From an uncultured virus (IMG/VR IMGVR_UViG_3300025413_000017) (lineage: Duplodnaviria; Heunggongvirae; Uroviricota; Caudoviricetes): 20,000 bases of DNA. The notes below the pieces were generated by a model. The model worked only from the letters and a program-made list of their open reading frames with translations. It was not told where the DNA came from and did not search any database. The translations under genes were made by a program, and so were the position numbers. The stretch covers positions 54,654-74,653 of IMG/VR virus record IMGVR_UViG_3300025413_000017; one strand, written 5' to 3'. Positions 1 to 20,000 of this stretch are shown one piece after another (the stretch's first letter is position 1; every line of letters begins with the position of its first letter).

Positions 1-869
1 TTGGCATTACCACTACCAGGAGCTGTACCACCTTGCCAATAAACTTGCCCTGAACTTATTACAACATTATCAATAGAAATAGGACTACTACCAAGAAGTC
101 CACTTGTTGTTGCATAAGCTGGAGAACCTTGCTTGGTTAATATAGTAGTAGTAATTGCTGTACCAGTAGTTAAAGTAGGGCCAAGGTTACCACTTGAAGT
201 AATATTTAAATTAAATGTTCCAGTTGCTGCAGAACTATAATACCAAACACTGCCTGAGCTAGTTGAAATTGTAGTTGTTCCATTTACTCCTGCATTAACA
301 ACATTAATCTTTTCATACCCTGCTTGTAAAATTGGATTGACAAGTGTAGAATTTGTATTTAAAGTTCCACTTGTTGTACCACCACGAATACTACCATTGG
401 ATATAATAGGATAAGAAATAACAGTTCCAGAAGAAACTGTAGCATTCCCATAAGATATTCCTGTACCATTAGATACTAATGCTTGACCACTGGAGGTAGT
501 AACGTTGAGTAAAGTTTGACTTACTAGTAGATTGGCTTCCGTTAAATCTACTGCTGTTAAGATAGGAACAGCACTTACACCAGCAAGTTGCAATTGTGCA
601 GTTGTTCCATCAATACCTCTACTTACTCCACTAATAGTTACTGAGCCAGAAGCCCAGTTATAAGACCCGGCAGGACAATATATCTTTTCTTCAGTGGTTT
701 GGCCATAATTGAGGGCAAGGTTAAAACCCCCAGATGTACCAAGGTTATTCCAGGCACTTGTAGTACCGGTAATTGTAATTGTAGTTACACCAGATGCTAC
801 ACCAGTAAAAAGAGTCCCGGCTGGGGCTCCTCCTACATAGGTGTTCTGGCTATATGATGTCCGTGGCAT
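1..869 (-). CDS. Tail fibre / virion structural protein, partial (runs off left edge; not in ORF track)
   Basis: ATG at 869 follows GAAGGA-N5. The frame is open to the window edge: MPRTSYSQNTYVGGAPAGTLFTGVASGVTTITITG...EEKIYC...VSRGIDGTTAQ...YWQGGTAPGSGNA. It is Thr/Gly/Ser-rich, carries RG-x-x-G-T and WxGGxxP motifs typical of phage tail/fibre proteins, and lies downstream of the capsid module. Confidence 0.7.
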   Translation of the reverse strand, partial: MPRTSYSQNTYVGGAPAGTLFTGVASGVTTITITGTTSAWNNLGTSGGFNLALNYGQTTEEKIYCPAGSYNWASGSVTISGVSRGIDGTTAQLQLAGVSAVPILTAVDLTEANLLVSQTLLNVTTSSGQALVSNGTGISYGNATVSSGTVISYPIISNGSIRGGTTSGTLNTNSTLVNPILQAGYEKINVVNAGVNGTTTISTSSGSVWYYSSAATGTFNLNITSSGNLGPTLTTGTAITTTILTKQGSPAYATTSGLLGSSPISIDNVVISSGQVYWQGGTAPGSGNA

Positions 870-903
870 GATTATCCTTCAGGCTAGCTAGTAGCCAAGT
901 AAA

Positions 904-1449
904 TCAAGCAGGGTACGGAGCAGACTGCCAGGTAGGTGTGATTGAAAGTGAGTCACCAGAAGCAAGAGTAACTGTTCCAAGGTCTGCAAATGGTGCATAC
1001 CAAAGTACAACTGCAGGGATTGGTGAAGCTGCTGGGTTACTTGCTGAACCAACACCACTCATGGTTGCAATGAAGATACCGTTGATGTTAGCCCAAGTTC
1101 CACTCTGGCAGGTAAAGGTCTGTGCTGAACCGTAAGTACTCTGTTGAACGTTAATAGTGTTAGCACCGATAACTGTAGTACCGGCAGTTGGAGCACCCCA
1201 AGTACCAGAAGCAAGGAAGGCACGTGAGTAACCAATACCTGAAACAGCAGCCAACTCGGTTACAGGGTATGTACCTGAGTTAAGTGTAATGTTAGTATTA
1301 GCAGTACCATACCCTTGAACAGTACCCCATGAGGTAGTGAAAAGACCAAGGTAAGTACCTGAAGTTACAGCCTGTGAACCTCTAGGGACAATATTAAGAA
1401 GGAAGTTAAGTCCTTCTTGTGGGAATACGTAGTTTGATGAGGAAGCCAT
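904..1449 (-). CDS. Tail/baseplate-associated structural protein (181 aa)
   Basis: AGAAAGG RBS upstream. The pattern YLGLFT...TEL...GYSR...W...TF...GIFI...LWY...GDSLSIT is recognisable as a widespread phage tail-fibre-associated family (recalled, not searched). Confidence 0.65.
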   Translation of the reverse strand: MASSSNYVFPQEGLNFLLNIVPRGSQAVTSGTYLGLFTTSWGTVQGYGTANTNITLNSGTYPVTELAAVSGIGYSRAFLASGTWGAPTAGTTVIGANTINVQQSTYGSAQTFTCQSGTWANINGIFIATMSGVGSASNPAASPIPAVVLWYAPFADLGTVTLASGDSLSITPTWQSAPYPA

Positions 1450-1463
1450 CTTTTAACCTTTCT

Positions 1464-2063
1464 TTACTGAAATTGTATATCTATAGTGAATTGAATAGTG
1501 TCACCGGCACTCAAACTAAGTCCAACAAAGTTAGTCTTAGCAATCATTCCACTACCTTGAGTAATCCAAGTAGTCGCTGGAATGCTGGTTAATGCTGTTG
1601 AACCATTTTGCCCTCTAAGTACATAAAGAGTTTGATAGTTGTCTCCACTAACTACTGTCATTACTTCTGATGCAACTTGAATATTAAAAGGATATTGAGT
1701 TGGCCAGTTGTAGTAGTTACTTGGATAAATAAAACTTTGGGAGTTTGAATTAACCTGTTGTGTTAGTTGCCCTTGGATAGGAGCTGTAAAACCAGTAAAG
1801 AGTCCAAGGTTAGTTAGAGTTTGTGTTGCTGAACTTGAAAAAAGTCCTACCCATTGGTAGGTATCTCCACTAGTGGTTGTAGTAACTTGACTAACATTAC
1901 CACCAGTTCGAGCTTGTACTTCTTCAAATAAAGCTACATCAGTAGCACTTGCTGTACCACTTGCAACTCCGACTCCAAGCCAGGGAGCATTTGCTCCGGC
2001 AGTTCCAGAAACTAAAGCTCGTACGATTGAACTTCTCGTACTTGCTGTTATTGTTCCTGCCAT
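1464..2063 (-). CDS. Tail-collar/fibre-attachment-like structural protein (199 aa) with an inserted RG-x-x-G module
   Basis: AAGGA RBS. The pattern WLGVG...TDVALFEE...R...NLGLF...GDTIQFTIDIQF resembles the N-terminal tail-collar domain of myovirus tail fibres. The internal segment EVMTV...VLRGQNGSTA resembles the motif in the 1-869 protein. Confidence 0.6.
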   Translation of the reverse strand: MAGTITASTRSSIVRALVSGTAGANAPWLGVGVASGTASATDVALFEEVQARTGGNVSQVTTTTSGDTYQWVGLFSSSATQTLTNLGLFTGFTAPIQGQLTQQVNSNSQSFIYPSNYYNWPTQYPFNIQVASEVMTVVSGDNYQTLYVLRGQNGSTALTSIPATTWITQGSGMIAKTNFVGLSLSAGDTIQFTIDIQFQ

Positions 2064-2188
2064 TCTGGTTCCTTAGACTCATCAGCTGATGTCAAGAGAA
2101 GTTCCCCCATATCTTCCCTTGACCCATCTGCTTTAATTTTTGTAACTCTCACCGTTAGCTTAGTACTAACTGGATTAATTCCATCCAT
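2048..2188 (-). CDS. Small hypothetical protein (46 aa; below ORF-track cutoff)
   Basis: ATG at 2188, TAA at 2048-2050. Translation: MDGINPVSTKLTVRVTKIKADGSREDMGELLLTSADESKEPEWQEQ. It fills the gap between two genes and overlaps the next start codon. Confidence 0.6.
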   Translation of the reverse strand: MDGINPVSTKLTVRVTKIKADGSREDMGELLLTSADESKEPEWQEQ

Positions 2189-2194
2189 ATTAAA

Positions 2195-2905
2195 TTAGCA
2201 CTGCTGTTGCTTAGTGTTCTTTTGCTTAGTCTGGTTAAGGTTGCTTTGGTAAACATTAAAGTAACCAGTCAACTGTTGAGTCTCAAGTCCACCATCAGGA
2301 CCGTTACCGGTACGAATCTGGCGAACTTGTTGTTGAACAATTGTAGTGGTGTCTTGAACTACTGCACCGTTACCAATAACTTGATAAGCGTGTACTGTTG
2401 CGTCATCAATCCAAGTTGGAACAGCGTTAGGTGTTCCGTAGTAGTTAGGATAAGCAGTTGTTCCACTTGCAGTTGTAATGTTAATGTTAGTTGCAGTAGC
2501 AGTTGAACCACTTGTACTAAGTACAGGAAGAGCAGCACCAGTTGCACTAGAGAATACAATTTGTGTAGTTGTCTGTCCAAGAAGTTGAGCAGTGTTACTA
2601 CTAGATCCAGCAGCAATTACTGAAAAGGCAATTGTACTAGGAATAACAGCTTGAAGACCACTAACAAGTGCACCAACAGTTGAGTTACCTGTAAGTCCTG
2701 CAGTATTGAAAGTTGTTCCACCAACACTACCTGAAATGGTAAATGCAGTAGTAAGGTCAGTTACTACAAGCTTGTAAAGTCCACTAGGTGTAGTTGCAGC
2801 ATTAATAATCTGCAATGGGTTTGGCATGTAAGATGTAGCAGCAGAATTTTGACGAATCGTCTGCTTCGTTAGCTGCTCAGATGTTACGTTTGGTGTTGTA
2901 GCCAT
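2195..2905 (-). CDS. Putative virion structural protein (236 aa, Thr/Gln-rich)
   Basis: Long ORF with a TAATG stop/start overlap with the upstream gene. Composition and position are typical of a structural protein. Confidence 0.65.
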   Translation of the reverse strand: MATTPNVTSEQLTKQTIRQNSAATSYMPNPLQIINAATTPSGLYKLVVTDLTTAFTISGSVGGTTFNTAGLTGNSTVGALVSGLQAVIPSTIAFSVIAAGSSSNTAQLLGQTTTQIVFSSATGAALPVLSTSGSTATATNINITTASGTTAYPNYYGTPNAVPTWIDDATVHAYQVIGNGAVVQDTTTIVQQQVRQIRTGNGPDGGLETQQLTGYFNVYQSNLNQTKQKNTKQQQC

Positions 2906-3180
2906 TATAGTCCGCTTCCTTCTCTACGTGAGTTGTATTGTCCGCTTTGGAAAACAAAGCCATTGTTATTTGTACCCATGTATCCATTACCAGAAACTGT
3001 AGGTGTAGCGTATCCGTTACTTACAGCACCTGGGAAGGTTTGGGGTAGGAATGGGTAGTACCAGCCTAGACTTGTTTGTGTCTGTGTATTAAGTGCTCCT
3101 GAAGGAACAATAATAGTTAGTGGTTCTGTTGAAACGGAAGAATCCAGTCCCAACTGTGGGGTCGACTTTTCTTCGCTCAT
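2905..3180 (-). CDS. Hypothetical protein (91 aa)
   Basis: Strong TAAGGAG RBS just before the ATG. It is translationally coupled to the next gene. Confidence 0.7.
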   Translation of the reverse strand: MSEEKSTPQLGLDSSVSTEPLTIIVPSGALNTQTQTSLGWYYPFLPQTFPGAVSNGYATPTVSGNGYMGTNNNGFVFQSGQYNSRREGSGL

Positions 3181-3193
3181 TTAAGCTCCTTAT

Positions 3194-3224
3194 AGACGGG
3201 AACTGAACTCCCGTTTTTTATTTT
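3194..3224 (+). terminator. Intergenic stem-loop with a U-tract on the + (antisense) strand
   Basis: AGACGGGA-ACTGAAC-TCCCGTTT is followed by TTTATTTT on the + strand. On the - strand the same hairpin sits immediately 5' of the RBS of 2905-3180. Confidence 0.45.
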
Positions 3225-3772
3225 AGATTTGTGGGTCTGTTAGACTCGCCCCAAATTTGTTGAGGTGTCATAGATGGTCCCTTTGGCTCTGCCTCATCTG
3301 GTAGGTCAATCTTGTACATACCATTATTTTCTGAAGCATTATCGCCAAGACTTTCCATCAGGTGACTGAGGTGGTCATCTTGTTCATTGGACTCTTCGGC
3401 CAATTCATTGATTCTAGTTATTGCTTCTTCATCATTCAAGAAACGGATACGACCTCTTTGTACAGCTCTTAGAACAAAAGGGTCACGTCTCAACTCTTCA
3501 GTAATGGTTTGAACACTTCCGTGAATACCATGTGCCAATAGTTTAAACGAGCCCTTAGGACTTGAAAAATTAGTAGCCGAAGGCATCAAATTTTCAATCC
3601 AAGAACCAGTGTTAATGCTCTCCAATCCCTTGGTAGAGAATGAAGGTGTAACACGAGCAGCAGATAGATCCACTGGATCTGCCTTGTGCTCTACATAAAT
3701 GCCATCGTCAAATGGGACATTTACAGGGGTACTATTTCCGTTATCTCCGGAACGTGATACAGTTTTAGCCAT
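3218..3772 (-). CDS. Hypothetical protein immediately downstream of the major capsid gene (184 aa)
   Basis: AAGGAGAAG RBS and a clean ORF. Position suggests a head-completion or assembly role (inference only). Confidence 0.7.
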   Translation of the reverse strand: MAKTVSRSGDNGNSTPVNVPFDDGIYVEHKADPVDLSAARVTPSFSTKGLESINTGSWIENLMPSATNFSSPKGSFKLLAHGIHGSVQTITEELRRDPFVLRAVQRGRIRFLNDEEAITRINELAEESNEQDDHLSHLMESLGDNASENNGMYKIDLPDEAEPKGPSMTPQQIWGESNRPTNLK

Positions 3773-3852
3773 TTTACTTCTCCTTGTTTCAAGGCAATTT
3801 ACATATTTTGTAAACTGCTAACAGATCTAGGAAATCAGAATCTGCGAGGGGT

Positions 3853-3895
3853 GGGTAGGAGCCAGAAGGCGGTGGAGGGCATCTGACCCCTACCC
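3853..3895 (-). terminator. Strong 14-bp RNA hairpin just after the major capsid stop codon (terminator or mRNA stabiliser)
   Basis: On the - strand, GGGTAGGGGTCAGA-N15-TCTGGCTCCTACCC pairs over 14 bp using two G:U wobbles that work only on this strand. No adjacent U-tract. Confidence 0.65.
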
Positions 3896-3913
3896 GATTT
3901 GTTGCTAAGACAA

Positions 3914-4912
3914 TTAAGCCTTAACGATCTTACCAAGTCCGCGTGGGTTGAGAACAATCTCTGATACGAGCTCGTCCATGACCCATCCCTTGTGGAACTT
4001 CTCAGGTGTGTGGTTCTCTTCAACATCGAGTGAGTACATAACTGGGAATACACCGAGGAACTCTGGTGATGGAGTCATGTAAACTGTTCCTTGTGGAACT
4101 TCAATTGAACGTTGAACTTGGAAGCCACCGAATTGAACGATACGCTCACCGGCAACTACACGGTCCTTGAAGGCCCAACCAGTTTGGTTAATGTCCCACT
4201 TGTAAAGGTCACGGTAGTCAATTGGGTTGAACAATAGACGTGAAGCCTCAAGTTGGTGAACTTCAATCAATGCTACGAGGTCGTACATTGAGTCAGGAGT
4301 AATGTATCCTGAAAGTTCATTAACGATGTGGTTAGGTGAAACTGTGTGGTTAGGGTCAACAGCGTAGTTGTTGATAGCAGCTTCAAGAACAGTGATAAGA
4401 CGTGCGTCTTCCTGCATCATGATTGCTTGCTTACTCATGTCCTGAGCATATTCTACGATGTTAACACGAAGGTACCAAAGGTCTTCCTTCTTAATCTGAG
4501 GGAAGGTTGCAATACGGAACAAACGTACTGGAACTTTCTTACCTTCGAATGAAGTTACACGAACTTCTCCTTCGTTTCCAGAAAGAACGTAAGCCTGACC
4601 ATATTCGTCAAGGACATCGTACATAACTGGTACACCAGGTGTTAGTGGATCTTCAAGAAGTACGTTACGGGTCATACCCTGGTAACGAAGCTTAAGCTGG
4701 ATTGGACCAATCATTCCCTGACCAAGACGAACCATGTAGTTGTCCTTGTCAGCAAGAATTGAAGCCAAACGGCGTTGCTTTTCCTGGTTTGTAGCTGCAG
4801 TACGTCCTGTAGCGGTCTTTAGACGGTCCTTTGCCTCGAGAATCTCGGCAACATAGTCGTCAGAGCGCTTGGCAGTGCGTGGAGCCAAGTGTTCGGTGCT
4901 GTATGAACTCAT
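3914..4912 (-). CDS. Major capsid protein (HK97 fold; Bxz1/cluster C myovirus-like), ~332 aa
   Basis: Likely start is ATG 4912 (MSSYST) after AGAAAGGA. The stretch RLGQGMIGPIQLKLRYQGMTRNVLLEDPLTPGVPVMYDVLD...GNEGEVR...FRIATFPQIKKEDL...KQAIMMQED matches my recollection of Bxz1-type capsids. It follows protease, scaffold and decoration genes and has a strong 3' hairpin. Confidence 0.9.
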   Translation of the reverse strand: MSSYSTEHLAPRTAKRSDDYVAEILEAKDRLKTATGRTAATNQEKQRRLASILADKDNYMVRLGQGMIGPIQLKLRYQGMTRNVLLEDPLTPGVPVMYDVLDEYGQAYVLSGNEGEVRVTSFEGKKVPVRLFRIATFPQIKKEDLWYLRVNIVEYAQDMSKQAIMMQEDARLITVLEAAINNYAVDPNHTVSPNHIVNELSGYITPDSMYDLVALIEVHQLEASRLLFNPIDYRDLYKWDINQTGWAFKDRVVAGERIVQFGGFQVQRSIEVPQGTVYMTPSPEFLGVFPVMYSLDVEENHTPEKFHKGWVMDELVSEIVLNPRGLGKIVKA

Positions 4913-4928
4913 TTTAAAAGTTCCTTTC

Positions 4929-5453
4929 TTAGTTAACGCCAACAGGCACTAGGCGGATAACAATTTGGGTTGGCCCAAGAACGTCAATAAGTTCAGCAAC
5001 TGGAGTGGCGTTAGCGTTAGGAGCAGCTGAAGTCAGCATTCCCTTAGCAGAACCTGTACCTGCGTACAAGAATGTACGGGCACCAGTTGTTGATACTGAG
5101 TATGATTGAGTAGTGTCAAAAGCAGGAGCCGTAATGGTGAAGAAAGCATTCTCACCACCGAGCCATACGGCCCAGGCGTTAACTCCAACTTGAGTCACAT
5201 CATCAATGTTTGGGTTGCGGTCCAAGCAACTTAGACCAAATGGCTTTGGACTAGTTGATGCACCTGTAGCCGTGTTTCCATCGAATAGAGCAACAGTGTC
5301 GGGGCCGGTTCTGTAGACGACCATACCCGAGTAAATGTTACCCGTCTCCGAAGGATCCAGGAAAGTGTTGTATGGAGTAGCTTCGTACTTCTCATACAAC
5401 GGACTGCACGTACGGTGCACTCCTACGTTGGCAACAGAGTTTAGCTGTAGCAT
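4929..5453 (-). CDS. Capsid decoration/cement protein (174 aa)
   Basis: Directly upstream of the capsid gene, with a TAAGGAGA RBS. RTCSPLY...ATP...FLDP...GMV...PFGL resembles the Bxz1-type decoration protein (recalled). Confidence 0.7.
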   Translation of the reverse strand: MLQLNSVANVGVHRTCSPLYEKYEATPYNTFLDPSETGNIYSGMVVYRTGPDTVALFDGNTATGASTSPKPFGLSCLDRNPNIDDVTQVGVNAWAVWLGGENAFFTITAPAFDTTQSYSVSTTGARTFLYAGTGSAKGMLTSAAPNANATPVAELIDVLGPTQIVIRLVPVGVN

Positions 5454-5473
5454 ATTTCTTTCTCCTTATGGGA

Positions 5474-6859
5474 TTATTTTAGTGTCATTAGCCAATCGTC
5501 AGCCTGTACGGACTGGCGAGTGACAGTTGAGGCAGTCGTCATACGACCCATCTCGGGCAGGCGGTTTGCACCACTAGCCACTTTTTGGCTCCGGGGCTGA
5601 CGGGCCCCAGACTCTTCGAGCATGTCGAGGCTAGCTTTAAAACCAGCAAGCTTTGCATCTGACATTTGCTCAAACTTTGCAACGTGCTTCATACGGTCAT
5701 CTTCTGTGACCATACCAAGACGCTCAAGACGCTCTACAACCTGTAGTGCATCGAAAATCTTTTCACGACTTGCTTGAACCGAAGCAACAGTGCCTGCATA
5801 TGGGGCAAGTGCTGGGTTAGTTCCATCGTAAGGGAATGGGTTACGGTCATCGTCCGCTTGTGGAGTCTTACCGGTTTCTGAACCATCATTGTAGTAGTTT
5901 ACGTAACCAGCATCTTCGCCGTTTACTTCTTCTGGAACTTCAACGTTGGTAGTGTGGTCAGGAGTAACTGCATCTTGGTAGGTGAAGTGACTTCCTGAAT
6001 CATCAAGGTTACGAACATCTGTGATTTGGAGTGTCTCTTGGTTACCGTTAGTGGCTTCCTTTGGCTTCTTCTTACCGTCACAGTTCTCAGTCTTGCAACC
6101 AGGACCAGAGCACCATTCAGTGCGCTCAGCAAGCTTAGCAGCCTTCTTCTCGGACTTCTTCTTCTTTTTCTTGTCCTTCTTTTCCTTCATTTTTTCTACA
6201 AAATCGTCTTCATCTTTGTCATCCTCATCCTTGTCGTCTGAGTCTTCGTCCTTAGAAGCAAACTTATTGATTTCTTCAAGGTAACCCTCAAGGGCCTGAA
6301 GTTCTTCGTAAGCCTGCTTGTAATCAGCAGTTACGATAAGGTTGTCTTCGATTTCATTTACTAGACCAGCAACTGTACCTACTGAGTAAACTACATCTTG
6401 GTCATTAGAGGCAACACGAGCAAAATCAATTGCTGAAGTTGAGGCTGTGAAAAGGTTTGTGAAGTCGAAGTCAGATTGACTGTCAATAGCGTCACGAATT
6501 TCACGGCTTGCCTTGTAAACATTGTAGAGTGTGTCGTCTAGAGTATCTTCAGTTGAAGCATACATTTCACGACCTTCTGGGTAAACAGCACTTGAACCAG
6601 GACCACCAACAATTTCACCATTTTCGGCTGCATCAAGGTCTTGAACGTTAAGTACACGCTCTGCTGGGGTATTAGCTACCCAATCGGCCATTTCTTCTGC
6701 AGGTGCAGGTGCTTGACTACTTAGACCAAATGGACCATCAAGGTACAAGTTAGTAGTCTGGTCATATGGCATTTGGCGTGGAGTAGTTGAGCCTGGAAGA
6801 CCTCTCTCCTGCCAAGCATTTTCTGCTTCTTTAACAAGTTCATCGTCAAATCGACTCAT
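5474..6859 (-). CDS. Acidic scaffold-like / internal head protein (461 aa)
   Basis: GAGGAG RBS and an ATGA overlap with the upstream gene. Very acidic, with helical segments and a D/E block followed by a poly-K block. Lies between the protease and the decoration/capsid genes. Confidence 0.6.
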   Translation of the reverse strand: MSRFDDELVKEAENAWQERGLPGSTTPRQMPYDQTTNLYLDGPFGLSSQAPAPAEEMADWVANTPAERVLNVQDLDAAENGEIVGGPGSSAVYPEGREMYASTEDTLDDTLYNVYKASREIRDAIDSQSDFDFTNLFTASTSAIDFARVASNDQDVVYSVGTVAGLVNEIEDNLIVTADYKQAYEELQALEGYLEEINKFASKDEDSDDKDEDDKDEDDFVEKMKEKKDKKKKKKSEKKAAKLAERTEWCSGPGCKTENCDGKKKPKEATNGNQETLQITDVRNLDDSGSHFTYQDAVTPDHTTNVEVPEEVNGEDAGYVNYYNDGSETGKTPQADDDRNPFPYDGTNPALAPYAGTVASVQASREKIFDALQVVERLERLGMVTEDDRMKHVAKFEQMSDAKLAGFKASLDMLEESGARQPRSQKVASGANRLPEMGRMTTASTVTRQSVQADDWLMTLK

Positions 6860-7497
6860 TGTTTCTCCTCGTTGGTTTCTTCAGGCTTTTGGCCTTTTTG
6901 ATTTTGAAAGAATTCATCCTGGGCTACTGCCTGGAGTGCATCCTTACCTCTAGTAACCTTATCTGAAGAAGCAACCTGGTCATCATCTAGCATGTTTCCA
7001 ATACTAGCTTTCTTGGTCTTCTTCTTAAGTTTACTTTTTTGTTTCTTTATTTTTTCTTTTACTGAGTGTTCAGCGGAAGGAATAAATCTGTTCTTTTTAT
7101 TTTTAATAAGATCTGGATGTACACCTGTAAAAGAAGGACTTCTGTGATTAAGTTCATCAGGAGGTGTTTCATGTCCACACTGCGGATTTTCGCACTGTAT
7201 ATTGAATCCCCTACGACCACACTTCGGGCACTTCTTTTCTTTTCCTGCTGGTGGAGCCGTAAAGTAATCAGTAAAGGCTAGGCTTTTAAAAGCTGCCTTT
7301 TGTTGAATCCCTTGCGACTCTTGCCACTCTTTGATTGCTTCCATGACTTCTGGACTTACAAAAGCACAGTCTTCACAGATACCACCTCGGTAATTAGTCC
7401 CCTGGCATTGAGGGCAGTCACCTAGCACAGTAATGTTAATTCTTATAACTTCCAAAGCCTCTTTAATGAGGTTTTCAGAAACTTTCATAATTGGCAT
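6856..7497 (-). CDS. Zn-ribbon protein with basic C-terminal region (~213 aa)
   Basis: Likely ATG at 7497 in a TAATG overlap with the protease stop. Two Cys clusters (CPQC...CEDC; CPKC...CENPQC) and a Lys-rich tail. Confidence 0.65.
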   Translation of the reverse strand: MPIMKVSENLIKEALEVIRINITVLGDCPQCQGTNYRGGICEDCAFVSPEVMEAIKEWQESQGIQQKAAFKSLAFTDYFTAPPAGKEKKCPKCGRRGFNIQCENPQCGHETPPDELNHRSPSFTGVHPDLIKNKKNRFIPSAEHSVKEKIKKQKSKLKKKTKKASIGNMLDDDQVASSDKVTRGKDALQAVAQDEFFQNQKGQKPEETNEEKQ

Positions 7498-8165
7498 TAT
7501 TGTACGTACTTCTTTTGTAGCAGCCAAGCAGATTCATCGGCTGGGTCAAATACATAACTCAACTCGAAAAAGTTTGGCTTGTGGCAGTTTTCCCAAACAA
7601 GGCTTTCCACACGCTTGCCTTGCTTGTAAACAACTACCTTGCGACCTTTTAATGCAGGAATGTGAGTACAGTATTCTGCAGGCTTACTTGCATACCTTCC
7701 ACAGGCACTACAAGTTGTACCGGCCACATCTGCACCCATACTTACAGCATTTAATCTATCTTCCATAATGGCCTTTGCCAACTTTGGAAAACTTTGAGCA
7801 TCTACTTCCATAAGGCAATAGACACTAGCATCAACAATTCCACTCGCCAATTTTGTTTCACGATAAATAGCATCCTTGATTACTCCACGAGCTCTCTTTG
7901 GATCTTGATTATTGTGTTCAACAAAAACTGGGCGACCAATAAAGGTCTTGTAACCTTGCTTAATCTCATCTACTGGCCAACCATCATAGTTAGCATTTAC
8001 ACGAGAACTAATAGCACGAGCTACAGTATAGACAAAACCCTTTTTTTCTGAAAACTTAAAGTCATCAAAAGTTACTGGGTGAAGGTCAATACTTTCACGC
8101 TTACCCAAAGCAGATGTGGATGTACCACCCATCAACGTGACTGTAGGAGCGCCGAATTTAATCAT
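7497..8165 (-). CDS. Prohead (capsid maturation) protease
   Basis: Motifs RAISSRVNANYDGWP...TFIGRPVFVEH (catalytic His candidate)...RGVI...AVSMGA (catalytic Ser candidate)...CSAC...YCTH...FFELSYVFDPAD fit the herpes/HK97-type phage protease pattern with an inserted Zn finger. Start ATG 8165 has AAGGT about 10 nt upstream. Confidence 0.85.
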   Translation of the reverse strand: MIKFGAPTVTLMGGTSTSALGKRESIDLHPVTFDDFKFSEKKGFVYTVARAISSRVNANYDGWPVDEIKQGYKTFIGRPVFVEHNNQDPKRARGVIKDAIYRETKLASGIVDASVYCLMEVDAQSFPKLAKAIMEDRLNAVSMGADVAGTTCSACGRYASKPAEYCTHIPALKGRKVVVYKQGKRVESLVWENCHKPNFFELSYVFDPADESAWLLQKKYVQ

Positions 8166-8223
8166 GATATGCATTACCTTGCATAATTAAACAACCCCTT
8201 TACATTGTCCCAAACTAGGGATT

Positions 8224-8613
8224 TTATTGATGTTCATTTCTTCTAGAAAGCAACTCTTTTAATTCACTTAACATTATTTTGTGTTCTTCACTTACACTTA
8301 AGTGATAGGCTGCAAGTTCAGCAGCAATTCGGTCTGCTCTTTTGGCGGCGATGAGAAGGATTGCTCCCTGTAAACCAGCGAGGGTTGAGAGCATAAGGTT
8401 AAGAAGGATAAACGGGTAAACATCGAAAGGGTGATGTGAGTATCCGTTGTAAAGCATCCATGTAATCATTAAAACTACAAATGCAAAGACAAAAGGCCAC
8501 GAACCCATGCCATGACGCATAGCGTCTGCAGCTTTTTCCCCTAATGTTCTATCATTTCCAGACCTAACATGTGGGTGATAATCCCAGTGACTTACTTTTT
8601 TAATCGTCCGCAT
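8224..8613 (-). CDS. DUF1003-family membrane protein (~129 aa)
   Basis: RTLGEKAAD...GSWPFV...W...FDVYPFILLNLMLSTLAGLQGAILLIAAKRAD is the DUF1003 signature, with two TM helices. Likely ATG 8613 after GAAGGT. Confidence 0.8.
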   Translation of the reverse strand: MRTIKKVSHWDYHPHVRSGNDRTLGEKAADAMRHGMGSWPFVFAFVVLMITWMLYNGYSHHPFDVYPFILLNLMLSTLAGLQGAILLIAAKRADRIAAELAAYHLSVSEEHKIMLSELKELLSRRNEHQ

Positions 8614-8941
8614 CAAGTAAACCTTCATGATAACCTAGATGACGGTTTAAATCACGACCAATACTGTCTACCTTGTGTTCTACACGGTCCCACTGGTCTT
8701 TAGAGCTAGAACCACCATTGTTTCGGTGTTGAGAAAGTAGTTGTTCAAACTTGTCATCCATGTCTGCTTTAGTAGCAGCAAGTTCTTTTTCAATTCGACT
8801 TAATTCTTTTGAATTGTGATGAGTGAAGTATTTTTGAACTACTTTAGCTAGTGCTGCTAAAGCACCAACGGTGAAAAATGCATTAGCAATATAGCCAAAC
8901 CAAACATTTGAAGAGTTAAAAAAATTGGAAGCAAAAAACAT
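8600..8941 (-). CDS. Single-pass membrane protein, DUF2746-like (113 aa)
   Basis: N-terminal TM helix (WFGYIANAFFTVGALAALAKVV), then a coiled coil, then NGGSSSKDQWDRVE...H, similar to the actinophage NGGSS-x-RD-x-x-DR motif. Confidence 0.6.
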   Translation of the reverse strand: MFFASNFFNSSNVWFGYIANAFFTVGALAALAKVVQKYFTHHNSKELSRIEKELAATKADMDDKFEQLLSQHRNNGGSSSKDQWDRVEHKVDSIGRDLNRHLGYHEGLLDADD

Positions 8942-8943
8942 CT

Positions 8944-9123
8944 TTACTCTTTAGTATAAATACTATTACTAAGATCTAGGTCATCAAAGTTGCGGGCAAG
9001 GGTACCCTCACCTTCTTCAATGATTGAAATCTTTTCAAGATTACTAACTATACTAAGAAATGCCAAAGTAGGTTTTGCAGTCTTAGGAAGTATGGTTGGT
9101 TGTTTGTCTAGGAAACGGCTCAT
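8944..9123 (-). CDS. Small hypothetical protein (59 aa; below ORF-track cutoff)
   Basis: ATG 9123 overlaps the portal TGA (ATGA), with a GAGGAG RBS 8 nt upstream and TAA at 8944-8946. Translation: MSRFLDKQPTILPKTAKPTLAFLSIVSNLEKISIIEEGEGTLARNFDDLDLSNSIYTKE. Confidence 0.75.
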   Translation of the reverse strand: MSRFLDKQPTILPKTAKPTLAFLSIVSNLEKISIIEEGEGTLARNFDDLDLSNSIYTKE

Positions 9124-11471
9124 TCAGGGTTCTCCTCATTTGAAAACTTATCTAGTCCTGCCCCATCAATCTTAGGGTAGTCCATTCCACCATCACTGCT
9201 TGCATGGGCATCAGTATCTGAAGTTGGAACCATAGCATCTGTTCCTTCTATGACTGAAGCCAAGTGTTCTTTAAATTCATCTTCGTTAAATTTTTGATAA
9301 CTATCGTCAACAATGATTTGCATACCCTTAGCAAGTTTCATACGCTTACGCTTCTTTTGCTCAAAAGGAACTGCAAACTTCATACGGTCACCATAGGTAA
9401 CAGTTTCAAAAGGTTCATCATCAAAGTCATCATCCCAACCACTTACACTGGCTGTCTTTTTCTTAGGGCCGTTCTTTGGTCCTTTTCGAGTTGACTTAGG
9501 TGCGTTCTTCTTTTGTTCGTAAGAAATCTCTGGACGTTGACGTTCTGTCCCACGGTCAGTTTTGTCAGAACCTTTAGTTGCCATTGAAGGATAAACTTCA
9601 GGTGTCTGAGTAATGTCATATGGATTGCCAGGTTGAGTCATATTTGGTGCGGCAGGCATACTTGCAAGACCAGCCATTGCACCAGGAGCGAGTTGAGCAC
9701 CAAGTGATGGGTCCTCAAGAAGCATCATATAGGACTGGTATTCCTGGAAGTATTCTGGTGGGATAGGCAAACCAAGAATAGTAAGTCGTTCAAACAAATC
9801 TTTCTTAAATTGTTGTTCTGCAACCACAGTTGCCAACTTCTCATTCTTACGTGCTTCAACTTCATCTTCAAAGTCAATTGGAATATTAACTGCAAGAGTA
9901 GCAAGTGAAATTGGGAAACCAGATGCTTGAAGTTGTTGTAGGAATCCACGTTCTACTGTTTCATCACGTAGGTTCATTGAGCGGAACCTTACTTCAGGAA
10001 TAGCAAGTTTTGGACGTTCCTCCACAAACTCTGCACCTGTTTCTTCATCCACCATTAGTACAGTTTCCATAACAGGAACTCTTTGACCTCCAACATTACG
10101 AAACTCATAGTGACCTTGACGTTCTGCCACAGGTTCCATACGTGAACGGATAAACTTTTCAATCTTGTGTTGATATGTAGAAAGCATTTGAGTAATCAAC
10201 TCACGGTTAAGTGCGCCAGATGCATAAGTACCACCGTTACCACCTTGCAATAGGTCAGCACCAATACCGAATACTTGCATAACCTTTGACTCAACACGCA
10301 TGAAGTCTTGGTCAAGTCTTGGCATAGATTCACGACCAAAAGCATTTTCAATCTTTAATCCATGGTGATATGTCATCAAACGGAAGTCTGAGTTGATGGC
10401 CATTGAAAGGTCATCTCTCAATGCTTGCAATTCAGTTGCATCTGGGATCCATGGACCGTCTTGATCTACGTCCGGGAGGCCCAAAGTAGCAAGAATAAGA
10501 GGAGAATAGAGTCTGTCAGCAATAGCATCTTGAGCGGCATTGAGACTTTCTTCCAGCATAAGCATACGAAAAGCACGTAGAAGAATAGGAGTACCATGTT
10601 CGCTCCAAGGGTTGGTCTTAAATTTCAACTGCTTCATGATTACATCTGAAACAGGAATTTCTTTATCCTCACGAGCCCATGCAACAACGTCTGGATACAA
10701 TTGCATAAGCATTGCATACTCTTGAGGTGGATCTCTGCGTTCAATCAACTTCTTGATTTCTTCAGGAACTTTAATGTGATATTGATAAGTTCTTAGTGCT
10801 CTGTTCTTTGCAACGATAACATCATTAGGGTTAATAATTTCATCATCTTCCCAAGCACCAATACCATCATGCCATGAACCCATTGCAAATGCTTCACCTA
10901 CAGTCCAGTGTTCACGACCAAGGTCAAATAGAAATTCATTGTAATCTAGTCCATCAAAGAATAGTTCATTGTAAAACTCAGAGATTCTTTTGTCTGGGTG
11001 AACTAGTTCAATATCCAAAAGTGGATAACGAGTATAAATATCAATAAGTGAAGGAACTAGATAGTGGGTGGTGTACATAAGACGAGCCCAGTCACGAATT
11101 TTACGTGTTTGTTCGTCCGGGTCCTCCATGTTGAACCACCAGGTACGTTCACGCCAATACTCAAATGGGTCGTGTAACTTAGGCCATGCCCATTGTGCAT
11201 CTGAACCTGTAGCAGCACCCATTCTACGGTTAGGCGTATTAGCCATACCACTAAGGTCAATCCCACCCATACCACCCATACGAAGGTTATTAAGTCGTTC
11301 ACGACCTTCTGTAGGCATTGATGCAACATCATTGAATAATGAACCATTCTTAGCATTATTCAACATATCTCTAGCAGCAACCCTACGTGTTATTGGGTTT
11401 CTAGGAAGAGTTATACCAGCTTTCCTCATATTATTGAGTTCAGTCTGGGCACTCCAGTCCTTATTAGCCAT
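9120..11471 (-). CDS. Portal protein (783 aa, with long disordered N- and C-terminal extensions)
   Basis: Portal-like core: IRDWARLMY...LIDIYTRYP...GEAF...HGTPILLRAFRMLM...AQDAIADR...FGIG...GTYASG...VRFRSMNLRDE. Lies upstream of the protease and capsid genes. Confidence 0.85.
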   Translation of the reverse strand: MANKDWSAQTELNNMRKAGITLPRNPITRRVAARDMLNNAKNGSLFNDVASMPTEGRERLNNLRMGGMGGIDLSGMANTPNRRMGAATGSDAQWAWPKLHDPFEYWRERTWWFNMEDPDEQTRKIRDWARLMYTTHYLVPSLIDIYTRYPLLDIELVHPDKRISEFYNELFFDGLDYNEFLFDLGREHWTVGEAFAMGSWHDGIGAWEDDEIINPNDVIVAKNRALRTYQYHIKVPEEIKKLIERRDPPQEYAMLMQLYPDVVAWAREDKEIPVSDVIMKQLKFKTNPWSEHGTPILLRAFRMLMLEESLNAAQDAIADRLYSPLILATLGLPDVDQDGPWIPDATELQALRDDLSMAINSDFRLMTYHHGLKIENAFGRESMPRLDQDFMRVESKVMQVFGIGADLLQGGNGGTYASGALNRELITQMLSTYQHKIEKFIRSRMEPVAERQGHYEFRNVGGQRVPVMETVLMVDEETGAEFVEERPKLAIPEVRFRSMNLRDETVERGFLQQLQASGFPISLATLAVNIPIDFEDEVEARKNEKLATVVAEQQFKKDLFERLTILGLPIPPEYFQEYQSYMMLLEDPSLGAQLAPGAMAGLASMPAAPNMTQPGNPYDITQTPEVYPSMATKGSDKTDRGTERQRPEISYEQKKNAPKSTRKGPKNGPKKKTASVSGWDDDFDDEPFETVTYGDRMKFAVPFEQKKRKRMKLAKGMQIIVDDSYQKFNEDEFKEHLASVIEGTDAMVPTSDTDAHASSDGGMDYPKIDGAGLDKFSNEENPE

Positions 11472-11481
11472 TGGGCTAGTC

Positions 11482-11670
11482 CTATTCTATTCCACAGCAG
11501 GGAATTCCAGGAGCCTTTTCAAATCCACAATTACTGCAGAATGCGGGCCCTCCACCAAGCATAACAATGTCTCCGCCTGACTTGTTTTGGTCAATTGGCA
11601 AACCGCTTAGAGTGTGATTTGCACCTACTCTACGAACAGCTGCTTGACGAATGTTTTGTTGACGTTCCAT
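11482..11670 (-). CDS. Small Zn-ribbon protein (62 aa)
   Basis: GGAGAAG RBS and a C-terminal CSNCG...PCC motif. It fills the gap before the portal. Confidence 0.7.
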   Translation of the reverse strand: MERQQNIRQAAVRRVGANHTLSGLPIDQNKSGGDIVMLGGGPAFCSNCGFEKAPGIPCCGIE

Positions 11671-11694
11671 TATTACTTCTCCAATTATATAATA

Positions 11695-12501
11695 TTAATT
11701 ACCGAGGAATGTACGGTTTGCGTTAAGATTTGAATATGGTGTACTACCACTAGTAACAGTAACTGATTGATAACCACTAACTACTGTACCACTAACAATA
11801 GAAAGGTTTCTAACATTTTGAATACTCATTTGACCAATGTTACCGTTAGCATCAATAGCATTGTTACCAATACCCATTGCACTATAATCAACATACATAC
11901 CTGGAATGGCCCAGTTGACAATACCTGTACCACCACTAGCAGTAATGCGATAAGCTAGTTTTGGATTTTCAACTGTACTTAAAGTATTGTTTAGAGTAAA
12001 GGTTTGATTACCACTTGTAGTTGTAATGGTTCCAGTTGCAAGTGTATTCCAGTTGGTCGAGTTATAGTTGGTATTTTGATAGAATCTATCATTACTACCC
12101 TGTAGTTGGAAGAAGCAAGTTCCACTAAATCCAGCTGTAATCCAAAGATCTACATAAAGAGTTTCCATATCTTGAAGACTTACATTTGGTTCTGGGGCAC
12201 AAACATAACTTACATCAGTAACACCATTACCATTGACATTCAAGTTGAGTCCTGGTACTGCTGAACCAACTGTTCCGCCTTGCCACTTACCATTTACATT
12301 TTGTTGTGGCCAAGGTGGTGTAGCACCACTAACAACACTACTAGAGTTAACTGTAGTTGCTGTTCCTGTTACTGCATTATTTGGTCCAATACTAGTAACT
12401 GTATTGTAAGTATTGTCTCCATTACCATAAATAGTATTAAATTGACCTGTAGGCCAAACTTTTTTACTTTGTAATGGGCCTTTACCTTCTGCTGCCTGCA
12501 T
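11695..12501 (-). CDS. Putative virion structural beta-sandwich protein (268 aa)
   Basis: AGGAG RBS. Thr/Asn/Gly-rich, with a FQLQGSND...NW...YRI motif typical of small beta-sandwich virion proteins (recalled). Confidence 0.6.
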   Translation of the reverse strand: MQAAEGKGPLQSKKVWPTGQFNTIYGNGDNTYNTVTSIGPNNAVTGTATTVNSSSVVSGATPPWPQQNVNGKWQGGTVGSAVPGLNLNVNGNGVTDVSYVCAPEPNVSLQDMETLYVDLWITAGFSGTCFFQLQGSNDRFYQNTNYNSTNWNTLATGTITTTSGNQTFTLNNTLSTVENPKLAYRITASGGTGIVNWAIPGMYVDYSAMGIGNNAIDANGNIGQMSIQNVRNLSIVSGTVVSGYQSVTVTSGSTPYSNLNANRTFLGN

Positions 12502-12509
12502 ATTTGCTC

Positions 12510-13091
12510 CTAGAGACTTAAGTAGTCTACATCAATGTCATTTCCACCTGTTTCCTGCAAAAACTTTAAAGCATTACCTGAGAAGTCATCTAAAGTGAGT
12601 TCTTCATCTTGGGGTTGTTTCTCTTCCTCTACAATCCTAGGTCTTTCAACTTTTGGTGCAGGAGTAGGGACTGGGGCAGGAACCTGTACCTTGATATTTT
12701 CAATCTTGGTTTCTAGAGATTCTAGTTTTTGCAATACAGGTTCTAATGCTTTTTGTATTGCTTCTTCGACACTAATTTCAATGTCTTCTATCTCTAGTTG
12801 TTCTTCAGTTTCCTTGTGAACAAGTTTTTCTTTTAACAATTCAACCGCATTACTCCACAGAGTTGGTGTAACTTGGGAACCAGTAAGTCTTGCCAACTTA
12901 CCTGTGGAGTTGTCCCATTCAAAATCATATTCCCTGCCAGAATAGTCAGTAATTGTTCCATAAGTCATCCAACTTAAAGAACCCTCCACCACTATACTGT
13001 TTATCCCCACCAGATTTTGTTTCTTAGAATCTAGTGAAGCTTCAAGGATTGGAGTTTGACTCACAATCTTAGCTTTACGTGTTCTGAACAT
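12510..13091 (-). CDS. Hypothetical protein (193 aa; coiled coil plus Pro-rich linker)
   Basis: Clean ORF packed tightly between neighbours on the coding strand. Confidence 0.65.
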   Translation of the reverse strand: MFRTRKAKIVSQTPILEASLDSKKQNLVGINSIVVEGSLSWMTYGTITDYSGREYDFEWDNSTGKLARLTGSQVTPTLWSNAVELLKEKLVHKETEEQLEIEDIEISVEEAIQKALEPVLQKLESLETKIENIKVQVPAPVPTPAPKVERPRIVEEEKQPQDEELTLDDFSGNALKFLQETGGNDIDVDYLSL

Positions 13092-13093
13092 TT

Positions 13094-13600
13094 TTACTTC
13101 TTAACGACCAACTCGTAATCGTTCTTGCGTTCTACACTTGCAGTACGGTCATCCCAGATAACAGCAAATTCAGCGTCACCTAGTGCAACAACTGTTCCTG
13201 CAATCTTTGACTTTGAAGTCTCAGCATAAACACGACTACCAACAAGGGTGTCTGAGCTCAACTTAGCAAGTACACCGAATGTAGCATTCTTGTGAGCTTG
13301 GCGAGTGTTGAAACCCTTTGCTTGCTTTGAAGCCATAGTAGGCTGACCATATGGTGCAGTCTGTTGTGCTGGGTTAGTGTCGTCTCTTCCGTGAGCTTGA
13401 CCTGAAGCATTATCACGGTCAATTTCTGAAGCCCAATCACGTCGCCAGTCTTGCTCTACTTGCATATTGCGTTGAGCATCGTTGCTGTCTGCATCAATAA
13501 AGTCACCTGGTAGTTGTTCTCCTGGTGCAATAAAGTCTACATCAACTGGACTAGGACCTTCAAAAAGGTCTGCAATTTTAATATTTAACTTTGGTTCCAT
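13094..13600 (-). CDS. Hypothetical protein with C-terminal SH3/KOW-like domain (168 aa)
   Basis: C-terminal VGSRVYAE...GTVVALG...FAVIWDD...VE pattern. Purine-rich leader upstream. Confidence 0.6.
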   Translation of the reverse strand: MEPKLNIKIADLFEGPSPVDVDFIAPGEQLPGDFIDADSNDAQRNMQVEQDWRRDWASEIDRDNASGQAHGRDDTNPAQQTAPYGQPTMASKQAKGFNTRQAHKNATFGVLAKLSSDTLVGSRVYAETSKSKIAGTVVALGDAEFAVIWDDRTASVERKNDYELVVKK

Positions 13601-13666
13601 TTTCTTTCTCTTTCTTTAAAATAGAGATCTATTTGCTTATTTGATTTCTAAGGGGTTTTACATTTA

Positions 13667-15718
13667 TCATCTAGGAGGTTTAGCAGTACCATTTTCATTT
13701 AGATTACTAACCTCTGTTTCTGTTGCTGGATCTTCATCAAGCATTCCTTCTGCAGCCTTATGTTCCGGTAGCCCCATTGAACCAATTTGTTTAGTATTGC
13801 CAGGAGCTCCTTGATTTACAAGGTTTGAAGGTTTACTTGGAGTTTTAATACCAAGTTCTCTATTAACTCTTTTTGCACCAGGTTGGCTTCCCATACCCCA
13901 GTTGTAACTTCCTAAACTAATAAAATCTGCATCTACAACATTTGGTCCACCAAATTCAAACTTGAATCTATCAGCAAATGAGAATGGGTTGTCACAATCT
14001 TCATGAGCATATAATGGCCTTCCATCAGGTGCAACACTTGTTTGCACTATTGGACCTCTGCCATTAACATTACTAGCATCTTCACAGAATCTGCAAGAAG
14101 GTGTAGGTTCATATGATTCATTAACATGAGTATATGCAAGTTTATTACTTGTTTTTGGTTCTTCTTTATTAATAAGTTTTTTCAAAATACTCTCCTCTTG
14201 AGATTCTGGCTTTTCAGGAGTAAAGCCACGAACAAACCCTTCAGGTGCAGACTTAAGACCACCTTCACCAATTGTTGATGGATTTTCTAATTGGTCTACA
14301 ATAGATGCATAAGCAGGTAGTGTTCTATTCTTTGTGTGTTGTCTAAGTCCTAGTGGGTTTTTAAAATATGTTTGTCTTGAAAGTAATGCAGGTCTACTAC
14401 CTACAAGACTACCAAGTCCAGAAAAAATAGATTTTGCTTTTCCTTTACCTTGAACTTCAGAACTTGCATAAAATCCTGTGCTTGCTGAATCTGGTACGTG
14501 AATACATCTTGAAGCTGGTACAGTAATGCCACCTTGAAGACCTCTAAGTCCTGAAGTTGTCCACTCAGGGTTAGGTGCATTTAATGAATTAAAGTTAATT
14601 TGACTTCTGTGTCTTTTTTGAATTGTTTCTTGACTTGTTGAAACCCAAGGGATAACTTTGTATAGTGGTTCACCCTCATGAAAGCCACTAGTAACTGTAT
14701 TTTCTGGGATTGTGCAACCTGCTGCATGTTCACCACCACGACAATTATCATCGTGGAACTTAACAGGGCATCCTTCTTTGTGAGTTGTACCTTCACCACA
14801 TATTTCATGGTGTTTTGCAATTAATTCAGGAGAAAGACTCTTAACACCAATTTCTGCATTTCTAGGTGCTGTACCAACTACCAAACCTACGTTGTGGGCA
14901 CCCCTAGGAAGGCCTGGGATTGAACCATCATGATTAACAATTGTAACAACGTGACCAATTGGGTTTCTACCATGTTCATGACACTGTTCTCTTGGGTCAT
15001 GGTCAAATTGTGAAAACAATGGGTGGTGCTCTTCAGGCATTTCAGTAGGAGCAATTCTAATTGGCTTAGGATTCTTTTGTTCCTGATACCATTCATGCAT
15101 TTGGTCTCTAGAAATGCCTCTGTCTTCTGCCTCACTAGTAATCCAGTTTTCTTCTTCTTCTTTACTAATCCCTACAGGCAATCTTGTGGTGTCACCATTT
15201 GCACTTTGTTTAGTAGCACAAATACCATTCTTACCACATACACAACTTTCTGGGTGGTGAGAAGTTTTAATTTCATTTGTTTGATAAAAAAGACTTGTTG
15301 CTTCTTGATTATTAATTCGTTCTTCTTGTTTACGAAGTTTAAGTTCTTCTGGTTTACCTTTGAACTCACCCTTGTCTCTAATCATCCTAGAACGGTCAGT
15401 ATCAAACAACCAAGTTGGGACCGGTAACCTTTGAGTTAAACCATAAATTCTATTACGTTCTTCAGTTACTGAAGGGCCTTTTCCTGAACTTGAAGAACCG
15501 CCGGTTAAACTGTCTAACTCTTCAGGAAGCATTGGTCTTTTGGTCACATCACCTTGAGAAATAATTCTCTGTACCGGATCTTTTGACCTTCTTCCAGTTC
15601 CCCTACTTTTTGTTTCTTTAGCCTTTTGAATTAATGATGTTAAAAGTTCACTACTTGGGCCTTTTATTGCTTTATCAACAAGAGCAGGGTTAATGTTGGG
15701 TTTTCTTTGTCTAGGCAC
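13667..15718 (-). CDS. Large Cys/His-rich hypothetical protein (683 aa)
   Basis: GTG start overlaps the upstream TAG (TAGTG). Tandem H-x3-C motifs plus a CRFC...HEDC cluster. Confidence 0.75.
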   Translation of the reverse strand: MPRQRKPNINPALVDKAIKGPSSELLTSLIQKAKETKSRGTGRRSKDPVQRIISQGDVTKRPMLPEELDSLTGGSSSSGKGPSVTEERNRIYGLTQRLPVPTWLFDTDRSRMIRDKGEFKGKPEELKLRKQEERINNQEATSLFYQTNEIKTSHHPESCVCGKNGICATKQSANGDTTRLPVGISKEEEENWITSEAEDRGISRDQMHEWYQEQKNPKPIRIAPTEMPEEHHPLFSQFDHDPREQCHEHGRNPIGHVVTIVNHDGSIPGLPRGAHNVGLVVGTAPRNAEIGVKSLSPELIAKHHEICGEGTTHKEGCPVKFHDDNCRGGEHAAGCTIPENTVTSGFHEGEPLYKVIPWVSTSQETIQKRHRSQINFNSLNAPNPEWTTSGLRGLQGGITVPASRCIHVPDSASTGFYASSEVQGKGKAKSIFSGLGSLVGSRPALLSRQTYFKNPLGLRQHTKNRTLPAYASIVDQLENPSTIGEGGLKSAPEGFVRGFTPEKPESQEESILKKLINKEEPKTSNKLAYTHVNESYEPTPSCRFCEDASNVNGRGPIVQTSVAPDGRPLYAHEDCDNPFSFADRFKFEFGGPNVVDADFISLGSYNWGMGSQPGAKRVNRELGIKTPSKPSNLVNQGAPGNTKQIGSMGLPEHKAAEGMLDEDPATETEVSNLNENGTAKPPR

Positions 15719-16164
15719 TATTCCCCAGCCTTAGTTTTATTAATTATTCCCTTGATAAATTCAGAAGCAGCAGAATCTTGTTTTGGCCCAGTAGAAATAT
15801 TTCTTTCTTTCTTTTTTGGACCCATCATTTCTTTTTCTATATTATTGTTTTTTCTATAGTTTTCTTCAAGGCCACCAGGTGCTTCTGTTCTTACATTTCC
15901 TGCAGGTGAACCAAAAGCATGTGCATCTGACCATAGGTCATCAAGGTCATTTTCAACATATGGTAGGTGTGCTGTGCAAAGGGTAGTAAAAGAACCTGTA
16001 AGGTGTCTAGGGTCGGCAGCTACCAACTCATGACTACAAGGTACTTTATTCCCATTCTCATCAGAAAACAATCCTTGTGCGGAACAAGTATCGCCTATTT
16101 TAACCTGACCAGAAATGAGTCTATCGTTACCTCTAAGACTTCTAATAGAGGTTATAGTTCTCAT
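15718..16164 (-). CDS. Hypothetical protein (148 aa) with C/C/C/H metal-binding residues
   Basis: Tightly packed ORF with TCSA...PCSH...LCTAH. Confidence 0.65.
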   Translation of the reverse strand: MRTITSIRSLRGNDRLISGQVKIGDTCSAQGLFSDENGNKVPCSHELVAADPRHLTGSFTTLCTAHLPYVENDLDDLWSDAHAFGSPAGNVRTEAPGGLEENYRKNNNIEKEMMGPKKKERNISTGPKQDSAASEFIKGIINKTKAGE

Positions 16165-16172
16165 TCGTTAAA

Positions 16173-18599
16173 CTATTCTTTACCCAATAGCCTATTAACA
16201 ATGTCTGCACCAACTTGATTTTTTGTAGGTGCCTTAGGTGAAGGTGATGACTTGGCTCTTTCAATTTTTTCAGCACCGACTCTTGATTGTCTGTCTGCTT
16301 CAAAGCCTGCTAGCTTTTGGCGAAGTGCTTCACCAGTTGCCTTTATCTTGCCTACACCCTTAAGGAAACTAAAGGTAGGTGCATCACTTTCATTACCCCA
16401 TGCAACAGGGCGTAGTCTTGCGGTTACACCATTTCCTGCAGAAGTTCCATCAGCTAATCCACCTGTCATACCTTTTTGTGCATCAGTAGCATTGTACATA
16501 GGTGCCATTGTAGCAACAGGAAGTACACGACCACTACCGGCTTTTCCTTCTTGGCCTGGAACTACTTTAGCGTAGTTAGGGTTTGTCTTTTCTGAACCTG
16601 TTAAGTCACGAGGTCCGTTTTCTAGGATTTCCTTAACGTTTTCACCCTTACCACGGTTTCTTGCTACTTCATTTTCAAAGTGACCAAAGTCTGGAGTTGA
16701 AGGCCAAATTGTAAAGTTACTAACCTTACCAACACCGTGACTAGCTCCCATTTCAGTATTCATACCTGAACCAGATTGTGCAGATTCACGTCCTCTTTCA
16801 AAAGTTTCGATAGGCTTTCCACGACCTTCTTCTTCTCTCTTAAAAGCAGGAATACCTAGTTCTGGCACACCTTTTTCTGCAATTTGATTCATTACAGTTT
16901 CAATCTTGTCGTGATCTTCTTGAGGTAGAATGTGAACTCTGTGACTTGCAGCAAAAGTAGAACCTTCTTTTCTTCCACTAAGTTTTGGATAAAGACTTCC
17001 ATCAACACTCATTGCTGCTGTTTCTTGAATACCAATGTGACGGCCACCAAAAGCATCATCTGGTGAGTGAGTGCAACCTGGACTACCGTGGTGGGTGTGA
17101 CCAGTGCAAATCAATGGTGATGTTTCTGCATCTCCACCAAGTTGTGAACCACCAATACGACCCAAAGTAGCATCAATTACATTACCAGAAGAGTCATGCT
17201 TTGTAATCATTGCCCAACGGCCTGCTTTTGCTTCATCTTGCATTTCTGGGCGGTCTGCTCTTCTATCTGCATATTTAGCTGCAAGTGCTTTAGCAGTATC
17301 AGCCCCAAGTCCACTTGAAACTCTTGTAGTAGAAGTAGCACCTGGTACTGCATCATTGTGCATAGCAAAACCAAGTCTAACTTTTAGTCCTGCAATCTTT
17401 TCTTGAATTGAACCCTTTCTCTTCAAGTGCTTAGAACAAATGTCAAGGTGACCACGAACATCATCTGCTCTTTCACCCTCGTGAAGTGTTGCACCACACT
17501 CATCACACTTGGTGTCTTTTTTACCAGCGTGTGCTTCTACAGTTTTAGAAGACTTTCTTGGGATGAACTCACCACCAAGGGGACTGTGTCCAAATATAGT
17601 TTTGCAATCTTCACACCTAATAGGTGCTGGTCCTCCACGACTAGAGTGCATTTCTGCTCTACCACTACCACAATTTGGGCAGTTAAGAATACCTAACTCA
17701 GACTTGCAACCTGGGCAAATGTGGTTATTTTCATAATCAGGGTTATTTGCAGTGTCTGGGAAAGTTACATAGTTACTTGAGTCAGTCGGTTTTAAACATT
17801 CTTCACCTTCACCAAGATCCCCAAACCAGCCACACTTACCACTAAAGTTAGCAGTCTTAAGACTAGATTCTTTTAAATTATCAGTTTTAGAGGCAGTACG
17901 CCCATGTTCAGCACATCGGTCACTGTGGCTTTCTTGTACATCATTATTGCAACCAGGAGAAGAACATACAGAATATCTCTTGGTAGCATTAATAGCTGTA
18001 CGAAGAGCATCTTCATGGGCTTCATCACTATTAAAATGGTGGTGGCTTAACTCTACTTCATTAACCACTGCATCATTAAGTGGATAAAAGTTTTCATTTG
18101 GTCCCGTCTTAGCGTGACCACGAACTGCAGTTCTCCCATCTCCTGCAGTATATGTTAGCGTACCAATATGGGTTACTTTACCAATAGGTTCATGCAATCT
18201 ATAGGTACGAGATGAATAACTTTCTACACCAGGGCGGTCCTCAGAAAAACGATGCTCTGGAAGTTCTGTTGCTAATTCTTCAATACTAGATACTTTTAAA
18301 TTACCAGCTACATTGCACTGAGAGCAATTGGCGTGGCGAATCTTCCACTCTTCGTGAAGTGCTCTTACTAGTTTAAACTTGCTATCACTTACAGTTGCCA
18401 TCTTACGGCGAGCTGCACTCTCAATATCTGCTTCCATCATTTGGCAACGAAGTGCAAATTCTTTATCAGAGTGGGCAAGAAAAAGAAAATCTCCCGCCTT
18501 TGTTAGAACCTCATGCTTAGCGGTTACTAGATTCTTTCCGGCTGTCTTAGCATTGTAGACAGTATTAATTGAATCATCAAAATCAAAGACGGATGTCAT
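16173..18599 (-). CDS. Large multi-Zn-finger hypothetical protein (~808 aa), possible internal head protein
   Basis: Likely ATG 18599 (MTSVFDFDD) after ACAGGAG. Contains CSQC, CSSPGC...CAEH, CPGC, CPNC, CEDC, CDEC...CSKH and CTGH...CTH. Confidence 0.75.
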   Translation of the reverse strand: MTSVFDFDDSINTVYNAKTAGKNLVTAKHEVLTKAGDFLFLAHSDKEFALRCQMMEADIESAARRKMATVSDSKFKLVRALHEEWKIRHANCSQCNVAGNLKVSSIEELATELPEHRFSEDRPGVESYSSRTYRLHEPIGKVTHIGTLTYTAGDGRTAVRGHAKTGPNENFYPLNDAVVNEVELSHHHFNSDEAHEDALRTAINATKRYSVCSSPGCNNDVQESHSDRCAEHGRTASKTDNLKESSLKTANFSGKCGWFGDLGEGEECLKPTDSSNYVTFPDTANNPDYENNHICPGCKSELGILNCPNCGSGRAEMHSSRGGPAPIRCEDCKTIFGHSPLGGEFIPRKSSKTVEAHAGKKDTKCDECGATLHEGERADDVRGHLDICSKHLKRKGSIQEKIAGLKVRLGFAMHNDAVPGATSTTRVSSGLGADTAKALAAKYADRRADRPEMQDEAKAGRWAMITKHDSSGNVIDATLGRIGGSQLGGDAETSPLICTGHTHHGSPGCTHSPDDAFGGRHIGIQETAAMSVDGSLYPKLSGRKEGSTFAASHRVHILPQEDHDKIETVMNQIAEKGVPELGIPAFKREEEGRGKPIETFERGRESAQSGSGMNTEMGASHGVGKVSNFTIWPSTPDFGHFENEVARNRGKGENVKEILENGPRDLTGSEKTNPNYAKVVPGQEGKAGSGRVLPVATMAPMYNATDAQKGMTGGLADGTSAGNGVTARLRPVAWGNESDAPTFSFLKGVGKIKATGEALRQKLAGFEADRQSRVGAEKIERAKSSPSPKAPTKNQVGADIVNRLLGKE

Positions 18600-18715
18600 A
18601 TTGGGTCTGGCTCCTGTACTGTCCTCGGTATGAGGACGCTGAACTATACACATACTAAGTTTAAGAAACAGATTGTTTTAAATGTTTCTTTTCCAGATTT
18701 TTTAAGAATTAATAG

Positions 18716-18786
18716 TTCCGAAGCCTGGACTCGAACCAAGACTAAGAGATTCAAAGTCTCCTGTGCTGCCATTACACCACCTCGGA
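18716..18786 (-). tRNA. tRNA-Gln (anticodon TTG)
   Basis: TCCGAGG TG GTGT AATGGCA GCAC A GGAGA CT-TTG-AA TCTCT TAGT CTTGG TTCGAGT CCAGG CTTCGGA A. All four stems pair; U1-A72; CCA not encoded. Confidence 0.95.
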
Positions 18787-18787
18787 G

Positions 18788-18829
18788 TGGCTCCCCAGCC
18801 TGGACTCGAACCAGGAACCCGCTGATTAA
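18788..18829 (-). pseudogene. 3' half of an interrupted tRNA (probably Asn)
   Basis: TTAA TCAGC GGGTT CCTGG TTCGAGT CCAGG CTGGGGA G CCA. This gives the 3' anticodon strand, a perfect T-arm, the 3' acceptor strand, G73 and encoded CCA. It is complementary to the 5' half at 19452-19483. Confidence 0.9.
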
Positions 18830-18853
18830 ACGAATTACCATATGAGGAAATTG

Positions 18854-18925
18854 CTCCGCCCCCGGGACTCGAACCCAGATCTGACAAGTTAACAGCTTGT
18901 TGCATTGCCATTATGCTAGAGCGGA
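18854..18925 (-). tRNA. tRNA-Asn (anticodon GTT), intact, nested inside the interrupted tRNA
   Basis: TCCGCTC TA GCAT AATGGCA ATGC A ACAAG CT-GTT-AA CTTGT CAGAT CTGGG TTCGAGT CCCGG GGGCGGA G. All stems pair; U1-A72 and G73; followed by CAA rather than CCA. Confidence 0.95.
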
Positions 18926-19396
18926 AGGATTATTCTGTAAATACTTTTCTACAAATTCTTTTTTATTTTCGTACCACCCTAACTGTCTATTACAACTAGT
19001 ACAAAGTAAACCTCTAATTTTTCCTGTTTTATGGTCGTGGTCAATACTTAAATTTTTATGTACTGTAGAACCTATTTCTGATTTACAGATAGAACACTTT
19101 TTATCTTGAATTTTTAATAGTTTATAATAAATTTCTGGAGATTCATAGTTTATATTATTTTGTCTTAGTCTATCAACTATCCTTTTGCACTCATTACAAG
19201 AAAGTGAGTAATTTCTAGTTTCAGAGTTACACCATTTACAATTATAAATCTTAGGAGTACTTGGATTCCTTTTTACTCCTAGAGTAGAATGGCTTTGACA
19301 ACAGTATCTTTTGGACCCCTGCCTAATTTGGTAAGGGTACCTTAAAAAAGTATTATTGCAGCCCTCTAGTTCACAAACCCATAATGTAGATCTCAT
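18911..19396 (-). CDS. Endonuclease VII-family (His-Me finger) nuclease with N-terminal Zn fingers; putative free-standing homing endonuclease (~161 aa)
   Basis: The C-terminal QDKKCSIC...LSIDHDHKTGKIRGLLCTSCNRQLG is the EndoVII motif. The N-terminus has C-x4-C...CC-x2-H and CKWC...CNEC. ATG 19396 follows TAAGGT. The stop codon lies in the D-arm of the nested tRNA-Asn. Confidence 0.88.
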   Translation of the reverse strand: MRSTLWVCELEGCNNTFLRYPYQIRQGSKRYCCQSHSTLGVKRNPSTPKIYNCKWCNSETRNYSLSCNECKRIVDRLRQNNINYESPEIYYKLLKIQDKKCSICKSEIGSTVHKNLSIDHDHKTGKIRGLLCTSCNRQLGWYENKKEFVEKYLQNNPSALA

Positions 19397-19451
19397 ACTC
19401 AAACCTTAAATAGTAGATACCACTATAGTAGCTTTGACTTTGAGTTACATT

Positions 19452-19483
19452 GTCAGCTGCTCTGCCAATTGAGCTACCAGGGA
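19452..19483 (-). pseudogene. 5' half (nt 1-32) of an interrupted tRNA (probably Asn)
   Basis: TCCCTGG TA GCTC AATTGGCA GAGC A GCTGA C. This gives the acceptor 5' strand, a perfect D-arm, the 5' anticodon strand and C32, after which the sequence stops being tRNA-like. Confidence 0.9.
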
Positions 19484-19489
19484 ATAAAA

Positions 19490-20000
19490 CTATTTTCTGA
19501 TTACAAACAATAAGTCATCATATCGACCAAGATTTTCTCTTAGGTCAATACACTCTGTCTTATCTTTATACTCATCAGGAGTTGCATCTAGCAATATTGG
19601 GAACCAACTAGTGTCTTGAACGTCTTCTAGTACCATTACTCCACCTTCTTTTAGTTTAGGCAAGTAATATTCAATGCACTTTTTTAGAGTTTCAATAGTG
19701 TGAGGACCATCATCAATAATAATGTCATACTCACCCATTTGTTTTACAGCATCTGGGTTGTAGGCATCACAGATACCAATTCTTACTCTATCTAGGTCAC
19801 GATACTTGTGATTAATGTTATCAACAATGTCTAGGCCTGTAATCTGACCCTTAGTAAAATACTTACTCCATAGTGCAAGAGATGCCCCACCATAGATACC
19901 AATTTCTAGTAACTTAATTTCTTTGTCTTGGTATTTTTTAAACTCTTCATTATAGAATCCTTTAACAAAGTCATGTTCACCTTCGTAACCACCTTTATCG
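19490..20000 (-). CDS. Class I SAM-dependent methyltransferase, 5' end outside window
   Basis: The frame is open from the right edge: DKGG...H...Y...KLLEIGIYGGASLALWSKYF...ITGLDI...YDIIIDDGPH...LKEGGVMVLED. These are motif I and the DDGxH motif of sugar/small-molecule O-methyltransferases. The ORF track shows only the last 82 aa. Confidence 0.85.
   Translation of the reverse strand, partial: DKGGYEGEHDFVKGFYNEEFKKYQDKEIKLLEIGIYGGASLALWSKYFTKGQITGLDIVDNINHKYRDLDRVRIGICDAYNPDAVKQMGEYDIIIDDGPHTIETLKKCIEYYLPKLKEGGVMVLEDVQDTSWFPILLDATPDEYKDKTECIDLRENLGRYDDLLFVIRK

What the first reader, a model, noticed from the sequence alone, without database searches (positions are those of the whole stretch)
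18788..19483. tRNA split at its anticodon by a cassette carrying an EndoVII nuclease and its own replacement tRNA-Asn
Seen in sequence: the tRNA 5' half (19483-19452, ending ...GAGCA-GCTGA-C) and 3' half (18829-18788, TTAA-TCAGC...CTGGGGA-G-CCA) are mutually complementary. The acceptor TCCCTGG/CTGGGGA pairs with two G:U and the anticodon stem GCTGA/TCAGC is perfect. They are separated by ~622 bp holding an EndoVII-motif nuclease ORF and a complete tRNA-Asn(GUU) with different stems (acceptor TCCGCTC, anticodon stem ACAAG/CTTGT). Established: U1-A72 plus G73 are bacterial tRNA-Asn features. F-CphI of cyanophage S-PM2 is an EndoVII-domain free-standing homing endonuclease, and T4 SegB homes in a tRNA gene region without an intron. 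Inference: the broken tRNA was Asn, with a C-T-G-T-T-A-A loop whose nt 33-34 were lost at the insertion site. The cassette would be a non-splicing selfish element that cuts the anticodon arm of intact alleles, destroys the gene on insertion, and offsets the cost with a diverged, cleavage-resistant isoacceptor. I do not know of this nested 'destroy and replace' arrangement being described.
Basis: partly seen in the sequence, partly recalled or inferred. Interest (0 to 1): 0.93.

Follow-up and report, generated by a model that had tools for sequence, protein, structure and literature searches.

The report
Nuclease-plus-spare-tRNA cassette splitting a phage tRNA
A phage tRNA-Asn gene is cut in two at its anticodon loop by a selfish DNA cassette that carries a site-specific nuclease gene and its own working tRNA-Asn, so the element breaks a gene and brings the replacement with it.

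Summary
On the minus strand, a 32-nt 5' half (19483-19452) and a 39-nt 3' half (18829-18791) of one tRNA flank an Endo VII-motif nuclease ORF (19396-18911) and a complete tRNA-Asn(GUU) (18925-18854). The halves match an intact tRNA-Asn(GUU) in other viral contigs at 71 of 71 bases. One relative, L089, has the same neighbours (methyltransferase, tRNA-Asn, tRNA-Gln, large ORF) with no nuclease and no second tRNA-Asn.

The same insertion occurs in four independent contigs. In two of them the nuclease has diverged to 68-71% amino-acid identity, with dN/dS about 0.13. Two backbones that are 99.2% identical carry cassette alleles only about 79% identical, and the switch falls in the anticodon stem of the 5' half. 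The cassette is therefore exchanged horizontally.

The less decayed relative L095 shows the insertion followed A38 and duplicated TTAA. The window later lost TGTT. Rfam finds no intron.

My verdict: a free-standing F-CphI-type homing endonuclease cassette working by "destroy and replace". It is a new variant of known kinds: T4 SegB in tRNA clusters, and fungal mitochondrial mobile ORFs that carry replacement gene ends. Cleavage specificity and resistance of the nested tRNA remain untested.

The parts
19490..19999 (-). 3' part of a methyltransferase gene, the upstream neighbour, cut by the contig end
   Evidence: Pfam Methyltransf_24, E 6.2e-08. Its homologue in L089 (63% aa) directly precedes the intact tRNA-Asn. 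All 10 differences between the window and contig G001 lie here, at 19619-19997.
19484..19495 (-). 12-nt leader AAATAGTTTTAT upstream of the tRNA, part of the conserved left arm
   Evidence: 12/12 identical in L095 and L096, although the upstream gene differs there.
19452..19483 (-). 5' half of the resident tRNA-Asn(GUU), nt 1-32: acceptor strand, D arm, 5' anticodon stem, C32
   Evidence: 32/32 identical to the intact tRNA-Asn of L083, L084, L089 and L094.
19450..19451 (-). AA, the remnant of loop positions 37-38; TGTT (33-36) is deleted relative to L095
   Evidence: Alignment A2: L095 and L096 read GAC-TGTT-AATGTAA; the window reads GAC-AATGTAA.
19397..19449 (-). Left non-coding part of the cassette, with a hairpin (19439-19397) that covers the Shine-Dalgarno AAGG (19407-19404)
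   Evidence: Fold z-score -3.75. Consensus hairpin of 15 pairs across three alleles, with no double compensatory change. 45/55 identical to L095 (counted over 19451-19397).
18911..19396 (-). Homing endonuclease gene, 161 aa from the ATG: an N-terminal Cys-rich region and a C-terminal Endo VII (beta-beta-alpha-metal) catalytic domain
   Evidence: Pfam PF02945, E 3.3e-20. PDB hits: Hpy99I 2e-07 and T4 Endo VII 5e-06. CX2C, DHDH, R and CX2C-N are kept in the full-length family members; the truncated L084 remnant lacks the first CX2C and has I at the R position. dN/dS about 0.13 against L095.
18854..18925 (-). Nested complete tRNA-Asn(GUU). It has the same 7-nt loop as the broken gene but different stems. 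The nuclease stop codon lies in its D loop.
   Evidence: Rfam tRNA 59.4 bits; ARAGORN. 72/73 identical to L095 (ARAGORN span 18925-18853). It is the only tRNA-Asn in G000 and in the 84%-complete G001.
18830..18853 (-). 24-nt spacer between the nested tRNA and the 3' half
   Evidence: 1 substitution and 1 indel against L095 (counted over 18852-18830).
18791..18829 (-). 3' half of the resident tRNA-Asn, nt 35-73. It starts with the TTAA that is duplicated at the 5' junction in L095.
   Evidence: 39/39 identical to the intact gene in L083/L084. 36/36 to L095, as far as that contig reaches.
18715..18786 (-). tRNA-Gln(UUG), the downstream neighbour, 4 nt (CCAC) after the 3' half
   Evidence: ARAGORN and Rfam, 60.4 bits. 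The empty-site relative L089 also has tRNA-Gln, 3 nt after tRNA-Asn.

Best explanation
[quoted passage not shown] It carries an F-CphI-type Endo VII-motif nuclease gene fused at its 3' end to a second, sequence-diverged tRNA-Asn(GUU).

Shown:
- The resident gene is split and can no longer make a tRNA.
- The nested gene is the only tRNA-Asn left in the genome.
- Related phages have the uninterrupted gene at the same place.
- The nuclease is under purifying selection.
- Cassette alleles have moved between nearly identical backbones, with the crossover inside the tRNA arm.

Inferred:
- The nuclease makes a break in or near the anticodon arm of intact alleles during co-infection.
- Repair copies the cassette in, using the tRNA halves and the adjacent leader or tRNA-Gln as homology arms.
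- The insertion destroys the recognition site, and the nested tRNA escapes because both of its anticodon-stem strands differ at 4 of 5 positions.
- The first insertion was an illegitimate event after A38 that duplicated TTAA.
- The later lesions next to the junction (deletion of TGTT in the window; GCTGA to GCGCA in L096) are decay, or loss of a residual half-site.
- The nuclease is probably kept at a low dose by a hairpin over its ribosome-binding site, and by tRNA processing that would cut off its stop codon.
For: Anatomy.

Intact allele: the halves match the tRNA-Asn(GUU) of L083/L084 at 71/71 bases. The 27-mer of the 5' half occurs in 7 viral contigs: 1 split (the window's lineage), 5 with intact tRNA-Asn, and 1 tRNA-Thr.

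Syntenic empty site: L089 reads methyltransferase (63% aa), tRNA-Asn, tRNA-Gln, then the homologue of the 826-aa ORF (58% aa).

Same insertion elsewhere: G001 is 99.4% identical over 1700 nt. L095 and L096 have nucleases 71% and 68% identical to the window's.

Selection on the nuclease: dN 0.178 and dS 1.38 against L095. The catalytic motif is kept.

Horizontal exchange: L095 and L096 differ at 6 of about 743 nt upstream, then fall to about 79% identity (409/520) starting at the anticodon stem. The window and G001 show 10 mismatches in 19619-19997 and 0 in 12176-19618.

Arms kept pristine: leader plus halves are 80/80 identical between the window and L095, while the ORF is 351/471 identical.

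Sole tRNA-Asn.

The pattern recurs in the same nuclease family:
- L084/L083 have a truncated family member plus a tRNA-Ile(UAU) in place of the 5' ~50 nt of a resident tRNA-Ile(UAU). L094 has that tRNA intact.
- G002, L178 and L189 have a full-length member directly after a 26-nt tRNA 5' fragment.
- The L097 member overlaps tRNA-Pro.

Precedents: SegB cuts inside phage tRNA genes, its preferred site being in the T2L tRNA-Asn gene (PMC2330249, abstract and passages). F-CphI defines Endo VII-motif homing enzymes (PMC6083498, abstract and passages).
Against: No enzymology. The cleavage site, the specificity and the resistance of the nested tRNA are all inferred.

The nuclease is the only Endo VII-domain gene in G000 and G001. 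A housekeeping resolvase role is therefore not formally excluded.

No copy of the nuclease plus nested tRNA-Asn was found outside the split site, so the donor context is unknown.

Most Endo VII-domain relatives are not near tRNAs. Only 14 of the 160 loci fetched with the protein hold any tRNA. Of 8 loci whose match starts within the first 10 residues, 4 have tRNAs and 4 do not.

The perfect conservation of the halves could also mean they still have a function.

The hairpin shows no double compensatory change.

All relatives are uncultured contigs, and the host is unknown.
Confidence: 0.8

Rival explanations
1. The two halves are still functional parts of the element or of the tRNA operon. One possibility is that acceptor stem, D arm and T arm pair into a tRNA-like top half, which directs RNase P and 3' processing and so releases or doses the nuclease message and the flanking tRNA-Gln. 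Another is that they are kept only as homology arms. Their conservation would then reflect selection rather than recent invasion.
For: Leader plus halves are 80/80 identical between the window and L095. Synonymous sites of the nuclease between the same two are near saturation (dS 1.38), and backbone genes of the window's lineage and the lineage of L096, whose flank is 99.2% identical to L095's, have dS above 1.5. All lesions seen (deletion of TGTT; GCTGA to GCGCA) lie in the anticodon stem-loop, the part a top-half mimic would not need. The 24-nt spacer is also nearly unchanged.
Against: A demonstrated exchange boundary inside the arm already explains pristine arms, through repeated recombination with functional alleles. 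In the related Ile and Thr-like cases the leftover fragments are one-sided and cannot form a top half. There are no RNA data.
Confidence: 0.12
2. The insert is an intron (group I, or another spliced element) in the anticodon loop, and the tRNA is restored at the RNA level.
For: The position in a tRNA anticodon loop and the presence of an endonuclease ORF are classic for bacterial group I introns (PMC3984707, search listing and abstract only). In L095 the flanks CTGTTAA and TCAGC would give a correct tRNA if joined exactly.
Against: No intron family was found at E<=10 in the window or in L095. Only 55 + 24 nt is neither ORF nor tRNA, too little for a ribozyme core. In the window TGTT is missing, and in L096 the stem is mutated, so 2 of 3 alleles cannot regenerate the tRNA. 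No junction choice gives a 5' exon ending in U together with an intron ending in G (read from the sequence). A nested tRNA would be cut out by RNase P.
Confidence: 0.02
3. The ORF is the phage's ordinary Holliday-junction resolvase (a T4 gp49 analogue) that merely happens to lie in a rearranged tRNA cluster. The split tRNA is then a by-product of recombination, not of homing.
For: It is the only Endo VII-domain gene in G000 (46% complete) and G001 (84% complete). PHROG families name it endonuclease VII.
Against: The catalytic domain is C-terminal and the protein ends about 16 residues after it. The PDB alignment covers only T4 Endo VII residues 14-71, so the C-terminal domain of the T4 enzyme is absent. 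This is the F-CphI architecture (PMC6083498). No Endo VII domain was found in relatives G004 and G005, though these are only 36% and 50% complete. G003 (19% complete) holds only the truncated remnant, and G002 holds that remnant plus one full-length family member. The gene is absent from the syntenic site in L089. Alleles are swapped on identical backbones.
Confidence: 0.05
4. Assembly artefact or chimera.
Against: Four independently assembled contigs carry the same junctions: G000, G001, L095 and L096. Two of them have substantially diverged sequence.
Confidence: 0.01

Closest known systems
T4 SegB, a GIY-YIG homing endonuclease in the T4 tRNA gene cluster (PMC2330249; PMC13096335)
   Same: It is a free-standing nuclease gene inside a phage tRNA array, and it cuts inside tRNA genes. 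Its preferred site lies entirely within the T2L tRNA-Asn gene. It drives inheritance of itself together with neighbouring tRNA genes. The end of its ORF abuts a tRNA, and processing of that tRNA was proposed to cut between its last codon and its stop codon. A hairpin over the translation start was also proposed there (abstract and discussion passages). SegB homologues widely co-localise with tRNAs.
   Different: The nuclease fold differs: GIY-YIG, not Endo VII/beta-beta-alpha-metal. SegB recognises the T-psi-C region and sits between tRNA genes, not inside one. No same-isotype tRNA nested within a broken target was reported in the passages I read.
F-CphI of cyanophage S-PM2, the Endo VII-motif homing endonuclease family (PMC6083498)
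   Same: Same catalytic motif (CX2-4C, DHDH, R, CX2C-N) and the same architecture, with the catalytic domain at the C-terminus. It is free-standing in a phage genome. Hpy99I is the best structural relative in both cases.
   Different: F-CphI lies beside its target gene (psbA) rather than inside it, and it carries no replacement gene. The N-terminal Cys-rich region here matches no Pfam family.
Mobile endonuclease ORFs (mORFs) that create 'gene hybrids' in fungal mitochondria: Allomyces atp6; Glomus atp6, atp9, cox2, nad3 (PMC3630166)
   Same: Same logic. An endonuclease ORF enters a resident gene together with a diverged foreign copy of the part it displaces. The native displaced part stays downstream as a remnant that is still very similar to the gene of close relatives (passages).
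   Different: Those elements replace only the C-terminal end of protein-coding genes, in frame. They are mitochondrial, and one inserted ORF is described as LAGLIDADG. Here a whole tRNA gene is carried, both halves of the target remain, the host is a phage, and the nuclease has the Endo VII motif.
Group I introns with homing endonuclease ORFs in bacterial tRNA anticodon loops (PMC3984707, listing and abstract only)
   Same: Insertion in a tRNA anticodon loop, and an endonuclease ORF inside the insert.
   Different: No ribozyme was detected and none has room to exist, and no splice can restore the loop in the window. The cost is offset by a spare gene, not by splicing.
Free-standing nuclease genes that split phage protein genes, such as mobE in Aeromonas phage Aeh1 nrdA (recalled from memory; only a mention of Aeh1 MobE was seen)
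   Same: A free-standing homing endonuclease gene inserted inside a gene, leaving two pieces.
   Different: There the two protein pieces reassemble into a working enzyme. Here the pieces lack the anticodon and a separate whole copy does the work.

Membership tests
Endo VII-motif (F-CphI-type) homing endonucleases | Catalytic motif: central DHDH flanked by an N-terminal CX2-4C and a C-terminal CX2C, with a conserved R after DHDH and an N after CX2C (definition from PMC6083498, passages) | tested here: met
   Sequence KKCSIC...IDHDHKTGKIRGLLCTSCN. Pfam PF02945, E 3.3e-20, 72.2 bits against a cut-off of 23.6. D119, H120, D121, H122, C132, C135 and N136 are invariant across the five aligned members; the first CX2C and the R are kept in the four full-length ones.
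Endo VII-motif (F-CphI-type) homing endonucleases | Catalytic domain at the C-terminus, without the C-terminal domain of the T4 resolvase | tested here: met
   The domain spans residues 83-156 of 163. The alignment to T4 Endo VII covers only its residues 14-71.
Endo VII-motif (F-CphI-type) homing endonucleases | Present or absent at one conserved site among related genomes | tested here: met
   Filled: G000, G001, L095, L096. Empty with the same flanks: L089. Intact tRNA-Asn in a syntenic tRNA cluster without this cassette: L083/L084 and L094.
Endo VII-motif (F-CphI-type) homing endonucleases | Sequence-specific double-strand cleavage of the allele that lacks the gene, and biased inheritance | not testable with these tools
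Indirect support only: exchange boundaries at the cassette edge.
Group I intron in a tRNA anticodon loop | Ribozyme core detectable by covariance model | tested here: not met
   No Intron_gpI or other intron family at E<=10 in window 18500-19700 or in L095.
Group I intron in a tRNA anticodon loop | Exons that can be joined to give a functional anticodon loop | tested here: not met
   The window lacks TGTT and L096 has a mutated 5' stem strand. Only L095 could in principle give the right product.
T4 SegB-type (GIY-YIG) tRNA-cluster homing endonuclease | GIY-YIG catalytic domain | tested here: not met
   The only Pfam hit is Endonuclease_7. It works like SegB but is not a member.
Mitochondrial mORF 'gene hybrid' elements | An endonuclease ORF inserted in the target gene, with a diverged replacement copy, and the native remnant still like that of relatives | tested here: met
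   The nested tRNA differs from the resident one in both anticodon-stem strands and in the acceptor stem, while the remnants are 71/71 identical to the intact gene of relatives.
Mitochondrial mORF 'gene hybrid' elements | Mitochondrial location, an in-frame C-terminal replacement of a protein gene, and a LAGLIDADG-type ORF (as described for Glomus atp6) | tested here: not met
   Phage contig with portal and major head protein genes, a tRNA target, and an Endo VII-motif nuclease.
Holliday-junction resolvase (T4 gp49 type) | N-terminal catalytic domain plus a C-terminal domain, and a conserved single-copy gene across related phages | tested here: not met
   The architecture is reversed. No match in G004 or G005, and only a truncated remnant in G003, but those records are 19-50% complete.

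The most novel reading that the evidence does not exclude
The broken halves are not junk, and this nuclease family is a dedicated tRNA-gene swapping system.

The halves stay base-perfect (80/80 with the leader) while synonymous sites of the nuclease saturate. The proposed reason is that the element needs them, as homology arms and as a tRNA-like top half that lets the host's tRNA-processing enzymes cut the nuclease message out of the tRNA operon and set its dose.

Across phages, Zn-ribbon plus Endo VII cassettes, each welded to a tRNA, overwrite resident tRNA genes with foreign alleles. Cases seen here: Asn and Ile(UAU), plus two members that sit directly upstream of tRNA-Pro, one of them next to a Thr-like tRNA fragment. 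This would drive turnover of phage tRNA sequences, which could also let phages escape host nucleases that attack tRNA anticodon arms.
Probability: 0.2. Interest if true: 0.85.

Novelty: new variant of a known kind. Interest (0 to 1): 0.68.

Why it matters
Homing endonuclease genes are usually tolerated inside useful genes because an intron or intein removes them after transcription or translation. Here a third solution appears in a phage: the element carries a complete spare copy of the gene it breaks.

This gives a clean natural example with all states preserved: an empty site, a fresh-looking insertion, decayed junctions and swapped alleles. It extends the link between phage tRNA arrays and homing endonucleases from the GIY-YIG enzyme SegB to the Endo VII-motif family. 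It also suggests that phage tRNA genes are replaced allele by allele by selfish elements.

That bears on two open matters: why phage tRNA sets vary so much, and how tRNA variants that resist host defences might spread. The enzyme is also a candidate site-specific nuclease with a short, well-defined natural target that can be tested directly.

Tried and rejected
Group I or other intron: Rfam at E<=10 on the window and on L095 gave only tRNAs and noise.

Archaeal-type bulge-helix-bulge splice motif and terminal inverted repeats at the cassette ends: checked by eye on the junction sequences; none found.

GenBank phage collection, blastn of 1.7 kb: 25 records, all short matches of at most 8% coverage, mostly generic tRNA similarity; no relative.

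Relatives through the 826-aa neighbour: only the sister contig.

Donor context of the nested tRNA-Asn: an exact 25-mer occurs only in the window's own lineage.

Full-length version of the Ile cassette: an exact 23-mer of its tRNA occurs only in the same two contigs.

Host clue: the intact-allele 30-mer occurs in one of the species-representative genomes, an Actinomycetes MAG contig. Not pursued.

N-terminal domain of the nuclease: no Pfam family at E<=10 worth naming.

Promoter and terminator scan: 8 weak promoter-like sites against 3.5 expected, and no terminator. Nothing decisive.

General link between Endo VII relatives and tRNAs: weak. 14 of 160 loci hold a tRNA.

Orphan T-arm scan of those 160 loci: 12 hits. 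Two are the known 3' halves (L003, L095), and the rest were not clearly split tRNAs.

Earlier notes of this scan: none for this genome.

Full report
**What is there**

The window is the last 20 kb of a 74.6-kb IMG/VR phage record, rated 46% complete. It carries portal and major head protein genes.

Read on the minus strand, the region runs as follows:
- the end of a methyltransferase gene (stop at 19492-19490);
- a 12-nt leader;
- TCCCTGGTAGCTCAATTGGCAGAGCAGCTGAC (19483-19452);
- AA;
- a 53-nt non-coding stretch;
- an ORF from the ATG at 19396 to the stop at 18911;
- a tRNA-Asn(GUU) at 18925-18854 that overlaps the last five codons and the stop of the ORF;
- a 24-nt spacer;
- TTAATCAGC...CTGGGGAG (18829-18791);
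- CCAC;
- tRNA-Gln(UUG) (18786-18715);
- an 826-aa ORF.

ARAGORN and Rfam call only the nested tRNA-Asn and tRNA-Gln. The ORF has a Pfam Endonuclease_7 domain at residues 83-156 of 163 (E 3.3e-20, 72.2 bits, cut-off 23.6).

**The halves belong to a real tRNA-Asn gene, and empty sites exist**

A gapped pattern built from both arms found uninterrupted copies in viral contigs. In L083 and L084 these are tRNA-Asn(GUU) genes with the loop CTGTTAA. The window's halves match them at 32/32 and 39/39 bases.

The 27-mer of the 5' half occurs in seven viral contigs:
- one is the split form in the window's own lineage;
- five are intact tRNA-Asn genes (L089, L090, L092, L093, L094);
- one is a tRNA-Thr (L091).

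It reads a complete homologous methyltransferase (63% aa), then tRNA-Asn(GUU) 5 nt later, then tRNA-Gln 3 nt later, then the N-terminus of the 826-aa homologue (58% aa). It has no nuclease and no second tRNA-Asn.

L083/L084 and L094 are more distant but still syntenic relatives: papain-like 179-189-aa gene, small gene, membrane protein, tRNA cluster, homologue of the large ORF.

**It is not an artefact, and it is old**

A 133-kb contig from another sample (G001, 84% complete) has the identical structure, 99.4% identical over 1700 nt.

The metagenome scan with the nuclease protein returned 80 loci. Three of them have clear full-length relatives: L095 (71% aa), L096 (68%) and L097 (40%). Two weaker matches (L108 and L112, 32-33%) also start near the N-terminus.

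L095 and L096 carry the same cassette in the same tRNA-Asn, behind a different upstream gene.

L095 keeps the whole loop at the left junction (GCTGA-CTGTTAA|TGTAAC...). Its right junction reads ...TTCGT-TTAA-TCAGC. So the original insertion lay after A38 and duplicated TTAA (nt 35-38).

The window, and G001 with it, differs from L095 by a 4-nt deletion of TGTT. The AA after C32 is therefore A37-A38. L096 has instead two substitutions in the 5' stem strand (GCTGA to GCGCA).

**It is not an intron**

Rfam at E<=10 finds no intron family in the window or in L095. Only 55 + 24 nt of the insert is neither ORF nor tRNA. In two of the three alleles, no join of the flanks can restore the anticodon stem-loop. 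A nested tRNA would also be excised by RNase P.

**The nuclease is a maintained, F-CphI-type enzyme**

Its best solved relatives are the restriction enzyme Hpy99I (E 2e-07) and T4 endonuclease VII (5e-06). The alignment to the latter covers only its catalytic residues 14-71.

The motif that defines the Endo VII-motif homing family is CX2-4C, DHDH, R, CX2C-N, placed C-terminally (PMC6083498, abstract and passages). It is present here and conserved in the full-length family members. The N-terminal 80 residues hold two Cys-rich motifs and match no Pfam family.

Divergence between alleles:

| Pair | dN | dS |
|---|---|---|
| window vs L095 | 0.178 | 1.38 |
| L095 vs L096 | 0.149 | 1.41 |

The ORF has therefore been under purifying selection for a long time.

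**The cassette moves**

L095 and L096 differ at 6 of about 743 nt upstream (99.2% identity). From the anticodon stem of the 5' half onwards, identity drops to 409/520, with some 50-nt windows as low as 31/50. Two almost identical backbones thus carry old, different cassette alleles, with the switch inside the tRNA arm.

Similarly, the window and G001 show 10 mismatches within 19619-19997 (in the methyltransferase gene) and none in the 7,443 nt from 19618 down to 12176.

Identity between the window and L095, by segment:

| Segment | Identity |
|---|---|
| Leader + both halves | 80/80 |
| Nested tRNA | 72/73 |
| Spacer | 22/23, plus one indel |
| 5' UTR | 45/55 |
| Nuclease ORF | 351/471 |

Backbone genes of the window's lineage and the L096 lineage, whose flank is 99.2% identical to L095's, have saturated synonymous sites: the 179-aa gene is 71% aa identical with dS 2.2. 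Dead halves inherited vertically should therefore have decayed.

The simplest reading is that the arms are repeatedly renewed by recombination with functional alleles during homing, and that only mutations next to the junction persist. A direct function for the halves is the main rival, and I cannot exclude it.

**Replacement**

The nested gene is the only tRNA-Asn in G000, which has 5 tRNAs. It is also the only one among the 7 tRNA matches of G001, where the seventh is an 87-nt, long-arm type.

It shares the 7-nt loop with the broken gene. Each anticodon-stem strand differs at 4 of 5 positions (ACAAG/CTTGT against GCTGA/TCAGC), and the acceptor stem and D arm differ too. Resistance to the nuclease is thus plausible, but it is an inference.

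**The pattern recurs in this nuclease family**

- In L084/L083, the intact tRNA-Asn is followed by a conserved ~90-nt structured RNA. After that comes a truncated family member (C-terminal 80 aa, 57% identical over 44 aa) whose end overlaps a tRNA-Ile(UAU). Then comes the 3' part of another tRNA-Ile(UAU). L094 has that second tRNA-Ile intact and no nuclease.
- In G002, L178 and L189, a full-length member (161 aa) directly follows a 26-nt tRNA 5' fragment. The fragment is identical to the start of tRNA-Thr(UGU) genes elsewhere. tRNA-Pro follows 73 nt after the ORF.
- In L097, the ORF overlaps tRNA-Pro by 7 nt.

The wider Endo VII family is not generally tied to tRNAs. Only 14 of the 160 loci hold any tRNA. 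Of the 8 loci whose match starts in the first 10 residues, 4 have tRNAs and 4 do not.

**Expression (inferred)**

No terminator and no convincing promoter lie in 18600-19700. The cassette is therefore probably read through as part of the tRNA operon.

A hairpin at 19439-19397 covers the Shine-Dalgarno sequence (z-score -3.75; it is conserved in three alleles but shows no double compensatory change).

RNase P cleavage at the nested tRNA would remove the nuclease's stop codon. Both devices were proposed for T4 segB (PMC2330249, discussion passages).

**Comparison with what is known**

- *T4 SegB.* It works like this enzyme. SegB is a GIY-YIG nuclease in the T4 tRNA cluster. Its preferred 27-bp site lies within the T2L tRNA-Asn gene, and it spreads itself together with neighbouring tRNA genes (PMC2330249, abstract and passages). 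SegB-tRNA co-localisation is widespread (PMC13096335, passages).
- *F-CphI.* By motif and architecture, the nuclease here belongs with this family (PMC6083498).
- *Fungal mitochondrial mobile ORFs.* The destroy-and-replace logic has a precedent here. These ORFs bring a foreign C-terminal gene end and leave the native end as a remnant (PMC3630166, passages).

New here:
- a whole tRNA gene nested inside the anticodon loop of the same-isotype gene it replaces;
- a phage setting and the Endo VII-motif family;
- arms kept base-perfect;
- all intermediate states available for comparison.

Full-text searches returned no paper for 'homing endonuclease' + 'tRNA' + 'phage' + 'split tRNA'. The 'tRNA pseudogene' variant of that search returned one paper, on T4-like phages, which I did not open. 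This covers only the held open-access library.

**Verdict**

The enzymatic steps are untested. I classify it as a new variant of a known kind, of good but not exceptional interest.

Noticed in passing
L084:1555-1650 (also L083:1383-1477 minus, L094:1365-1459 minus): A conserved ~90-nt structured RNA lies directly after the intact tRNA-Asn. The consensus fold has 27 pairs, 2 of them with compensatory double changes, at -29.7 kcal/mol. Rfam gave no match at E<=1 in L083 or L084 (L094 was not scanned).
   Followed up: partly
L084:1613-1960 (and the L083 equivalent), compared with L094: This is a second destroy-and-replace case. A truncated Endo VII family gene plus a tRNA-Ile(UAU) stands where the 5' ~50 nt of a resident tRNA-Ile(UAU) should be. 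The 3' part of that resident tRNA and its downstream flank remain. L094 has the resident gene intact and no nuclease.
   Followed up: yes
L177:1487-2040 minus (record G002); same in L178 and L189: A full-length member of the same nuclease family directly follows a 26-nt tRNA 5' fragment, identical to the start of tRNA-Thr(UGU) genes in other contigs. It precedes tRNA-Pro, Tyr, Leu and Leu. A classical HNH ORF (L177 985-536) sits at the other end of the same array.
   Followed up: partly
window 19619-19997 versus 12176-19618: All 10 differences between the window and the sister contig G001 lie in 379 nt of the methyltransferase gene, just upstream of the cassette. The next 7,443 nt are identical. 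This marks a genetic-exchange boundary next to the nuclease gene.
   Followed up: partly
L087 (Actinomycetes MAG contig), 283-355: A bacterial-bin contig has a tRNA-Asn identical to the phage's resident allele from nt 8 to 48. It was the only hit for the 30-mer among the species-representative genomes. It may be a clue to the host, and it means the nuclease could also see the host gene.
   Followed up: no
L136:2250-2625: About 400 nt after another Endo VII-domain gene lies an orphan T arm plus acceptor end, GGGTTCGATTCCCGTCGTCTCCACCA. It looks like the 3' end of a tmRNA rather than a tRNA fragment.
   Followed up: no
window 18911-18925: The last five codons and the stop codon of the nuclease ORF lie inside the nested tRNA: the TAA is in the D loop. 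The same kind of ORF/tRNA overlap occurs in L097 (7 nt, tRNA-Pro) and in the L084 remnant (tRNA-Ile).
   Followed up: partly
window 16173-18653 minus: The 826-aa ORF after the tRNA cluster matches no Pfam or PHROG family. Only its N-terminal ~120 residues are conserved in relatives (45-58% aa in L089 and L084).
   Followed up: no

Follow-up and report, generated by a model that had tools for sequence, protein, structure and literature searches.

The nuclease gene of this phage locus has no 3' spacer and ends inside the tRNA gene that follows it. The two genes, which are a predicted homing-endonuclease gene and a variant tRNA-Asn gene, overlap by 15 nt and form a mobile cassette within a broken resident tRNA-Asn gene. 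Related phages show that the overlap recurs beyond chance but is not obligatory, and that both states persist in nature. The overlap is real, and we consider it probable that it is an incidental consequence of the spacer-less packing of a selfish nuclease and tRNA cassette. The window, which is the whole stretch of DNA analyzed, constitutes the final 20 kb of an IMG/VR virus record of 74.6 kb, whose completeness is estimated at 46%. All genes around the overlap lie on the minus strand.

The nuclease ORF spans 18911..19402(-) in the ORF list and encodes 163 amino acids from a TTG codon at 19402, or 161 amino acids from an in-frame ATG at 19396. The ATG, which has the sequence AAGG in front of it, is the likely start codon and would give a 161-residue protein encoded by 18911..19396(-). 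The protein matches the Pfam domain Endonuclease_7 (PF02945; E 3.3e-20, 72.2 bits versus a cutoff of 23.6) with residues 83-156, and we predict it to be a homing endonuclease of the Endonuclease VII / His-Me finger family. Its C-terminal residues are ...NNPSALA, of which the last four, S-A-L-A, are encoded by the tRNA and lie outside the Endonuclease_7 domain. Comparisons with the homologues in loci L104 and L119, which share 70–78% amino acid identity with it, gave dN/dS values of 0.11–0.13 at dS > 1. This constraint across diverged lineages indicates that the ORF is a functional gene. Judged by its sequence, the protein belongs to a family that is used by homing endonucleases, and its own homing role is putative. 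With the nuclease protein as query, we found 79 loci with distant EndoVII relatives in IMG/VR (L004-L082; 33–55% identity). A tRNA abuts the nuclease stop in none of these 79 loci, and any tRNA is present within the fetched flanks in five of them; the overlap is therefore no general property of the EndoVII family.

The downstream partner is the cassette-borne "replacement" tRNA-Asn(GUU). ARAGORN called it as tRNA-Asn(gtt) at 18853..18925(-), and Rfam family RF00005 matches 18854..18925(-) with 59.4 bits (gathering score 29, E 4.8e-12). The overlap occupies 18911..18925(-). Nucleotides 1-15 of the tRNA run from 18925 down to 18911, with nt 1-12 encoding S-A-L-A and nt 13-15 forming the TAA stop codon (18911-18913), which at the same time provides the first bases of the D-loop motif TAATGG. 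ARAGORN, Rfam, and the ORF list thus bear out the preliminary description, according to which the last codons of the nuclease are exactly the first 15 nt of the tRNA. The predicted RNase P cut falls between 18926 and 18925. Judged from the sequence, a stop codon occurs within the first 15 nt of this tRNA in two of its three frames. The 15-nt junction is identical in the window, L104, L119, and L127.

On both sides, the cassette is flanked by remnants of a resident tRNA-Asn gene. The 5' remnant (19452..19483(-)) comprises nt 1-32, ends at C32, and matches the intact tRNA-Asn of L084-L087 exactly over 32 nt. The 3' remnant (18788..18830(-)) contains the end of the anticodon loop, the 3' strand of the anticodon stem, the variable region, the T arm, the 3' acceptor strand, and CCA, and has an exact 35-nt match in the intact tRNA-Asn of L086/L089. 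It is directly followed by the next array gene, tRNA-Gln(UUG), at 18715..18786(-) (ARAGORN; Rfam, 60.4 bits versus a gathering score of 29). Exact-pattern scans of IMG/VR revealed that the two tRNA halves are contiguous in other phage contigs (L084-L087), where ARAGORN calls an intact tRNA-Asn(gtt) at the insertion point, and similar loci thus differ in the presence or absence of the cassette. The window therefore contains a cassette inserted in the anticodon loop of a resident tRNA-Asn. ARAGORN also calls a tRNA when the halves of the window are joined in silico. Such junctions were abandoned as a means of naming the original anticodon, because they gave many different ARAGORN anticodon calls; an initial tRNA-Lys guess was wrong, as the intact relatives are tRNA-Asn.

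From these boundaries, the cassette can be delineated as the nuclease gene, the variant tRNA-Asn, and a right-end spacer of about 22 nt (18831..18852(-)). The spacer is conserved among cassettes with different nucleases, and its core motif, CTCATATGGTA or a close variant, is common to the window, L104, L119, L091, and L090. In its anticodon loop, the cassette tRNA is identical to the resident tRNA-Asn, but its acceptor, D, and anticodon stems differ, a pattern that would be expected of a nuclease-resistant replacement allele. The resident halves are decaying, as seen from the loss in the window of 4 nt of the anticodon loop that are kept in L104 and L119, and from mutations in the old anticodon stem of L119. 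In L104 and L119, TTAA is found at both junctions, with the 5' flank spanning the whole loop and ending in TTAA and the 3' flank restarting with TTAA; in the window, 4 nt of the copy on the 5' TTAA side are lost. The TTAA at both junctions may be the mark of a staggered nuclease cut at TTAA. Going by titles and abstracts, we found no description of this nested replacement-tRNA architecture in the literature, and such a nuclease and replacement-tRNA cassette in a broken resident tRNA is less familiar than the rest of the locus.

An intron was considered as the cause of the interrupted tRNA and rejected. No intron family in Rfam matched positions 18500-19700 at E <= 10, which is weak evidence by absence, and the intron mode of ARAGORN (0-1000 nt) calls no split tRNA. 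The non-coding flanks of the ORF and tRNA measure only about 55 nt and 22 nt and leave no room for a ribozyme core. A group I intron specifically is disfavored by the 5' half, which ends in C and not in U, by the 4-nt deletion or stem mutations of the remnants, and by the lack of a group I match in Rfam.

Further genes of the window surround the array. Two ORFs of 826 and 683 amino acids (16173-18653(-) and 13667-15718(-)) are rich in Cys and His and had no Pfam match at E <= 0.01; the start of the 826-residue ORF lies immediately downstream of the tRNA array, and L085-L090 share the conserved N-terminus of this ORF. A methyltransferase-like ORF (19490-19999(-); Pfam Methyltransf_24, E 6e-8) directly precedes the broken tRNA on its upstream side and is cut off by the end of the contig. 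Its homologue in L091 and L135 is located downstream of the cassette tRNA instead, which indicates that the array has been rearranged between relatives.

A search with the cassette tRNA as query yielded four IMG/VR loci and 45 metagenome loci. L003 (132.9 kb, IMG/VR), L092, and L127 (metagenome) are identical to the window here and provide no independent evidence. Identical copies were collapsed and earlier loci added, which resulted in 12 distinct nuclease–tRNA junctions; this sample is neither blind nor independent, having been collected with one tRNA pattern and by picking the longest ORF that ends near the tRNA. The stop codon lies inside the tRNA in nine of the 12 junction types, at a depth of 10–46 nt, and 3–4 nt before it in the remaining three. 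The overlapping types include EndoVII and HNH nucleases as well as one unclassified ORF, combined with tRNA-Asn, tRNA-Gln, or tRNA-Ile. An overlap of 15 nt is found for the EndoVII proteins of 161/163 amino acids in the window, L104, and L119, for an HNH-like protein of 146 amino acids in L090 and an HNH protein of 167 amino acids in L098/L120 (all with tRNA-Asn), and for an HNH protein of 225 amino acids with tRNA-Gln in L094/L134. Two further ORFs end 10 nt inside a tRNA-Asn, namely a 119-residue HNH protein in L114 and an unclassified Cys/His-rich ORF of 155 amino acids in L138, and a short EndoVII-like ORF in L085/L086 ends 46 nt inside a tRNA-Ile(tat). The types that stop short of the tRNA are two relatives of the L090 nuclease with tRNA-Asn (L099/L105 and L116, 4 nt before it) and an EndoVII ORF with tRNA-Asp in the Lak-C1 megaphage, read with TAG as Q (3 nt before it).

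ORFs of at least 80 amino acids without nuclease motifs, a class assigned without Pfam, end 11–52 nt before the same kind of tRNA in L100, L102, L108, L115/L133, and L134. Similarly, the only other sizeable ORF that precedes a tRNA in the genome of the window (tRNA-Arg) ends 35 nt short of it. A 101-residue ORF that runs through the whole tRNA in L126 was taken as spurious. All three EndoVII lineages have the same 15-nt junction at dS > 1, and the junction has thus survived a long divergence. This identity could reflect selection on the junction itself; as a counterpoint, the tRNA itself dictates these 15 nt.

Several of these loci have features of their own. In L094 (2190-3016), the 225-residue HNH ORF ends 15 nt into the tRNA-Gln, and a stretch resembling a 5' half of tRNA-Gln was recognized by eye just upstream, which suggests that the same overwrite design was used at a second tRNA. 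In L085/L086 (1616-1960, with L085 reverse-complemented), an EndoVII-like ORF of 80–85 amino acids (Pfam E 1.9e-10) and the tRNA-Ile(tat) replace the 5' part of a resident tRNA-Ile, which is intact in L087 and L090; the stop of this ORF is the one located 46 nt inside the new tRNA-Ile. Finally, the Prevotella phage Lak-C1 (L002, 456534-459666) contains a 133-nt stretch with 76% identity to the nuclease gene of the window at its 3' end. This stretch belongs to the EndoVII ORF of Lak-C1, which has 214 amino acids and five in-frame TAG codons (read as Q) and ends 3 nt before the tRNA-Asp, and a second HNH-like ORF starts 3 nt past a tRNA-Asn.

The junction is variable even between close relatives. 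The L090 nuclease shares about 80% amino acid identity with those of L099 and L116, and its stop lies at position 15 of the tRNA, whereas L099/L105 and L116 have TAA plus 4 nt before the tRNA; the difference consists of a 4-nt indel at the end of the ORF. Two of the three lineages of this HNH type thus stop 4 nt upstream of the tRNA. Whether homologues keep the overlap, a question raised in the preliminary description, has a divided answer: the three EndoVII lineages and nine of the 12 junction types do, but L099/L105 and L116 (4 nt short), Lak-C1 (3 nt), and T4 segB (5 nt) do not. The two genes are also separable. In L091 (1990-2140), the nuclease is deleted exactly to position +1 of the tRNA, and the cassette tRNA, the spacer, and the resident 3' half are kept. 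In L094/L134 (L094 1940-2110), an L099-type HNH ORF has been reduced to its final 22 nt, which remain beside the cassette tRNA-Asn and the resident remnants. The L094 deletion joins the resident D-loop to the ORF end at a shared 7-nt sequence, TGGTAGA.

Upstream of the nuclease, a predicted hairpin in the 5' UTR (19397..19439(-); MFE -21.7 kcal/mol) extends up to the start codon and pairs the Shine–Dalgarno sequence AAGG (19404-19407). Its z-score is -4.56, and none of 200 shuffled sequences was as stable. L104 and L119 are predicted to form the same stem of 15 pairs, and the three sequences contain no compensatory pairs. A promoter and terminator scan of the locus gave no terminator-like sites, and its 10 promoter-like sites are not above the number in shuffled sequences (5.2 +/- 2.5 expected). 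Weak sigma-70-like matches (9 of 12) are located within the nuclease ORF on the minus strand, at 19176-19147 and 19044-17. Because the overlapping ORF and tRNA lie on the same strand, every full-length nuclease mRNA necessarily includes the tRNA, and RNase P cleavage at tRNA position +1 would consequently remove the nuclease stop. RNase P cuts at this position in tRNA precursors, and ribosomes at a stop-less 3' end are rescued by tmRNA or by ArfA/ArfB. The earlier proposal that tRNA maturation truncates the nuclease message accordingly holds for the loss of the stop, which follows from the same-strand layout, but it sits poorly with relatives whose ORFs stop 3–5 nt before the tRNA.

In the reading that we favor, the cassette unites a free-standing homing-endonuclease gene with a presumably nuclease-resistant copy of tRNA-Asn and has inserted into the resident tRNA-Asn, breaking it at the anticodon loop. 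The nuclease ORF needs a 5' UTR with a ribosome-binding site; it has no 3' UTR, and it continues directly into the tRNA with its stop supplied by bases that the tRNA conserves for its own reasons (the D-loop TAATGG). On the presumed co-transcript, each RNase P cut that matures the tRNA-Asn in vivo would detach the nuclease ORF from its stop and leave a message ending in ...AAU AAU CCU, stop-less, unprotected, and presumably subject to tmRNA tagging. A ribosome that terminates at the TAA would cover and unfold the acceptor strand, the D arm, and part of the anticodon stem, and translation and processing should therefore be mutually exclusive. Normal termination would occur only on the unprocessed precursor, so that the nuclease would be made mainly from fresh, uncut precursor. 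Together, stop loss and the hairpin over the ribosome-binding site would dampen nuclease output, which we take to be a by-product of packing that is tolerated or of mild use, and not a conserved device.

The layout could instead be a selected self-limiter, in which the stop is kept in the tRNA, RNase P creates a non-stop mRNA, and tmRNA tags the toxic nuclease for degradation, so that enzyme arises only from those few ribosomes that reach the stop ahead of tRNA folding and cleavage. Its repeated origin with the unrelated folds EndoVII, HNH, and T5orf172/MUG113, in nine of the 12 junction types and three T5 genes, argues for such selection, and the hairpin over the ribosome-binding site would provide a second brake. 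The idea itself has been published for both SegB and the enzymes of T5 (PMC2330249), the arfA case shows that the principle works (PMC3989581), and overexpression of wild-type SegB is described as toxic (PMC13096335). Nevertheless, we regard a selected limiter as unlikely. L099/L105, L116, Lak-C1, and T4 segB all stop 3–5 nt before the tRNA. Moreover, with a stop in two of three frames within 15 nt, entering the tRNA costs an ORF only 3–4 extra residues, and since the Pfam domain already ends at residue 156 of 163, the protein can probably do without its tail. A distinctly unlikely extension of this idea regards the placement of the stop within the downstream tRNA as a timer of convergent origin, with ribosomes and RNase P competing for the same 15–30 nt. 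If true, each precursor would allow about one pioneer round of nuclease synthesis, after which the tRNA would fold and be cut and a non-stop message would be left for tmRNA. At least three unrelated folds (EndoVII, HNH, and T5orf172/GIY-YIG-like) would then use host tRNA processing and ribosome rescue to stay below toxic levels, and the variants that stop 3–5 nt upstream would reach the same end, with 3' exonucleases quickly erasing the short tail.

Two further explanations assign the overlap another role or none. The preliminary description had also suggested a genetic lock, in which the overlap exists to keep the nuclease and its rescue tRNA inseparable by recombination. The two are indeed found together in the window, L104, L119, L090, and L098, but L091 and L094/L134 contradict such a lock, since the nuclease is gone from these loci and the tRNA and flanking remnants are retained; besides, a 15-nt overlap compared with a 4-nt gap barely alters the recombination distance. 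We consider this explanation very improbable. There might also be no interplay between the two genes, if most of the tRNA were transcribed from a separate promoter within the ORF or if the nuclease came only from a rare read-through transcript. The weak sigma-70-like matches on the minus strand of the ORF would fit an internal promoter, and in L091 and L094 the tRNA apparently does not depend on the nuclease ORF for its function. This possibility is nonetheless quite improbable, as the promoter-like matches do not exceed those of the shuffles and any transcript of the whole nuclease still bears the tRNA 5' end and would be an RNase P substrate.

A stop codon inside the following tRNA is nothing unusual for nuclease genes of phage tRNA arrays, and the regulatory proposal, in print since 2008 (PMC2330249), still has the status of a hypothesis. 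The loci described here offer a natural test set, the three diverged EndoVII cassettes with the same junction, and a natural test pair, the close HNH relatives whose only difference is a stop located either 15 nt into the tRNA or 4 nt ahead of it. With this pair, the old hypothesis becomes open to a direct test. Furthermore, the locus shows selfish nuclease and tRNA cassettes overwriting resident tRNA genes and then decaying, which bears on the turnover of phage tRNA repertoires.

Known systems resemble the locus in different respects. Homing endonucleases borne by group I introns occur in tRNA anticodon loops, for example in cyanobacterial tRNA-Leu and tRNA-fMet. Like the window, they represent an anticodon-loop insertion that carries a nuclease ORF; unlike them, the window has no ribozyme, its tRNA halves are decaying, and a whole new tRNA is supplied with no splicing. 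A second likeness concerns arfA of E. coli, where an RNase III cut generates a non-stop mRNA and the product is removed by tmRNA, as reported in PMC3989581; cleavage-made non-stop mRNA can thus repress a protein via tmRNA. In the same manner, an endonucleolytic cut upstream of the stop would couple the nuclease level of the window to trans-translation. The arfA cut is made by RNase III on a hairpin, whereas that of the window is a putative RNase P cut on a tRNA; there is no homology between the two.

Closer parallels come from phages T4 and T5. The brakes proposed for T4 SegB are a hairpin at the ribosome-binding site and cleavage of the transcript at the stop codon as the tRNA matures (Brok-Volchanskaya et al, 2008; PMC2330249), and the hairpin of the window resembles the hairpins that occlude the ribosome-binding site of T4 homing endonucleases. 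In addition to the toxicity of the overexpressed wild-type protein, an association of segB with tRNA genes across phages is described in PMC13096335. Like the nuclease of the window, segB lies directly in front of a tRNA (tRNA-Arg); according to RefSeq and ARAGORN, its TAA ends 5 nt before this tRNA and there is no overlap. SegB differs further in its fold, which is GIY-YIG and not EndoVII, and its gene lies between tRNA genes and not inside one, without the isoacceptor replacement that is seen in the window.

In T5, RefSeq records combined with ARAGORN place the end of hegD 23 nt inside tRNA-Gln(ctg), that of hegC 14 nt inside tRNA-Ser(gga), and that of T5.069 (Pfam T5orf172/MUG113) 24 nt inside tRNA-Asn. 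We take hegC and hegD to be the F-Tfl enzymes of Akulenko et al (2004). For the F-Tfl enzymes, lowered expression through transcript processing has been proposed (PMC2330249). By table count, all three T5 nuclease ORFs overlap the next tRNA (14–24 nt), compared with one of nine non-nuclease ORFs that precede a tRNA or stable RNA (6 nt). Apart from this 6-nt overlap and one gap of 121 nt, the other small T5 ORFs directly before a tRNA or stable RNA leave gaps of 0–15 nt, which indicates that tight packing is general in the T5 array; the deeper overlaps of the nucleases hint at something nuclease-specific. Flanking halves of a broken resident tRNA with the same anticodon were not seen in T5 within the tRNA-Asn neighborhood, and a nested cassette involving rna3 was discarded, since rna3 gave no tRNA match. 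The T5 proteins belong to HNH_3 or T5orf172 families and the nuclease of the window to Endonuclease VII, but hegC, hegD, and T5.069 are, as in the window, free-standing nuclease genes in a tRNA array, on the same strand and with the stop inside the next tRNA. The locus of the window adds a further example to the tight packing of nuclease and tRNA genes already known from phages T5 and T4.
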